Source: an uncultured Acidobacteriaceae bacterium (GTDB taxonomy: Bacteria > Acidobacteriota > Terriglobia > Terriglobales > Acidobacteriaceae). Taken from it: 64,000 nt of DNA. The stretch spans positions 206,506 through 270,505 of the forward strand of contig CAWFXF010000001.1 of assembly GCA_963819765.1 (NCBI GenBank), written 5' to 3'. Below the pieces are notes generated by a model. It had not been told where the DNA came from and searched no databases. It was given only the letters and a program-made list of their open reading frames with translations. Made by a program: the position numbers and the translations under genes. Positions 1-64,000 of this stretch are shown piece by piece (position 1 is the first letter of the stretch; every line of letters starts with the position of its first letter).

Positions 1-1148
1 ATTCCTCCGATGCCGATAATTACGAGGAAGGTCATCTGGAAGCTTGATTCCGTCAGGCTCGCCGGCGAGAGTACCAGAACCGCCAATACCGCAGCTCCGA
101 GCGCATTGAGGACGCTTCGCTCACGTGACATCAATCGCGCGAGAAGAAAGACAGTAGTCATGAACAGTGCTCGTTGAACGGGCGGACCAAAGCCGGTCAA
201 TAGTGCATAGACGAACGTCATCAAGAGAGTCAGCACAGTTGCGAGCCATTCGTGCAGACGCAGTCGCCGCGTTATCCAGAACATCATGCCCGCAAGTAGA
301 GCCACGTGCATGCCCGAGACGACAAATAGATGAAACGAACCAGTGCGTTCGAACCCTATCCGCAGGGTATGGTTAAGGCGCGTACGATCACCGAAGAGCA
401 TCGCGTTAAGCATGCCAGTATCTTCTTCGCTCAGGCGCATGGCTCGTGGAAGGCGATGGTTGGTACTCGATCGGGTATAGTCCAGCATTCGCGCTGATGC
501 CCAGCTTTGTGCGGCAAACAAACGACACCGCAAAGTCGGTGTAGCATTCTCAACGACACGTAGCTTTGCTGAATGGACAGTTGAGTGAAGGCCGATGCCT
601 TGATCCAGAAGATAGTCGGCGTATTGCCAGACTCCGGGATCGTGATATCGCTCCGGAACCTTCAATATCATTGGCGCTTCAATGAGATCGCCGCACTGCA
701 ACTCAGGACGTATTCGATCGACGACCGCGGTTATCCGAACGCCGCCATTAGCAGGAACCATTCGAGAGACATCAGGTGTGACTTCTTCGACTGCATTGAT
801 TTCGATATCGACTGAAAGCGCTGACGCTTTCTCCGGTTCGTGCTCAAGCGACCAGGCAGTATCTTTGTCCTGATCCGTAGAAGTCGCTCTCGGTGGTAGT
901 TCACGAATACGAACAACCCGGCCTCTCACCTGACGGCTCAGACCATCCGCGTATTGTTTGAGCGCAGTCTGTGCAGATGGAATGGGTCGTATCTGCCAGC
1001 ACCACAGGCCCGCCGCAATCCACAATACTCCTGTCGGAGCTATAGCAACCCAGGAACTCAAACGTAGTGCAATGAAGGCAAGGATGATCACATAGGTAAT
1101 CGCGGCCAGCAAAATTGCAGAGGGGAGCCAGGTTCGACCTATCGCCAT
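1..1148 (-). CDS. comEC: ComEC/Rec2-family DNA-uptake channel protein, N-terminal part (continues beyond left edge)
   Basis: The minus-strand frame stays open from the ATG (complement of 1146-1148) to position 1. It is missing from the ORF track only because it is not closed. The translation starts MAIGRTWLPSAILLAAITYVIILAF (TM helices) and later reads GFERTGSFHLFVVSGMHVALLAGMMFW, which resembles the ComEC competence domain. Confidence 0.7.
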   Translation of the reverse strand, partial: MAIGRTWLPSAILLAAITYVIILAFIALRLSSWVAIAPTGVLWIAAGLWCWQIRPIPSAQTALKQYADGLSRQVRGRVVRIRELPPRATSTDQDKDTAWSLEHEPEKASALSVDIEINAVEEVTPDVSRMVPANGGVRITAVVDRIRPELQCGDLIEAPMILKVPERYHDPGVWQYADYLLDQGIGLHSTVHSAKLRVVENATPTLRCRLFAAQSWASARMLDYTRSSTNHRLPRAMRLSEEDTGMLNAMLFGDRTRLNHTLRIGFERTGSFHLFVVSGMHVALLAGMMFWITRRLRLHEWLATVLTLLMTFVYALLTGFGPPVQRALFMTTVFLLARLMSRERSVLNALGAAVLAVLVLSPASLTESSFQMTFLVIIGIGG

Positions 1149-1269
1149 TCCTAGAGCAAACCAACATGAGGCTGCCAATAGCGGCGCTCTACGAAAGAGA
1201 AGCCTTTCAACTTGGTTTCTGGCCCAAAGAGTCTGTTGCACTTTTGTTGTCAGACCTGCCCCCGTTCCT

Positions 1270-2583
1270 CTACCAGGCATTTCTCTTCAGGACAGCAACA
1301 GTCTCCTGATGGAAGGTCTGTGGAAACATATCCACCATATGCAACTCAGCCAGCCTGTAGCCGGAGTCTATCATTGCCTTTAAATCACGCCCGAGCGTAG
1401 TTGGATCGCATGACACGTAGACCGTCTCCAGTGGACGCAGGCGCATTAATAGAGCGCAAGCCTCCAATCCAACTCCGGCTCGCGGCGGATCCATGACGAT
1501 GAGTTCCGGCCTCTCACGTTCGAGCACGGCCTGGCGGAGGAAATCTATGACTGCGGCCCTCACGGCAACGCGGCCTGTGCCCTTGAACGTTCGCAGCAGG
1601 TCGTCTGCCGCCGCTTCGACAGCTACCACTTTCGTAAAGTTTTTTGCGAGCAGGCGTGAAAACAGTCCAACTCCTGCGAACAGATCCCACGCGATTGTCC
1701 CACTTCGGCCCTGTGTTACCAGATGCCCAAGTTTGTCCAGAAGAAAGCGGTTTACCTGAAAGAAGGCTCCGCGACTAACCCAGTAATTTTCGCCTGCGAC
1801 AACATAATTTAGTCCCCCTGCGCCCCATGTTGATCCTGGTTTCGTTCGCAAGGATTTGCGATTGTGGCCTGCCTTCTGCTGAATCTGCACTCCGGCACTC
1901 GTCAGTTCTGGAATGCTCTGGCGCAGATGTTCGCAGAAGTCAGCGAAACTTTTAGAAGGTTCGTGGCTCACAAAGAACATCGCCTGAAGTTTGGTTTCAT
2001 CAGCAGTGGCAAAATACTCCACCTCAGAAATCGACTGTAACCAATGCGCCGCTTCACTCTTCAACTGCAGCAGCGCCTCCGCAGCGCGCCACAGCAGCGG
2101 AGCCGCGATTGAACACATTTGTACCGGCAGGAAATCCTCTGATTCCCTCCGAAGATAACCAGCTCGTAAAATGCCGTTGAACTTAGCGAGTCGCAATCGA
2201 ATCCTGTTTCGATATTCCCATGGATCAGCAGAGTGTTGAGTGATTTCCGGCAACTCAGCCAATCCCGCTCTCGCCAGCGACTCGCGCAGGATGCCGGCCT
2301 TAAGGGAAAGTTGCTCTTCGTATTGAGCATGCTGATAACTACACCCGCCGCACTCGCCGAAATGAACGCATCTCGCCGCAATTCTTGCGGGCGATGGTTC
2401 GATTATCTGTCCTAACTCTGCCTCGCGGCGTCCTTTCCTGACTCCCAACTCCTGGGCTTCAACGATCTCTCCCGGCAATGTAAAGGGTACGAATATAGAA
2501 CCCGAGCTGTCATCTGGTCGCGCCAGTCCGCTACCTCCATAGACGACTTTTTCTATAAGCAGTCGCATAGGCGATCTATCCAA
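1270..2583 (-). CDS. rlmD: 23S rRNA (uracil-C5)-methyltransferase, RumA/RlmD type
   Basis: 437-aa ORF with the Fe-S Cys cluster CVHFGECGGC and SAM-MTase motifs DLFAGVG, MDPPRAG and VSCDP. An alternative start is Met6 (2568). Confidence 0.85.
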   Translation of the reverse strand: MDRSPMRLLIEKVVYGGSGLARPDDSSGSIFVPFTLPGEIVEAQELGVRKGRREAELGQIIEPSPARIAARCVHFGECGGCSYQHAQYEEQLSLKAGILRESLARAGLAELPEITQHSADPWEYRNRIRLRLAKFNGILRAGYLRRESEDFLPVQMCSIAAPLLWRAAEALLQLKSEAAHWLQSISEVEYFATADETKLQAMFFVSHEPSKSFADFCEHLRQSIPELTSAGVQIQQKAGHNRKSLRTKPGSTWGAGGLNYVVAGENYWVSRGAFFQVNRFLLDKLGHLVTQGRSGTIAWDLFAGVGLFSRLLAKNFTKVVAVEAAADDLLRTFKGTGRVAVRAAVIDFLRQAVLERERPELIVMDPPRAGVGLEACALLMRLRPLETVYVSCDPTTLGRDLKAMIDSGYRLAELHMVDMFPQTFHQETVAVLKRNAW

Positions 2584-3289
2584 GGCTCATATAGAAAAGG
2601 CTAAGGCGCGGAAGCTTCCTTGCTTCGAGCAGCTTCTTTTGCAGGAATTGAGTGGTGACCTGCTTAATCTGTACCGCCTGCATCTTTCCACGGTAGGGTG
2701 CCAATTCCCGGGAGGCCTGCTCCTTCAGCGCTTCCAGCTCACTATCTCGGGCCGCAGTCATCAGCGAGGCAAACAATTTTTCCTCCAGCATAGTTAGAGT
2801 GCGGTCCAATTCTTCGAGTGACTGCGATGGTTCAACATGTAATCCGGAGGCCAGGGCACGCAGACGGCCTGCGATCTCAGCAGCAGTCGTGTCCGCAGGC
2901 GGATCGAGGGGTGCCGCTTCGACGGCAGCGGCGTTCTCGACGAGATATCGATGCACACGTTCAATTTCGAAACCGCTATCCGCTTGTGCGCCTATCGCAG
3001 GTGCCGTACCGATCGAGGCTTCCGATGCTTTCTCTGTGGCTTCCATTACGCTCTGGACGCACCATGCAAGCCCATTCACCTTCCGCATTTTGTGGGGCGA
3101 ACGCAACGTTTTTGTATCGTACTTGTCGAATGCGTTATCGATTCCACGTAACACGGCTTCGAGTGGAATTCCCGCTTCGCGCCACGTTTCAATCAAAGCC
3201 CAATCGAGCGTTGAGAGCATCAGAAGAGATCCGCGCCTCTGCTGAAACCGCTCCTCGATCTCTGTGAAGTAATTGAAGTAATTCTGCAT
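2576..3289 (-). CDS. conserved hypothetical protein (no recognised domain)
   Basis: 237-aa ORF. Its stop overlaps the rlmD start by 8 nt and it lies 16 nt downstream of coaX. It is the only long ORF here with coding-like composition. I recognised no family motif. Confidence 0.6.
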   Translation of the reverse strand: MQNYFNYFTEIEERFQQRRGSLLMLSTLDWALIETWREAGIPLEAVLRGIDNAFDKYDTKTLRSPHKMRKVNGLAWCVQSVMEATEKASEASIGTAPAIGAQADSGFEIERVHRYLVENAAAVEAAPLDPPADTTAAEIAGRLRALASGLHVEPSQSLEELDRTLTMLEEKLFASLMTAARDSELEALKEQASRELAPYRGKMQAVQIKQVTTQFLQKKLLEARKLPRLSLFYMSLG

Positions 3290-3304
3290 CCTCGAATAAT
3301 CAGG

Positions 3305-4117
3305 CTACGCCTGTACAGAATGTCTCTTGTGCCGTTGCTGATTGCGCTCATAAATGATTCGCAGTCCATTCAGGGTTAGCATCTCATCTACCACGGCTAT
3401 ATATCTGGAACCTCCAGCGATTAACTTCGCAAGGCCACCAGTTGCTATGGTCTTTGTCTCCGGGCCAAGTTCTGCGATCATTCGCTCGAGGATCCCATCG
3501 ACCAGCCCGATATATCCGTAGTACAACCCGATCTGCATATGGTCAATGGTATTAGTCCCTATCACCTTTGCTGGCTTCTTGATATCAACACGCGGCAGAC
3601 GAGCGGCTCGCGCGAATAAAGCTCCAGCCGAGATTCCGAGCCCAGGTGCAATTGCTCCTCCCAGGAATTCTCCCTTCTTCGAAATCACATCGAAGGTTGT
3701 AGCCGTTCCCAAATCTACAACAATGGCTGGTCCACCGAACTCTTCAAAAGCTGCTGCGCAATTCACGATTCGATCAGCTCCCACTTCAGCTGGATTGTCG
3801 GTAAGAACAGGTACCCCAGTCTTTACTCCAGGTTCAATGACCAAAGGCTTCAATCCGAAATAGGTCTCGCACGCCTGCCGCATCATGGTGTCAAGAGGAG
3901 GAACGACAGATGAGATAGCTATACCTGTTACAGAATCCATCTTCAAGCCACGTAATGCGAATAGATTCTGCAGGAGAATTCCGAACTCATCTACAGTTTG
4001 CTCAGTTGGAGTCGTAATTCGCCAGTTCGCTATAACTTCAGGCTTTGTGCCCTCACTGGCCAGTTTGAAAAGACCAAAAACAGCATTTGTATTTCCTACA
4101 TCGAGTGCCAGTAGCAT
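3305..4117 (-). CDS. coaX: type III pantothenate kinase
   Basis: Matches CoaX/Baf. The probable true start is the internal Met giving MLLALDVGNTNAVFGLF (ASKHA phosphate-1 motif). The ORF-track start at 4216 adds a Cys/Arg-rich extension that is unlikely to be real. Confidence 0.88.
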   Translation of the reverse strand: MLLALDVGNTNAVFGLFKLASEGTKPEVIANWRITTPTEQTVDEFGILLQNLFALRGLKMDSVTGIAISSVVPPLDTMMRQACETYFGLKPLVIEPGVKTGVPVLTDNPAEVGADRIVNCAAAFEEFGGPAIVVDLGTATTFDVISKKGEFLGGAIAPGLGISAGALFARAARLPRVDIKKPAKVIGTNTIDHMQIGLYYGYIGLVDGILERMIAELGPETKTIATGGLAKLIAGGSRYIAVVDEMLTLNGLRIIYERNQQRHKRHSVQA

Positions 4118-4142
4118 CGTCGCTCTCCCGCCTCGTTCTTTC

Positions 4143-4953
4143 CTATATCTCTCGCACGCCGCCCGAGAGCACCGTGTGTCTTGCGCCATCATCGCCGTCG
4201 ACCTGCAGAAAGCCACGATCGTCGAATCCGGCTGTCACGCCAGTATATCCACCCGATTCCTCAACCCGCACGCGCTTGTCTTTTACCCAGGTAGATGCAG
4301 CAGCAAACCTTTCGAGCAAGCTTTTGCCATTGGCTCCTTCATCGGCGCCTTGAATCAGCAGCTGCATCTCTCTATCAAGTTGCCGCAGGATGGCAGCAAG
4401 CAGCTGTTCCCGTGAGATTGTGTGCCCACTTGCAAGTTTCAATGAGGTTGCAACCTGTGCAAGTTCTTCCGGGGAATTTCGTGTGATTCAGATTGATCCC
4501 TATTCCGATTACAGCATGACGCAGCATCGCAGAGGTATCCTGCTCCGCGTGAGCGATGGCCGTTTCTACCAGAATGCCTCCGCATTTACGTCCATGAATC
4601 AAAAGATCGTTCGGCCATCGGATATCAACTTCAAGTTGCGCGACTTCGAGGATCGCGGTCTTTGCGGCCAGCCCAGTTGCAAGCGAAATCCATAGGGCCT
4701 TTCCTATTTCAAGCAGTGGAGTGACAAGAGCGCTCACATAGAGTCCGTCTCCCGCTGCGGAATGCCAACTATGCCCGCTACGTCCGCGCCCGGCGAGCTG
4801 TTCATCGGCGATCCAGACGCCGCTTCGCTCTCCCGCCTGTGCTGCTTCTAACGCAAGCTGATTCGTTGAATCCACGGAAGGAAAGTATTTCACTTGCCCT
4901 GCGAATCGTGTTCCGAGGATACCTGATTCTACTGTCGTCAGATCAAAAGTCAT
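4143..4953 (-). pseudogene. birA: biotin-[acetyl-CoA-carboxylase] ligase BirA, split by a +1 nt frameshift
   Basis: The N-terminal ORF 4375-4953 carries the catalytic domain (ADEQLAGRGRSGHSWHS, GIGINLNHTKFP). The C-terminal ORF 4143-4442 reads LKLASGHTISREQLLAAILRQLD...VRVEESGGYTGVTAGFDDRGFLQV. Removing one base in the C4/G2 run (plus 4469-4474) restores FPEELAQVATSLKLASGHTI. Confidence 0.85.
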
Positions 4954-4961
4954 TGCGTACT

Positions 4962-5846
4962 CTAATACACATCTGCAGTGATGCGCATACTTAGATCGAC
5001 CGCTGTGGCAGAGTGCGTAAGAGCACCTACAGAAACGAAATCCACGCCGGCCATCGCATACTTTCGTACGGTCTTGAGATTCATGTTGCCGGAAGCCTCG
5101 ACTGGAACTCCGGGTAGTGTAGCGTGGATTTGTTTCACTGCTTTTTTCACCTGCGACGGTGTCATATTATCGAGTAGAATCGATTCCGCTCCTCCAGCGA
5201 TTGCTTGTTCGATCTCCTGCTGGTTGCGTACCTCAACCTGCACGACCTGTCCGGGCTTGCGGCCTTTCAGAGCTTTTTCAAGCACGATGGAAAGTCCACC
5301 GCCCAAAGAGATATGGTTGTTTTTGATCAGGATGCCATCCTGCAAATCGAGCCTGTGATTCACCCCGCCACCGCAGCTTACGGCGTATTTGTCCAACGCA
5401 CGGAGACCGGGGATGGTTTTTCGAGTATCGAGAACCTTCGTCTTCGTTCCCCTGACCGCGTTAACAAATTCGTTGGTGAGTGTAGCGATGCCGCACATCC
5501 TCTGCATCAGGTTCAGGACGACGCGCTCACATGAAAGAATTGCTGCCGCGTTGTAACGAATCACTGCCAGCGGCTGTCCGGGTTTTACTTTAACTCCGTC
5601 AAAGATCTCCGGATGGCTCACCACCTCAAACCGTCCCAAGGGAGCTGAGCTCATCTTCGCAAAGATATCCAAAAATACTGGAATGCAGCCGAGCCCGGAG
5701 ACGATGCAAGCTTGCTTGGCAAGGATGGTTCCCGTTGCTCGCATTTTCGGATCGATTGTCAGCGCGGTGGTGATATCGTTGGCCGCTTTATCCTCGGCAA
5801 GTGCAGATTCGAGGAGTGCACGTACCCTCTTACTTCTCCAGTCCAT
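4962..5846 (-). CDS. nadC: nicotinate-nucleotide diphosphorylase (carboxylating), quinolinate phosphoribosyltransferase
   Basis: 294-aa ORF with the typical NadC layout (LDTRKTIPGLRALDKYAV, GGGVNHRLDL, ILLDNM, EASGNM). Confidence 0.9.
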   Translation of the reverse strand: MDWRSKRVRALLESALAEDKAANDITTALTIDPKMRATGTILAKQACIVSGLGCIPVFLDIFAKMSSAPLGRFEVVSHPEIFDGVKVKPGQPLAVIRYNAAAILSCERVVLNLMQRMCGIATLTNEFVNAVRGTKTKVLDTRKTIPGLRALDKYAVSCGGGVNHRLDLQDGILIKNNHISLGGGLSIVLEKALKGRKPGQVVQVEVRNQQEIEQAIAGGAESILLDNMTPSQVKKAVKQIHATLPGVPVEASGNMNLKTVRKYAMAGVDFVSVGALTHSATAVDLSMRITADVY

Positions 5847-5961
5847 ACACTCATCCTAAACCTTGATTGCCGCATCTTACTGCCATCACTGGACAAAAGG
5901 CATCGTGTTTTCTACCCATCCTCAATCGGGTCTATAATCGCACCGCACAAGGAGCTCGACC

Positions 5962-6426
5962 ATGACGACAGATACCAACCCCTGCTCTGATAATAAGCAG
6001 CTCGTGCACAGGTTCATGGATGAGTGCTGGAACCTGGGCAAGTTTGAGTCCCTTCGAGAGATGGTTGCGGATGATTGCCGTATTCACGATCCGGTCTTTC
6101 CCTCGCTGACCGCCGGCGTCGAGAATCTGAAGCAACATATCATTAACTGTCGTAATGGATTCCCCGACTTAAACTTCACTGTCGAGGACACCATCGGCGA
6201 GCGTGATGAGGTTGTGACTCACTGGACCGCGCGTGGCACGCATCGCTCCACGTTCCTCGGTTTAGAGCCGACTAACCGCATCGCGACGATTACAGGAACA
6301 TCCATCTTCAAGGTGGAAGACTGTAAGATTGTCGAGCAGTGGGCCGACTGGAACCTGCTATCTCTGCTGGAGCAGCTTGGGCTGGCGCCTGTTCCAGGCA
6401 AAGTTCAGGAAAAGGCGCATATGTAG
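5962..6426 (+). CDS. SnoaL-like ester cyclase family protein
   Basis: 154 aa. The pattern NKQLVHRFMDECWN...THWTARGTHRSTFLG...TGTSIFKVEDCKIVEQW is typical of ester-cyclase/NTF2-like proteins. It is a paralog of 16120-16539. Confidence 0.7.
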   Translation: MTTDTNPCSDNKQLVHRFMDECWNLGKFESLREMVADDCRIHDPVFPSLTAGVENLKQHIINCRNGFPDLNFTVEDTIGERDEVVTHWTARGTHRSTFLGLEPTNRIATITGTSIFKVEDCKIVEQWADWNLLSLLEQLGLAPVPGKVQEKAHM

Positions 6427-6438
6427 CGCTACCTTGCG

Positions 6439-9219
6439 TTATGCAGAGGGCAGCGCTTCAAGCGCTGCCTTGGCTTTTTCGTGCAGCATTTTGGTTTCAG
6501 TCGCCTGTTTTCGCAGACCTTCGATAATATGCGCAGGAGCTTTGGCCACGAATGCTTCATTGTTAAGTTGCTTTTCTGCAGATGCAAGACCTTTCTCGAA
6601 TTTCGCCATTTCCTTCATCAGTCTTTCGCGCTCGGCGGCTACATCGATCTGCCGTTCATAGACAACCGCCACGTCGAAGTTTGGGGTTGAACGTGTACCA
6701 GCCCCTGTCAGCACATCGCTGGAAAACTCTGCCGAAGCTACCCGAGCTAATCTGGAGAGCATATCGCTGTTGGCGTCGGCGAGTGCAATGACGCGATTGT
6801 TCGCGTGGAGCTTGATTGGAGCGGCTTCCTTTTCAGGAACGCCGAGTTCCTTGCGGAGAGCGCGCACGGTCACGATCAACTCCTGCAGCGTCGTCATCGC
6901 AGCAACCGAAGCTGAGTCGGAGGCAAAGTCTTCGGTCTGTGGGTATCGCGTGAGCGCGATCGACCTGACCGGAGCATTGCCCTCGTACAACGCATGCCAA
7001 AGTTCTTCCGTCAGGAAAGGCATGAAGGGGCTCAATAGCCGCAACGCGGCCTCGAATACAGCAACCAGCGACGCCAGAGTGATTGCGGTTACAGGATTCT
7101 TTTCAGTCCCCTCGCCAAATTCGAGCCGCAACTTCACCAGTTCCAGGTACCAGTCGCAGAACTCTCCCCAGAAGAATTGGTAAACCGCGCCAGCCGCTTC
7201 GTCGAAGCGATAGTCTGCGAGCGCCTTGTCGACCTCGGAGCAGACTGCACTTAACCGAGCGATGATCCACCGCGTCTCAAGCGGAGTTTCATCTGGAAGC
7301 TCCGGCACAGTACCGGTGGCAAGCATCGAAACCTTGTAACCTGCTTCTTTTGCGCGATCGATCTGCATAAACAGAAATCTGGCTGCATTCCATATTTTGT
7401 TTGCAAATGCACGATAGCCTTCCGTGCGTGCTTCGCTGAAGGCGATGTCGGTTCCAGGAGAGGCCATGCTCGCCAATGTGAAGCGCACTGCATCGGTGCC
7501 GAATTTCGTGACGATGTCGATTGGGTCGATTACGTTGCCCTTGGTCTTTGACATCTTCTGCCGCTCGGCGTCACGTACCAGTGCGTGAATATAGACTTCA
7601 CGGAATGGAACCGCATCTCTCAGTGTGCGTTCTGAGCCATCAGGCATCGGGACATCGAGCATGAAGTAGCAGCCAAGCATGATCATCCTGGCTACCCAGA
7701 AGAAGAGAATGTCGAAGCCTGTAACCAGAAGATCGGTGGGATAGAACGCAGCGAGATCAGCAGTCAGTCCACCAGAGCCTTCTGCTCCCGGCCAACCAAA
7801 TGCGGTGAAGGGAAGCAGTCCGCTCGAGAACCACGTATCGAGTACATCTGTCTCCTGAGTCAACTCATTGGAACCACAAGCGTGGCAACCCGTGGGAGTT
7901 TCGCGTGCAACCGTAATCTCTCCGCACCTGGCGCAATGCCACGCAGGAATTCTGTGCCCCCACCAAAGTTGCCGCGAGATGCACCAGTCGTGAATGTTCT
8001 TCATCCATTCGTCGTACGTCTTGCGGTACTGATCCGGTGTGAAGCGGATGTAGCCTTTATCCACGGCCTCGATTGCCTTGTCGGCGAGAGGTTGAATTTT
8101 GATAAACCATTGCTGGGACAGCCGCGGCTCGATCACGACTCCGGTGCGCTGGCTTAGTCCGATTGAAAGTGTGTGCTCTTTCACGTCGACCAACAGGCCC
8201 TGTTCTTTCAGATCCTCGATGATCGTTTTGCGGGCGGCATAGCGGTCCATCCCATCGTATGGCGAACCCGGTAATGCAACATGCGCCGTTTCATCGAGTA
8301 TGGAAAGATTCGGAAGCCCATGGCGCTGACCGATTGCGAAGTCGTTCGGATCATGCGCTGGAGTCACCTTTACCGCGCCGGTGCCAAACTCCGGTTTGGC
8401 CCAGTCATCGGCCAGAATAGGAATCTCGCGGTCGGGTCCGTTATTTACACCGCTCAGAGGGAGCAGGACAACTTTGCCGATGAGCGGTTTGTAGCGCTCA
8501 TCTTCAGGATTCACAGCCACTGCAACGTCGCCCAGCATTGTCTCAGGCCGGGTAGTCGCGACGACGATGGAACCGCTTCCATCTGCCAAGGGATATCGCA
8601 CGTGATAAATATTTCCGACGCGCTCTTCGTGCTCTACTTCAAGGTCGGAAACCGCAGTCTGGATTGAGGGGTCCCAGTTCACGATGTAGGCACCGCGGTA
8701 GATGAGCCCCTGTTCCCAGAGGCGAACGAAACACTCCTTTACGGCGACGCTCAGCCTCTCGTCCATGGTGAAGTAGGTGCGGCTCCAGTCCACGCTTGCG
8801 CCCAGCCGCTTCATCTGATCCAGGATGGCGTCTCCGTAGACGTTCTTCCATTCCCATACGCGCTCGACGAATGCTTCGCGTCCCAATCCCCTCCGGCATT
8901 TCCCCTCGGAGGCAAGCTGGCGCTCCACCATCATCTGAGTTGCGATGCCCGCATGGTCGGTACCAGGGACCCAGACGGCAATCTCGCCACGCATCCTGTG
9001 CCATCGCGTGAGAATGTCCATCTCGGTCTGGTTGAGCATGTGGCCCATGTGCAGCCGACCCGTTACGTTAGGCGGGGGCAACAGCATCGTGAACTTCTTC
9101 CGCTCGTTCTCCGTACCCTCAGGAGTGGCGACGTCAAACAAGTGTTCGCGGACCCAGTATTCGGCCCAGCGTTCTTCGATAACGGACGGATCGTATGCCT
9201 TTGGCAATTCGTGACTCAT
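6439..9219 (-). CDS. valS: valine-tRNA ligase
   Basis: Class I motifs PPPNVTGRLHMGH and KMSKTKGN, a full-length editing domain and a C-terminal coiled coil. The start is more likely MSHELPKAYDP (9219) than the track start at 9237. Confidence 0.97.
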   Translation of the reverse strand: MSHELPKAYDPSVIEERWAEYWVREHLFDVATPEGTENERKKFTMLLPPPNVTGRLHMGHMLNQTEMDILTRWHRMRGEIAVWVPGTDHAGIATQMMVERQLASEGKCRRGLGREAFVERVWEWKNVYGDAILDQMKRLGASVDWSRTYFTMDERLSVAVKECFVRLWEQGLIYRGAYIVNWDPSIQTAVSDLEVEHEERVGNIYHVRYPLADGSGSIVVATTRPETMLGDVAVAVNPEDERYKPLIGKVVLLPLSGVNNGPDREIPILADDWAKPEFGTGAVKVTPAHDPNDFAIGQRHGLPNLSILDETAHVALPGSPYDGMDRYAARKTIIEDLKEQGLLVDVKEHTLSIGLSQRTGVVIEPRLSQQWFIKIQPLADKAIEAVDKGYIRFTPDQYRKTYDEWMKNIHDWCISRQLWWGHRIPAWHCARCGEITVARETPTGCHACGSNELTQETDVLDTWFSSGLLPFTAFGWPGAEGSGGLTADLAAFYPTDLLVTGFDILFFWVARMIMLGCYFMLDVPMPDGSERTLRDAVPFREVYIHALVRDAERQKMSKTKGNVIDPIDIVTKFGTDAVRFTLASMASPGTDIAFSEARTEGYRAFANKIWNAARFLFMQIDRAKEAGYKVSMLATGTVPELPDETPLETRWIIARLSAVCSEVDKALADYRFDEAAGAVYQFFWGEFCDWYLELVKLRLEFGEGTEKNPVTAITLASLVAVFEAALRLLSPFMPFLTEELWHALYEGNAPVRSIALTRYPQTEDFASDSASVAAMTTLQELIVTVRALRKELGVPEKEAAPIKLHANNRVIALADANSDMLSRLARVASAEFSSDVLTGAGTRSTPNFDVAVVYERQIDVAAERERLMKEMAKFEKGLASAEKQLNNEAFVAKAPAHIIEGLRKQATETKMLHEKAKAALEALPSA

Positions 9220-9304
9220 GTGATTTAAGGTTAGCATTCAGCTCGATATAGCCTGCTCGTCACATCCCGCAGGTTCGCCGTAAACTAGCCATCGAGGTCT
9301 ACTC

Positions 9305-9829
9305 ATGCGCAGACAGCCTTTCTTAATTGTCCTGCTAGCCGTGCTTGCGTGCTCGATGCCTGCCTTCGCCAAAGATTCCCATGGTGACAACGACCGCGCC
9401 AGCTTTGGCGGCGATATTAAGATCACGGAGGGTGAGAATGCAGGTGATGTTGCGTGCGCTTTCTGCTCTGTGACTGTTCAAGGTGATGTAAGCGGTGATG
9501 TTGCTGTCCTGTTTGGAAATGTTACGGTTGATTCGGGCCACAAGATAGGGGGCGATGTCGCAATTCTCGGCGGAGACCTCAACCTCGGTGAGGAATCTGT
9601 GACGGGGGGCGATGTTGCGATTCTGGCTGGAAATGCCAATCTCGCTCACAGTGCAATGATTCATGGTTCGCGCACTGTTCTGCCGGGTCGTTTTTGGCTT
9701 CTCATTCCTTTCGCCCCGCTCATTATTCTGATTGGGGTAATCTGGCTGATCATCCATCTTTTCCGTCGCAATCGATACCGATATCCGGTTTACCCGGCTG
9801 GAGGGAATTATCCACGTCCCCCTCGGTAA
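9305..9829 (+). CDS. secreted, C-terminally membrane-anchored beta-helix-repeat protein (bactofilin-like repeats, CAFC motif)
   Basis: Signal peptide MRRQPFLIVLLAVLACSMPAFA, repeats GDVxVLxG/GDVAILGG, then a TM helix LLIPFAPLIILIGVIWLIIHLF and a basic Pro/Tyr tail. Confidence 0.6.
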   Translation: MRRQPFLIVLLAVLACSMPAFAKDSHGDNDRASFGGDIKITEGENAGDVACAFCSVTVQGDVSGDVAVLFGNVTVDSGHKIGGDVAILGGDLNLGEESVTGGDVAILAGNANLAHSAMIHGSRTVLPGRFWLLIPFAPLIILIGVIWLIIHLFRRNRYRYPVYPAGGNYPRPPR

Positions 9830-9893
9830 GAAGGGAACTGCAAGTTACGCTTCCGCGTATCTTCACCAGCACACATCGCTCCTGGGGGATCCC

Positions 9894-10400
9894 TTGTTGA
9901 CAAAGGCGCTCCGAACACTAGCTTTGGTCGTCACAGTTTCCGGGGTTGCCCTGGCTCAGGGACACGGCAACCGTACCTATTTCAATCAGGACATCTTTGT
10001 CGCACAAGGACAAGAGGTTCACAACGCCATCTGTTTTTTCTGCTCGGTCCAGGTGGAAGGCGAACTTAGCGGGCGCGTCCTGGTCGTTTTCGGCAGTCTC
10101 AATGTCTCGGGTCGCGTTGAAGGCGGAGCCATGGTGATTGGTGGAAATGCTGTCCTCGATTCGCAGGCCCGGTTAGGTGGCAACGCGGTCGTGATTGGAG
10201 GCAATGCCGTTTACGAATCCGAGGAGTCGATCTTAGGCAACGCTTATGTAATCGGGGGACATCTGTCAACCTTTGGCGAGCGTGCGAAGACTACACGCAG
10301 AGTTTCTTTTAGCCCCGCCTTTTTCTATAGCCTGGCGGTGATCATTCTGGTTTTGTTCTCTGTATTGTTCTTCCCCAGACGCCGTCCGAACACGGCCTGA
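9894..10400 (+). CDS. paralog of 9305-9829 (CFFC motif, GGNAVxxG repeats, C-terminal TM anchor)
   Basis: TTG start after GGGGGA. Signal peptide LRTLALVVTVSGVALAQ, repeats GGNAVLDS/GGNAVVIGGNAV, then a TM helix FFYSLAVIILVLFSVLFF. The architecture is the same as the upstream gene. Confidence 0.6.
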   Translation: MLTKALRTLALVVTVSGVALAQGHGNRTYFNQDIFVAQGQEVHNAICFFCSVQVEGELSGRVLVVFGSLNVSGRVEGGAMVIGGNAVLDSQARLGGNAVVIGGNAVYESEESILGNAYVIGGHLSTFGERAKTTRRVSFSPAFFYSLAVIILVLFSVLFFPRRRPNTA

Positions 10401-10419
10401 ACGTTTACGAATTTAAAGC

Positions 10420-10450
10420 GTAAGGGCTCCGATCAAATCGGAGCCCTTAC
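10420..10450. terminator. perfect 14-bp hairpin between convergent genes
   Basis: GTAAGGGCTCCGAT-CAA-ATCGGAGCCCTTAC, flanked by ATTTAAA on the left. It sits between the stop of 9894-10400 (+) and the stop of the bamD-like gene (-). Confidence 0.6.
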
Positions 10451-10470
10451 TGTATTCGAATGGATCCGGG

Positions 10471-12216
10471 TTAGAAGGGATTGATCTTCGACAGGCCCTT
10501 CTTCTTCTTATGCTTGCTCGACGACTCGTCATCCTTGTCATATGCAGGCTTGGAAGCTTTCTTCCCGTTTGCCGGAGGCGCCTGTGCGGCTGGCTGCGAA
10601 CCAGGAGTGACATCGTTTACAGCATCGGGCGCCGCGGCTGGTTTTTCAATCGGCGGAGGCGCTACAGCGTTGTCCGGTCCGACAGCTTTCAGTCCGCCAT
10701 TGGCATCGTTCGCCTTGGTCTGTGACGACGGCGTAAGAATCTCTACACCCATTGAGTTTCCTGCAGGTGCGCTACCCCCCGAAGGTGCTGCCGAGGGAAC
10801 GTTCGTCATCACAGATGCCCCGCTGCCACTGTCTCCCTGACCTGCAGCCGGAATCTCCTGAAACTGCAACGGAGTTTTAGCTGCTGCTGGTTGGGGTGGA
10901 GCTCCGGTTGAATTGGCGGCGGCAGCATCGGAGCCGGGCGCCGGTTGGGGATTGCCAGATGTAGTAGCGGCTGCTGGAGCGGTTCCGGGATTCATGGCGT
11001 TCTTGACGCTATCGGCGAAACCACGAGTGATATCCGGAGCCAACGTCGCTTTGGGATCAGACAAAGATGGTTCACCGTCACGTGCGGCCATTACTGTATC
11101 GGGCCGCCGCAGGATCATCAGCTTAGCGCGATCCTGAAGAGTGTAGCCGCGACGGCTGTTTTCCAGCGCTGCGCTGGCCGCTGCCTGCTCGGGAGTAGGA
11201 GCGGGAATGGGAAGGTTCATTGCTGCCAGCCGATCGCGGGCATCCTCCACGTGAGGTGAGGCCGCGTGCTCCAGGACGACTTTGCGATAGGAGGCTGCAG
11301 CCTGATCGTCATAAACCTTCAAGAGTCGGGCCCTGGCGTCCTCCGGCAGTTGCTTCCAATTTCGGATTGCCTTCGCCTCGGCCGAGTAGGCATCGCCAAG
11401 GCCAATCAGAACGTCGTCCATATGGCTGTACTGCGGGTACGTATCGGCTACGGTTTGTAAACGGGCAATGGTTGCGGCCCAGTTCTCGTGGGAGGCATAG
11501 AATGCGCCGATCTCAGCCTCTCGCGTGGCCAACACCTCCTGCGTCTCCCGGAGCCGTTGTTTAGCCTGCGGCACGAGAGTGGAGTCCGGGAATTGCTGCA
11601 GCATGAGGCGATACTCCTCCTGCGCGTGAACTGCCTTGGAGTAATCGCGATCGGGTTTGTCCATCTGGCGGAAGTAGATGTCGCCTACGCGCATCTGAGC
11701 TTCTGCGGCTTCGGGCGCATTGGGGAAGAAGGTGATGAAGTCTTTGTATTCCTGTTCGGCCTGCATTAAGGCTGCCGATCCACCCTCTTTGTACCAGCTA
11801 TCGGCGATGGCCAGCTTTGCCTTCATCTGGTATTGCGAATCGGGATAGGTGTTGAGAAGGGTCTGCAGATCGAGCCGCGCTACGTCGAAGTGGCCCTTCT
11901 TGGTGGCTGCCACCGCCTTGTCGTAGAGCTGCTTATCAGGCAGCTTGGAATCGGCCGTTGCGATGGAATCGGTTTTCTTCTCTTTGCGGAGCTGTTTCTT
12001 GGTGTCCTTGGATTGAACGACTTTGTCGTCCTTTTTTGAGGACTTGTCAGAAGTGGACAGAGTCACCGTTTGCTGCGGCTGTCCAGTCGCGTCCGTTGTA
12101 GTTTGTGTAGAACCAGTTACCTGTGCGGAAGCGATGGAAACTGCCATCAGGCTTGCGACGGCAAGACCGGCCATGATGCCAGCCCGCACCCCTGGGAAGA
12201 AAGAACGCTTTTTCAT
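10471..12216 (-). CDS. BamD/YfiO-like TPR outer-membrane assembly protein with long low-complexity extensions
   Basis: The core QLYDKAVAATKKGHFDVARLDLQTLLNTYPDSQYQMKAKLAIADSWYKEGG...EYKDFITFFPNAPEAAEAQMRVGDIYFRQM is BamD-like TPR. The N-terminus is a signal peptide without a lipobox Cys. The C-terminal region of about 270 aa is Pro/Ala/Gly/Ser-rich. Confidence 0.7.
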   Translation of the reverse strand: MKKRSFFPGVRAGIMAGLAVASLMAVSIASAQVTGSTQTTTDATGQPQQTVTLSTSDKSSKKDDKVVQSKDTKKQLRKEKKTDSIATADSKLPDKQLYDKAVAATKKGHFDVARLDLQTLLNTYPDSQYQMKAKLAIADSWYKEGGSAALMQAEQEYKDFITFFPNAPEAAEAQMRVGDIYFRQMDKPDRDYSKAVHAQEEYRLMLQQFPDSTLVPQAKQRLRETQEVLATREAEIGAFYASHENWAATIARLQTVADTYPQYSHMDDVLIGLGDAYSAEAKAIRNWKQLPEDARARLLKVYDDQAAASYRKVVLEHAASPHVEDARDRLAAMNLPIPAPTPEQAAASAALENSRRGYTLQDRAKLMILRRPDTVMAARDGEPSLSDPKATLAPDITRGFADSVKNAMNPGTAPAAATTSGNPQPAPGSDAAAANSTGAPPQPAAAKTPLQFQEIPAAGQGDSGSGASVMTNVPSAAPSGGSAPAGNSMGVEILTPSSQTKANDANGGLKAVGPDNAVAPPPIEKPAAAPDAVNDVTPGSQPAAQAPPANGKKASKPAYDKDDESSSKHKKKKGLSKINPF

Positions 12217-12286
12217 CAGCCCTGAACCTCATTCCGTCCGACGCGACCGTGCGTGCCAAGACGTGCTCTTATTTTAGTCTTTCTGG

Positions 12287-12961
12287 TCAGCCTTGTGCGG
12301 CTTCCGAGGCCCGGGCCAGCTTCAATAATTTCCGGGCGTTCTGCTCGGTCTTTCCGCGCTGGAAGACGGCCGAGCCGGCGACAAGCATCTCCGCTCCTGC
12401 TTCGACCACCAATCCGACCGTATCGTGAGCAACGCCACCATCGACTTCGATGCGGAATTTGAGTCCCATCTGCTTACGCAATTCGGCCAGACGGGCGATC
12501 TTGTGGAGTGCCAGGGGGAGGAACTTCTGGCCGCCGAAGCCGGGGTTTACGCTCATGACGAGTACATGATGCACCATCGGGAGGACTTCGATGAGGGTTT
12601 CTACCGGAGTTGCGGGGTTGATGACGACTCCGGGAAGGACTCCGCACTCAAAGATGAGTTGCAGGGTGCGGTGCAGATGGCGGCAGACTTCCTGGTGGAC
12701 GCTGATAAGATCCGCGCCTGCCTCAGCAAAGGCAGGAATGAAGGCGTCGGGATTGTCGATCATCAGGTGGCAGTCAAGCGGCAGGTTGGTGATTGGCCGC
12801 AGCGCTTCGACCATTGGAGGACCAAAGGTAATGTTGGGCACGAAATGCCCGTCCATGACGTCCACGTGGACGATGCTTCCGCCGCCGCGCTCGGCAGCCT
12901 TGACCTCGTCGGCGAGGTGGGCGAAGTCGGAGGCAAGGATCGAGAATGCCAGTTCTACCAA
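12287..12961 (-). CDS. rpe: ribulose-phosphate 3-epimerase
   Basis: VHVDVMDGHFVPNITFG, HLMI and MSVNPGFGGQKF motifs, 224 aa. Confidence 0.95.
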   Translation of the reverse strand: MVELAFSILASDFAHLADEVKAAERGGGSIVHVDVMDGHFVPNITFGPPMVEALRPITNLPLDCHLMIDNPDAFIPAFAEAGADLISVHQEVCRHLHRTLQLIFECGVLPGVVINPATPVETLIEVLPMVHHVLVMSVNPGFGGQKFLPLALHKIARLAELRKQMGLKFRIEVDGGVAHDTVGLVVEAGAEMLVAGSAVFQRGKTEQNARKLLKLARASEAAQG

Positions 12962-12984
12962 GGGGTTCTCCTACTGCGAGTCTA

Positions 12985-14373
12985 TCAGTCTGATTGTGTC
13001 TTGCTCCGCTTCTTGTCGATTACTGCGACGACGCGTTCGACGTCGGGCCGGCCCTCGTGGAGGATGCGGGTCTTGATCTCCTTCTCGGCCGCTTTGGCAG
13101 CGTCGCGCTGCACGTCGGGCAACGGCTTCGGATCGCCGAGGACCTGACGCGCGGCTCCCCGTAGGATGCGGCGCATGGACCAGCTTCCGTCCGGATTGGG
13201 CAGGAAGACTTCGCCAGTCCTCTGCTTCTCGGGCCGATAATACCAGCGGCGGAAAAGCGAGAGGTGATCGCTGAGCAATGCTGTGTCTGTGCCTGGCGCC
13301 AGCCGGGTTTCGAGGCGCTCGAGAGTGGCTTTGGCGCGATCTTCCGGCGAGTTGGCCGGATCGGGCTGCTCGCCTTCGATTGGGACGGCTTGCAGCATCA
13401 GCGGCTGGGCGAAGAGCGAGCTGCCTACGCTGGTCTGCTCCTTTACGGCGCGGACGCCGAGGGTTGAGAGGCGTTCGGGGCCGGCGATGCAGCCGCCTTC
13501 GAGGAGGAAGACTGCGGCTTCAGGTGCATGGTCTTCCGACTCCGCTGCTCCCTGGACGATGATGGCTCGCAGCCTGGGGATCGGCTGGACGATCTCGTCG
13601 GCCAGCGAGGCTGCGGCTTTGACCTTCTGGTACTGCTCGTGAAGCTGTGCGGCGCGCTCGAACTCCATCTCTTCAGAGGCACGGTCGCGGTCGGCGGCGA
13701 TCTGTGTGAGCATCGATTCGCCGCGGGTATCGAAGAAGGCCTTTACCGATGCGGTTTCGGCTGCGTACTGCTCGGCGGTGCAGGCTTGTTTGCAGGGCTC
13801 GATGCACTTGTGCATCTCTCCGTAGACGCAGCCGGGATGTTCGGGATACGGTTGCAGGTCTTCGTGGCAGCGGCGCAGTTTGAAGAGATCGAGGACTGCG
13901 TCGCAATAACGTTCGGCGGCGGCTCGCGATGGGAAGGGGCCGTACATCTGGGCGAGTCCGCGTTTGGAGAGGCGGTTGGTTGCGTAGACTCGCGGGAACT
14001 GGTTCTCCAGCGTGATGCGCAGGAAGGTTGGCGTGTGCAGCTTGAGTCTTCGGCGGGCTTCTGTGTGGCCGAAGATGGTGGTTGCTGCGTTGTAGAGGGT
14101 GAGGGTGGACTCGAACTCCGAGCCGGTTACGGTGTATTCGATTCGGGCGACTTTGTCGCGCAGGTTGAGGCGCTTCGACTGCGATTCGGGTGGGGCGAGC
14201 AGGCGCTTCATGCGGCGACGAAGATCGGCCGTTCGCGTCAGGTATGGTTCGGCGTTGGCTTGCTCTCCGTAGAGGGCGAAGACTCCGGGAAGCGCGGGAA
14301 TGGAACGCAGAATCTCGTCGGCTTGCTCGGGAGAGAAGCTGACGATTTTTTCGAAGTGGAAGTTCGCCGCCAC
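12985..14373 (-). CDS. UvrC-like GIY-YIG / UVR-domain protein (no recognisable HhH C-terminus)
   Basis: N-terminal LPGVFALYGEQANAEPYLTRTADLRRRMKRLL (GIY-YIG-like) and the UVR-like helix ASEEMEFERAAQLHEQYQKV. At 462 aa it is shorter than canonical UvrC. Confidence 0.6.
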   Translation of the reverse strand: MAANFHFEKIVSFSPEQADEILRSIPALPGVFALYGEQANAEPYLTRTADLRRRMKRLLAPPESQSKRLNLRDKVARIEYTVTGSEFESTLTLYNAATTIFGHTEARRRLKLHTPTFLRITLENQFPRVYATNRLSKRGLAQMYGPFPSRAAAERYCDAVLDLFKLRRCHEDLQPYPEHPGCVYGEMHKCIEPCKQACTAEQYAAETASVKAFFDTRGESMLTQIAADRDRASEEMEFERAAQLHEQYQKVKAAASLADEIVQPIPRLRAIIVQGAAESEDHAPEAAVFLLEGGCIAGPERLSTLGVRAVKEQTSVGSSLFAQPLMLQAVPIEGEQPDPANSPEDRAKATLERLETRLAPGTDTALLSDHLSLFRRWYYRPEKQRTGEVFLPNPDGSWSMRRILRGAARQVLGDPKPLPDVQRDAAKAAEKEIKTRILHEGRPDVERVVAVIDKKRSKTQSD

Positions 14374-14404
14374 GTTCAGAAGATTGTAGTTTGTCTGTTG
14401 GCTG

Positions 14405-15793
14405 TCAGGAGCCCGCGATGGTCATGCCTTCGATGCGGATCGTGGGTGCGGCGGCGGAGCTTCGGAAGTGGAGGTCGTTGGCGATGGCTACGATGTTGCG
14501 GTACATGTCTTTCAGGTTGCCAGCGATGGTGATCTCTTCGACCGGGTAGGCGAGTTCGCCGTTTTCGATCCAAAGGCCGGCGGCACCCTGGGAGTAGTCT
14601 CCGGTAACGAGGTTGACACCGAAGCCCATGGTTTCGGTGACGTAGAGGCCGTTTTTTACGTCGCCGATCAGGACTTCGGGAGTGCAGTCGCCGGGCTCGA
14701 CGTAGAAGTTGTGGGAGCCGATGCCGGGGCTGCCGGCGAGGCCGCGGGAGGCGTTTCCGGTGGAGCGCATGTTCAGCTTGCGGGCGGTGTAGGTGTTGTT
14801 GACGTAGGTCTTGAGGATGCCTTTTTCGACGAGGACGGTGCGGCGTGTGGGCAGGCCCTCGCCGTCGAAGGGCGCGGTACCGAAGCCGCCGATGCCATCG
14901 AGCATCATGGTGCCGTCGTCGATGATGGTGATGTTTTCGCCGGCGACCTGCTTGCCGAGCATGTCGTCGAGAAAGGTTGCGTGGCGGTAGATGGCGTCTC
15001 CGTTGGCGGCGTCGAAGATGCTACCGATGATGCCGCGCGAGATCTCGGGGGAGAAGACTACGGGCGCCTTTTGCGTGGGGACGCGGCGGGCTCCGAGGTG
15101 GCGGAGGGTACGCTCGGCGGCGATGCGTCCGATCTCTTCAGGGGACTCGAGTTTTTTGGCGGTGCGGGAGCTTGAGTACCAATAGTTGCGCTGCATGCCG
15201 CCCTTGTCATCGATGGCGATCGGGGCGACGGAGAACCCGCAGTAGCTGCGGCGGTATTCGCCGATGAAGCCGCGGGAGTTGACGAAGATTTTGTGGGAGG
15301 TGCCGGTGTCGAAGTCCGCGCCCCCGGAGTTCTGGATGCGAGTGTCGCAGGCCATGGCGGCGGCTTCGGCACGGCGAGCGATCTCGATGCGTTCGGCCGG
15401 GGGCAATTCGTTGACGTCGTCGAAGTAGAGCTTGAGGTCGCCCTGGAGCTGGCCGAACTCTTCGGGTTCGGCGAGGCCGGCGAAGGGGTCTTCGCCGGTG
15501 ATTTTTACGAGTGTCATGGCTCCGTCTACGAGGTGTTCGATGGAGTCTTCGGAGAAGTCGGAGGTGGAGGTGTTGGCGGTTTTCTGGCCGAGAAAGACGC
15601 GAAGGCCGATGGCGCGGGAGCCGGCTTCTTTAAGGGTCTCAACCTGGCCGAGACGGACCCGGACTTCGAATTCGTCGCCCTCGTATACGACGGCTTCGGC
15701 ATCGGTGGCTCCGGCGTGGAGTGCCCGGGAGAGGATGTCGGAGGCGAGCTGGCGGAGATTGGTCTTCAGGGTCTGGGTATCGGACTGCATCAT
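14405..15793 (-). CDS. pmbA: PmbA/TldE-family metalloprotease subunit
   Basis: 462-aa PmbA_TldD-family protein lacking the HExxxH motif. Its TldD partner is at 23369-24811. Confidence 0.85.
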   Translation of the reverse strand: MMQSDTQTLKTNLRQLASDILSRALHAGATDAEAVVYEGDEFEVRVRLGQVETLKEAGSRAIGLRVFLGQKTANTSTSDFSEDSIEHLVDGAMTLVKITGEDPFAGLAEPEEFGQLQGDLKLYFDDVNELPPAERIEIARRAEAAAMACDTRIQNSGGADFDTGTSHKIFVNSRGFIGEYRRSYCGFSVAPIAIDDKGGMQRNYWYSSSRTAKKLESPEEIGRIAAERTLRHLGARRVPTQKAPVVFSPEISRGIIGSIFDAANGDAIYRHATFLDDMLGKQVAGENITIIDDGTMMLDGIGGFGTAPFDGEGLPTRRTVLVEKGILKTYVNNTYTARKLNMRSTGNASRGLAGSPGIGSHNFYVEPGDCTPEVLIGDVKNGLYVTETMGFGVNLVTGDYSQGAAGLWIENGELAYPVEEITIAGNLKDMYRNIVAIANDLHFRSSAAAPTIRIEGMTIAGS

Positions 15794-15807
15794 CTACCTT
15801 AGAGTAT

Positions 15808-16100
15808 CCCCCCTCCCTATCTTTTCCTGCAAATTGTTCATTATATTAGACTTAGATCTGGTCCATGCGCGTAAATTATTCCATTTACAGGGTTTAGCGG
15901 CAAAATATTCATAGATAAGGAGTTGATCGATCAACGGAACGGCGAAAGATGCCTCCGGCGGGTTGCCCAAGGCATTCGAACGTCCTCGCTACCTTCATTA
16001 TAGTGAAATGAGGAAACTGCTCTGCCACGCATAAGTGGTTATTTTGCTGTCAGTTGAGAGATTTTTGGACTTGACAGATTTCTGTGGAAATTCAATCGTA
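15808..16100 (+). repeat. intergenic repeat family, copy A
   Basis: CCCCCCTCCCTATCTTTTC...GCAAATTGTTCA...CTTAGATC...GCGCGTAAATTATTC...AACTGCTCTGCCAC...GGACTTGACA (TTGACA at 16071-16076). Homologous to 33601- and 63259-. Confidence 0.8.
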
Positions 16101-16119
16101 TCTGAAATGGGAGCGAGGA

Positions 16120-16539
16120 ATGAGTGAGTCTGGGAATAAGGCGGTGATCCGCAGATTTATCGAAGAGGTTCTGAACCAGAAGCGGCTGGAGGTGGCGGAC
16201 GAGATTGTTGCCGAGGATTTTGTTGAGCTGGATCCACTGCCGGGGCAAGGGCCGGGGCGCGATGGATTGAAAGAGGTGTTGGCGATGATGAGCGCGGGAT
16301 TTCCGGACATCCATTGGGTGGTAGAGGAGACGGTGGCTGAAGGGGAGAAGGTGGTCAGCCGGTTTACGTGGACGGGCACGCATCGCGGGACGTTTCTGGG
16401 GATTCCGGCAACGGGGAAGAGTGTTGCCGTGAAGGGTGTGGTGATCGATCGGGTGGTTGATGGGAAGATGACGGACAGCAGGATTTTGATGGACACGATG
16501 GGAATGTTGCAGCAGCTTGGCGTTATGCCGGGAGCCTAA
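16120..16539 (+). CDS. SnoaL-like ester cyclase family protein
   Basis: [20 protein letters not shown]...[21 protein letters not shown], with the RBS GAGCGAGGA before the ATG at 16120. The track start at 16084 is a GTG. Confidence 0.7.
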
Positions 16540-16561
16540 CGGTCTTTTGTTGTTGACCAGG

Positions 16562-17458
16562 CTACATTTTGAAATTGCGCATGTAGTCTGCATCCACTTT
16601 CAGCGATTCCTTCCATGGCATGTCGAAAGCCTCCTGTTCGACGAAGGAGTGTTCGATGTGCTGCGTTTTGGCGGCTTGGGCGAAGATGGGATGGTAGTCG
16701 ATGGTTCCCTGGCCCAGTTCTGTCACCTTTACGTCGTGGGGATCGGACGATGGGGATGCGAGCTTGAAGTCTTTGACGTGAAGCATGGTGATGCGGTGGG
16801 GGTGGTTCTTCAGGATTTCGGCTGGATCCATGGAAGCGACACGCGCCCATCCGCAGTCGAGCTCGAAGGTGACTTTTTGGGGATCGGTGAGGCGGAGCAG
16901 CTCCATGTAGGGCGTCTTGCCTTCGGTTAGGGTGAACTCCGGTGTGTGGTTGTGATAGCCGAAGCGCAGGCCGGCTGCGGCGGTTTTTTCGCCAAAGAGA
17001 TTGAACTGCTCGGCGTTGTAATGCCAGTCGTCGAGCGAGAGGGGTGCGTGGGCTCCGGCAGCACCGGCAGGGGGAGGAGTGCGTCGTCCGGGGCTGGAGC
17101 AGATGATGAAGCGGACTCCGAGCTCTTTATCGTAAGCGACGATCTCATCGAAGCGCGTGGACAGATCGGCGAACGGGTGATGCGCACTGACGCAGTGCAG
17201 GTTGGCTTTGTCGAGGGCAGCGCGGATCTCTTTGGCAGATTTTTTGGGCAGGGCGGCGGCCTCGACTTCGGTGTAGCCTGCGGCGCTGACGGCTGCTAAT
17301 GCGCCGTCGAGGTCTTCGGCCATCTGCTGGCGAACGGAGTAGAGCTGGATGCCGAGCGGCAGGCCGAGAGGAGTTGCGAGGGCAGCGCGATTTAGCAGAG
17401 TGGTAAGTGCAAGGGCTGTTGTGCCTGCGATGAAGTCTCTGCGCGAAGTCTGGGTCAC
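16562..17458 (-). CDS. Tat-exported sugar phosphate isomerase/epimerase (xylose-isomerase-like TIM barrel)
   Basis: Twin-arginine signal SRRDFIAGTTALAL and TIM-barrel motifs (GYHNH, LHVKDF). Confidence 0.8.
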   Translation of the reverse strand: MTQTSRRDFIAGTTALALTTLLNRAALATPLGLPLGIQLYSVRQQMAEDLDGALAAVSAAGYTEVEAAALPKKSAKEIRAALDKANLHCVSAHHPFADLSTRFDEIVAYDKELGVRFIICSSPGRRTPPPAGAAGAHAPLSLDDWHYNAEQFNLFGEKTAAAGLRFGYHNHTPEFTLTEGKTPYMELLRLTDPQKVTFELDCGWARVASMDPAEILKNHPHRITMLHVKDFKLASPSSDPHDVKVTELGQGTIDYHPIFAQAAKTQHIEHSFVEQEAFDMPWKESLKVDADYMRNFKM

Positions 17459-17467
17459 GTTGGTCTC

Positions 17468-19039
17468 CTAGAGATTCTGTTTGTTTCTTTCGCCTGCGAG
17501 ATACTCGGCTGCTCGCATTGAGAGTGCGAGGATCGTCATGGTTGGATTTTGCCAGCCAGAGCTGGTGAAGCCTGCTCCATCGACGACGAAGAGGTTCTTG
17601 TGATCGTGGCTCTGGCACCACTTGTTCAGAACACTGCGCTTCGGGTCGTCGCCCATGCGGCAGGTTCCGACTTCGTGGATGCTGTAGCCGGGCGGGTTGG
17701 GCGCGGCGTTCTTCGACAGCACTTCAAAGCCCGCGGCTTCGGCTACGGCGGAGCCTACCTCGACGGCGTCTTTCGCCATGTTGAACTCGTTGTCGGTGTA
17801 TTTGGTCTCGACGTGAAGAGCGGGGATTCCCCAGGCATCTACTTTGTTCTTGTCGATGCGGACGTGATTCTCGTAGCGGCCGAGGACCTCGCCCATGATG
17901 GTCATGTGGAAGGAACTGCCGTTATATTCGTCGAGTTTCCGTTGCAGCTCCGCGCCGTAGGCGGCGAAGTTGCGGGGATGCACAGGCCCCCGGCTGCTGG
18001 TTACGTTGAGGGCATAGCCGCGCAGGAAGGAATCGCTTTTGGTGTCGATGTTGCGAAAGCGCGGGACGATGGCTCCGCCGCCCATCAGCTCGGGTGTGGA
18101 TTTGCCGTTGCGAGCTTCAGGGACAGAGCATATCAGGCCTGCGCCGTAGATTTGATCCATGAGATAGCGCCCGACAAGGCCGCTGGAGTTGGCGAGCTTT
18201 GAGTTCAGGAGCAGGCGCGTGCTTTCGAGCGTTCCCGCGGCGAGCACGACGATGCGCGCTTTGACGTGCATCTCGCGATGGGTGAGGCGATCGACGAAGT
18301 GGCAGCCGTTCGGCAGTCCGGTGTTCTTGTCGACGGTGATTTCGCGCACGACGGCGTTGGCGATGGAGGTGAGCTTGCCGGTCTTCTCGGCGTCGGGCAG
18401 AAGGAGATTGACGGAGCTGGCGAGGCCGTCGCGGCCGAGGGCGCGGCGCTGCTTGCAGACGGGCATGTTGAAGCGCTTACCTGCGGCGATGAAACGCTGC
18501 ATCGACTCGGACCATGGGGCGTCGTCGGGGACGAAGTTGCCGTCAGGCATCTGCGGCGGACCGTCCATGGCGCCGGCGACCTGGAAGATTTCTTCGACGC
18601 GCGAGTAGTAGGACGACAGATCGGCGTGGCTGATGGGCCAGTCGTCTCCGAAGCCGTCGCGCGATCTGGCCTTGAATTCGTAGTCGCTGAGACGGAAGGA
18701 TTGCCGCGACCAGAAGAGGGACCGGCCACCGAAGAGGCGAACGCGAACCCAGTTGTAGGGATTCTCGGCGGGGAAGGTATAGGGAACCTCCTGCTCGTCG
18801 ACCCAGACGTTGGCGTTGAACTCGCTGGCCTGAAAGACGTGTTCGAGGCGGCCTGGTGGCTTGAATCCACGGTAAGGAAGCTCGTACGCGGGCTTGTGCT
18901 GGGCGTCGCGCGCTACATCGGCGACCGGGCCTGCGTTCAGCATCAGGCAGCGGGCGCCGCTTTCGGTGAGGACCCTGGCGGCCATGCCGCCGGCGTGTCC
19001 CGAGCCAATAATCAGTACGTCGAAGATTTCATTCGTCAT
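17468..19039 (-). CDS. GMC-family FAD oxidoreductase
   Basis: DVLIIGSGHAGGMAA dinucleotide fold and a C-terminal GMC segment (HEVGTCRMG, NLFVVDGAGF). Confidence 0.85.
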   Translation of the reverse strand: MTNEIFDVLIIGSGHAGGMAARVLTESGARCLMLNAGPVADVARDAQHKPAYELPYRGFKPPGRLEHVFQASEFNANVWVDEQEVPYTFPAENPYNWVRVRLFGGRSLFWSRQSFRLSDYEFKARSRDGFGDDWPISHADLSSYYSRVEEIFQVAGAMDGPPQMPDGNFVPDDAPWSESMQRFIAAGKRFNMPVCKQRRALGRDGLASSVNLLLPDAEKTGKLTSIANAVVREITVDKNTGLPNGCHFVDRLTHREMHVKARIVVLAAGTLESTRLLLNSKLANSSGLVGRYLMDQIYGAGLICSVPEARNGKSTPELMGGGAIVPRFRNIDTKSDSFLRGYALNVTSSRGPVHPRNFAAYGAELQRKLDEYNGSSFHMTIMGEVLGRYENHVRIDKNKVDAWGIPALHVETKYTDNEFNMAKDAVEVGSAVAEAAGFEVLSKNAAPNPPGYSIHEVGTCRMGDDPKRSVLNKWCQSHDHKNLFVVDGAGFTSSGWQNPTMTILALSMRAAEYLAGERNKQNL

Positions 19040-19057
19040 CAGATGCAGTCGCCAGTG

Positions 19058-19768
19058 TTATCGCGGGTAAGAGGGAATGGAGTGGCTTGCTTTGGGTGCT
19101 GCAAGAACATGCGGAGGTATGTGTGTGCTGTCTGAGGGAGCGCATGCCTGAGGCTCGATGGGATACCAGAAGAGGCCGGACGGGGCAGCCTCTTCGCCGG
19201 TTGTGGGGGCGACGTCGCTCCATGCCCTGGAATTTACGGTGGCGGTGCGGATATCGTCATGTGCGATGTTGATGAAGTCTGCGTGGGGCTCGGTGGGAGG
19301 GTGGTCGCTCATCCATGTGCGCAGCCAGGGCTTGAGGAGAGAATCGGCCTGCGTGTCGTCGAGTTGGGCGAAGGACTTTTTGTATTTCGACTGAGACTGT
19401 GTCTCCAGCCAGTTCAAGCCATCGATGTAGACCTTTTGACGCGCGGTGGGTGAGCTGCCGATCAGGAAATCGAGGAAGAGTGGCGCCTGGGCCTGCAGGG
19501 CTCCGGGCTTGTTATCGAGCGGAGGCACAAGCACATCGGAGAGGCGCACAACAGTGGCCATCTGCACGGCGGTGAAGAAGCGCTGATCGGTTGCGGCAAT
19601 GGTATCGGCTGTCTCAGTGTGCGGGAGAGGAGTCTTCGGGTTCAGGCCCAGTGTCCACGGTACCGGAGCCGGGGGAGGAAGGGCGGATTTGCCGTTTTGC
19701 TGCGAGAAGAGGGCTTTGGGTGCAACGATGGCCGAGATCATGGCCCGGACAAATCCACGACGCAACAT
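19058..19768 (-). CDS. gluconate 2-dehydrogenase subunit-3-like Tat-signal protein (small partner of the GMC oxidoreductase)
   Basis: MLRRGFVRAMISAIVAP signal, 236 aa, immediately upstream of the GMC gene. This pairing is common. Confidence 0.65.
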   Translation of the reverse strand: MLRRGFVRAMISAIVAPKALFSQQNGKSALPPPAPVPWTLGLNPKTPLPHTETADTIAATDQRFFTAVQMATVVRLSDVLVPPLDNKPGALQAQAPLFLDFLIGSSPTARQKVYIDGLNWLETQSQSKYKKSFAQLDDTQADSLLKPWLRTWMSDHPPTEPHADFINIAHDDIRTATVNSRAWSDVAPTTGEEAAPSGLFWYPIEPQACAPSDSTHIPPHVLAAPKASHSIPSYPR

Positions 19769-19853
19769 ATATGCTCCTTTGCATCGCTAAAACGCTACAT
19801 CGGAATGGGTTGCGGCGTCCAGAGGTGAATCCAGCCAGGTGTGAGAGTAGTTC

Positions 19854-20546
19854 ATGCGTATAACGAGACGGGAACTGGTGATCGCGGCGGGCTTGATTGG
19901 CTTATGCGTGACGGGGCGTGGGCAGACCAACGAATTTTTACCGGAGATAGATTTCTATTCCAAGCTCCGTGGCGGGGTCCGGTTTACTTTTCAGGCAAAG
20001 CAGACGCGGGAGGCGAATGAGCCGGTGCAGGCCGAGTTTGGACCGAGCCTGGATTTCTACGTTCATTCATGGGGGTGGCTGCGTGAGGTGACGAAGTTCG
20101 ATCTCGATGATGCGAAGACCCGGCCTCTGATATTGGCGGTGGGGTATCGCTACCTGCCAGAGGCTAATGGGGGAGCGTCGACTAACCGAATCGAGCCGGT
20201 GGCTACTGCTCGCTTTCCATTGGGGCGCAAGGGTCTGTTGACCGACAGGAACAGGTTCGATCTGGACTGGAAGAACGGCAGCTTCTTCTGGCGTTATCGC
20301 AACAGAGTGCAGATGGAGGCACCGGTCGGTATTCGTTCTTACCATGTGACGCCATACGCGAGCGCAGAGGTCTTCTACGAGAGCCTGTACGGAAAATGGA
20401 GCGATACCGCGATCTATGCCGGGTGTCTTTTCCCGATCCGAAAGCACGTTCAGCTGGATCCGTACTATGAGCACCAGAACAACACTGGGAAGATGCCTCA
20501 TCAGGTGTTGAATCAGTTTGGTATAGTGTTCAATCTTTTCTTTTAG
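19854..20546 (+). CDS. DUF2490-like outer-membrane beta-barrel protein
   Basis: Signal peptide, alternating aromatic/Arg beta-strand pattern and a C-terminal ...GIVFNLFF. Confidence 0.55.
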   Translation: MRITRRELVIAAGLIGLCVTGRGQTNEFLPEIDFYSKLRGGVRFTFQAKQTREANEPVQAEFGPSLDFYVHSWGWLREVTKFDLDDAKTRPLILAVGYRYLPEANGGASTNRIEPVATARFPLGRKGLLTDRNRFDLDWKNGSFFWRYRNRVQMEAPVGIRSYHVTPYASAEVFYESLYGKWSDTAIYAGCLFPIRKHVQLDPYYEHQNNTGKMPHQVLNQFGIVFNLFF

Positions 20547-20830
20547 GGTTTGTGGCGGTTTTGGAGATTTGTGAATCGATCAGTCGCTTCGCCCCTTTTG
20601 TCAGGAAGGAAATGCATCTGTTCTACCTGGGCACGCACTCCTGCGGGAAGAGCTGCCTTCACATCAAGCGAATCTCTGATATTCACGTGCCTACGTTGAA
20701 GAGCTGGTGCAGAGTTCGGTGCGGAATGTGATGAAGAGCCATTTGATGGCGAATGGCTATGCCATCGTCCTATAGAAGCAGATCGCGCTTTGCCCACTCA
20801 TGCGTGCGGTAATAAAAGGTGCATCCGACA

Positions 20831-23275
20831 CTATTCATCGCGCAAGGTTCTTGCTGGATCGATTGCTGCAATGCGGAGCGTAGGCACTGTTGCCGCGATG
20901 AGTGTTACCGCCCCAAGTGTTGCGACGACGGTCGCGATGGTGGGGAAATCATAGACGGGTATTCCGTAAAGGACACTGCGCATCGCGCGCAATGCTGCTG
21001 CACAGGAGAGCAAACCGAGAACAAGGCCCAGTGCCGCAGCGTTAGCGCCCGGTAATCCAATACGGACCATGGCTTGATGGATTGTGGAGCCAAGTGCTAT
21101 GCGAATACCGATCTCACGCGTTTTCTGGGTGACGATGTTAGCTACGAGAGCGAATATTCCTACTGCGCTCAACAATAAGGCGAGCGCAGCCATGGTGCTT
21201 AAGAGCGCCACTTCGACACGTTGTGTCGCCAGGGTCTTTGCCTGCAGGTCGCGCATGCTGTAGAAGCCAGAGAAGGGTATGTTGGGGTCTGCGCTGGCCA
21301 GTGCGCGTTGCATCTGAGGAGTCAATCCTTCTACAGGCCCGGCTGTACGAACGATCCAGCTTGGCTGAAACCATGTATGAGCCATCGAAACCAGTTGGGG
21401 GTCCACTTGAGCAGCTGGGATATAGATCATCTCTTCGCCAGTCAGAGGCGCGACGGGGTCGATTCCCGGAGCCATGGCTACATCTGCCACCATGCCGACG
21501 ATCATCAGTTTTTTGCCAATATTGAGGTAGTGCCCAACAGGATCCTCATCGTGGAGAAATTTTCGGGCGAATGTCTGATTAACGATGACGACGGGTTGCG
21601 CATCGGGACCGTCCCCTTCGTTGAAGGAGCGACCCCTCAGGATGGGAGTCTCGAGTGTCTCGAAGTAGCCGGGAGTGATGTATGTCTCGTCAGCCATGAC
21701 TTTCTTCCCGGCTTCTTTGCCGCTGTCGATCGTTATTCCACCCATGACGAGGGAACGTTCATAAGGCAGGCTCAGGCCTACAGCTGCTTGTTGTACGCCA
21801 GGAATCTGGCGCATGGTCGCGGTGCTCTCATCAAGGAGCTTCCGGAAGGCTGCCGGGTCGTGATATCGCAGGTCATCCAGGGATGCTTTTGCGGTCATGA
21901 TTCCGTTTGGGTTGAATCCGGGCGGCAGAGTTTGAAGGTGGATCAGCGTGCGAATGAGCAGGCCGGATGCGGCAAGCAGCACAACAGTAAGAGCGACCTC
22001 GGAGATGATCAAGGCCTGACGCAGTCTGAGACGGTCTCCGCCGATCACGGCACGACTGGCGATGGCGGAACGAAGATCGAGTCTTCGCGTTGCAAGCGCA
22101 GGCAACATGCCGAAGAGCACGCTTGTAAGGAGAGAGATGGAGAGGGTAAACGTGAGGACGCGGCCATCGAGGGGCACAGTAACAACAGGCAGGAAATTTT
22201 CGGGGAGGAGCAGCAGGAGGCCTCGCAGGGCGGCGAAGCCCATGACGACGCCGGCGCTTCCTCCCATGAGGGCGAGAAGGAGATTTTCGACCCAGAGCTG
22301 TCTTTGAATCTGCCATCGAGATGCGCCGAGCGCCATGCGGGTAGCGACTTCAGGAATGCGCCGGAGCATGCGCACCAATGTGAGGCCGGCGAGGTTGGCG
22401 CAGGCGATCAGCAGGATAAAACCGGCTGCCAACATCAGAGCCAGAGCCTGGGGACGCAGTTTGTCCGTTGCGCCTTTCTGGAGTGGCACAGAGTAGAAGG
22501 TGACCTGCGCACCAGTGTTGCCTTCCAACTCGTAGCGATTTGTCCGGAGAGACCAGGCGCGGGTGATCTCGGCGTCGGCCTGTTCCCAGGTTGCGCCATC
22601 GCGGAGGCGGGTGATGACCTCGAAGTTGGTTCCCGCGCCTTCGCCTTTGCGGCTCTCCTGGAGCGGCAAATACAGGTCGGCGTTAATAGGGGTAGTGACG
22701 CCCTCGGGCAACACGCCGACGACGGTGAAGGGCTCACCCTTCAGAAGGACGGCCTGACCGATCACATTGGAGTTTGCGCCGAGGGTTTCTTTCCACAAAC
22801 GGTAGCTCAGGATGGCGGATTTTGCGCCAGAGGGACGGTCTTCTGACTCGGTGAAGTTTCGTCCAGCAAAGGGACGGATTGCCAGCACGTCGAGGTAGTG
22901 TGCCGAGATACGTCCAGCGTGAAGATACTGCACCTGCGATCCAGTCTGAAGATTGACGCCGGAGGTCCGGCCGCTGGCGATGGCCGAGAGAAGAGAAGGT
23001 ACGTTATCGCGGAGAAGCTCCCATTGCTCGCCGTTGATCCTGTGACGCTCATCGTGGGGGGTAGATCCAGTGACCCGCGTGTAGATGGTCCCCATGCGCT
23101 CGGGATGAGAATAAGGGAGGCTCTTGAGCATGAGCGCGTTCACGATGGAGAAGATGGCAGTGTTCGCACCGATTGAAAGCGCCAGTGTCAGAACCATAGT
23201 CAATGTGAAGCCGGGATTGCGACGCAACTGGCGCACCGCAAATTTAAGGTTCTGTCCTAACGTATTCATCGACAC
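20831..23275 (-). CDS. ADOP-family duplicated MacB/FtsX-type ABC permease (no adjacent ATPase)
   Basis: 814 aa. The N-terminus LKFAVRQLRRNPGFTLTMVLTLALSIGANTAIFSIVNA is the hallmark of this family, and there are two FtsX-like 4-TM modules. Confidence 0.9.
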   Translation of the reverse strand: MSMNTLGQNLKFAVRQLRRNPGFTLTMVLTLALSIGANTAIFSIVNALMLKSLPYSHPERMGTIYTRVTGSTPHDERHRINGEQWELLRDNVPSLLSAIASGRTSGVNLQTGSQVQYLHAGRISAHYLDVLAIRPFAGRNFTESEDRPSGAKSAILSYRLWKETLGANSNVIGQAVLLKGEPFTVVGVLPEGVTTPINADLYLPLQESRKGEGAGTNFEVITRLRDGATWEQADAEITRAWSLRTNRYELEGNTGAQVTFYSVPLQKGATDKLRPQALALMLAAGFILLIACANLAGLTLVRMLRRIPEVATRMALGASRWQIQRQLWVENLLLALMGGSAGVVMGFAALRGLLLLLPENFLPVVTVPLDGRVLTFTLSISLLTSVLFGMLPALATRRLDLRSAIASRAVIGGDRLRLRQALIISEVALTVVLLAASGLLIRTLIHLQTLPPGFNPNGIMTAKASLDDLRYHDPAAFRKLLDESTATMRQIPGVQQAAVGLSLPYERSLVMGGITIDSGKEAGKKVMADETYITPGYFETLETPILRGRSFNEGDGPDAQPVVIVNQTFARKFLHDEDPVGHYLNIGKKLMIVGMVADVAMAPGIDPVAPLTGEEMIYIPAAQVDPQLVSMAHTWFQPSWIVRTAGPVEGLTPQMQRALASADPNIPFSGFYSMRDLQAKTLATQRVEVALLSTMAALALLLSAVGIFALVANIVTQKTREIGIRIALGSTIHQAMVRIGLPGANAAALGLVLGLLSCAAALRAMRSVLYGIPVYDFPTIATVVATLGAVTLIAATVPTLRIAAIDPARTLRDE

Positions 23276-23368
23276 ACCTCTGGTGAGACAAGGGCTTCTG
23301 CCGAAGATACGTTGAGAAAGAAAGTTTTGTTGCAGGAAAGGAACGAGTCGGACCCGAAGATTGAGAGG

Positions 23369-24811
23369 CTATTGGCCGGTGCCGCCGACGGTCATCCTGT
23401 CGAGTTTGATGGTGGGCATGCCTACGCCTACGGGTACGGACTGGCCGGATTTGCCGCAGGTTCCTATGCCCTCGTCTAGGGCGAGGTCGTTGCCTACCAT
23501 GGAGACGTACTTGAGGGCTTCGGGGCCGTTGCCTATGAGGGTGGCTCCTTTGACGGGGCGGGTGACCTTGCCGTCTTCGATGAGGTAGGCCTCGGAGGCG
23601 GAGAAGACGAACTTGCCGTTGGTGATGTCGACCTGGCCTCCGCCGAAGTTGACGGCGTAGAGGCCGCGCTTGACCGACTTGATGATGTCCTCGGGCATGT
23701 CCTCGCCGTTGAGCATGTAGGTGTTGGTCATGCGCGGCATGGGGATGTGGTGGTAGCTCTCGCGGCGGCCGGAGCCGGTGTTGGGCATGTTCATCAGCTT
23801 TGCGGAGAGTTTGTCGGAGAGGTAGCCCTTGAGGATTCCGTTTTCGATGAGGACGGTCTCCTGCGTGGGGTTGCCTTCGTCGTCGACGTTGATGGAGCCG
23901 CGGCGGTTAGGCAGGCGGCCGTTGTCGACTACGGTAACTTTGGTTGACGCAACCTGCTGGCCGATGAGACCGGCGAAGGCGGAGGTCTTCTTGCGGTTGA
24001 AGTCGGCTTCGAGGCCGTGGCCTACGGCTTCGTGGAGGAGGACGCCTGGCCAGCCGGGACCGAGGACGACTTCCATCTCACCGGCGGGAGCTTCGATGGC
24101 TGCGAGCTGGAGTATGGCGGTGCGGGCGGCCTCTTTCGCGAAATGTTCCGGACTTTTTTCGCCGGTGAAGAAGTCCATGGTGATGCGGCCGCCTCCGCCA
24201 GAGGAACCGCGGGCGGTGTTGGTGGCGTCTTTGGCGATGACAAAGACGTTGAGGCGGGAGAGCGGCTGGGTGTCGGAGGCGAAGGTGCCGTCGGAGGCGG
24301 CGACGAGGATGCGGCGGAGCTCGTCGGAGAAGCTGGCGCGGACCTGGGTGATGCGGGAATCGTAGGCGCGGGCCGCGGCGTCGGCGCGCTGGATGAGGGT
24401 GAGCTTGGCGGCGATCTCGGCGTCGGCGGTGGCTCCGGCGATGGGATAGAGGGAGTCGGCTTCGGTGTGGCGGAAGCCCTGCATGAGCTCTTTTGCCGGG
24501 CCGGAGGCGATGAGGGCGGCGGTGCGGGCGGCCTTGAGGAGGCAGTCGGCGGAGAGATCGTCGGTGTAGGCGTAGCCGGTGCGCTCGCCGGAGAGAACAC
24601 GGACTCCGCAGCCGAGCGAGACACCCTGGGAGGCGGATTTGACGATGGATTCGTCGATGCCGAGCGAGGTGGAGGTGACCGACTCGAAGTAGAGATCGGC
24701 ATAGTCGCCCCCGGCGGAGAGAGCTTCGGCGAGGCAACGCTCGATGAGGCGCTCAGAGATGCCTAATTTTGCGGTGAAGTAGTGCTTGTGGTCGGTAGCG
24801 GGGATTGTCAT
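23369..24811 (-). CDS. tldD: TldD metalloprotease
   Basis: 480 aa, PmbA_TldD fold with HExxxH (LLHEAVGHGLEADF). Confidence 0.9.
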   Translation of the reverse strand: MTIPATDHKHYFTAKLGISERLIERCLAEALSAGGDYADLYFESVTSTSLGIDESIVKSASQGVSLGCGVRVLSGERTGYAYTDDLSADCLLKAARTAALIASGPAKELMQGFRHTEADSLYPIAGATADAEIAAKLTLIQRADAAARAYDSRITQVRASFSDELRRILVAASDGTFASDTQPLSRLNVFVIAKDATNTARGSSGGGGRITMDFFTGEKSPEHFAKEAARTAILQLAAIEAPAGEMEVVLGPGWPGVLLHEAVGHGLEADFNRKKTSAFAGLIGQQVASTKVTVVDNGRLPNRRGSINVDDEGNPTQETVLIENGILKGYLSDKLSAKLMNMPNTGSGRRESYHHIPMPRMTNTYMLNGEDMPEDIIKSVKRGLYAVNFGGGQVDITNGKFVFSASEAYLIEDGKVTRPVKGATLIGNGPEALKYVSMVGNDLALDEGIGTCGKSGQSVPVGVGMPTIKLDRMTVGGTGQ

Positions 24812-25002
24812 CTTCTTTTGATGATAGGGAGCAGTCAGCGAGTCAGCAAGTCAGCGGCTATACGAATTAGACCAGCTGAGCCTCAGTGCGAGATTGATGC
24901 GTTAGCTGTTTTTCTGCGTGACCTGGTGCATTTTAGTCGCGCCCCAATTCCTTGATTTGATACCTTTCTTGGAGAATCCGGCCCTGATTTTGAGAGATTG
25001 CA

Positions 25003-26400
25003 ATGCAAGCGACAGCAACAGAACTCATCGAGCGTCTGGCACAGCACAAGACTCTTGGTTCGGCGCCCCGTGAAGAGCTGGCATGGCTTGCGGAGCATGG
25101 ACGTCTTCGGAGGCTTGAAGCAGGCGATGTGCTCTCGCAGAGAGGCCGACCGGTGGAGGCGATGTACGTTGTTCTGTCGGGGCGGATGGCGATATTTGTC
25201 GACCGCGGCGCGGGGCCTCAGAAGATGCTGGAGTGGCAAGGGGGCGATGTCACCGGAACGCTTCCATACTCGCGACTGGTGAATCCCCCGGGCGATGTGA
25301 TTGTCCAGGAACCTGCGGAGATTCTGGCGTTAGACCCGGACCGTTTTCCTCAGCTGATCCGGGAGTGTTTTGGGATCACGTCGATCCTCGTGCACCTGAT
25401 GCTGGATCGCGCGCGATTGTTTACTTCTACCGATCTTCATAACGAGAAGATGGTCTCGCTGGGGAAGCTCTCGTCCGGGCTGGCGCATGAGCTGAATAAT
25501 CCTGCGTCCGCCATTGAGCGCTGCGTTTGCCTGCTTACGGACAGGCTTGAGGAGTCAGAAGACGCTACGCTTGCGCTGGGGACGGCAGGGCTTTCGGTCA
25601 CCGAATTGGCCGCCGTGGAGGCGATCAGAGAATCGTGCCTTGCGAAGAAGGACTCACGGAGCCGACCTCCATTGGAGCAGGCTGACCGTGAGGAGGCCAT
25701 TTCGGAATGGCTTGCCGGTCGTGGCCTGGATACGCGGAATGCCCAGATGCTCGCTGACACGGAAGCCAGTTTAGAGGCACTGAATTCAGTGGCGGAGGCG
25801 GTTCCGAAGGCGGCGCTTAACGACGTGCTTCGCTGGGCCGCCTCGGGATGTGCCGTGAGGAATCTTGCTTCGGAGGTTCGGGGAGCGTCGATGCGTATCT
25901 CCAGCCTTGTTATGGCGGTCAAGGGATTTACTCACATGGACCAGGCGATGGCGGCCGAACGGATGGATCCCGGGAACGGCCTGCGCAATGGTGTGATGGT
26001 GCTGAATGCGAAGGCGACGCAGAAGTCTGTAGCTGTAACGATGGCTCTGGATGCAAGCCTGCCCAAGGTGTTTGGCTTTGCCGCGGAACTCAACCAGGTT
26101 TGGGGAAACCTGATCGATAATGCGCTGGATGCCGCTCCGGTTGGTGGCCATGTGGAGGTGATCGCGAAGCAGGAAGGGCAACGTGTTGTGGTGCGCATTA
26201 TCGACAATGGCCCAGGTATTCCGACGGAGGTCCAGTCACGCATCTTTGACCCGTTTTTTACGACGAAACCGATGGGGCATGGAACGGGCCTGGGACTGGA
26301 TATTGCCCGGCGATTAGTGGTTCATAACGAAGGTGTGATTGATTTTGAGTCGCGGCCGGGCCGAACAGAGTTTCGTGTTTCGTTACCTGTCGCCGGCTGA
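25003..26400 (+). CDS. sensor histidine kinase with N-terminal cyclic-nucleotide-binding-like domain
   Basis: cNMP-like beta-barrel (GDVLSQRGRPVEAMYVVLSGRMAIF), H-box SSGLAHELNNPASAI, N/G boxes NLIDNALDA, DNGPGIP and GHGTGLGLDIA. No response regulator lies nearby. Confidence 0.8.
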   Translation: MQATATELIERLAQHKTLGSAPREELAWLAEHGRLRRLEAGDVLSQRGRPVEAMYVVLSGRMAIFVDRGAGPQKMLEWQGGDVTGTLPYSRLVNPPGDVIVQEPAEILALDPDRFPQLIRECFGITSILVHLMLDRARLFTSTDLHNEKMVSLGKLSSGLAHELNNPASAIERCVCLLTDRLEESEDATLALGTAGLSVTELAAVEAIRESCLAKKDSRSRPPLEQADREEAISEWLAGRGLDTRNAQMLADTEASLEALNSVAEAVPKAALNDVLRWAASGCAVRNLASEVRGASMRISSLVMAVKGFTHMDQAMAAERMDPGNGLRNGVMVLNAKATQKSVAVTMALDASLPKVFGFAAELNQVWGNLIDNALDAAPVGGHVEVIAKQEGQRVVVRIIDNGPGIPTEVQSRIFDPFFTTKPMGHGTGLGLDIARRLVVHNEGVIDFESRPGRTEFRVSLPVAG

Positions 26401-26409
26401 CCAGAAATA

Positions 26410-27231
26410 TCAGCGGCCGTGCGATGGATCGTCGGTGATGGCGGTGCTCATGTCGAGAAAGATTTTGGAAATGCCGGGGGCGTAGCAGTTATTGTCGGCG
26501 GCATAGGTTTTGGCGCAAGAGCGGGTGATCTCGGGACGGCGTGGGGATTGAGCATATTGCCAGACGGCGATGTCGGGAGTTCCGGCGGAGGTGATGGGTG
26601 GTGGCGTGAGAGTGCAGCCGTTGGAGGGCGGACAGGCGTCCTGGTAGACGAAGAGAGCGACGGAGTGGAGGTGCCGGGCGGCGGCCTGTTCGCGGACGTC
26701 CTGCGCGGTGGTGATGGTCTTACCGGGTTCATCAGGAACAGGCTGGCCACTCAGGTAGACGCCGGGAAGGTAAGGAGACGCGGCCACGGCTTCGGTCCAA
26801 GCGAAGAGGTAGGCGGATTGCTCGGGAAGCAGGCGGCCTCCTTCTTCCTGGTCGAGGAAGATGATCGTGCGTGCAGGAAAGTGTTCGCGGTGAGCAGCGG
26901 CGATGGCTTGAGCGGCATCTTGTTTGCCCAGAGTTTCGGGTGCTGTGCCATGGCGTTTGGCTTTGAGGATTTCTGCATCGAGGCGGCCGTTGAAGAGGAC
27001 GAGGAAACCGAAGCCGGCCTGGAGAAGCGTGTTGCGTTTGCCCTGCCAGGTATTGCTGGTCTCGCCGGGAGGGTTGTTGAGCCAATAGCCGGAGAAGGCA
27101 AACTGTTTACGCAGAGAGAGAAGAGTGAGATCGCCCGGGTAATCATTGCGGTCGAAGCCGAGATGCTGTGATTGCGCGAGGCTCGTGGCGACGTAAAGAA
27201 CGAAAATCAGGCTCCCAACAGAAGGGCGCAT
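26410..27231 (-). CDS. secreted DUF1906/glycoside-hydrolase-like domain protein
   Basis: Signal peptide, then GFDRNDYPG...SGYWLN, which resembles Rv2525c-type DUF1906. The assignment is tentative. Confidence 0.5.
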   Translation of the reverse strand: MRPSVGSLIFVLYVATSLAQSQHLGFDRNDYPGDLTLLSLRKQFAFSGYWLNNPPGETSNTWQGKRNTLLQAGFGFLVLFNGRLDAEILKAKRHGTAPETLGKQDAAQAIAAAHREHFPARTIIFLDQEEGGRLLPEQSAYLFAWTEAVAASPYLPGVYLSGQPVPDEPGKTITTAQDVREQAAARHLHSVALFVYQDACPPSNGCTLTPPPITSAGTPDIAVWQYAQSPRRPEITRSCAKTYAADNNCYAPGISKIFLDMSTAITDDPSHGR

Positions 27232-27344
27232 CCGTTTCTCTCCTTGCCTGAGAGTAAATGAGTCAAATTGCTAAGCAGAAAGTTTGGAGAATATACGGGA
27301 TGGCTGTGCTACCTTGCTGCTAAAGGGTTGAGGGGGAGGGGGCC

Positions 27345-27878
27345 ATGAGTGTCACCGAGGTGGATCTGCGGTTTCCGGTAGGAAAGTTTGAGCGGCCCGA
27401 GACGATTACCGAGGATGACCGGCTGAACGCGATTGCTTCGATTGCGGAGATGCCGGAACAATTGCGAAATGCGGTCGAAGGGCTGAATTCAGAACAGTTG
27501 AATACGCCCTATCGTGAGGACGGGTGGACCGTGCGTCAGCTGGTGCACCATATCGCTGACAGCCACATGAATGCGTTTATCCGGATAAGGCTTGCGCTGA
27601 CGGAGGACTGGCCCACGATCAAGCCGTATGACGAGAAGGCCTGGGCAACGCTGCACGATGCAGTCGCGCCGGTGGAGTGGTCGCTGGAACTGATTGAGGC
27701 GTTGCATGCCCGCTGGGTGATGATGCTCCAGGCGCTGACGGAGGAGCAGTGGACGCGTGGGTATCGGCATCCGGAGAGCGGGGAGACGACGGTGGAGTTG
27801 GCGACGCTGATCTATGGATGGCACTCGCGGCATCACGTGGCGCATATCACGCATTTGCGTACGACTAAAAGGTGGTAG
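27345..27878 (+). CDS. DinB/YfiT-family metal-dependent (thiol-)transferase-like protein
   Basis: The His triad context (LVHHIADSHMNAF, GWHSRHHVAHITHL) is typical of YfiT/DinB_2. Confidence 0.8.
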   Translation: MSVTEVDLRFPVGKFERPETITEDDRLNAIASIAEMPEQLRNAVEGLNSEQLNTPYREDGWTVRQLVHHIADSHMNAFIRIRLALTEDWPTIKPYDEKAWATLHDAVAPVEWSLELIEALHARWVMMLQALTEEQWTRGYRHPESGETTVELATLIYGWHSRHHVAHITHLRTTKRW

Positions 27879-27884
27879 AGCGCG

Positions 27885-28307
27885 TTGAATGAGATTCGGA
27901 TCGCGCGGAGTCCAGAAGAAATTGATCGCTGTTTCCTGGTGATGCATCAGCTTCGGCCCATGCTGACGGCGGAAAAGTTTGTCGAGCAGGTTGCGGTGCA
28001 GCAGGCTGAGGGCTATGAGCTTGCTTATCTCGAGCATGGTGAAGCAGTGGTTTGCGTCGCAGGATTCAGGGTGATTCATGTGCTTTGGAGTGGCAAGACG
28101 TTTTATGTCGATGATCTGGTGACCGATGAAGCGCAGCGTTCGCGAGGTCATGGCGAAACGATGTTGCAGTGGCTGATTGCACGAGCGCGGGAATTGGGCT
28201 GCGCGACGTTCAGTCTTGATTCGGGCACGCATCGAAAAGAAGCGCACGCGTTCTATATGCGGAATGGACTGCGCATCTCGGACTTCCATTTCCAGTTGGC
28301 ACTTTAG
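27885..28307 (+). CDS. GNAT-family N-acetyltransferase
   Basis: TTG start, acetyl-CoA motif A (QRSRGHGETMLQWL), 140 aa. Confidence 0.85.
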   Translation: MNEIRIARSPEEIDRCFLVMHQLRPMLTAEKFVEQVAVQQAEGYELAYLEHGEAVVCVAGFRVIHVLWSGKTFYVDDLVTDEAQRSRGHGETMLQWLIARARELGCATFSLDSGTHRKEAHAFYMRNGLRISDFHFQLAL

Positions 28308-28337
28308 ACGATGCGAAGGGTGTGTTAGGGTTCGGCT

Positions 28338-29963
28338 ATGCTCTCGCAGTCGCGGCCCTCCTCCACCACAAGTGATAGTCCCCAAACGGTAGAGATGATT
28401 GCGGCAGCGCTGGAGGGGTTTCTGGCGGAGCATCCGCGGGCGGTGGTGTTGGAGGATGGCCGCTCGATCTTCGAGATGCGTGAGGCAAAGTACCGGCTCG
28501 CGACCGACCATGGGCGCTGCACGCTGCATCTTTGGAGTGAAGAGAGAAATCTGGTTCGCCGTGTGAGTGCCGCAGTCGTGCGGAATGGAGCGCTTCGATT
28601 AAGTACTCATCGATTCGGACAGGTGAAGCCTCAGACGCTTGAACTGGTTGCGGACCGTGACCGAAGAACTCCTTCGGCGCGTGAGACGACACGAGTGCGG
28701 TATTTGCGTGTGCTGGACCGCGTGCTTGAGCGGGAGTTTCCTGAGTGGAAGGTCAATGGGCTGCGGACCGCGATGGACCTGGAGAAAAGCTTCGGGCCGG
28801 CGTATGCGCGTGGTTCATTGGTGAAGGGACAACATGCCTGGGCTGTAATCGCGGTGAACGACGAGGAGACTCCGGCGACAGTGGATGGGATTCTAACGCT
28901 GGGGATTCTATGGCTCGATTACTGCAGATCGAAGGGCGATGGACGCAGAGTGTATCAGGGATTGAAGATCTTTGTGCCGCGGGGAATGAGCGCGCTGACT
29001 GCTTCGCGCATGGCGTGGCTGAACGAGCGGGCGGCGCAGTGGGAGCTTTGGGAGCTGAACCAGAAGACTGAAGAGCTGCAGCAACGTGAGCCGGGGGATC
29101 ATGGCAATGTTGCGACGCGGCTGGTACATGCTCCCAATGAGGCTGCGGCTCGGGAGAGGTTTGCCGGTGCGATTGCGCGAGTGATGGCGCTGGTTCCTGA
29201 GGCGACGCGCGAGGTTGTGGAACAGAGGGTCCGGAGCGGGTCGGAGATTGCATTCCTGGTGCATGGCCTGGAGTTTGCGCGAGCGCGAGTGGGGTTCTCG
29301 GCGAACTCGTTCAATCGTGAGGAGGAGATTACGGTTGGCGCTGGAGCGAATGAGACTGGGCTGACGGCGGAGAATGAGGCGGAATTGCGCGAGCTTGTTG
29401 ATCGTCTGTTTGAGAGAAGGCATGCGGAAGGAGACAAGCGGGATCCGCTCTACAGGATGCAGCCGGAGCGTTGGTTGGAGAGCGTGCTTCGGCGGGAGGT
29501 TCAATCCCTTGATGAGCGATTGAATGCTGCGCACGTTTATACACAGGTCCCGGCGTTTGCGGCTGGGGATCGCGGGATGCTGGATCTGTTGAGTGTGTCG
29601 GACGATGGGCGGCTGGCGGTGATTGAATTGAAGGCGGACGATGACCTGCATCTCGCTCTCCAGGGATTGGACTACTGGGTGAGAGTGCGTTGGCATCATC
29701 GGCAGACTGCAGATGCGGCGGATCGGCAGAGTTTCGGGTTGGGCGAGTTTCAGCGGTTGGGATACTTTGGCGGGTTGCGATTATCGGGAGATGATCCGCG
29801 GTTGTATCTGGTGGCTCCGGCTTTGCGTGTTCATCCGGCTACGGAGGTTGTTCTGAAGTACTTCTCGCGGCGTGTAGATTGGACACTGGTTGCGCTGAAT
29901 GAGAGATGGCGCGAGAAGGTGAAAGTGGTTTGGAGAAAGCGGAGCACAGCGGCTGCTTTGTAA
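28338..29963 (+). CDS. uncharacterised 541-aa protein with C-terminal NucS/RecB-like PD-(D/E)xK nuclease motif set
   Basis: GMLDLLSVSDDGRLAVIELKADDDLHLALQGLDYW (nt 29583-29675) gives D-x13-E-x-K-x9-Q-x3-Y. I recognised no motif in the N-terminal 400 aa or so. Confidence 0.7.
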   Translation: MLSQSRPSSTTSDSPQTVEMIAAALEGFLAEHPRAVVLEDGRSIFEMREAKYRLATDHGRCTLHLWSEERNLVRRVSAAVVRNGALRLSTHRFGQVKPQTLELVADRDRRTPSARETTRVRYLRVLDRVLEREFPEWKVNGLRTAMDLEKSFGPAYARGSLVKGQHAWAVIAVNDEETPATVDGILTLGILWLDYCRSKGDGRRVYQGLKIFVPRGMSALTASRMAWLNERAAQWELWELNQKTEELQQREPGDHGNVATRLVHAPNEAAARERFAGAIARVMALVPEATREVVEQRVRSGSEIAFLVHGLEFARARVGFSANSFNREEEITVGAGANETGLTAENEAELRELVDRLFERRHAEGDKRDPLYRMQPERWLESVLRREVQSLDERLNAAHVYTQVPAFAAGDRGMLDLLSVSDDGRLAVIELKADDDLHLALQGLDYWVRVRWHHRQTADAADRQSFGLGEFQRLGYFGGLRLSGDDPRLYLVAPALRVHPATEVVLKYFSRRVDWTLVALNERWREKVKVVWRKRSTAAAL

Positions 29964-29998
29964 CTCCTGTGTATGCCGGCGTTACCGGAGGTAGCTTG

Positions 29999-30814
29999 AT
30001 GCGTTTGGTATGTGCGGCTGCGTTGTTTGCTGTGCTTGGTTCGGCGAGTGCAGGTCGGCAGAATGATGGTGCGTCGAAATGGAAGATGACGTGGAGCGAT
30101 GAGTTCAACGGGGCGGATGGAAGCTCACTAGATGCCTCAAAATGGGTTTTTGATCTGGGGGGCAGTGGGTGGGGCAATAAGGAGCTTGAGAGCTATACAG
30201 CGCGTCCGGTAAATGTACAGCTGCGTGGGGGAAATCTTGTCATCACGGCGCGGAAAGAGGATTACACCGGCACGGATGGGATGGCTCGGCCATATACATC
30301 GGGACGGATCAAGACGCGGGGCTTGTTTGCTCAGACTTATGGGCGGTTTGAAGCCCGGATGCAGTTGCCGGTGGGCAAGGGCATCTGGCCCGCCTGGTGG
30401 ATGCTGGGTGAGGACATTGGCAGTACAGGGTGGCCGAAGGCAGGCGAGATCGATGTAATGGAGTGCATCGGTGATCCGTTGATGATCTACAGTACGCTGC
30501 ATGGACCGGGTTACAGCGGGGCGAAGGGCATCTCGGCGAAGTTCGCCGTGCCTGCTGGTTCAGAGGTGAACAAGGGATTTCATGTTTATGCGGTGGAGTG
30601 GGCACCGAATGACATCAAGTTCTTTTTCGATGACCATCTGATTGCAGAGAGGACGCCTAAGGATCTGCCGGAGGGGGCGGCGTGGGTTTATGACCATCCT
30701 TTCTTCCTGCTGCTGAATGTGGCGGTGGGTGGGGCGTGGCCGGGATATCCGGACGAGACGACGGTGTTTCCGCAGCGGATGCTGGTGGACTATGTGCGGG
30801 TGTACTCGCGTTAG
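29999..30814 (+). CDS. secreted glycoside hydrolase family 16 (beta-glucanase/laminarinase-like)
   Basis: Catalytic EIDVMECIG. The likely start is MRLVCAAALFAVLGSASA (29999) after GGAG. The track start at 29906 overlaps the upstream gene. Confidence 0.85.
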   Translation: MRLVCAAALFAVLGSASAGRQNDGASKWKMTWSDEFNGADGSSLDASKWVFDLGGSGWGNKELESYTARPVNVQLRGGNLVITARKEDYTGTDGMARPYTSGRIKTRGLFAQTYGRFEARMQLPVGKGIWPAWWMLGEDIGSTGWPKAGEIDVMECIGDPLMIYSTLHGPGYSGAKGISAKFAVPAGSEVNKGFHVYAVEWAPNDIKFFFDDHLIAERTPKDLPEGAAWVYDHPFFLLLNVAVGGAWPGYPDETTVFPQRMLVDYVRVYSR

Positions 30815-31737
30815 TCGTTGGGATCCTGCGGGCTTGGGTGTTTAGCGGTGAAAGGTGAGCAGCAGGGGTCCTGTTTGGGGGTGAACTCCATGAACTCGAC
30901 GCGGGTGAGGTCGGGGTCGTAGAGGTTGAGTTGGACCTTGCCGTCCTTGCCAAGTTGAGACTTGGTGCAGTTGGGGCCTTCGCAGTGGTTGCGCGCGAGG
31001 GCGGCGAGGGTGTCGGGCATGCTGACGACGCCCAGGGAGAAGTGGTTCATGACTCCGGCGTGCTGGAGGGTTGGGTTGGGGCCGTTGTTGAGCATGTACT
31101 CGAGCCAGTCGGTTCCGTCGGGGACCTGCTGGCTGACCCAGTTGTCGACGCCGTCTTTGGGGCCTCCGTGCCAGTAGGGGCGGAAGCCGAGGATGTCGCG
31201 CCAGAAGGTGTTCTCTTTGGCCTGATCGGTGACCATGAAGCCTACGTGAATGATGCGGTGGCTGGGTGCGTTGGGTAAGGCAGTTGCTTTGGCGACGTCT
31301 TTCTCCGAGCCTTTCTGGACGAAGATGACGAGGTTGCCTTCAGGATCGCGGACTGCGAACTGTCCGTTCTTTAGCGGTTGTTCGGGCTTGATGCCTTTGG
31401 ATTCGAGGTAGCTCTGGAGCTGTTTGGCGTTGGTGGTGGTGAAGGCTACGGCGGCGAGGCGGTTATCAGCGTGCGGTGGCGGCGTGTTGGTGATGAGTTC
31501 GACCCACTGCGACTGGTTGATCGGGTAGAGAAGCATTCCGTCGGCTTGCTTGCGCTCGTAACCGAGTGTGTCGCCGTAGAACTTCTGCGCGGCTTCGGGA
31601 TTGGTGGTGTAGAAGCGGGCGAAGGCGACTCCTGTGATCGGTGGACGTTGCTGAGCGAAGGCGAATGAGGAGAGCAGGCTGGCGAGCAGAACGATTCGTC
31701 GCAGAGAGATCATAGGACGAAACTTTAATGACCTCAC
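30811..31737 (-). CDS. secreted two-domain VOC (glyoxalase/dioxygenase-fold) protein
   Basis: Signal peptide plus two VOC-like modules (GVAFARFYT..., IIHVGFMVTD...). Confidence 0.65.
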   Translation of the reverse strand: MRSLKFRPMISLRRIVLLASLLSSFAFAQQRPPITGVAFARFYTTNPEAAQKFYGDTLGYERKQADGMLLYPINQSQWVELITNTPPPHADNRLAAVAFTTTNAKQLQSYLESKGIKPEQPLKNGQFAVRDPEGNLVIFVQKGSEKDVAKATALPNAPSHRIIHVGFMVTDQAKENTFWRDILGFRPYWHGGPKDGVDNWVSQQVPDGTDWLEYMLNNGPNPTLQHAGVMNHFSLGVVSMPDTLAALARNHCEGPNCTKSQLGKDGKVQLNLYDPDLTRVEFMEFTPKQDPCCSPFTAKHPSPQDPND

Positions 31738-31756
31738 CGCAGCGCGGTCAAACGAT

Positions 31757-33073
31757 TTAGTCGCAGCCTGCTCCCAGAGCTTCGAGAGAGGTTGCGGGAT
31801 CTTCGATCAGGTCTTCGGTAGTGGCTTCGTGTTGCGCTTCGAAGAAGCGTTCGACTGCGCTGATGACGGCGTCGCCGTTTTTGCATTCGAAGATTTGTTT
31901 GCGCAGGGCTCCTCCGCCGGGGACTCCGTGGGTGAACCAGGAGGCGAACTGCTTCATCCTGCCGACGGCGTCGCGGTTTCGTTTTTCGCGGGCGATCTGG
32001 CCGGAGGCGATGATGGCTTCGGTGCGGGCGGCTTCGGCGGCCTCTTCGATGGCTATCTCGTCGACCAGCATCTGGAAGTAGGTGCGGATCATGCGGTAGC
32101 GGTCTTGGTTGGTGGGGTGGTCGTAGGTTCCTACGCCGGTGGCTTCCTTGGATGCGGTGTACTGGGCGATCTGGCGGAAGATCCAGGGGTTGGCGGGGGC
32201 GGTGCGGCCGATCATGACGGCGTCGCAGTGGGTGGCTTCGACCATGGCGGCGGCGTCTTCGGGGGTGCGGATGTCTCCATTTCCAATCACCGGGATTTTG
32301 ACAGCATCTTTGCAGGCGGCGATGTACTCCCACTTGGCCTGGCCGGTGTATCCGTCTTCGCGGGTGCGGGCGTGGAGGGCGCAGGCGTTGAGTCCGTTGT
32401 CTTCGGCCATGCGGGCGAGCTCGACGCAGACGATGTGGTTGTCGTTCCAGCCCATGCGGAACTTGACGGTAAAGGGGATGGTGACGGCGGCGCGGATGGC
32501 CTTGAAGATGCGCTCGATGTGCGGGAGGTCCTTGAGCAGACCGGAGCCTCCGTTGCAGGCGACGACTCGCTTGGCGGGGCAACCGAGGTTGAGGTCGACG
32601 ATGTCGAAGCCGGCGTCCTGGACGATGCGTGCGGAGTCGGCGAGGGTCTCGGGGTTGGAGCCGAAGAGCTGCGCGGAGATGGGGTGCTCGTCGTCGTAGT
32701 AGGTGAGGTAGCGCTTGCGCTTGGTTTCGCGCATGCGGGAGAGGCCGTCGGCCGAGGTGAACTCGGTCATGATGAGGCCGCAGCCGGATTGCTGGTTGGT
32801 TGTTTCTTTTTCGACAGCAGTGGCGCTCTGAGCCCACATCTCAGAATCGAGATGTGGGGCACCCGCATTCGTGGCCAAGGTGAACTGGCTGGCGTTTTTG
32901 ATGAAGCGGCGGAAGACGGTGTCGGTTACTCCGGCCATGGGGGCGAGGACGGTTGCCGGTGCAATGGCGACGTTGCTGATGGAGAAGCCGGCGGGGACGC
33001 GGGCTTGCGCGGGCATGGCGTGCTCGCGGGGCGAGTCCCACTTCTTCTGCTCGAGTGTGTAGCGCTTCTTCAT
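31757..33073 (-). CDS. tRNA-dihydrouridine synthase (with an insertion of about 40 aa after the N-terminal strand)
   Basis: VLAPMAGVTDTVFRRF, DLNLGCPAKRV, ALHARTRE and MIGRTAPANPWIF. The start could instead be Met20 (33016). Confidence 0.85.
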   Translation of the reverse strand: MKKRYTLEQKKWDSPREHAMPAQARVPAGFSISNVAIAPATVLAPMAGVTDTVFRRFIKNASQFTLATNAGAPHLDSEMWAQSATAVEKETTNQQSGCGLIMTEFTSADGLSRMRETKRKRYLTYYDDEHPISAQLFGSNPETLADSARIVQDAGFDIVDLNLGCPAKRVVACNGGSGLLKDLPHIERIFKAIRAAVTIPFTVKFRMGWNDNHIVCVELARMAEDNGLNACALHARTREDGYTGQAKWEYIAACKDAVKIPVIGNGDIRTPEDAAAMVEATHCDAVMIGRTAPANPWIFRQIAQYTASKEATGVGTYDHPTNQDRYRMIRTYFQMLVDEIAIEEAAEAARTEAIIASGQIAREKRNRDAVGRMKQFASWFTHGVPGGGALRKQIFECKNGDAVISAVERFFEAQHEATTEDLIEDPATSLEALGAGCD

Positions 33074-33120
33074 AAGGGCTTAGGGCTAAGGGCTAAGGCT
33101 TGGGGCTAAGGCTTAGGGCT
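33074..33120. repeat. degenerate tandem heptamer (A/T)AGGGCT array; G-run-rich on the plus strand
   Basis: AAGGGCT TAGGGCT AAGGGCT AAGGCTTGGGGCT AAGGCTTAGGGCT, directly adjoining the dus ATG at 33073. G3-4 runs lie at 33076, 33083, 33090, 33102 and 33116. Confidence 0.8.
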
Positions 33121-33128
33121 CAGAAGTT

Positions 33129-33155
33129 GAGGCCTCCGCGTTTGGCGGAGGCCTC
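33129..33155. terminator. perfect 11-bp hairpin downstream of rpmE
   Basis: GAGGCCTCCGC-GTTTG-GCGGAGGCCTC, 22 nt after the rpmE stop. There is no clear U-tract on the minus strand, so it may be a stabiliser or terminator. Confidence 0.45.
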
Positions 33156-33176
33156 TCGTTGGGGTTTCGGCTCCGC

Positions 33177-33410
33177 TTACTTTGCGGCCGCGGCCTTGCC
33201 GGCGTCGGACTGGGAGAACTTGCGGCGGAAGCGCTCGACGCGTCCGGCGGTGTCTATCAGCTTCTGCTTACCGGTGAAGAACGGGTGGCAGTTGGAGCAG
33301 ATTTCGAGATGGAGGTCGCCCTTGTGCGTGGAGCGAGTATCGAATTGATTTCCGCAGGCGCACTTGACGTGAATGGTTTCGTACTTGGGGTGGATTCCCT
33401 GTTTAGGCAT
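33177..33410 (-). CDS. rpmE: 50S ribosomal protein L31 (Zn-ribbon type)
   Basis: [50 protein letters not shown]. The internal Met of track ORF 33177-33530 is the true start. Confidence 0.95.
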
Positions 33411-33539
33411 AGTTCTATCCTTTGAATGCAAATGGCTCGCCGGTTCGCGGATCGCTTGCAACGGTATGGTCACGTCACATCGAAGGGCCTGTCGCGGTGC
33501 CGGGCACACCCCTGGTTTCTGGAGTGGCAAGCTCTTATT

Positions 33540-33548
33540 ATTTTAGCA
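33540..33548 (-). promoter_or_regulatory. possible extended -10 (TGCTAAAAT) for rpmE
   Basis: The reverse complement of ATTTTAGCA lies about 125 nt upstream of the rpmE ATG. The -35 is weak. Confidence 0.3.
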
Positions 33549-33600
33549 TTTCACTGCACCGGCGAGGGTTGCCGGGCTTGGTGTCCTGGGTGTCCCAGTG

Positions 33601-33900
33601 CCCCCTCCCCTATCTTTTGGTGCAAATTGTTCATTTTGTTCAGTTTAGATCCTAGCCTTCCGCGTAAATTATTCTATTGAAATGAGTTGTAGGCAAAGTA
33701 TTCAAAATAAATGATTTATTTGATTGATGAGATTCGGAGATGGGTTTGGGCTTTTCGGTCTATCTCTATAATAGTGGATTGAGAGAACTAGTCTGCCACT
33801 TGTGGAAAGGATATTTTCCGACATAAGTGGCTGTTTTTCTTAGTCTTGTGATGATCGGGCCCATCGAGAGGACTTGACCGGCGTTTTGCTGAGGTTCTGC
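33601..33900 (+). repeat. intergenic repeat family, copy B
   Basis: CCCCCTCCCCTATCTTTTG...GCAAATTGTTCA...TTTAGATC...CCGCGTAAATTATTC...TATAAT (33767-33772)...AACTAGTCTGCCAC...GGACTTGACC (TTGACC at 33874-33879). Confidence 0.8.
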
Positions 33901-33999
33901 GTGGCTTCCCCCCCAAGTTATTGAAAAGATGAACGCAGGGGCGCGAGTTTTCGCCGATTACGCCCGCGGGTCTGGTGGCTACGCGGGGAATGAATACAT

Positions 34000-34025
34000 C
34001 TGGCGGGTCGTTGCCGACCCGCCAG
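34000..34025. terminator. perfect 11-bp hairpin about 100 nt downstream of the SDR gene
   Basis: CTGGCGGGTCG-TTGC-CGACCCGCCAG. On the minus strand it is followed by ATGTATTCATT. Confidence 0.4.
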
Positions 34026-34123
34026 ATGTGGGAAGCCAATTTCGAAGCCGGGCGATCTTCATTCGTGGTCTGGTGGGGACATTTAAAGAGGAATTGTCAT
34101 AGCGGGGATTTGCAATGGGCGGG

Positions 34124-34918
34124 TTAGTCGGCCAGGCTCCCCATGGTTAAGTTGACGATTGTGCCTGTCATCCCGCTCGCCCCATCGGACGCTATGAAGA
34201 CCGCCATGTTTGCCACTTCGTCAAGCGCTATGACACGTCGAGGATGGGTTGAGCCGGCGAGGAACCCGTTAGTGAACTGCTCCCAGGTTATGCCTAGTGC
34301 GGGAGCCTTGAGATCGAAGACTTCCCTCATTGTGCCGCTCTCGGGGATGCCGTGGGGGCGTAGCGCGACGACACGAATGCCATGAGGCGCGAATTCCGCG
34401 GACAGGTCTCGCGTGAGCGCTTCCTTGGCGGCCTGCGCCGAACCGTAGCCACCGTTCGAACGAACACCCATCCGTGCGGGTAATGCGCTGAGGGTCATGA
34501 TCACTCCCGATTTTTTGGGGATCATGCGCTTTGCGGCTGTGCGCGCGGTCAGGAAGTAGGACCTTGTGTAGTTCGCGATGGGCAGGGAGAACTTTTCAAC
34601 ATCAAGCTCGGTGAAAGGCACGCCGAGATACGTCGCGGGCTGGAGGCCGATGGCGTTGAAGGAAATGTCGACGCGACCTGCCTTATCGATTACGGATTGC
34701 AGGTGCTTGTCGATAGCCTGCTCGTCAAGGGCCTCGACCTCGGCTGCTTCGGCTGATCCGCCTGCGGAGACGATGTCTTTGGTGACCGCCTCGAGAGGTG
34801 CGCGGCGGCGTCCGGTGAGAAAAAGCGTAGCTCCTTCGCGTGCAAAGGCGCGTGCGACAGCACCGCCGATGTCGCCTCCGGCTCCGTAGATTACAGCAAC
34901 CTTGTCCTTCAAAAGCAT
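34124..34918 (-). CDS. SDR-family oxidoreductase
   Basis: MLLKDKVAVIYGAGGDIGGAVARAF Rossmann motif, 264 aa. The track ORF runs to 35344, but the upstream part is Arg/His/Pro-rich junk. Confidence 0.85.
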   Translation of the reverse strand: MLLKDKVAVIYGAGGDIGGAVARAFAREGATLFLTGRRRAPLEAVTKDIVSAGGSAEAAEVEALDEQAIDKHLQSVIDKAGRVDISFNAIGLQPATYLGVPFTELDVEKFSLPIANYTRSYFLTARTAAKRMIPKKSGVIMTLSALPARMGVRSNGGYGSAQAAKEALTRDLSAEFAPHGIRVVALRPHGIPESGTMREVFDLKAPALGITWEQFTNGFLAGSTHPRRVIALDEVANMAVFIASDGASGMTGTIVNLTMGSLAD

Positions 34919-35170
34919 CTGGGGTTCCTTTCTGTGTGCGGGTTGAGAGAGACAGCTTGTCTCTATGGCTGACATTTTCGTTATGGGGCCGGGGATTGTC
35001 CCCGTTTGCTCATAGAGACACCGCGACGGCGGAAAACCGGGCGCTCCGCGATACGTTGCGGGTTTGAAAAACTGATTCCACGAATGCCGCCCAATTTGTG
35101 TTCCCGGCGGTGTCTGCACAGAATGGAGGTGTGTGTGAGGATGCTGGCTGAGGGTAAGACGATCGTGATT

Positions 35171-36208
35171 ATGACCGACCTGATGAACGATCTTGTGTTG
35201 CGGGCGCGCGCTGGAGAGGAAAATGCGTTTCGAGCGCTGACAGAGCCGCACCGCCGGGAGCTGCAGGTGCACTGCTACCGGATGCTGGGTTCGTTTCAGG
35301 ATGCCGAGGATGCTCTGCAGGATACGCTGCTGGCGGCGTGGCAAGGCCTTCCCGGGTTCGAAGGACGGTCGTCGCTGCGCACGTGGCTCTATCGGATTGC
35401 CACGAACCGGTGCCTCAACGCGCTGCGCTCATCAAGCCGGCGTGCGGCCAAGCCGTGGGACGTCCCTGGAGTTCACCCGCCGGAGCCAACCCAGCTGGGA
35501 GAGGTCGTATGGCTCGAGCCATTTCCCGACGCTTTGCTTGAAGGTGCGATGGACTTGTTGCCCGGCCCGGAGGCGCGCTACGAACAGACCGAATCGATTT
35601 CTCTGGCCTTTGTGAAGGCCCTTCAGGTTCTGCCGCCTCGACAGCTTGCTGTCCTCATCCTGCGTGACGTTCTTGGATTCCAGGCGAACGAGGTGGCCGA
35701 TATGCTGGACTCGACGGTCGAATCGGTCAACAGCGCTTTGAAACGGGCGCGGGCCAGCCTTGAACGCCAACGTCCGTCAGCCGTCGATCGCGAACCGGCT
35801 CGCAGGCCTGACTCGGCGTTCGAGGATGCGATCGTGTCGAAGTTTGTCAGCGCGTGGGAGTCTGCCGATCTCGACGCGCTGGTGGCGCTTCTGACGGATG
35901 ACGTCTTCATCTCGATGCCGCCGATGCCCTTTGAATATGAGGGCCGAGAACTGGTGGCTCAATTCTGTGCCTGCATCTTCGGGGCGGGTCGAAGGTTCGA
36001 GCTTGTGCGAACGAGAGCGAACGGCCAGCCGGCGCTGGGAGCGTATCTGCGCTCCGCAAACGGCAGCCATGGGATCGGCTTTTACGTTCTCACTCTGAGG
36101 GGGGATCGGATCTGCGCGATGACGCGCTTTGAGAACAACGTGCTGCCATGGTTCGGGCTGCCGCGATCGGTTCCGGGCCATGTAGAATCCGAGGTGGGAG
36201 GTTGTTGA
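35171..36208 (+). CDS. ECF sigma-70 factor with NTF2/SnoaL-like C-terminal extension (SigG/SigJ-like)
   Basis: Region 2 is HCYRMLGSFQDAEDALQDTLLAAWQGLPGFEGRSSLRTWLYRIATNRCLNALR and region 4 is LPPRQLAVLILRDVLGFQANEVADML. A C-terminal domain of about 130 aa follows. The start is ambiguous (35123-35171). Confidence 0.85.
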   Translation: MTDLMNDLVLRARAGEENAFRALTEPHRRELQVHCYRMLGSFQDAEDALQDTLLAAWQGLPGFEGRSSLRTWLYRIATNRCLNALRSSSRRAAKPWDVPGVHPPEPTQLGEVVWLEPFPDALLEGAMDLLPGPEARYEQTESISLAFVKALQVLPPRQLAVLILRDVLGFQANEVADMLDSTVESVNSALKRARASLERQRPSAVDREPARRPDSAFEDAIVSKFVSAWESADLDALVALLTDDVFISMPPMPFEYEGRELVAQFCACIFGAGRRFELVRTRANGQPALGAYLRSANGSHGIGFYVLTLRGDRICAMTRFENNVLPWFGLPRSVPGHVESEVGGC

Positions 36209-36209
36209 G

Positions 36210-36323
36210 ATGAGTTCTTCGCATGAGTCGGAGCCGTGGATCGATCGATGGTGGCCGCTGCTGGTGATTCTTTATGGTGTTCTGTTTGTGACGTTTATCA
36301 CGCAGTTTTATCCGACCTGGTAG
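36210..36323 (+). CDS. 37-aa single-TM micro-protein coupled to the ECF sigma gene
   Basis: The ATG lies 1 nt after the sigma stop (TGAgATG), with GGGAGG 8 nt upstream. Translation: MSSSHESEPWIDRWWPLLVILYGVLFVTFITQFYPTW. It is below the ORF-track size cutoff. Confidence 0.4.
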   Translation: MSSSHESEPWIDRWWPLLVILYGVLFVTFITQFYPTW

Positions 36324-36344
36324 ATCGGTTTCCGGCGTAAACGC

Positions 36345-36396
36345 GGCATCCTTTGGCTGGGCCAGGACAGGTTCGGCGAGGATGCCTTTTCATTTT
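36345..36396 (+). terminator. hairpin plus T-tract after the sigma/micro-ORF unit
   Basis: GGCATCC...(28 nt)...GGATGCC followed by TTTTCATTTT. Confidence 0.45.
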
Positions 36397-36668
36397 GTGT
36401 GAAGGGCTACGCTGAAGTTGACTTGCGAAGCAGAAAGCAGTCCCTCAGCGGCTAAAGCCGCGATTCGAGACAATGTTCTCCTCGGCACGGTTGAAGACGT
36501 GCCCTTCCGCACAACTTATTTTTTAGGGAAGCACTGTCCATCTTTGGGCAAGCGAATCCGTTTCCGGACATTGAGTGGGGTATTAAGTTGTCACACGTTA
36601 TTGATAAATCGCACGTTAGAGTGTGGCCTATCGTGTGCTTGTCTTCGTGTCCATAAAGGGAAAAGACT

Positions 36669-39200
36669 ATGGTCACGCTGATGCAGGATGTTCGGTTTGC
36701 TCTGCGGCAGTTGCGGAAGATGCCTGCCTTCACGGTTACGGTTCTGCTGACCCTGGCGCTTGGGATCGGGGCGAACTCGGCGATCTTTACGCTGGTGAAT
36801 ACGGTGCTGCTGAAGAACCTGCCGGTAGCGGACCCGAAGACGCTGGTGCGGGTGGGGGATACGAATGACTGCTGCGTCGGCTGGGGAATGCGTGACAACG
36901 GCGACTATTCGCTGCTGTCGACCGATGTGTATGAGCGGATGAAGAAGAACGCGCCGGAGTTTGAAGAGCTGTCGGCGATCCAGGCTGGATTCGGGTACAG
37001 GCCGATTACGGTGCGGCACGATGGAGCGGATTCCCTGGCGCGGTCGGCGATGGGCGAGTTTGTTTCGGGCAATTACTTTCGCACGTTTGGGCTGCGGCCG
37101 GCTTCGGGACGGTTATTCACGGACAACGATGATGTGACGGGCGCGCCGATGACGGCTGTGCTGAGCTACGAGTCGTGGCAGCGCCAGTATGCGGGCGCTG
37201 CTTCGATCGTGGGTTCGACGTTCTGGGTGAACACGAAGCCGGTGACGATTGTGGGGATTGCGCCGAAGGGGTTTTATGGCGACCGGCTGATGAGCACGCC
37301 TCCGGAGTTTTATCTGCCGATGGAGACGATGCCGGAGATCATGAGCGTGCCGTATGTGCATGATCCGGGGACGAACTGGCTTTACATTGTGGGACGCGTA
37401 AAGCCGGGGACGGCGATGGGACCGTTGCAGGAAAAGCTGAGCGCGACGCTGCGGCAGTCGTGGGAGGCGACAGGGAGATTCAAGGGCACGAAAGGCAGAG
37501 AGCAGCTGGCGCGGGCACACGTTACGCTTGCGCCGGGCGGGGCGGGGATCCAGACGATGCAGGAGGAGTATGGAGAGCATCTGCACCTGCTGATGTGGTG
37601 CGCGGTACTGGTGCTGCTGGTGGCGTGCGCGAATATTGCGAATCTTCTGCTGGTGCGAGGAATGACGCGGCGGTTGGAGATGTCGGTGCGCGCGGCGCTG
37701 GGCGCGGCGCGGAGAAGAATTGTGCGGCAGTTGCTGACGGAGAGCCTGCTGCTGTCGACGATCGGGGGATTGCTTGGGCTGGTGGTGGCCTATGCGGGGA
37801 CGAGGATGCTGATCGCGCTGGCGTTTCCGGGAGAGCAGAATGTTCCGATTGCGGCGAGTCCGTCGATTGCGGTGATCGGGTTTGCGATCGGGTTGTCGGT
37901 GGCGACGGGGGTGTTGTTTGGCGTGGCTCCGGCGTGGATGGCGGCGAAGGCGGAGCCGGCAGATGCTCTGCGAAGCGGTGCGCGCACGGTTTCGGGGAGG
38001 GCTTCGAAGCTGCAGCGCGCGCTGGTGGTGGTGCAGGCAGGGTTGTCGCTGGTTCTGCTGGTGTGCGCGGGTTTGTTTTCACAGAGCCTGAACAAACTTG
38101 AGAACACGGACATGAAGCTGGATGCGAGGAACCGGTACATCGTGCACATCAATCCGCAGGCAGCGGGATACAAGCAGACGGAGCTGGAGGCGCTGTACCG
38201 GACGATGGAGGAGCGGTTCCATGCGGTGCCTGGCGTAGTGAAGGTGGGGATCGCGACGTACACGGCCATGGAGGACAACAACTCGGGGTCGGACTGGCAC
38301 GTGCAGGGGAAGTCGAGCCTGGGCTATGGCGCGTCGTACGTGAAGGGAAATGCGGAGTACTTCGACTCGGTGGGAACGCGGGTTGTGAAGGGGCGCGGGA
38401 TCGGGATGCAGGATACATCGACGGCTCCGACGGTTGCAGTGGTGAACGAGGCGTTTGTGAAGAGGTTCTTTGGGGCCGAGAATCCCGTTGGACGGCGGAT
38501 TGGGACCTCGACGGAGTCTTCGGGAGACTACGAGATTGTGGGCGTGGTGGAGGATACGGCTTACATGAGCGTGCGGTGGAAGAATCATTCCATGGTGTTT
38601 ATCCCGATCATGCAGCGTCCGCCGAGTGAGAAGGGGCCGATTGAGGATGATCTGGAACTGTATGCGAGCGTGATTGTGGTCCAGACCGAGCGGCCGATGA
38701 ACGATATGGAGACGCTGGCGCGAAGGACGCTGGGGGGGATCAATCCGAATCTGACGGTTGTGAAGTTCCAGACGTTCGATCAGCAGATTGCGGACCGGTT
38801 CAGCGAAGACCGGATGCTCGCGCGGCTGACAACGCTGTTTGGAGGTTTGGCGCTGCTGCTGGCGATGATCGGGCTTTATGGCGTGACGGCGTATACGGTC
38901 GTTCGGCGAACCTCTGAGATCGGGATCAGGATGGCGCTAGGGGCGGACCGGGCTGGTGTGATTGCGATGATTCTGCGCGGAGTGATCGTGCAGGCATTGC
39001 TGGGACTGGCGATTGGAGTTCCGGTGGCCCTGCTTTGCGTGCAGTTTGTGAAAGCCCAGTTGTATGAGATTACGAATGTAAATGCCGGAGTGCTGGCGGG
39101 GGCAGTGGCGACGCTTGCGGTGGCGGCCTGTGTGGCGGGGCTGATTCCGGCGCGACGGGCGGCTTCCATTGATCCGGTGGAGGCTTTGCGGACGGAGTAG
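36669..39200 (+). CDS. ADOP-family duplicated MacB/FtsX-type ABC permease (second copy)
   Basis: 843 aa. VRFALRQLRKMPAFTVTVLLTLALGIGANSAIFTLVNT and two FtsX modules. No ATPase gene is adjacent. Confidence 0.9.
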   Translation: MVTLMQDVRFALRQLRKMPAFTVTVLLTLALGIGANSAIFTLVNTVLLKNLPVADPKTLVRVGDTNDCCVGWGMRDNGDYSLLSTDVYERMKKNAPEFEELSAIQAGFGYRPITVRHDGADSLARSAMGEFVSGNYFRTFGLRPASGRLFTDNDDVTGAPMTAVLSYESWQRQYAGAASIVGSTFWVNTKPVTIVGIAPKGFYGDRLMSTPPEFYLPMETMPEIMSVPYVHDPGTNWLYIVGRVKPGTAMGPLQEKLSATLRQSWEATGRFKGTKGREQLARAHVTLAPGGAGIQTMQEEYGEHLHLLMWCAVLVLLVACANIANLLLVRGMTRRLEMSVRAALGAARRRIVRQLLTESLLLSTIGGLLGLVVAYAGTRMLIALAFPGEQNVPIAASPSIAVIGFAIGLSVATGVLFGVAPAWMAAKAEPADALRSGARTVSGRASKLQRALVVVQAGLSLVLLVCAGLFSQSLNKLENTDMKLDARNRYIVHINPQAAGYKQTELEALYRTMEERFHAVPGVVKVGIATYTAMEDNNSGSDWHVQGKSSLGYGASYVKGNAEYFDSVGTRVVKGRGIGMQDTSTAPTVAVVNEAFVKRFFGAENPVGRRIGTSTESSGDYEIVGVVEDTAYMSVRWKNHSMVFIPIMQRPPSEKGPIEDDLELYASVIVVQTERPMNDMETLARRTLGGINPNLTVVKFQTFDQQIADRFSEDRMLARLTTLFGGLALLLAMIGLYGVTAYTVVRRTSEIGIRMALGADRAGVIAMILRGVIVQALLGLAIGVPVALLCVQFVKAQLYEITNVNAGVLAGAVATLAVAACVAGLIPARRAASIDPVEALRTE

Positions 39201-39276
39201 CGAGTTTTCCTTGTTTGCGGGGTGGATTCGCACAGGGCGGCCTGAGGTTGAGTCCTGCGATACTAAAGGACGACCG

Positions 39277-40032
39277 ATGGCTGAAATTTGTCCAATTTGT
39301 GAAGGCGCGGGGCTGCGGATCGTGCAGCGCGATGGGCGGCAGTTTGCCGAGGAATGCGAGTGCCGCGGCCGGGAGCGGTCTGCACGGAGGCTCGTCCGGG
39401 CCGGGGTTCCGCGGCGGTATGAGCACTGCACCCTGGAGAGCTATGAGACAAACTTTCCCTCGGCGAACCGTTCGCTGGGACCGGCGTTATTGCGGGCGAA
39501 GAAGTTTGTGGAGAGCTATCCGCTGGAGACGTCCGGGACTGGGTTGCTGCTGACGGGGCAGATCGGGGTGGGGAAGACGCACCTGGCGGTGGGAATTCTG
39601 CAGGCTCTCGTTGTGGACCGCGGGGCGACAGGATTGTTTTACGACTATCGGGATTTACTGAAGCAGGTGGGGAACAGCTACAACCCGCAGGTTCGGGAGA
39701 CGGAGCTAGAGGTGCTTCGGCCGGTGTTTGAAGCTGAGGTGCTGGTGCTGGACGAGCTGGGGGCAGCGAAGCCAACGGACTGGGTTTGGGATACGGTCGC
39801 GCATATTCTGAACACCCGGTATAACGACCGGCGAACGACGATCATCACGACGAACTATGCGAATCTGGGCCCCCTGGGGACGGAGATGGGGCCACGGGGA
39901 ACTGTGCGGGAAGAGACACTGGGCGACAGGATCGGCGAGCGGATGCGGTCGCGGCTGCAGGAGATGTGTGTGGTGGTGGAGATGCAGGGAGAGGATTTTC
40001 GGCAGGGTGTGAAGCGGGCTCGTTTCGGGTGA
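39277..40032 (+). CDS. DnaC/IstB-like AAA+ ATPase with N-terminal Cys-rich (zinc-ribbon-like) segment
   Basis: MAEICPICEGAG...ECECRG, Walker A GQIGVGKTH, Walker B LVLDELG and sensor TTIITTN. The internal Met (39277) is the likely start. Confidence 0.7.
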   Translation: MAEICPICEGAGLRIVQRDGRQFAEECECRGRERSARRLVRAGVPRRYEHCTLESYETNFPSANRSLGPALLRAKKFVESYPLETSGTGLLLTGQIGVGKTHLAVGILQALVVDRGATGLFYDYRDLLKQVGNSYNPQVRETELEVLRPVFEAEVLVLDELGAAKPTDWVWDTVAHILNTRYNDRRTTIITTNYANLGPLGTEMGPRGTVREETLGDRIGERMRSRLQEMCVVVEMQGEDFRQGVKRARFG

Positions 40033-40071
40033 TCTGGGAAAGATGATCAGGGAAAGGTGATCCGGGAAAGA
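40030..40071. repeat. three exact-phase tandem 14-mers TGATC[T/A/C]GGGAAAG[A/G], each containing GATC
   Basis: TGATCTGGGAAAGA TGATCAGGGAAAGG TGATCCGGGAAAGA. The first TGA is the stop codon of the DnaC-like gene. A degenerate fourth unit follows (..CAAGGGAAGG). Confidence 0.85.
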
Positions 40072-40123
40072 CGAACGCAAGGGAAGGCCGCGCAAAGTAC
40101 GCAGAGGATCACTTGCCGGCCAA

Positions 40124-40276
40124 CTACATCACTGTGATGAGCAGGAAGATTCCGGCAACCATCGCGGCAATGCGATAGATGTAATCCGCGGCGTTTGAGG
40201 CCTTCGGGGTCTGTGCTCGGACTGACTTTGCCGGTGTCAGGTCTGAGATCAGCGCTTTGGCGTTTGGGGAGGCCAT
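40124..40276 (-). CDS. 50-aa tail-anchored micro-protein (hypothetical)
   Basis: The ATG is preceded by AAGGAAG (7-nt spacer). Translation: MASPNAKALISDLTPAKSVRAQTPKASNAADYIYRIAAMVAGIFLLITVM. It is below the ORF-track cutoff. Confidence 0.45.
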   Translation of the reverse strand: MASPNAKALISDLTPAKSVRAQTPKASNAADYIYRIAAMVAGIFLLITVM

Positions 40277-40609
40277 GGCTACTTCCTTCTTAAAGCATCT
40301 GATGATCGTTAACGCGATGTTGCCTCAAGAAGTTCTGGTGGTGAATGAAAATCGCGCTAACTTTTGTTCTGGAGTGCTTTGCTGTATTCGTGGTTAGAAA
40401 TTGGCGGCGAAGAAAAGGGTGCTTTTGGCGAACTGCATTTTTTCCAGTGATGATCTTCATGCCACTCGATGAAACGCATCGGATGGATAGGTGTGCCAGG
40501 GTGGGGCTACGATTGAGAGCACGGGTTCCACGGTAGAGTTCCGCAGGTGCAAAATCATTGGGATCGGCTTTAGAATCCGTGTTTATGAGCGGACCAGGAG
40601 GAGAAGGCC

Positions 40610-41176
40610 ATGGGTGGGAGCGGAAATCCCGGAGGATTAAAAGAGAGCGGTCAGGGGCCGTCGAAGATCGTTCCTGACTTTGGATCAAAGACACCGCAGG
40701 GTTCAGGCATGCCGACCTGGGCGTGGCTGGCGGCCGGGTTGGTGGTCGTGGCGGTTCTGCTGGGGCTCATCATGGCGGGACGGAAAAAGGCTCCGACAGT
40801 GACCGGGATTCAACCGATCGCTGCGTATGCGGAGAATCTGCCGATCTCCGGACTGCAAATGAGTGAGTCGACAAGCCTTTCGGGCGGGAAGTCTACGTTC
40901 GTCGATGGCCGGGTCGAAAATCATGGCGGTCAGACGGTCAGCGGGGTGACCGTGCAGGTGATTTTCCGCAACGATGAGGGGTTGCCACCGCAGGTGGAGA
41001 CGGTGCCGCTGATGCTGATCCGGACCCGGGAACCTTATGTGGATACACAGACGGTCGGGTCGGCTCCATTGAAACCAGGAGATGACCGGGAGTTTCGGCT
41101 GATTTTCGAGTCGATTCCTACGAACTGGAACCAGCAGATGCCGGAGATCCGGATCATTCGGGTGGATGCAAAGTAG
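40610..41176 (+). CDS. single-pass membrane protein with periplasmic beta-sandwich-like domain (hypothetical)
   Basis: RBS GGAGGAGAAGG, TM helix WAWLAAGLVVVAVLLGLIMAG, then GRVENHGGQTVSGVTVQVIFRND... Confidence 0.6.
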   Translation: MGGSGNPGGLKESGQGPSKIVPDFGSKTPQGSGMPTWAWLAAGLVVVAVLLGLIMAGRKKAPTVTGIQPIAAYAENLPISGLQMSESTSLSGGKSTFVDGRVENHGGQTVSGVTVQVIFRNDEGLPPQVETVPLMLIRTREPYVDTQTVGSAPLKPGDDREFRLIFESIPTNWNQQMPEIRIIRVDAK

Positions 41177-41335
41177 CCAGGGAAAAAGGCTCGTGAGCGG
41201 CGAGAAGGTCATGCGGCAATAGTTACCGGTATCCCGGAAGAAATTGCGGGAATTCTCTGGCTGGTTGCGGGGCTGGCTACGGCGCATTTTTCAGAAAATC
41301 ATTTGTTTTCAATGCTTCTGACGCTGAGCGCGGTT

Positions 41336-41351
41336 TGGCATGCGAGATGCT
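41336..41351 (+). promoter_or_regulatory. sigma-54-like -24/-12 element (TGGCAT-N5-ATGCT)
   Basis: The GG-N10-GC spacing is correct and the element lies 65 nt upstream of the OmpA-like ATG. This is a single weak match. Confidence 0.25.
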
Positions 41352-41415
41352 CTAGAGGATGGCGTGTGAACGTCTGGAACGTCAGGCGGATCCGGCAGTA
41401 CCCAGGAGTAAAAAT

Positions 41416-42330
41416 ATGATGAGAACTGGAAGTACTTTTGGCCTCTCAGTTTTGGTGCTAGGCGGAGCGATGGGAATGTCGGCTCTGGCGCAGTCGAGCG
41501 ATCCGACGCAGGCAAGCGGTCAGTCCGCTTCGACGGTAACGAAGAGCTCGATGAACGTGGATGACAAGTCGACGTATGCCACGGGACAGCCGCTGCAGCA
41601 GGAATCGAAAGAGGGATTCTGGGGACATATGAATCCTCTGGCTCGTAAGAAGTGGGTGCACAGGCAGGTCGATCCGATCAAGGACCGCACGAACGAGCTC
41701 GATCAGCTTCAGGCAAAGAATGCAAATGATATCCGCGACGTAGATTCGCGGGCGACATCGGGCATCAACAAGGCGATGCTTGCGGCCAATACAGCCGACC
41801 AGCATGCGGCGGAAGCTGCCAATCGCGCCAATGCAGCTCAAAGCACAGCAACGAATGCGAGCACCCGCACGGACGCTCTGCATGGCACGGTAAGCAATCT
41901 GGACCAATACAAGGAAGTGACTTCGGCTGAGGTTCCCTTCGCTTCGGGACATACGGCGCTAGGCCCGAAGGGCAAGGCAAGCCTGGACGATATGGCCACG
42001 AAGCTGGCGAACGAGAAGGGATACATCGTCGAAGTGCAGGGCTACAGCCGCGGCGGCGTACAGACCTCGCAGGCGATGGCTGATGCTGTGGTTCGCTATC
42101 TCGTGACGGAGCACCAGGTTCCTGTTTACCGCATCTACCGCACGGGCATGGGCCGCAATACGGCGCAGGCCGCCGAGGGAGAGAAGCTTCTCACCAATGG
42201 CGTCCGCGTGACACTGCTGCACAACAGCCTGGCAACGATGGATTCAACCTCGGCGTCGAATAATGTTCCGGCGTCGCCGACAACGACCTCGCGTTCGGGA
42301 GTGAGCGCTCCCCCGGATTCGAACCAGTAG
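41416..42330 (+). CDS. OmpA-C-like peptidoglycan-binding protein with N-terminal Ala/Asn-rich coiled coil
   Basis: AGGAG RBS and signal peptide MMRTGSTFGLSVLVLGGAMGMSALAQ. A coiled segment (NELDQLQAKNANDIRDVDSRA...AAEAANRANAAQSTATNAS) precedes an OmpA-like domain (GYIVEVQGYSRGG...AVVRYLVTEHQVPVYRI). Confidence 0.7.
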   Translation: MMRTGSTFGLSVLVLGGAMGMSALAQSSDPTQASGQSASTVTKSSMNVDDKSTYATGQPLQQESKEGFWGHMNPLARKKWVHRQVDPIKDRTNELDQLQAKNANDIRDVDSRATSGINKAMLAANTADQHAAEAANRANAAQSTATNASTRTDALHGTVSNLDQYKEVTSAEVPFASGHTALGPKGKASLDDMATKLANEKGYIVEVQGYSRGGVQTSQAMADAVVRYLVTEHQVPVYRIYRTGMGRNTAQAAEGEKLLTNGVRVTLLHNSLATMDSTSASNNVPASPTTTSRSGVSAPPDSNQ

Positions 42331-42467
42331 CCCTCCCCCCCAGAAGGGCGGCACGGGCCGGGCAGAGATGCCTGAGTGCCGCCCCAAAGATTAGCAAGTT
42401 TGTTGAGCCGCGGCGAAGATCGCTCTCAACAATAGACTCTCCTAACCAGAGAGAACCAAGGCAGATT

Positions 42468-42495
42468 GGCCCCTCATGCGAGGGGCCGTTTTTTT
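42468..42495 (+). terminator. intrinsic terminator
   Basis: GGCCCCTC-ATGC-GAGGGGCC followed by GTTTTTTT. Confidence 0.8.
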
Positions 42496-42577
42496 GGTTT
42501 TCAAATGAACAAAATTTGTGGCGCTCATTCCGATTTCCGGTGGGAAGACAGATTCGCGCTATCTGCAGGAAAAGGAC

Positions 42578-43414
42578 CTAGCTGCTCAGGCCTTTGACTG
42601 TCTCGTGAATGGCGAGCAAGGTTTCGAGAACGGCTTTGAGGTGGTTCAGATGGAGGGCGTTGGCTCCATCGGATTTGGCCTGGGGCGGGTCGTTGTGTAC
42701 TTCGAGGAAGACTCCGTCGACCCCGGCGGCTACGGCGGCGCGGGCGAGGACGGGGATGAACTCGGGCTGGCCACCGGAGACTCCGTTGGCGGCTGAGGGG
42801 GTCTGGACGGAGTGGGTGCCGTCGAAGACGACGGGAGCGAAGGCTCGCATGATGGGGAGAGAGCGCATGTCGACGACGAGGTTGTTGTAGCCGAAGCTGG
42901 CGCCGCGCTCGGTGAGGGAGACACGGGGACAGCCGGCTTCACGGACTTTTTCGACGGCGTGGCGCATGTCGTGCGGGGCGACGAACTGGCCCTTCTTGAT
43001 GTTGATGGCGCGGTGGCTGGCCTGGGCGGCTTTGGCGGCGGCGATGAGGAGATCGGTCTGGCGGCAGAGGAAGGCGGGGATCTGGAGGATGTCGACGGAG
43101 TCGGCTACGGCGGCACAGTCGTGGTCGGTGTGGACGTCGGTGAGGACGGGGAGATGGTTGGACTCGCGGATGGTGCGGAGGATGCGAGTGCCTTCGGCGA
43201 GGCCCGGACCGCGGAAGCTATGGATGGAGGTGCGGTTGGCTTTGTCGTAGCTGGCTTTGAAGATATAGGGAACGCCGAGGTCGGACGTGATGCGCTGGAT
43301 AGAATCGGCCATCATGCGGGCATGTTGTTCGGATTCGATGACGCAGGGGCCGGCGATGAGGAAGAGCTTGCCGTGGCCGACTGAGACGTTGCCGATTTCG
43401 AAAGGGAGATTCAC
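42578..43414 (-). CDS. kdsA: 3-deoxy-8-phosphooctulonate synthase
   Basis: LIAGPCVIES, KASYDKANRTS and VFDGTHSVQ. A probable GTG start (43414) gives MNLPFEIGNVSV. The track ORF runs to 43939, but the extension is junk. Confidence 0.9.
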   Translation of the reverse strand: MNLPFEIGNVSVGHGKLFLIAGPCVIESEQHARMMADSIQRITSDLGVPYIFKASYDKANRTSIHSFRGPGLAEGTRILRTIRESNHLPVLTDVHTDHDCAAVADSVDILQIPAFLCRQTDLLIAAAKAAQASHRAINIKKGQFVAPHDMRHAVEKVREAGCPRVSLTERGASFGYNNLVVDMRSLPIMRAFAPVVFDGTHSVQTPSAANGVSGGQPEFIPVLARAAVAAGVDGVFLEVHNDPPQAKSDGANALHLNHLKAVLETLLAIHETVKGLSS

Positions 43415-43447
43415 AAAGATTATTTGACCACAGCGAGGGCAGGGCGG

Positions 43448-43476
43448 TTGACAGGTGGCGAGAATAGTTGTATATA
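43448..43476 (+). promoter_or_regulatory. sigma-70-type promoter TTGACA-17-TATATA
   Basis: TTGACA at 43448-43453, a 17-nt spacer and TATATA at 43471-43476, about 40 nt upstream of the 43517 ATG. Confidence 0.5.
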
Positions 43477-43486
43477 AAACTATATT

Positions 43487-43502
43487 GGTTGCATATGCAA
43501 CC
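43487..43502. promoter_or_regulatory. perfect 16-bp palindrome GGTTGCATATGCAACC (candidate MarR operator)
   Basis: It lies between the -10 and the RBS of the operon that ends with a MarR gene, inside the divergent kdsA/43517 intergenic region. Confidence 0.55.
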
Positions 43503-43516
43503 CGATGGAGGATTTC

Positions 43517-43918
43517 ATGCTTCTGCACACTCTTTCCGCTCTTGCGATAGGCGTAGGTCTTCAAGTACAGGCGGCTGCGCCTCCCCCTGTCAACGTCACC
43601 GAGGTGATGGCGATGCTCACAGTCAAACCGGGAATCACGCGGTCTGACGTCATGAAGGTCATGCCTGAGGAGATGCGGGAGACGGCAGGCCTCTACCTGG
43701 AAGGAAAGATCGAGCAGTGGTACTCGCGCGGTGACGGGAGGGGCGTTGTCTTTTTCCTGCGCTGCCGCACGGTGGACGAAGCGAAGGAGATCATGGACGG
43801 CTTGCCGTTGCACAAGGCAGGATATGTCGATGTCGATTATGTTCCGGTTGGGCCGCTCGTGCCTCTGCGGTTTCTGATGGGGGCATCGAATCACGCGGAG
43901 GGCGCCGGGACGCGATAG
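43517..43918 (+). CDS. small secreted hypothetical protein
   Basis: GGAGGA RBS and signal peptide MLLHTLSALAIGVGLQVQA. I recognised no family. Confidence 0.55.
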   Translation: MLLHTLSALAIGVGLQVQAAAPPPVNVTEVMAMLTVKPGITRSDVMKVMPEEMRETAGLYLEGKIEQWYSRGDGRGVVFFLRCRTVDEAKEIMDGLPLHKAGYVDVDYVPVGPLVPLRFLMGASNHAEGAGTR

Positions 43919-43928
43919 GCTAGTCAGG

Positions 43929-44393
43929 ATGAGAAGCAATTCAACGGACGAGCTGGCAAACCGCTCTCCTGCGTGCGCGCTGGCTACGACACGCCGGACG
44001 GCCCGGCTATTGACCCAGCTCTATGACAGCTACCTGGCCGTAACGGGCATCGAGGCTGCGCAGTTTGCGCTGCTGATGATGCTCGATGCGGCACAGGACA
44101 AGGGACAGGCCGCGCTGGGACAGACGCTGGGCATGGACAAAACGACGCTTTCACGCAACCTGAAGCTGCTGCGCGATAAGGGCTGGGTTGAGTCAGTGCA
44201 GGAGAAGGATGCTCGCCGGAGGAGCATCTCGCTGACCAGTGCGGGACGGGCGAGGCTGCGGGAGGCTCAGCCTGCATGGCGCAAAGCAGGCGAAGAATTG
44301 CGCAAGGGGATGAGCGAGCGTGAGTGGGCGGCGATGTGGTCAACGCTCCGCGCCATGACGCGTGCCGCCTCAACGGCGATGGAGAAGAAATAG
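43929..44393 (+). CDS. MarR-family transcriptional regulator
   Basis: Winged-helix segment LGMDKTTLSRNLKLLRDKGWVESVQEKDARRRSISLTSAGR. Confidence 0.85.
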   Translation: MRSNSTDELANRSPACALATTRRTARLLTQLYDSYLAVTGIEAAQFALLMMLDAAQDKGQAALGQTLGMDKTTLSRNLKLLRDKGWVESVQEKDARRRSISLTSAGRARLREAQPAWRKAGEELRKGMSEREWAAMWSTLRAMTRAASTAMEKK

Positions 44394-44410
44394 CAACGTG
44401 CGGGAGTGAC

Positions 44411-44791
44411 TCAGCTGCTTGCGTGCTGGGAGATGGAGAGGACGTTGCCATCGGGATCTTTGAACCAGGCTACCCTGGCTCCTCCAGGCGCTGACCAGAT
44501 GCCTGAGGGGTCCTGCTGCAGGAAGGGATAGCGCTCGAAGACGATTCCAGCTGCGGAGAGTTGCTGAACGGCGGTATGGATATCAGAGACCCTCCAGCCG
44601 AGGATGGTGTAGGGCGCGGGATTAAAAGCGTCCATGGATGTTATGCGGATATCGATATTGTTGACGCGAACGACGAGAGCGAATTCGTCATGGGAGATGA
44701 AAGGAAGTCCCAGGGTGTCGACGTAGAAGCGCCGGGCACGCGCCGCGTCGACAGTGGGGATGAATGCCATGAGGTCGGATTTGGCGAGCAT
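44411..44791 (-). CDS. VOC/glyoxalase-family protein
   Basis: 126 aa, FYVDTLGLPF...WFKDPDGNVLSI. Confidence 0.8.
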   Translation of the reverse strand: MLAKSDLMAFIPTVDAARARRFYVDTLGLPFISHDEFALVVRVNNIDIRITSMDAFNPAPYTILGWRVSDIHTAVQQLSAAGIVFERYPFLQQDPSGIWSAPGGARVAWFKDPDGNVLSISQHASS

Positions 44792-44917
44792 AGTCAGGCT
44801 CCGGTGAATGTGGAGAATGATAAACGCGGGCCGGCATCTGTGCTTGTCAATGCGAAAAGCAGATTCCCCGCGGGAATGACAACTAAGAAAAGCGACTACA
44901 GGGATGGGATTACAGGG

Positions 44918-45925
44918 CTATAGGTCGAGTTGCCAGGTTTGGCCTATGAGGTTTTTGCCGAAGCTCTTGTGAGATTTTTCGCCAATCCGGTAATAGCCTT
45001 CACGCTCATAGATGTGGCGGGCGGCGTCGAGAACGCTGTTGGTCCAGAGGACGATGCGGCGATAGCCTGCATGGCGCGCGAAGGCGGTGCATTGTTGAAC
45101 GAGGGCGCGGCCAAGACCCAGACCTCGGGCTGAAGGCTCGACGAGGAGAAGCCGAAGACGGGCGGTCTTAGAGGATTCGGGCGATTCGTGATCTTTGACG
45201 AGGAAGACGCAAGCGAGGCGTTCGCCGTCGCGGTCGGCGATCCAGCATTGTTCGTGCGTGTGGTCGAAGTGGTCGATGAAGTCGGCGGTGATGCGGGCGA
45301 CGAGGGCTTCGAATTCGCCATTCCATCCATACTCCTGGGTGTAGAGGGCACCGTGGCGCTCGACGACCCAGCCCATGTCTCCGGGGCGGTGAGGGCGGAG
45401 GATCCATGGGCGGGAGAGTTGTGTGCGGGACTCGCCGAGCAGCGTTTCGATGGTGTTCATGGCGTCGATGAGTCGCTTACGCTCGTCGGAGGAGAAGGGC
45501 GAGATCAACTCGTGGACCTGTTCGCTGGAGCGCTGGTTGAGTTCGGCAAAGGTCGTTTCCCCGGAGCGAGTTAGGGAGAGCAGGGACTGGCGACCGTCGT
45601 GAGGCGAGGCTTTGCGAGTGATGAGGCGGCGGCGCGAAAAGGAGCGGAGGATGCGGCTGATGTAACCGAGGTCGAGGGAGAGGGTGGCGGCGATTTCGGA
45701 CGGGGTGATTTCACGCCGCTGGGCGATCTCGTAGAGGACGCGGGCTTCCGGGAGGGTGAGTTGCGTGTGGAGGAAGCCTTCTTCCAGGGTTCCGATGGCG
45801 CGGGTATAGAAGCGGTTGAAGCGGCGGATGGCTGCGATCTGAGACTGGGTTTGCGGAGCGATTTCGAGCATGACGAGACCTCCCAGATAGTTGCCATCGT
45901 CAAATAGATTGATTGCTTTTGTCAA
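44918..45925 (-). CDS. MarR-type HTH fused to GNAT acetyltransferase
   Basis: N-terminal winged helix (LPEARVLYEIAQRREITPSEIAATLSLDLGYISRIL) and a C-terminal GNAT (ARGLGLGRALVQQC). Confidence 0.8.
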   Translation of the reverse strand: MTKAINLFDDGNYLGGLVMLEIAPQTQSQIAAIRRFNRFYTRAIGTLEEGFLHTQLTLPEARVLYEIAQRREITPSEIAATLSLDLGYISRILRSFSRRRLITRKASPHDGRQSLLSLTRSGETTFAELNQRSSEQVHELISPFSSDERKRLIDAMNTIETLLGESRTQLSRPWILRPHRPGDMGWVVERHGALYTQEYGWNGEFEALVARITADFIDHFDHTHEQCWIADRDGERLACVFLVKDHESPESSKTARLRLLLVEPSARGLGLGRALVQQCTAFARHAGYRRIVLWTNSVLDAARHIYEREGYYRIGEKSHKSFGKNLIGQTWQLDL

Positions 45926-46266
45926 TCATGGGAGGCCTGCTTCGATGAGGGACTGGCGTGGGATTTCACAGTGGCTGATCCGACCTCTACGGTTGCTGCC
46001 GTGAGGGTGCTGCCTTTGCGGGTGGCGTGGATCACGACGTGGTCGCCGACCTTGATGTCTTTGACGGTGATGGTCCGGTCCATCCGGCTGTATCTGGTGG
46101 TCGCGGCTAGGGCTACTGTCTGGGATTTGCCGGCGGTCGTGTTGACGTCCATTGAGGTGCTGGTGACGGCAGTGACGGTCCCCATGACGTGCTCCATGCC
46201 GTTGTGGGCGTAGGCGATCGCGCCGACAAAGACGGCTACAGCAAGTGCGATGAGAAGGCGCTTCAT
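45922..46266 (-). CDS. small secreted hypothetical protein
   Basis: Signal peptide MKRLLIALAVAVFVGAIAYA followed by a beta-rich domain. The stop overlaps the next gene's start (ATGA). Confidence 0.55.
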   Translation of the reverse strand: MKRLLIALAVAVFVGAIAYAHNGMEHVMGTVTAVTSTSMDVNTTAGKSQTVALAATTRYSRMDRTITVKDIKVGDHVVIHATRKGSTLTAATVEVGSATVKSHASPSSKQASHD

Positions 46267-46281
46267 GAGTGGATCTCCCTT

Positions 46282-46893
46282 TCAGTGATGATGGCTTGTG
46301 GCGTTTTGCGGTGGTGTCTCGCTGCCGTTGAGAAACTGCTGTTCTTCCTGTTCTTCGCGGAGTTCTTCGGGCGTCTTTGGGTTGAGGTGCTCCATCTCAC
46401 GCTCTTCCTGATCGGAGAGGGAGGGCAGATGGCGGATGAAGGTGACGAGTTTCCAGGTGTCCGGGTCGTCATCGACGGGCTCGCCGAAGGCGGGCATGCC
46501 GGAGTGGCGGATGCCGTACTGAATGGTCCAGTAAAGTTCGCCGTCGGGCTTGTTTTGTGTGAGCGGGAGGCGAAGGTCGGGCGGGCGAGGATAGAGGGTG
46601 CGTCCCATGGTGGTGTCTCCACTGCCGTTGTTGGCGTGGCAGATGGCACAGTGGCCGGCGAAGTGGACGCGGGCTTCAGCATAGTCCTGCATCGAGGGCT
46701 GGATGGGATTCGTCATTTGCCGGGCACGCGAGGGCACAGACCATGCACGAACTGTGCGGGCGAGGACGCTTTCGATCATGGAAGGCTGTTCTCGCGAGGA
46801 GAAGCCGCGACGGATCACCGCATAGCCATAGACGGCTGCGCAGGCAATGATGGCGATGCTGATGACCAGAGCGATACTTCGGCCAGTTCTCAA
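46282..46893 (-). CDS. membrane-anchored mono-haem c-type cytochrome
   Basis: N-terminal TM helix, haem site CAICH and Met ligand context SGMPAFG. Confidence 0.75.
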   Translation of the reverse strand: MRTGRSIALVISIAIIACAAVYGYAVIRRGFSSREQPSMIESVLARTVRAWSVPSRARQMTNPIQPSMQDYAEARVHFAGHCAICHANNGSGDTTMGRTLYPRPPDLRLPLTQNKPDGELYWTIQYGIRHSGMPAFGEPVDDDPDTWKLVTFIRHLPSLSDQEEREMEHLNPKTPEELREEQEEQQFLNGSETPPQNATSHHH

Positions 46894-46983
46894 CAGAGAC
46901 CTCGTTGCGATGGAGGGTGCGGAGAATGTAAGACGTGAGACGGTCGCCTAAAGTACGCAGAGACGGGTGAGCGTTCCAGCAAA

Positions 46984-47442
46984 TCAGCTTTTAAGGGCGC
47001 GGCCTACGCTGGTGAGGAGGAGGGTGAAGAAAGAGAGGCCACGCCGGCCGTCTTCGCTCGAGGCTCGTTTGAAGAGTTGCCAAAGTGTGGGTGGGGTGCG
47101 TTCCTGTTTGTGGTGTTGGGTGGCTTCGGTGGAGGCGCGGCTCAGGCGTTCGAGGATTTCGGGGTCGAGAGAGGCGAAGAGCTTTGCTGTTGTGAGGAGA
47201 TTGAGCAGACCTGCCTTGCCTTCCGGGGTGTTGGCGAACTTCGTGAGTTCGCCAAAGATGGTGTCGCGCGCGGCGAGTGCGCCGTGTAGCGCGTCAAGGG
47301 TGCCGTTATCGTGGGCGGCCTGGAGGGTGTCATAGAGAACGAGGAGGGCCTCGGCATGTTCGCGGGGGGCGGCCTGGAGGCGGCGCTCGATGTCAACGCG
47401 GGGGTCGACGGGATTGGGTTTGAATGTGAGAGGGATCGCCAT
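46984..47442 (-). CDS. DUF1641-domain protein (YjgD-like partner of FdhA-type dehydrogenases)
   Basis: 152 aa. GTLDALHGALAARDTIFGEL...GLLNLLTTAKLFASLDP, immediately downstream of the formate dehydrogenase gene. Confidence 0.7.
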   Translation of the reverse strand: MAIPLTFKPNPVDPRVDIERRLQAAPREHAEALLVLYDTLQAAHDNGTLDALHGALAARDTIFGELTKFANTPEGKAGLLNLLTTAKLFASLDPEILERLSRASTEATQHHKQERTPPTLWQLFKRASSEDGRRGLSFFTLLLTSVGRALKS

Positions 47443-47474
47443 TTTGAATTCTCAGCTTTCAGGTTTTATCAGTC

Positions 47475-50400
47475 CTAAATTTTGGTCGATGTGATCTGGA
47501 CGAGTTTGTCGCCGGGTGAAGTTCCGGGGAGTTTGTAGTCGGGGCGGGCCCACTTGCGTTCGATCTGCACACCCTCCTGGGGTGTGCGGCGGCCAAAGCG
47601 GAAGTTGCCGCGCGGAAGCGGGCCTTCGCCTTGTTCGGATAGGGGTTTCATGAGGACAGCCGTTTCCTTATAGGCGGGTGTGTGGGTAATGCGGTCGGTG
47701 TAGCTGCTGGTAAGCCGATTAACCGGCTCTTCAACCGAGTTCAACGGCATGTAGAGCTGTTTGCCGCGAACGCGATCGGTCACGAGAACCTGTACGCGGA
47801 CGATGCCGTACGGGCTCGTGAGTTCGACGTAGCGGCCGGTGGTGAGTCCGCGTTCGGCGGCGAGTTCAGGGGAGACCTCGACGAAGGTGTCAGGTGTGAT
47901 TGCCCGGATACCCGGAGTGCGGTTGGTCATGGAGCCCTGCTCGAAGTGCTCGAGAAGGCGTCCGTTGTTGAGATGAAGGTCGAACTCAGGGCTCGTCTCG
48001 ATGCAGGGCGGGATGTACTCGATGGGATAGAAGCGGGCTTTGCCATCGGGAAAGTTGAATTTTTCTGTAAAGAGGAGGGGAGAGTCTTTGCCGTCTTTCG
48101 CGACCGGCCACTGAAGGCTCTTGTAGCCTTCGAGGCGCTCGTAGTTGACGCCGGCGAAGATCGGGGTGAGGCGCGCGACCTCGTCCATGACATCGGATGG
48201 ATGCTTATATTTCCAATTCGCTCCGAAGCGATTGGCGATGAGCTGGATGATTTCCCAGTCAGGCCTGGCTTCGCCGATAGGCTCCAGTGCCTTGTAGATG
48301 CGCTGGATTCGGCGCTCGGTCGAGACAAAGGTGCCTTCTTTCTCTAACGAGGCGGCAGCGGGCAGTACGAGGTCGGCGTAGCGGCAGGTTTCAGAGAAGT
48401 TGATGTCCTGGACGATGAGGAACTCGCAGATGCGGAGTGCGTCGCCGACGTCGCCGGCGTTGGCGTCGGAGGTGATCGTGTCCTCTCCCTTGATGTAGAG
48501 GCTTTTGAGGGTGCCGTCCTGGATGGCGCGAATCATCTCGTGGTTATCGAGACCTTTGGTGGTGGGGAGCGTGACTCCCCAATCGGCTTCGAATTTTGCG
48601 CGGATATCGGGGTCATCGATCTTTTGATAGCCGGAGAAGACATCGGGCATGGAGCCGAAGTCGCTTGCTCCCTGTACGTTGTTGTGCCCTCGGAGGGGGT
48701 AGGCTCCGGCGCCGGGGCGCATGTAGTTGCCGGTGAGGAGCAGGAGATTGGAGATGGATGTTGCCGTGTCGGAACCGCCGCAGTGCTGGGTGACTCCCAT
48801 GGCGAAGAGGATGCAGAGACCGTCGGCAGCAGCTATTTCGTTGGCGACTGTGATGAGAGTGGACTGGGAAATTCCGGTGATGCGTTCTGTATTTTCGAGC
48901 GTGAAGGGTTCAATGGATTTCCTGTATTCGTCGAAGTGGTTGACCCATTGCTGAATGAATTCAGGTTTGTGGAGATTGCGATCGAGGATGTATCTGGCTA
49001 CGCCCATGAGCCAGACGGCATCGGTGGATGGATTGGGGCGCATGAAGATGTCTGCGCGTTCGGCCATTTCGTTTTTACGGAGATCGGCGACGATAAGGCG
49101 CTGCCCGCGGAGTTTGTGACTTCGCTTGATTCGAGTAGCGAGGACGGGATGGTTTTCGGCGGCGTTGGAGCCCACGATGATGACCAGACCGGCCTTCTCT
49201 ATGTCAGAGATGGAGCCGGAGTCTCCGCCATAACCTACCGTGCGCTGAAGGCCTTTGGTGGCGGGGTTCTGGCAGTAACGGGCGCAGTTGTCTACGTTGT
49301 TGGTGCCGATGACGGCGCGGGCGAGCTTCTGCATGAGGAAGCTCTCTTCGTTGGTGCATTTTGAAGAGGCGATAAAGGCGAGGGCGTCGGGACCGTGGTC
49401 CTTTTTAATTTGGGTGAACTTTTGCTGGATCAGGTCGAGGGCTTCGTCCCAGGTGATCTCGACGAAGGTGTCACCTTTGCGGAGGAGGGGCTTGGTGAGG
49501 CGATCTGGAGAATTGATGTGTCCCCAGGCGAACTTGCCTTTGATGCAGCTGGAGATGCCGTTCGCGGGACCGTGCTGGGGTTCGATCTTGAGGATGTAGC
49601 GATCGCGGGTCCAGACGTCGAAGGAACAACCGACAGCGCAGTAGGTGCAGACGGTCTTTGTACGTTTTGTGCGGGCGTTGCGCATCTCGGCTTCGATTTC
49701 GGAGATGGCGAGAATACGGAGGGTAGCCGATCGGAGGCTCGATGGCTTTGACGACGTCGACCATGCCGTCGAGGACGTTGCGGGGAAGATTGGTGAGGTA
49801 GCCCGCGTGTCCGAGCATGGATTTTTCCATGAGCGCGTTGCAGGGACAGACGTTGATGCAGTGTCCGCAGGAAACGCAGGAGGACCCGTCGATTTTTTCT
49901 CCACCATCCCAGAGGACGCGCGGATGGTCGCTTTCCCAGTTGATAGTGAGGGTTTCGTTGACCTGGACGTTCTGGCAGGCTTCGACGCAGCGGCCACAGA
50001 GGATGCATTGATCGGGGTCGTAACGATAGAAGGGATTGGAGTGGTCCTGCTCGTAGGGCTTGTGCTGAAACGGGCGCGCCTGATGCTCCACGTCCATGAG
50101 CGCGGTGGTGTTATGGATCGTGCAGTTCTGGTTATTGTTGTCGCAGACGGTGCAATAGAGATCGTGGTTCTGGAGGATGCGGTCGAAGGCTTCTCGCTGG
50201 GCGATGTCGACGATCTCACCGGCGGTTTCGACGACCATGCCGGAACGGACCTGGGTGCCGCAGGCGCGGACGAGTTGTCCGTCGACGCGGACCATGCAGG
50301 TGTCGCAGCTCTGAATGGGGCCCATCTGGGGTACGTAGCAGACCTGCGGGATTTCTTTCTGCACTCCTGCTTTGGTGCGGCGATTGAGGAGATCGATGAG

Positions 50401-50526
50401 GAATTCGCCGGAGCGCGCGGGAACGGCGGCGCCGTCGACTGTGATTCGGGTATTTGGCTCTGATTCAGGAGGGGTGTTGAGCAGTTTTTTCGTCACGGAG
50501 GCCATGTCCCTTTCAGATGCGGGCAA
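47475..50526 (-). pseudogene. fdhA: formate dehydrogenase alpha subunit (YjgC/FdhA type, Cys form), interrupted by a 1-nt frameshift
   Basis: N-terminal ORF 49471-50526 carries the 2Fe-2S site CDTCMV and the 4Fe-4S sites CILCGRCVEAC and CVSCGHCINVCPC. C-terminal ORF 47475-50219 carries ILAISEIEAEMR, CTYCAVGCSF and the Mo-bisPGD domains. The frames switch near 49710-49720. Deleting one base gives ...VVKAIEPPIGYPPILAISEIEAEMR. The start is probably MASVTKK (50505). Confidence 0.85.
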
Positions 50527-50551
50527 GGATAACAGGCGTTTGTTCCATGTC

Positions 50552-51847
50552 TTAGTTGCTGCGTGAAAAATCTAGAATCTGCGTGGCGGCGCGGAGGCCG
50601 GAGCGCATGGCCGCGTGGACGGTTCCCCAGTGGCCGGTTGTATCTGTGTGTTCGCCAGCGAAGAAAAGAGTGTTGGAGATGGGTTGAGACATCTGTCGCG
50701 GGGCATCGATGCCTCCTGCGGCGACGTAGGAGTATGCACCTCGCGCGAAGGGATCTTGTTGCCAGTTATGGGTATAGCAGCCGATGAGAGATTGGCGGAT
50801 GCGATCAGGCTTCACGGCGAAGATTTTTGCAAGTGTGACGACGACCTGGGTTGTTAGCTCGTCCCCGGCCAGATGGTCGAGCGCGGCTGTACGGGGTCCC
50901 CCAATCCACCCTGTAAGTGTGTTGCAGGATTCGGGATGGGTTGTCCACCAGACGCGTGGGGTTTCACTGAAGCTGAAGAGGAAATTGAGATCTTTGAGGT
51001 TTGCCGGGCTGGAAATCTTCTTCCAGAAGGGTTCGCGGAAGAGGAGAGTGAAACGGCTGGCCTGGCCCATGCGCATCCTCGATGCTGCGGAGAGTATGGA
51101 TTCAGGTCGGGGCGTGATGACTACGTCTTCGTTGCGGAGGACTCCGAGAGGAAGCGTAATGACGGCTTTAGGGGCGGTAAAGGAACCTGTGCCCGTCAAT
51201 ACTTCCACGCGATCCTGTCGCCATTGAATTTCGCGAACAGGCGTACCGAGATGAATGAGACCTTTGTACTCCCGGATGCGATCCGCGAGGTACTGAGCGA
51301 GCTGATTGTAGCCGCCACGAATGCGAAAGATGCCGTCGCCGTCGATTGAGTCCTCTGCTTTCTGCTGCGCACCGAGAGAGAGAGCGCTAATCTCCCGATA
51401 ATCTGCGGCGTTGAAGCCTTCGACGTATCCGATAACAGATTCGCGTTCTTCCGATGTTGGGTTGAGGCTGTTGAGGTACTCGGCGAAGGAGATATCGGGG
51501 CCAGTGAAGGTTTCGAGGCCTTCGAGGAGGTGAAATGAGCGATCCAGAGTGTTTTCGCATTCGTGCAGGCGGGAGCCGTTAAAGCAGAACTGAGCGCCAT
51601 CGCCCTCGTAGGTGGAGAGTTCGGCTTCATCGATGGCAGCCCATAGTTCCGGTGGACGGCCATGGATGAACTCGGCTCCAAGTTCAATGGATTCTTCGCC
51701 GACCTTTTGGGTGAAGACGCGCCCGCCGATCCGATCACGAGCTTCGAGGACAACGACGCGCATGCCGGTCTCAGCGACAGCACGCGCTGCGGTGAGACCG
51801 GCTATACCTGCTCCGATGATGAGCAAATCAGTTTGTTGTTCCGGCAT
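50552..51847 (-). CDS. flavin-containing amine oxidase family protein
   Basis: DLLIIGAGIAGLTAARAV...VLEARDRIGGRV and a C-terminal FFAGEHT. The internal Met (51847) is the likely start. Confidence 0.8.
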   Translation of the reverse strand: MPEQQTDLLIIGAGIAGLTAARAVAETGMRVVVLEARDRIGGRVFTQKVGEESIELGAEFIHGRPPELWAAIDEAELSTYEGDGAQFCFNGSRLHECENTLDRSFHLLEGLETFTGPDISFAEYLNSLNPTSEERESVIGYVEGFNAADYREISALSLGAQQKAEDSIDGDGIFRIRGGYNQLAQYLADRIREYKGLIHLGTPVREIQWRQDRVEVLTGTGSFTAPKAVITLPLGVLRNEDVVITPRPESILSAASRMRMGQASRFTLLFREPFWKKISSPANLKDLNFLFSFSETPRVWWTTHPESCNTLTGWIGGPRTAALDHLAGDELTTQVVVTLAKIFAVKPDRIRQSLIGCYTHNWQQDPFARGAYSYVAAGGIDAPRQMSQPISNTLFFAGEHTDTTGHWGTVHAAMRSGLRAATQILDFSRSN

Positions 51848-52025
51848 GCGCGGTTTAGATGCCGGAGCTGCGCCCGAGGGTGTGAATCCTGCTCCATCCG
51901 TCGTAGACTTCGATGGCCTGCCGGGGACCGGGGCTGGAGAATGCTGCGAAGGCGAGCAGGAGAGAACGATGAGACATGATGGTAAGGCTTCCATGGCTTC
52001 GACGAATAAGGTTTAGCGTAAAGAC

Positions 52026-53486
52026 TCACCGAAAGGCAATCAGGATAGTGGGCGGTTTTCCGAAACGTTTACGGACGAGAGCAAGTGCCTGCTCTGGCGA
52101 GGTAACGACGCCTTCGAGTTGAGCGTCTTCAGCCACTTCGAGCATGGTTTTAAATTTCGGGCCGGGACGGTATCCCGCAGCGATGAGTTCGCGCCCGGTA
52201 AGCAGCAGCCTGGGGCGGATCTCTTCTTCGGGGGCGTGCTGATATTGCTCTTTGGTGTAGGTGTAGAGTGAGAGGTCGCCGTGAGCGGAGAGGCAGTCGA
52301 TGCGGTGAAGCTCAAGATGTTCGTCGAAGCGGGATAGACGGAGGAAGCGCTTCAGGGTGGACTGGCGCATGTGCATGACGTCGCCGAAGCGCATGTGATT
52401 TTTGACGAGGGCGACGATCTGTGTGGTTTCTTCGTTGGAGAAACGCAGGCGGGAGAGGATCTTTTCCGCAACACGGACTCCAACCTCGACGTGACCGTTG
52501 AAGCGGATGCGATCGTTCGGATTGTTGGGTTCGGGTGCTCGGAAGGTGGCGGGCTTGCCGATGTCGTGAAGGAGTGCTCCCCAGGCGAGAGTGGGTGAGA
52601 CGCCGGCGGGAAGTTTTTCGAGCAGCAGCATGGTGTGGACCCAGACATCGCCTTCGGGATGAAATTCCGGAGGTTGCTGGACGTTGTGCATGCGGATGGC
52701 TTCGGGCAGGATCTGCGCGAGAAGTCCGGTTGCGTCGAGCAGCTCGAAGGCCCGGCGAGCGCGGCCTTCGGTGAGCATGAGGGTGAGTTCGTCGCGGACG
52801 CGTTCGGGACTGACCTGATGAATCTGCGATGCAGCGTTTCGGATGGCGGAGAAGGTTCCGGGTTCGATTTCGAAGTCGAGGCGTGCGGCGAAGCGTACGG
52901 CGCGGAGCATGCGGAGCTTGTCCTCAGCGAAGCGCCGCGCTGGATCACCGATGGCTCGGATGATACGCGCGGCAAGGTCGTTCCGGCCGCCGACGTAGTC
53001 GAGCGTTGCGGTGGAGGCATCTCCTGTCTCGTCGAGCAGGATTGGATCGAGGAGCATGCCGTTGATGGTGAAGTCACGTCTCTGCACGTCCTCTTCGGGG
53101 CTGGTAGAGAAGCGAACGGTGTCGGGGTGGCGTCCGTCGCTGTAGTCTCCGTCGTGGCGAAAGGTGGCGACTTCGGTGGAGATGCCGGTTTCTTCTCCGT
53201 CATTGGGTTCACAGACGAGTACGACGCCGAAGTGCGCGCCTACAGTGAGGGTCTTTTTATGAGGAAAGAGGTCGAGGATGGTCCCGGGTGTAGCGCTGGT
53301 GGCTACGTCGTAGTCGAGAGGTGTGGCACCGAGGAGAAGATCGCGTACACAGCCTCCGGCGAGGTAGGCCTGGTGGCCCGCGGTCCGCAGGGTATTCACG
53401 ATGTTGCGCGCAGCAACGTATCGCGGATCGTGTACGGGAGAGCCGGTTTGCTGAAGACCTCGATCGGAGTGGGTGCTGGGTACCAT
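52026..53486 (-). CDS. cca: CCA tRNA nucleotidyltransferase (PolyA-pol head plus HD domain)
   Basis: AYLAGGCVRDLLLG, DYDVAT, RRDFTING and HD motif ALLHDIGKP. The start MVPSTHSD (53486) was chosen over the Pro/Arg-rich extension. Confidence 0.85.
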   Translation of the reverse strand: MVPSTHSDRGLQQTGSPVHDPRYVAARNIVNTLRTAGHQAYLAGGCVRDLLLGATPLDYDVATSATPGTILDLFPHKKTLTVGAHFGVVLVCEPNDGEETGISTEVATFRHDGDYSDGRHPDTVRFSTSPEEDVQRRDFTINGMLLDPILLDETGDASTATLDYVGGRNDLAARIIRAIGDPARRFAEDKLRMLRAVRFAARLDFEIEPGTFSAIRNAASQIHQVSPERVRDELTLMLTEGRARRAFELLDATGLLAQILPEAIRMHNVQQPPEFHPEGDVWVHTMLLLEKLPAGVSPTLAWGALLHDIGKPATFRAPEPNNPNDRIRFNGHVEVGVRVAEKILSRLRFSNEETTQIVALVKNHMRFGDVMHMRQSTLKRFLRLSRFDEHLELHRIDCLSAHGDLSLYTYTKEQYQHAPEEEIRPRLLLTGRELIAAGYRPGPKFKTMLEVAEDAQLEGVVTSPEQALALVRKRFGKPPTILIAFR

Positions 53487-53512
53487 GCGCGCCTCTCCCC
53501 TATGATAAAGAG

Positions 53513-54709
53513 ATGCGCGATGCCAGCAGGGTGGAACCGGAGGGGTCTCAGGGGTTAATTCTTGGCATTGAAAGCTCTTGCGACGAGACCGCGGCTGCTG
53601 TCGTGCGTGGCGGTACGGAAGTGTTGTCGAATGTGATTGCGTCGCAGATGAATCTGCATGCGAATTACGGCGGAGTGGTGCCTGAACTGGCTTCGCGGGA
53701 GCACCTGCGGAATGTGGTTCCGGTCGTGCGCGAGGCACTTTCGCGAAGCGGCGTGGGTCTTGATGAGGTGGATGCTGTCGCAGTGACGGAAGGGCCTGGA
53801 TTGGCCGGAGCGTTGCTGGTGGGGATTACGTATGCGAAGGCACTCGCGTTCGGGCTGGGAAAGCCACTGATTGCAGTGAATCATCTTGAGGGGCATATCC
53901 ATGCCGTGCTGATGGAGGCGAATCGGCGAACCAGCGATAACGAGCCGTTGCTGGCGCTGGTTGTGAGTGGCGGGCATACGCATTTGTACCTGGCGGAAAA
54001 GGGTGTTGAAGGAACCTGGCGATATCGCAATGTAGGGCGGACCGTGGATGACGCCGCGGGCGAGGCGTATGACAAGGTGGCTAAATTATTGGGACTCGGG
54101 TATCCGGGTGGGCCGTGGATCGATGCGCTGGCAGTGAAAGGGAATCCGCGGGGGGTGCCGTTCCATTTTTCGCAGATCAAGGTTCGTCCGCACCGTGAAG
54201 GGGTCGCGGACAATCGCAAGGCACGCGCGGCCGAGGAAGGACAGGTGTTCGATTTTTCCTTCAGCGGAATCAAGACGGCGGTATTGCGTTACCTCGAGAC
54301 GCACAATATGCGCGAAGACGCGGAGGCCCGGCGTGCATCGCTGGCGGCGAGGCCTGAGTTGAAGCCGGGATCGGATGAGGTCGCGGCTCTTTGTGATGCG
54401 CAGACCCTGGACCTGATCGCTTCGTTTCAGTATGCCGTGGTGGGGAACCTTCTGCGCCAGACCTTCGCGGCGGCGGAGAGGTTTGGGGCACATGGTGTGG
54501 TTGTATCTGGTGGAGTTGCGGCGAATCGCGAATTGAGACGCCGGTTTCAGGCGGAGGCAGACAAGCGCGGGCTGCCGGTGGCGTTTCCTTCCCTTGCTCT
54601 CTCGACGGACAATGCTGCCATGATTGCTGCGGCCGCGTGGTCGAAGTTTGTTCTTGGAAAGTTTGCGGGGGATGACCTCGGGTCGACCCCCCAGCTTCGC
54701 CTGGGGTAG
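53513..54709 (+). CDS. tsaD: tRNA N6-adenosine threonylcarbamoyltransferase
   Basis: ILGIESSCDETAAAVV, VNHLEGH and VVSGGVAANRELR. The start is approximate (ATG 53513 or GTG 53531). Confidence 0.92.
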   Translation: MRDASRVEPEGSQGLILGIESSCDETAAAVVRGGTEVLSNVIASQMNLHANYGGVVPELASREHLRNVVPVVREALSRSGVGLDEVDAVAVTEGPGLAGALLVGITYAKALAFGLGKPLIAVNHLEGHIHAVLMEANRRTSDNEPLLALVVSGGHTHLYLAEKGVEGTWRYRNVGRTVDDAAGEAYDKVAKLLGLGYPGGPWIDALAVKGNPRGVPFHFSQIKVRPHREGVADNRKARAAEEGQVFDFSFSGIKTAVLRYLETHNMREDAEARRASLAARPELKPGSDEVAALCDAQTLDLIASFQYAVVGNLLRQTFAAAERFGAHGVVVSGGVAANRELRRRFQAEADKRGLPVAFPSLALSTDNAAMIAAAAWSKFVLGKFAGDDLGSTPQLRLG

Positions 54710-54828
54710 AAGATGCCGCCGAATACGCGAGGCTATCGGCTAAAATCGAAAGGGAAATTTCAAAAAGAAAATGGTCTGCGCCGCGCTACGTGCTCGGCTG
54801 CGGCAGGATAAGAGCGCACGTGGCAACG

Positions 54829-56301
54829 ATGGAATTGTTCAATACCCTGGGCGGCAAGATCGAAACGCTGGACCCGGTCGGCGCGCCTGAGCTGCGAATG
54901 TATTGTTGCGGCCCCACCGTGTACGACTACGGCCACATCGGCAACTTCCGTACGTTCCTGCATGTCGATGTGCTCCGCCGGTTCCTGGTACAGCAGGGAA
55001 TGAAGGTCAGGTTCGTGATGAACGTGACGGATGTCGATGACAAGATTATCCGTAATGCCAGCGCGGCAGGGCAGCCGATTGCGGAATATACGGCGAAGTT
55101 TGAGCGGGCGTTCTTCGAGGATTCCGATGCGCTCGGAATCCAGCGAGCAGAGGAAGTAGCGCACGCGACGAGCTGCATTCCGGAGATGGTTGCGCTTGTC
55201 GAGAAGCTGGCGACGAAAGACATTGCTTACAAGACGGACGATGGAAGCTGGTACTTCCGCATTGCGCGGTTTCCGGAGTACGGCAAGCTCTCGCGTAAGG
55301 ACTTCGAGGGAATTGAGGATGGCGCGCGTGTCGATGTGGACGAGTACGAAAAGGATGCTGCTCGCGACTTCGCCTTGTGGAAGGCGTGCAAACCGGGTGA
55401 GCAGAGCTGGAATACGGAGATCGGCTGCGGCCGGCCGGGATGGCATATCGAGTGCTCGGCGATGGCGATGAAGTATCTGGGGGAGACCTTGGATCTGCAC
55501 TGCGGCGGCGAGGATCTGATGTTTCCGCACCACGAGAATGAGATTGCGCAGTCTGAGTCGGCGACTGAGCATACGTTTGCACGGCACTGGATGCATGTGC
55601 GGTTTCTGCTGGTGGAAGGGCGCAAGATGTCGAAGTCGGAGGGGAACTTCTACACGCTGCGCGATCTTTTGCTGAAGGGGTATCGTGCGTCCGCAATACG
55701 GTTCCTGCTGATTTCAGTGCCTTACCGGCATCAGATGAACTTCACCTTTGAGAGCCTGAGGGAATCAACGAACGCGATTGACCGGCTGCGCACGTTTCAC
55801 CAGCGGATGTTGAAGGGCGGATTTGCGGAGGGCCGGGACGGAGCAATTGCCGAGGCAACGACGAAGGCAGAGAAAGATTACACGGCTGCTCTGGCGAATG
55901 ACTTGAATACCGCGGAGGCGCGGGCGGCGATCTTCGAACTGGTACGGGCTGCGAATTCAGCGGCAGATGCGGGTACCTTGGGCGCAGGGAATGTGAGCGA
56001 AATTCTTCGTGTCCTTGGGTTGTTCGATGGTGTGTTCGCGGTGCTTGAGGACAAGGATGCCGAGGTTACGCGCGCGGCACTGAAATGGGCGGAAAAGGAA
56101 GGCCGGCTGAATGAGGCGGCTCCTGAGTTGGTGACGACGCTGTCACTTTCCGATGGGGAGATCGATGCTTTGGTGGCGGAGCGGACGCAGGCTAAGAAGA
56201 CTCGCAACTTCGCGCGCGCGGATGCGATTCGCAATGATCTGCTGGCGAAGGGGATTTTGCTGGAAGACTCGAAAGACGGAGTTCGCTGGCGTCGAAAGTA
56301 G
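54829..56301 (+). CDS. cysS: cysteine-tRNA ligase
   Basis: MELFNTLGG..., YDYGHIGNFRTF (HIGH) and KMSKSEGN (KMSKS). Confidence 0.95.
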   Translation: MELFNTLGGKIETLDPVGAPELRMYCCGPTVYDYGHIGNFRTFLHVDVLRRFLVQQGMKVRFVMNVTDVDDKIIRNASAAGQPIAEYTAKFERAFFEDSDALGIQRAEEVAHATSCIPEMVALVEKLATKDIAYKTDDGSWYFRIARFPEYGKLSRKDFEGIEDGARVDVDEYEKDAARDFALWKACKPGEQSWNTEIGCGRPGWHIECSAMAMKYLGETLDLHCGGEDLMFPHHENEIAQSESATEHTFARHWMHVRFLLVEGRKMSKSEGNFYTLRDLLLKGYRASAIRFLLISVPYRHQMNFTFESLRESTNAIDRLRTFHQRMLKGGFAEGRDGAIAEATTKAEKDYTAALANDLNTAEARAAIFELVRAANSAADAGTLGAGNVSEILRVLGLFDGVFAVLEDKDAEVTRAALKWAEKEGRLNEAAPELVTTLSLSDGEIDALVAERTQAKKTRNFARADAIRNDLLAKGILLEDSKDGVRWRRK

Positions 56302-56336
56302 CTGTTGATTCCATTGGCAGAAAGCGATGCTACGAT

Positions 56337-57011
56337 ATGGGGATGTTGTCCCGGTTTGCCTCAGTTGCTGTTTTGTTTGCTGTGTCCAGCTTTGCGCAAA
56401 CGCCTTCGGCGGCTCCATCGCTGAGGATCTTTCACGATTCGGCCCTGGATATCACTTTCGCGTATCCGGGAGAATTCACAGCGGTTGTTACGGATTCAGC
56501 CAAGGGGCAATCTTCGAACAAAAACGAACCGCAGTGTGTGCGATCCATTCTTTCCGCGGGATCAGAGAGCAAGCAGGGAAGCTCGGCCTTTGTGATTTCC
56601 ATCATCGACAATTCCTGTCCAGGGGTTTTGAAGCAGGCCGAACAGGAAGGGTCATTTACACGCGACCAGATTTTGCGCCAACTGAAGCAGTACGGGACGG
56701 CTTCCTTGACGCAGGAGCCGTTTCGTTACAGTGTCGGAAGCCGTCCGGCGGCGGTCACGCTGGCCATGGCAAAGCCCGATGATGCGTCGGCGAGCAATGG
56801 ACACGTTCTCGCAACCTATGCGGCCAAGGCTTGTTTTGTCAGTAATTTGCCCGAACACGGCGGCGGGAAACAGAGCCCGGCAAACAGCGAGGTGATCTGT
56901 TTCGACTACACGACGCAAAATCGTGAGCTGCTGACGCGGATTCTTTCTTTCACTGTAAAGTTCGGCGATGGGGACATGCATCCCATGGTGTCGGGTAATG
57001 CTCTCCACTGA
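56337..57011 (+). CDS. secreted hypothetical protein
   Basis: Signal peptide MGMLSRFASVAVLFAVSSFAQ. No family recognised. Confidence 0.55.
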   Translation: MGMLSRFASVAVLFAVSSFAQTPSAAPSLRIFHDSALDITFAYPGEFTAVVTDSAKGQSSNKNEPQCVRSILSAGSESKQGSSAFVISIIDNSCPGVLKQAEQEGSFTRDQILRQLKQYGTASLTQEPFRYSVGSRPAAVTLAMAKPDDASASNGHVLATYAAKACFVSNLPEHGGGKQSPANSEVICFDYTTQNRELLTRILSFTVKFGDGDMHPMVSGNALH

Positions 57012-57347
57012 TTCTGGCCTGATGCGTTATACTCGCGGCACAGGCTTTGAGTTCGATGAGACCTCTCTCCTCAGTCGCGACGTGGCAGGTGTACCGAGTT
57101 ACCGGTGCGTGGCGCCGGGCATGGTGCCGCTCGAGGATGCAACAGATGCCGCGCAGGTATTTGAGCGTTCTGCCAGCACGTACGCGACCTAGCCTCTTCG
57201 CCGGCGATTAACGTTGTTGCCTCCTAGCCGGCGAAGTCCCTGCCCAGCGTCCAAGTCGTTCCAACCCTGCAATACGCAGGATGCCGTATCGCATTCGTAG
57301 CGACCGAGAACGGCTCACCCGCAACCGCTGATACCAAAGGAGACCGC

Positions 57348-58737
57348 ATGAGCACCCTTACCCAGGAGCAGACACGAGTTGCCACCGAGGCCGACTATAC
57401 GCAGTTTGGACCGAAGCTGAAGACACCGCTTCCCGGGCCGCTTGCGAAGAAGGCAGTTGCAGAAGATGACCGGCTGATCTCACCAAGCTACACGCGCAGC
57501 TATCCGATGGTGGCGAAGTCTGGTCGCGGGATTCGCGTGACGGATGTGGATGGGAATGAGTTTCTCGACTTTGCCGCTGGCATTGCGGTGAATTCGACGG
57601 GACATTGTCATCCTGAAGTTGTGAAGGCGATTCAGGAGCAGGCTGCCGAGCTGATTCACATATCGGGCACTGATTTTTACTACGAGCACATGACGGAGTT
57701 CGCCGCAGCGGCTTTCTTCGGTTGCTCCTATGCCCGGACCGCATAAGTTTTACTACGGCAATTCGGGCGCCGAGGCCGTGGAGTGCGCATTGAAGATTGC
57801 ACGCTATCACACGGGACGGCAGAACATCATCAGCTTCTTCGGTGCGTTCCATGGGCGCACGATGGGCGCGCTCTCAGTGACGGGCTCAAAGCCGCAACAG
57901 AAACGGCGGTTTGCTCCATTTGTTCCTGGAGTGCACCACATTCCTTATCCCTACACGTATCGCGGTTGCAGAGGTGATGCGAAGGAGCAGGAGGCCTTTG
58001 AGCTGGGATGTGCGCGCTATATCGAGGAGAAGTTATTCAAGACGATCCTGCCGCCCGAAGAAGTTGCGGCGATCATTTTGGAGCCGATTCAGGGCGAGGG
58101 CGGTTATGTTGTCGCGCCGGATCATTTTCTGCGAGAGATTCGGAATATCTGCGATCGCCATGGGATCCTGTTGATTGCCGATGAGGTGCAGTCCGGCGCG
58201 GGTCGTACAGGAAAGTGGTGGGCGATCCAGCACTCGGGCGTCGAGCCTGACATTGTCTGCATTGCGAAGGGCATTGCGAGCGGCATGCCGCTGGGAATCT
58301 GCATGACACGCGCGAGCATCATGAACTGGGTCCCGGGATCGCATGCGAGCACTTTTGGCGGTAATCCTGTGTGCATCGCTGCGGCTCAGGCGACGTTGGA
58401 CATCATCGAGCGCGAGGCGATGCAGAACGCGGAGACCGTTGGAGCGAAGATGCTGGAGCGTCTCGGTCCGTGGGTGAAGAAGCACGCGAATGTTGGCGAG
58501 GTGCGCGGTCGTGGATTGATGATTGGAGTTGAGATCGTCAAAGATCAACAGAGCCGCGAGGCTGCGGGCGCTCTGCGGGATCGGATTGTCGATTACGCTT
58601 TTGAGCGTGGTCTGCTGATTCTGGGTTGCGGCGAGACGAGCATCCGGCTTTGCCCGCCACTGATTTTGAATCAGCACGAGGCGGATATTGCGCTGGATAT
58701 TCTGGAAGAGAGTCTTCAGTTGGCGGCGAAAGGCTAA
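57348..58737 (+). pseudogene. class-III PLP aminotransferase (GabT/ArgD-like), interrupted by a 1-nt frameshift
   Basis: ORF 57348-57746 ends ...DFYYEHMTEFAAAAFFGCSYARTA*. ORF 57730-58737 begins MPGPHKFYYGNSGAEAVE and contains ADEVQSGAGRTGKWW. Removing one G/C at about 57705-57712 gives EFAA(A/R)LSSVAPMPGPHKF. Confidence 0.85.
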
Positions 58738-58762
58738 AACATCCGGTAATTGCAAACAAGTC

Positions 58763-58805
58763 AGCGAGTCAGCAAATTCCGGTTGCTGACTCGCTCTTGT
58801 TTTTT
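58763..58805. terminator. bidirectional intrinsic terminator
   Basis: AGCGAGTCAGCAA-ATTCCGG-TTGCTGACTCGCT followed by CTTGTTTTT, between the aminotransferase (+) stop and the receptor (-) stop. Confidence 0.8.
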
Positions 58806-61543
58806 AGAAGGTAAAGCTGACCTCTCCCGTGAAGGTGCGCGGCGTGACATAGTGCGTACCCGAGAAGGTGGAGAGGAAGTTATAGAGCGCGTACTTGTTG
58901 GTGAGGTTGACCGCTGTCAGGCGAAGGCCTACTTTACGTTTGTCGCCGTGGAGGAGGTTGTCTTCTCCGAGTGCAAGTCAAAGAGGCTTCTTGACTGTAT
59001 GCGCTGGCGGATTGTGGTCGTCGTTCTGTGTTCGCTGGCGCGGGAATGCGTGACGAGGCCGAGGTGAGCTGCGAGCGCGGCACAGATGACCGGGCAACGG
59101 CTGGTTGGGGTTGCGCGAACACCGTTGCAGGCGAGACCGCCTGGAATTCCTGGTCTGCGGTGAAGCCGCTGAGGTTGATTGCCGGCTGGCCGTTGATGGT
59201 GAGCGGTTTTCCGTTGGCGTCAAAGGAGAAATTGGCGCAGCCACTGTTCGGGATCGGTGACGTTGTAGCAGGGCGTCAGAGCCTGCGACGAGGCCACTGT
59301 CGTAGCGCCAGTTGAAGCCGAACCATGCGCTCTTGCGGAAGGGAAGAGCGTACTGCATATGGGTGGTCTGGTTGTAACGCTCGTCGTGGTCGATGCGGAA
59401 GGGGTAAGTTCGATCCGGCGTGCCCGGAGTCGCGCCGACGCCGCCGACCTGCGGGTTGAAGAAGCGGGCGGCGACGGATGACATGACGACAAAGGCGCTG
59501 ATGCCATGAGTCTCAGGAACGTTGGCGCGAAGGGCGAAGCCGGGAATCTTTGAGTTGTGCCACTCGATGGGGAAGGTGATCGGCGTAGCTCCGAAGACGC
59601 TGAAGTCGTAGGCGTTGTGCGTGTACTTCCAGATGTACTCGCCGCTGACGACGAGGTGCTTGCCGAAGGCCTGTTGAAGACCGGCGTGAAACTCGTTGCG
59701 GAAGCCGGGATTGAAGGGGGCTGGCGTGCAGTCGCCGAGCGTCTCGAAGATGCCCTGAATGACGGGATCGTAGCAGCCGGTTGTCGGAGAGGACGAGGTT
59801 CTCGTTGAAGGGAGTCTCCTGCACGCGGGCGTAGGAGAGACGCAGAACAGTGTTGGTCTTCTTGAAGTTGTAGGAGACTGCCTACGCGGGGCTCGGCCAT
59901 GCGCTGTATGGCGAGAGCCGTTGTAGAAGTCACCGCGGATTCCGAGATTGACGAGCCAGTTGCCAATGGTGATCTGGTCCTGCGCGATAGAGAGCGAGTT
60001 GCTTCACGTCGGTCTGGCCATGCCAGAAGTAGTTGGCGCCGCCACGGGTGAGATCGTAGGGCAGAAGGACAGGATTGAAGTTGGGATTGACGAAGAGTCG
60101 TGCTGCGGCGCACTGGCCTGGGATCGTTGAAGCCGTTGACGGGGTCGCCGTTTGCGTCGACGCAGGGTGCGTTCAGGCCGGGATCGACAAGACCAGTGTG
60201 GATGTTCTCGCGCAGGAAGGTCTGTTGGTAGACGACTGCCAACTTTGATGTTGTGGATGCCTTTGACGTAGGAGAGATCGGCGTGAACACCTGTGTTGGT
60301 GAGGGTGCGGTACTGCTGCACGGTCTCCTGCTGGATGGGGCCCGAGATCGGCGAGAGGGATTCTTACTGGGGTAGTAGTTATAGGCGTCGCGGCGAACAT
60401 AAACTCCGATATTGCAGTACGGTGTTCGTGTTAATGATGTGGGTAAAGGTAGGAGCGATGTTGTAGGTCTCGATCTTCGATCTCTGGTCCGCGGCGCCGA
60501 GAAAGTTGCCGAACTGATCGAAGACGCTGGAGGTGTCAAAGGAGTTCGGCGTCTGGAACCACGAGCGCGTGTACTGCAGGTTGGTGTGGATGGAGTTGGC
60601 TTGGTTGAACTGATAGTCCACGCGATCGAAGACGTTCTGCTGGTTGCCATGATCGTGCAGGGTCTGGAATTCCGGTCCGTCGAGGAAGCGTCCGGTGTTC
60701 AAGCCCGCTGACGGCAATGAAGTTTCCCCAGTTCTGGTCGTCCATAGGCAAGGTTTGCGTCGAGGCTGGTTGAGCCGAAGGTTCCGTAGTCGAGAGCGAT
60801 GCTGCCGTGCGGTGAGCGTGACGCCTTGTCCGGAGCGAGTTGTGGCCTTGATGATGAGGCTGGTCTTGTCGCCGTATTCGGCTGTAGGAGCGCCGCCGAT
60901 GACCTCGAGGGACTGCACGGCGTCCGGCGGGAAGCTGATTGGAGAAGACTTTGCTCTGCTGATCGGTGATGGGCTGACCGTCGACGGAGAAGGAGTTCTC
61001 CGCGTGATCGCCGAGGCCGTGGAAGAGGCCGTTTGAGTCGGCGGTGACGCCGGGAGATGAGAGGGTGACGATGGAGCTCAGAGAGGAGGACTGACTCTCG
61101 AGCGGCATGCGGTCGATTGAGAGCGCGGTCGACGTCAGTGTGGAAATGCGATCGGTTTCGATCAGCTCGGCACCGCCCTCGACGTTTACCGTTGTTGAGG
61201 CATCGGCGATTGCAAGCTGAATCGGGAGGGCGATTGGGACAATCGAGTTGACGTCGACCGTTTTATTCAGTTGTGCGCGAATCCAGTGCTCGCGACAGTG
61301 AGATGGTAGGGATTGAAGGGAACGTTGTAGAAGTGGAACTGTCCGGAGTTGTCGGACTTGGCGATCGCGTGTAGCCGGTGACATGATTGGTGATCTCGAC
61401 GGTGGCGCTGGGAACGATGGCACCGCTGGGGTCGGTAATGGTTCCGGAGATCGTTCCTGAGTTGCTCTGTGCGTGGATACCGCAGACGAAGAGAGGGAAA
61501 CTGCTGCGATGAGAAATAGTCGATAAAATAAAGGCCTGCGCAT
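58804..61543 (-). pseudogene. TonB-dependent receptor with carboxypeptidase-regulatory-like N-domain, multiply frameshifted
   Basis: Recognisable receptor segments are scattered over nine overlapping minus-strand ORFs in all three frames. They include the signal MRRPLFYRLFLIAAVS, GTISGTITDPSGAIVPSATVEITN, AKSDNSGQFHFYNVPFNPYHLTV, plug QSLEVIGGAPTAEYGDKTSLII, NTGRFLDGPEF...LQYTRSWFQTPN, VVYQQTFLRENIHTG, RIDHDERYNQTTHMQYALPF and the C-terminus TFTGEVSFTF*. Confidence 0.85.
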
Positions 61544-61672
61544 ATGAGGATTGACTCCTGTCGAGCTCTGCGAAGAGCATCGTGCTGAAATGGCGTCGGC
61601 GTCAGGTGACGCGACGGGTTCAGGCATCAAGAGGCGTAGGTCAATCTAAAAAATTGCCGCATGAGCCTCGAT

Positions 61673-61957
61673 TCAGGCGCGATCGGCAACGGGCGGCGGA
61701 CGGCTGGCCATCTGGAAGCGCCAGCGGAAGATGCGTTGCGCGTTGGCGGCGACTGAAGTCCAGACGTGGATCTGGAGTATCGGTTCTGGCGCGTGCATCG
61801 AAACAGGAAGGGCCGAGTGCATGGCCACGCAGAGCGGGCAGTGGTCGTCAGGCATGGCCCCGTTGTGGTTCTGGTTTTGCTTGAGAGGCGCAGACTCAGC
61901 GTGGTTGTGAGCGACTTGCACGGTGCTCATGACGCAGACCATCAGCACGGCGAGCAA
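61673..61957 (-). CDS. small DUF2946-like protein (HCPLC...H motif) upstream of the decayed receptor
   Basis: WLRLIALLAVLMVCVMSTVQVAH signal/TM, then DDHCPLCVAMHSALPV. The track start is a TTG. The frame stays open further upstream, so the real start is uncertain. Confidence 0.45.
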   Translation of the reverse strand: MLAVLMVCVMSTVQVAHNHAESAPLKQNQNHNGAMPDDHCPLCVAMHSALPVSMHAPEPILQIHVWTSVAANAQRIFRWRFQMASRPPPVADRA

Positions 61958-62175
61958 TGCAATCAGCCGCAGCCATGTGGGCCGCTGATTGAGCTGTCCG
62001 GGTTCATGGAAGAAGGTCCTGCATCCGATTCTCAGTGCTACTTCCTGTGTAGCATACTTAGCCGAAGGACCCCAAATCGCTTACAGCTATGTTGTTGATA
62101 TCGTTGCCATCCTGTTGTCGTTCCCTGCGTCTAACGGATAGCTTCAGAGTGGTTCCACACCGAGAAAGAAACCTT

Positions 62176-63258
62176 ATGAATAAGACGCACAAGCGGGGCA
62201 TAAAGTTCTCTCCCTTTTGGCCAACTGCTGCCCTTATCTTTATTTTTCCAGCAACTTGCGGATTTGTCGTTGCCGCTCCGCAATCGCAGAAAAGCCTTCC
62301 TCCACCTGCGCCTGCGGCCGGCCAACCACATCGTACGCGGTTGATTTTGAAGGACGGCAACTACCAGATTGTGATGAGCTACCGGGTTGTGGGCGATCGC
62401 GTCCGCTATGTGAGCGCGGAGCGCGGGGGCGCGGAGGAGGAGATTCCGGCCGCGCTGGTGGACTTCGAGGCGACGAAGCGCTGGGAGCTGCAGCATACGG
62501 CACCTTCGGAGGACGATGCCAATCGACCCGCGGTGATCGATCCGGAGCTGCTGAAGGAGGAGGCTGAGAGGGCTTCGTATACTCCTGAGGTTGCAAAGGA
62601 TCTTCGGCTGCCGGACCAGGACAGCGTGCTTGGGTTCGATATTTATCGCGGAACGAATGAGCTGGTTCCGATGCAGCAGTCGGACGGCGAACTGAATCGG
62701 AATACGTCGCACAATGTGCTGAAGGCGGCGGTGAATCCGCTGGCGAGTTCGCATCAGCTGGTGCAGCTCAAGGGCGAGCGCTCGCCAGTGCAGTTCCACG
62801 TTGATACTCCGGTTTTGTATATCCGGATCGGTACTGATGCTCCGCCTTCCACGGGCGGCGCACCGATGACTGTAGACACGCACGGCGCGAGCAGTGCGAC
62901 GAAGGACACTTCCAGCGGTGGCTCTGCGAACAGCCGCTATGTGATTGTTCGCGCCGATGTCCGGCAGGGAGCGCGGATTGTTGCGAGCTTCAAGATTTCA
63001 GCCCTGGGCAGTGTTCACCAGCAGGAGGATGTTGTCGAGACGACGCAGGAGGTTCTCCCTGGCGGCCACTGGATGAAGCTGACGCCGAAGCAGTCACTGA
63101 CCTTTGGCGAGTATGCGCTGATGGAGATTCTCAGCGACAAGGAGGTTAATCTTGGCGTCTGGGACTTTGGGGTACATCCTACAGCTGCTGAGAATCGGGA
63201 TGTGATTCTGCCAGAGGCCAGGAGGCCCTTGTCGCTGGAACACCGGCGGCCGGAGTGA
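62176..63258 (+). CDS. secreted hypothetical protein
   Basis: The internal ATG (62176) gives MNKTHKRGIKFSPFWPTAALIFIFPATCGFVVAAPQ. 360 aa, no family recognised. Confidence 0.6.
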   Translation: MNKTHKRGIKFSPFWPTAALIFIFPATCGFVVAAPQSQKSLPPPAPAAGQPHRTRLILKDGNYQIVMSYRVVGDRVRYVSAERGGAEEEIPAALVDFEATKRWELQHTAPSEDDANRPAVIDPELLKEEAERASYTPEVAKDLRLPDQDSVLGFDIYRGTNELVPMQQSDGELNRNTSHNVLKAAVNPLASSHQLVQLKGERSPVQFHVDTPVLYIRIGTDAPPSTGGAPMTVDTHGASSATKDTSSGGSANSRYVIVRADVRQGARIVASFKISALGSVHQQEDVVETTQEVLPGGHWMKLTPKQSLTFGEYALMEILSDKEVNLGVWDFGVHPTAAENRDVILPEARRPLSLEHRRPE

Positions 63259-63500
63259 CCCCCCCTCCCCTATCTTTTGCCGTAAAGTGTTCAAAAAAAT
63301 AAGCTTAGATCCGAGTTTTACGCGCAATTCGCATGCCCAAGGCCGGAAAATCCGGGAAAGGCCAAAGAGCCAACGCGGTCGGTCTCTATTTCTATCGTAA
63401 CGTGTCGACGAAACTGCTATGCCACTTCAATGTCTTTGCTTTTGTGTGACTTAGGGGTTTCAGGGTCTTGACATGCGATTTTGCCGGGGTTTTTGGTGAA
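63259..63500 (+). repeat. intergenic repeat family, copy C
   Basis: It starts immediately after the upstream stop codon: CCCCCCCTCCCCTATCTTTTG...GTAAAGTGTTCA...CTTAGATC...CGCGCAATTCGC...AACTGCTATGCCAC...GGTCTTGACA (TTGACA at 63468-63473). Confidence 0.75.
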
Positions 63501-63540
63501 GGAATTTTGTAAGCAGTGGATTTATCGGTCGTTCGCTTTG

Positions 63541-63580
63541 AAAAAAAAAGGGCGGCATCGGAGCGATGCCGCCTTTTGGG
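63541..63580. terminator. bidirectional intrinsic terminator
   Basis: A9-G-GGCGGCATC-GGAGC-GATGCCGCC-TTTTGGGTTT, 15 nt from the stop of the minus-strand receptor gene. Confidence 0.8.
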
Positions 63581-63594
63581 TTTAGCGTTTTTGG

Positions 63595-64000
63595 TTAGAA
63601 GACGAGTTTGCCGATCAGCTGCAATTGACGGGGACCATAGAGGGTATTGTTGGTTCCGGTTGGTGTGCTAAAGGCCGATGCAGGTGAGGTGTTTGGTGTG
63701 GTGAAGGGTGCGATGCAACCCTGGAGTGGAGAACCTGCCGGGCCGGGAGTCTGCGTTGCTGTGGGGCACGCAGCCGTTCCGACCACGTTGTAGGCCGAGT
63801 AAGTGGAGTTCACGGAGGTGATGATCTTGTGATTGAGGAGATTGAAGGCCTCCGCGGTGAACTGGAGCTTGATGTTTTCGTGGATGGGAACATCACGCGA
63901 GACGCGGAAGTCGAAGTTGTAGAAGCCGGGACCGATGATGCTGTTGCGCCCGATCTGCGGAGGACGGCCGGTGGTGGCAAGGCCGGAACCGGAGCTCATG
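63595..64000 (-). CDS. TonB-dependent receptor, C-terminal part (continues beyond right edge)
   Basis: ...FTAEAFNLLNHKIITSV...LYGPRQLQLIGKLVF*, a typical TBDR C-terminal barrel strand ending in Phe. Confidence 0.8.
   Translation of the reverse strand, partial: MSSGSGLATTGRPPQIGRNSIIGPGFYNFDFRVSRDVPIHENIKLQFTAEAFNLLNHKIITSVNSTYSAYNVVGTAACPTATQTPGPAGSPLQGCIAPFTTPNTSPASAFSTPTGTNNTLYGPRQLQLIGKLVF

Follow-up and report, generated by a model that had tools for sequence, protein, structure and literature searches.

A dispersed non-coding intergenic element of Edaphobacter-like Acidobacteriaceae, tentatively read as a leftward promoter-plus-leader cassette

An AT-rich sequence stands three times, each time between genes and in the same orientation, in a 64-kb stretch of acidobacterial DNA (the window, by which we mean the whole stretch that was analysed). 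The question raised by this locus is whether such a sequence is a structured RNA, a regulatory cassette or a mobile element. Acidobacteria are among the most abundant soil phyla, and to our knowledge very little is known about their transcription signals, small RNAs and repeats; a search of the literature on acidobacterial small RNAs or repeats returned nothing relevant. The host in the present case is an Edaphobacter-like soil acidobacterium, whose pmbA protein is 80–92% identical to Edaphobacter and Granulicella proteins. Neither pmbA nor rpmE of the window has an exact match on record.

Copies, repeat units and modules in the window

Sequence, alignment and profile searches placed three copies on the plus strand, as a preliminary description made from the letters alone had reported. 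Copy A (positions 15808–16090) takes up all of the space between two divergent genes, pmbA (start 15793 on the minus strand) and a SnoaL gene identified by Pfam (start 16120 on the plus strand). Copy B (33601–33892) is flanked by two minus-strand genes, being downstream of an SDR gene and 190 nt upstream of rpmE (start 33413), and it carries about 32 extra nt between blocks V and VI. The rpmE gene seems to have a -10 of its own at 33540–33545, nearer to the gene than the copy is. Copy C (63259–63487), which is without the third repeat unit, sits between convergent genes: it begins right after the TGA stop of the plus-strand gene 62089–63258 and faces, on its other side, a minus-strand outer-membrane beta-barrel gene that ends at 63595. 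Gene calls and Pfam thus gave the same contexts as had first been described. The copies are 229–292 bp long, with a G+C content of 40–49% against 58% for the whole window.

Six blocks in a common order, seen in both the sequence and the alignment, unite A, B and C. Compared with dinucleotide shuffles of the window, the block I pattern was found three times (0.46 expected), block V gave three exact matches (0.61 expected with one mismatch allowed), and block II gave five matches, four of them inside copies (0.55 expected); the last count is five and not three because of a second internal copy. Outside the elements, the block II repeat motif has a single match in the window, with a mismatch. A repeat search recovered a 67-nt family of three copies at 75–76% identity and a 124-nt A/B pair at 72%. 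Profile HMMs made from family members were run against the window separately for the two halves; the left half hit three places (E = 4e-17 to 5e-18) and the right half hit the A, B and C sites (E = 2e-21, 6e-20 and 1e-6), and no further copy was found in the 64 kb. From block I to TTGAC we counted 262, 272 and 208 nt; the values of 263, 273 and 209 nt given earlier differ by counting convention only.

The left module opens with block I, a C-tract (CCCCCTCCCC) conserved in all 16 copies of the family described below. In copy A it reads CCCCCCTCCC followed by TATCTTTT (15808–15825), and it lies at 33601–33618 in B and at 63259–63278 in C, all on the plus strand. On the minus strand, block I of A becomes GGGAGGGGGG, a Shine-Dalgarno-like sequence 14 nt from the pmbA ATG. 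Behind the C-tract, blocks II and IV together with a third site turned out to be three direct repeats of a unit of about 29 nt, a feature missed by the preliminary description. The unit has the consensus GYAAAnTnTTCA-N11-TTAG and is present one to three times per copy, and blocks II, III and IV belong to its first two occurrences, R1 and R2. In copy A, R1 is GCAAATTGTTCA-N11-TTAGATC (15829–15858, blocks II and III), R2 is GTAAATTATTCC-N11-TTAGCG (15871–15899, containing block IV; from the sequence and the left-module alignment) and R3 is GCAAAATATTCA-N11-TTGATC (15900–15928). Copy B has R1 at 33622–33651 and R2 plus R3, spaced 29 nt, at 33664–33721 (33666–33688 and 33695–33717 are 74% identical). 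Copy C has R1 (GTAAAGTGTTCA, N11, TTAGATC) and a truncated R2 (CGCGCAATTCGCAT) within 63282–63334; all these units are on the plus strand. The distance from R1 to R2 is 42 nt and that from R2 to R3 is 29–30 nt. The N11 and N10 spacings, also missed before, are invariant in the copies examined.

A central GC-rich hairpin is found in every copy, with energies from -5 to -31 kcal/mol and a sequence that is non-homologous even between orthologs. It lies at 15941–15984 in A (-17.0 kcal/mol; inverted repeat 15949–15959 / 15965–15975), at 33722–33760 in B (-9.5 kcal/mol) and at 63340–63385 in C (-15.9 kcal/mol), where it includes the CCGG-AAAAT-CCGG already reported. In five copies from relatives (L095, L093, L094, L084 and L091; L numbers refer to sequences outside the window) an A-run and a T-run border the hairpin, which has the features of a terminator in both directions, so that the hairpin of several relatives looks like a bidirectional terminator. 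The hairpins of the three window copies were not called as terminators.

In the right module, a pyrimidine-rich TTCyATTnTAGyG is followed by GGAACTnCTCTGCCAC, a T-rich patch and GGGCTTGACA-n-GATTT, of which GGAACTnCTCTGCCAC and GGGCTTGACA are among the conserved parts of the family. Block V of A is AACTGCTCTGCCAC (16015–16028, plus strand); on the minus strand it reads GTGGCAGAGCAGTT, just upstream of the candidate -10 discussed below. The same block lies at 33786–33799 in B and 63412–63425 in C, again on the plus strand. Block VI, also written on the plus strand, is GGACTTGACA with a GATTTCTGTGGAAA tail in A (16067–16090, the right edge of the element), GGACTTGACC with a GGCGTTTTGCTGA tail in B (33870–33892) and GGTCTTGACA with a TGCGATTTTGCCGG tail in C (63464–63487); the tail GCGWTTTTGCYGRGGTT that had been noted in B and C is indeed there. 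Both landmarks, block V and CTTGAC, were located in 11 copies; they are 55 nt apart in nine of these, and the rpmE copies, which carry insertions, have 87 nt (copy B) and 98 nt (its counterpart in L095). We rejected the TTGACA of block VI as a plus-strand -35, for no conserved -10 lies 16–19 nt downstream and only A has a passable one (AATCGT).

The family in relatives and its history

The preliminary description had proposed a search for additional copies in relatives, and about 13 were found in related Acidobacteriaceae genomes and soil metagenomes. The resulting family of 16 draws on six metagenome contigs and five related genomes or MAG contigs in addition to the window. A scan of JGI metagenomes with the 20-base pattern AAANTNTTCA-N11-TTAGRT-N10-CGYGYAA gave eight matches, and the C-tract, which is not in the pattern, was present in all eight, along with further blocks. 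A scan of a genome collection with the AT-rich pattern TATCTTTTNNNGNAAANTGTTCA gave 82 chance matches in AT-rich genomes, none with the C-tract. Scans of viral contigs yielded nothing, or chance matches inside coding regions, and blastn found no match in plasmids and phages.

All three window copies have orthologs. Copy A has counterparts upstream of pmbA in L085, L084, L106 and L107, copy B has one upstream of rpmE in L095, and copy C has one in L110 (11081–11353) with the same stop-codon junction and a conserved tail. L084, L095 and L110 are parts of one contig (JX_forest), so that all three loci are occupied in a second species, with flanking proteins 89%, 95% and 85% identical to the window neighbours. 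The presence of all three orthologs in one related genome argues that the element is old, selectively maintained and not the product of a recent duplication, in agreement with what had been suspected from the window. Attachment to the pmbA start is kept while the opposite neighbour changes (SnoaL, MacB, DAGK, TPR). Between orthologs, the spacers and the central hairpin are replaced and the blocks and spacer lengths persist; selection thus appears to act on the blocks and not on the whole sequence. No element precedes pmbA in L108/L109, whose pmbA has a PIN-toxin gene 45 nt upstream, and none is found in a more distant neighbouring genus, where the SnoaL/pmbA gap is only 86–147 nt and the rpmE upstream region is short.

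The left neighbour of the element is the start of a minus-strand gene at about five loci and the end of a plus-strand gene at about four. Given this mixed orientation, the cassette is no dedicated leader of one gene class; recX and others are the further minus-strand genes behind cassettes in relatives. The earlier view of an autonomous, modular intergenic unit is supported.

The relationships among the copies do not simply follow their loci. In the left module, copy A is 77% identical to copy B and 48% to its positional ortholog in L084, copy B is 52% identical to its ortholog in L095, and copy C groups with the L084 pmbA copy and L091. These identities reveal subfamilies, and one locus can be occupied by members of different subfamilies, which implies gene conversion or replacement and a family that was dynamic in the past. 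Paralogs are only 62–77% identical, so there has been no recent burst.

As expected from the preliminary description, the element is no classic IS or MITE. No inverted repeat joins the ends of A, B or C, no flanking direct repeats shared by the three were found, and the copies hold no conserved ORF. Matches of 3–4 nt (GTAT, GTG, GTGA) stand 21–22 nt after TTGAC in A, B and C and are not found in L085, L089, L093 and L094; on inspection of the flanks, any target-site duplication was inconsistent across copies. Integration linked to tRNA genes was rejected, for the window contains no tRNA gene. The element does share the general properties of a MITE in being short (229–292 bp), non-coding and multi-copy (three copies in 64 kb).

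RNA folding, coding capacity and a minus-strand promoter-like signal

A structured RNA had been the preferred reading of the preliminary description, and the folding results do not bear it out. At gathering thresholds, Rfam 15 gave no match in the window, Acido-1 and Acido-Lenti-1 included, and a permissive scan of three regions (E up to 10) returned noise, with the best scores inside the copies at 13–18 bits against thresholds of 46–76 bits. No described Rfam family therefore accounts for the element at either setting. RNAalifold on ten full-length copies gave no pairs on either strand. Consensus energies for ungapped alignments of the modules lay between 0 and -0.5 kcal/mol and did not surpass those of column shuffles, with the exception of one 6-bp pairing between blocks V and VI; this pairing, which is better on the minus strand, consists of invariant bases, is broken in L106 and L107, and was rejected. 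We also rejected a pairing of the C-tract with the G-run before TTGACA, as this G-run has 2–5 nt and is absent in L091. Copy A had folding z-scores of -0.10 (plus) and -0.57 (minus), which means no gain in stability over its shuffles. The same method was applied, as a positive control, to the rpmE leader that adjoins copy B and gave a 33-pair consensus with compensatory changes, so the negative result on the element is informative. The best fit is the other option of the preliminary description, a modular regulatory cassette.

That the minus strand encodes a leader peptide or other small protein, with its start at the WTG of WTGAAnAnTTTG, is scarcely credible. An ATG or TTG does stand at that position in 15 of the 16 copies, and in copy A, L084 and L106, read by eye, the stop codon touches or overlaps the pmbA start. 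Against this, the peptides would be anything from 6 to more than 27 residues long and have nothing in common at the C-terminus; the codon bases that vary are second positions, with third positions fixed; no Shine-Dalgarno lies upstream; and one copy is without a start codon.

On the minus strand, the 12 full-length copies all carry TAnnAT at one position, once as TATACT, a signal missed by the preliminary description. We call this candidate promoter P1. Its putative -10 is TATAAT in copy A (15997–16002), TATTAT in B (33768–33773) and TACGAT in C (63394–63399), each on the minus strand, and the 12 hexamers are TATAAT (two), TATTAT, TACGAT, TAGAAT, TACAAT (four), TAAAAT (two) and TATACT. T1, A2 and T6 never change, in contrast to the inner bases, so that all 12 copies agree with a sigma-70 -10 (TAnnnT with A2 and T6 conserved). 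In the left module, no conserved TAnnnT was found on either strand. Still on the minus strand, the hexamer is preceded by GTGGCAGAGnAGTT and an A-rich tract and followed by rGAAnnAG and then the hairpin. A -35 like TTGACA is absent 16–18 nt upstream; the sequence 17 nt upstream is GCAGAG or CCGATT. P1 was not called by a sigma-70 scan of the window copies, since a site without a canonical -35 is not called by a simple scan.

The predicted P1 starts lie about 7 nt downstream of the hexamers, near 15990, 33761 and 63387 on the minus strand, and in most copies the hairpin begins at about +1 to +5 from them (alignment read by eye). On this strand a U-run follows the hairpin in L095, L093, L094, L084 and L091, and P1 transcripts in these relatives would therefore stop after about 40 nt; in the three window copies, no terminator-like site was found between P1 and the left edge. 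The pmbA promoter must be within copy A, since this copy makes up the whole region between pmbA and SnoaL. Since the only conserved promoter-like signal is on the minus strand, the element, if transcribed, is most likely read opposite to the plus-strand direction in which it had been written. A caution comes from the likeness of TAnAAT-GAA to a stretch of the repeat unit: copy A has TTCATTATA in R1 and again in its -10 region, so the hexamer could be a protein site and not a -10.

Several other signals were considered and rejected. A sigma-54 promoter from block V (minus strand, GG-N10-GC with the GG at -24) has its TGGCA, but the -12 is TC, CC or CT in all copies, and the GG is also lost in L106 and L107. 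ECF-type (GGAAC-N17-GTT) and sigma-28 readings of block V each fit few copies only. A second minus-strand promoter made of R3 and R2 (TTGCCG-17-AATAAT in A, TTGCCT-17-AATAAT in B) is unconserved in C, L110, L106 and L107. Inspection by eye left no LexA (GTTC-N7-GTTC), FNR, IHF or ARG-box look-alike consistent across copies, and a DnaA box (TTWTNCACA) fitted only the pmbA copies.

Competing readings, known repeats and meaning

Our leading reading, which we hold tentatively, is that the element is an old, dispersed, non-coding promoter-plus-leader cassette of the "putative mobile promoter" kind, firing leftward, in a clade of Edaphobacter-like Acidobacteriaceae. On the minus strand, such a cassette would begin with the upstream block AAATC-n-TGTCAAGCCC, an A-rich tract and GTGGCAGAGnAGTT, followed by a sigma-70-type -10 (TAnnAT), an initiating-purine context (rGAAnnAG) and the GC hairpin, which would start at the predicted transcription start or a few bases from it. 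Next would come some 130 nt of leader, with up to three 29-nt direct repeats (TGAAnAnTTTGC ... AYCTAA) as likely binding sites for a putative protein, and the whole would end with AAAAGATAGGGGAGGGGG. Before a minus-strand gene (pmbA at A, rpmE at B, recX and others elsewhere) the cassette would supply or add a promoter and a 5' leader, and in the convergent setting of copy C it would give a non-coding or antisense transcript. The leftward reading follows from the textbook-like constraint on the minus-strand -10 together with the pmbA promoter that must lie inside copy A. Short blocks at rigid spacings, spacers replaced between orthologs and a hairpin kept without its sequence point to linear motifs read by proteins and away from an RNA fold.

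The main competitors keep parts of this picture and assign the function differently. An independent minus-strand non-coding RNA gene, driven by P1 and acting in trans, seems to us rather unlikely. Its product would be an unstructured, motif-rich RNA of about 200–250 nt, shortened to a hairpin RNA of about 40 nt wherever the hairpin acts as terminator, and it might for example use the three repeats to sponge an RNA-binding protein or pair with targets through conserved single-stranded blocks. A conserved -10 with conserved sequence after it, occurrence in all gene contexts (the convergent one included), retention at orthologous sites and a repeat motif that in the window is found only inside elements, apart from the one mismatched outside match, speak for such a gene. 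It would however have no defined 3' end, with no terminator after the G-tract and none inside the window copies, and no conserved fold; the copy lying flush with the pmbA start across genomes suggests a cis role instead. An array of binding sites at the DNA level, for a regulator, a nucleoid protein or a recombinase, in which three phased direct repeats and blocks V and VI assemble a nucleoprotein complex and transcription of the element plays no part, is quite unlikely in our view. It would account for the rigid spacings (N11, N10, 42 and 29 nt between units, 55 nt from V to VI) amid variable spacer sequence, for an AT-rich composition in a 58% G+C genome and for the lack of detected RNA structure, but it leaves unexplained the invariant TAnnAT with its start-site context and the ever-present, non-homologous hairpin, has no candidate protein, and sits badly with the absence of the motif from other intergenic regions of the window. 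A bolder conjecture, which we regard as doubtful, makes the copies either complete genes in themselves, specifying unstructured regulatory RNAs of a new, repeat-bearing class, or the ends of an unseen mobile element without inverted repeats, whose partner recombinase is elsewhere. In its RNA-gene version, these genes would have an unusual promoter of their own (a -10, no -35 and GTGGCAGAGnAGTT in its place) and three 29-nt repeats that would titrate or recruit a specific protein; a conserved GTGGCAGAGnAGTT where a -35 is lacking would suggest a dedicated activator or sigma factor.

Two further readings bear on mobility and on the plus strand. That the element is a non-autonomous mobile element without terminal inverted repeats, moving now or recently, is decidedly improbable. 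It might be MITE-like or derive from an IS91-, IS110- or IS200/605-type element, with the inward promoter and subterminal repeats as relics of transposon ends. A dispersed family whose subfamilies differ at the same locus (48% versus 77%), a sharp left edge often preceded by TA or GTA, an outward TTGACA at the right edge, absence from the neighbouring genus and L108, and a metagenome contig that starts at the element edge can all be cited for it. On the other side, there are neither terminal inverted repeats nor a consistent target duplication, no partner transposase or longer version of the element was seen, plasmids, phages and viral contigs gave no match, the three loci are stably occupied in two species, and the paralog identity of 62–77% excludes a recent burst. 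A structured RNA or cis-regulatory leader on the plus strand is very improbable and already largely refuted. The ordered conserved blocks with variable spacers, the hairpin in every copy and, in some copies, a small hairpin and U-run after block V would suit it; RNAalifold with no pairs, a module energy of 0, the z-score of -0.10 and the missing Rfam match do not, and the plus strand offers no conserved promoter, no common downstream gene and a left flank that is unrelated between copies.

The leading reading, that of a leftward promoter-plus-leader cassette, places the element among dispersed promoter-bearing intergenic repeats, a kind that is already known, while the family itself is previously undescribed. 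BOX elements of Streptococcus pneumoniae are likewise modular, with a variable number of an internal repeat, and here one to three R units stand between a fixed left end and a fixed right module. BOX modules (boxA, boxB, boxC) form a stable stem-loop, whereas our element is unrelated to them in sequence and no conserved fold was found in it. ERIC/IRU and REP/REPIN sequences are also intergenic, multi-copy and sometimes kept at orthologous sites. They are imperfect palindromes, and REPINs come with a RAYT transposase (background found partly in PMC3575422); the present element is non-palindromic. Acido-1 and Acido-Lenti-1 are non-coding and acidobacterial like the element, which does not match their Rfam models.

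Putative mobile promoters (PMPs), as presented in PMC3575422, are a phenomenological class: sequences qualify when 50 nt or more of the region from -150 to -50 are 80% or more identical (Matus-Garcia, Nijveen and van Passel 2012, via PMC3575422). Typical pairs average 92% identity. Copies A and B, upstream of the unrelated genes pmbA and rpmE, are 80% identical over 50 nt, and A/C and B/C reach 76%; only the A/B pair thus just attains the PMP identity, and only copy A is near the -150 to -50 region. Like PMPs, the element is homologous non-coding sequence upstream of unrelated genes in one genome, with no associated IS and no Rfam match. Unlike them, it also stands behind the ends of genes, and its age far exceeds that of typical PMP pairs. 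PMC3575422 names the Correia elements of Neisseria among promoter-carrying repeats. These are, as is our element, short dispersed intergenic repeats, and they carry promoter elements and affect neighbouring genes, as is proposed for ours. Correia elements are bounded by 26-bp terminal inverted repeats, duplicate a TA target and contain an IHF site, and nothing of this kind was found in the element described here.

For the biology of these soil bacteria, the family offers a testable handle, namely a conserved -10 whose upstream block is non-canonical, a hairpin close to the predicted start and a triple repeat at unrelated loci across species. Its annotation would prevent confusion with riboswitch-like RNA. 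If P1 is inactive, the rigid spacing points to a DNA-binding complex. If P1 is active, one promoter-and-leader module would have spread to unrelated genes (pmbA, rpmE, recX), and the family would also point to a regulator that recognises the repeats.

Candidate RNA leader of rpmE beside copy B

Copy B of the element (33601-33892) lies upstream of the minus-strand rpmE gene, and we observed that a stretch of about 65 nt in the 5' leader of rpmE (33414-33500, minus strand) is almost unchanged among the window, the related locus L095, which carries the copy B ortholog, and a more distant genus (L096-L105). The consensus fold calculated with RNAalifold contains 33 pairs at -28.8 kcal/mol, with compensatory changes in 4 of these pairs, and the leader (33414-33500) returned no match in Rfam. 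We regard it as a candidate leader RNA for ribosomal protein L31. On the same strand, TAAAAT at 33540-33545 is likely the -10 element of rpmE.

Sequences around copies B and C

On the other side of copy B, towards the SDR gene, a second C-run, CCCCCCC, lies a short way past the copy and is succeeded by AAGTTATTGAAAAGA (33905-33930). Here, TATTGAAAAGA repeats TATTGAAATGA from R2, one of the direct repeat units of the element, and the region may represent a degenerate additional repeat unit. The long gap separating copy B from the SDR gene contains an 11-bp perfect hairpin, CTGGCGGGTCG-TTGC-CGACCCGCCAG (33999-34026), with no T-run adjacent to it.

The interval from copy C to the outer-membrane barrel gene holds a strong bidirectional terminator, GGCGGCATCGGAGCGATGCCGCC (63540-63580), with A9 and T-runs at its sides; L110, the related locus with the copy C ortholog, has an equivalent hairpin. 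On the scale of the whole window, the GC skew changes from negative to positive at about 9000-10500 and stays positive through the window end, and the genes to the right of this switch are mostly on the minus strand. The switch could reflect a change in strand bias or a replication landmark.

Left and right edges of the element

The C-tract that opens the element often has a G-rich, complementary flank immediately to its left, as seen in L087 (1286-1330), L089, L095 and the window at 63250-63270. Examples include GGGG-TAA-CCCC, GGGG-TGTA-CCCC, GAGG-TAC-CCTC and GGAG-TGA-CCCCCCCTCC, and in L087 AGGGAGT forms a tandem repeat at the end of the tyrA-like ORF. The G-rich flank, the C-tract and the subsequent T-run could together form a plus-strand terminator of the left-hand gene.

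At the right edge, copy A marks a difference in gene content. In relatives (P0001 locus, L085), padR and a macB-like gene sit between the SnoaL gene and pmbA, and the window has neither gene (compared interval 15793-16120), which places a rearrangement breakpoint at the right edge of copy A. In the relative L106, an insertion of about 270 nt (9465-9735) consists of GC-rich, REP-like palindromes. This insertion is bounded by duplicated GGGCTTGACAAGGATTTGG, which corresponds to block VI, the right edge of the element. Block VI may serve another repeat as a target or as a site of recombination.
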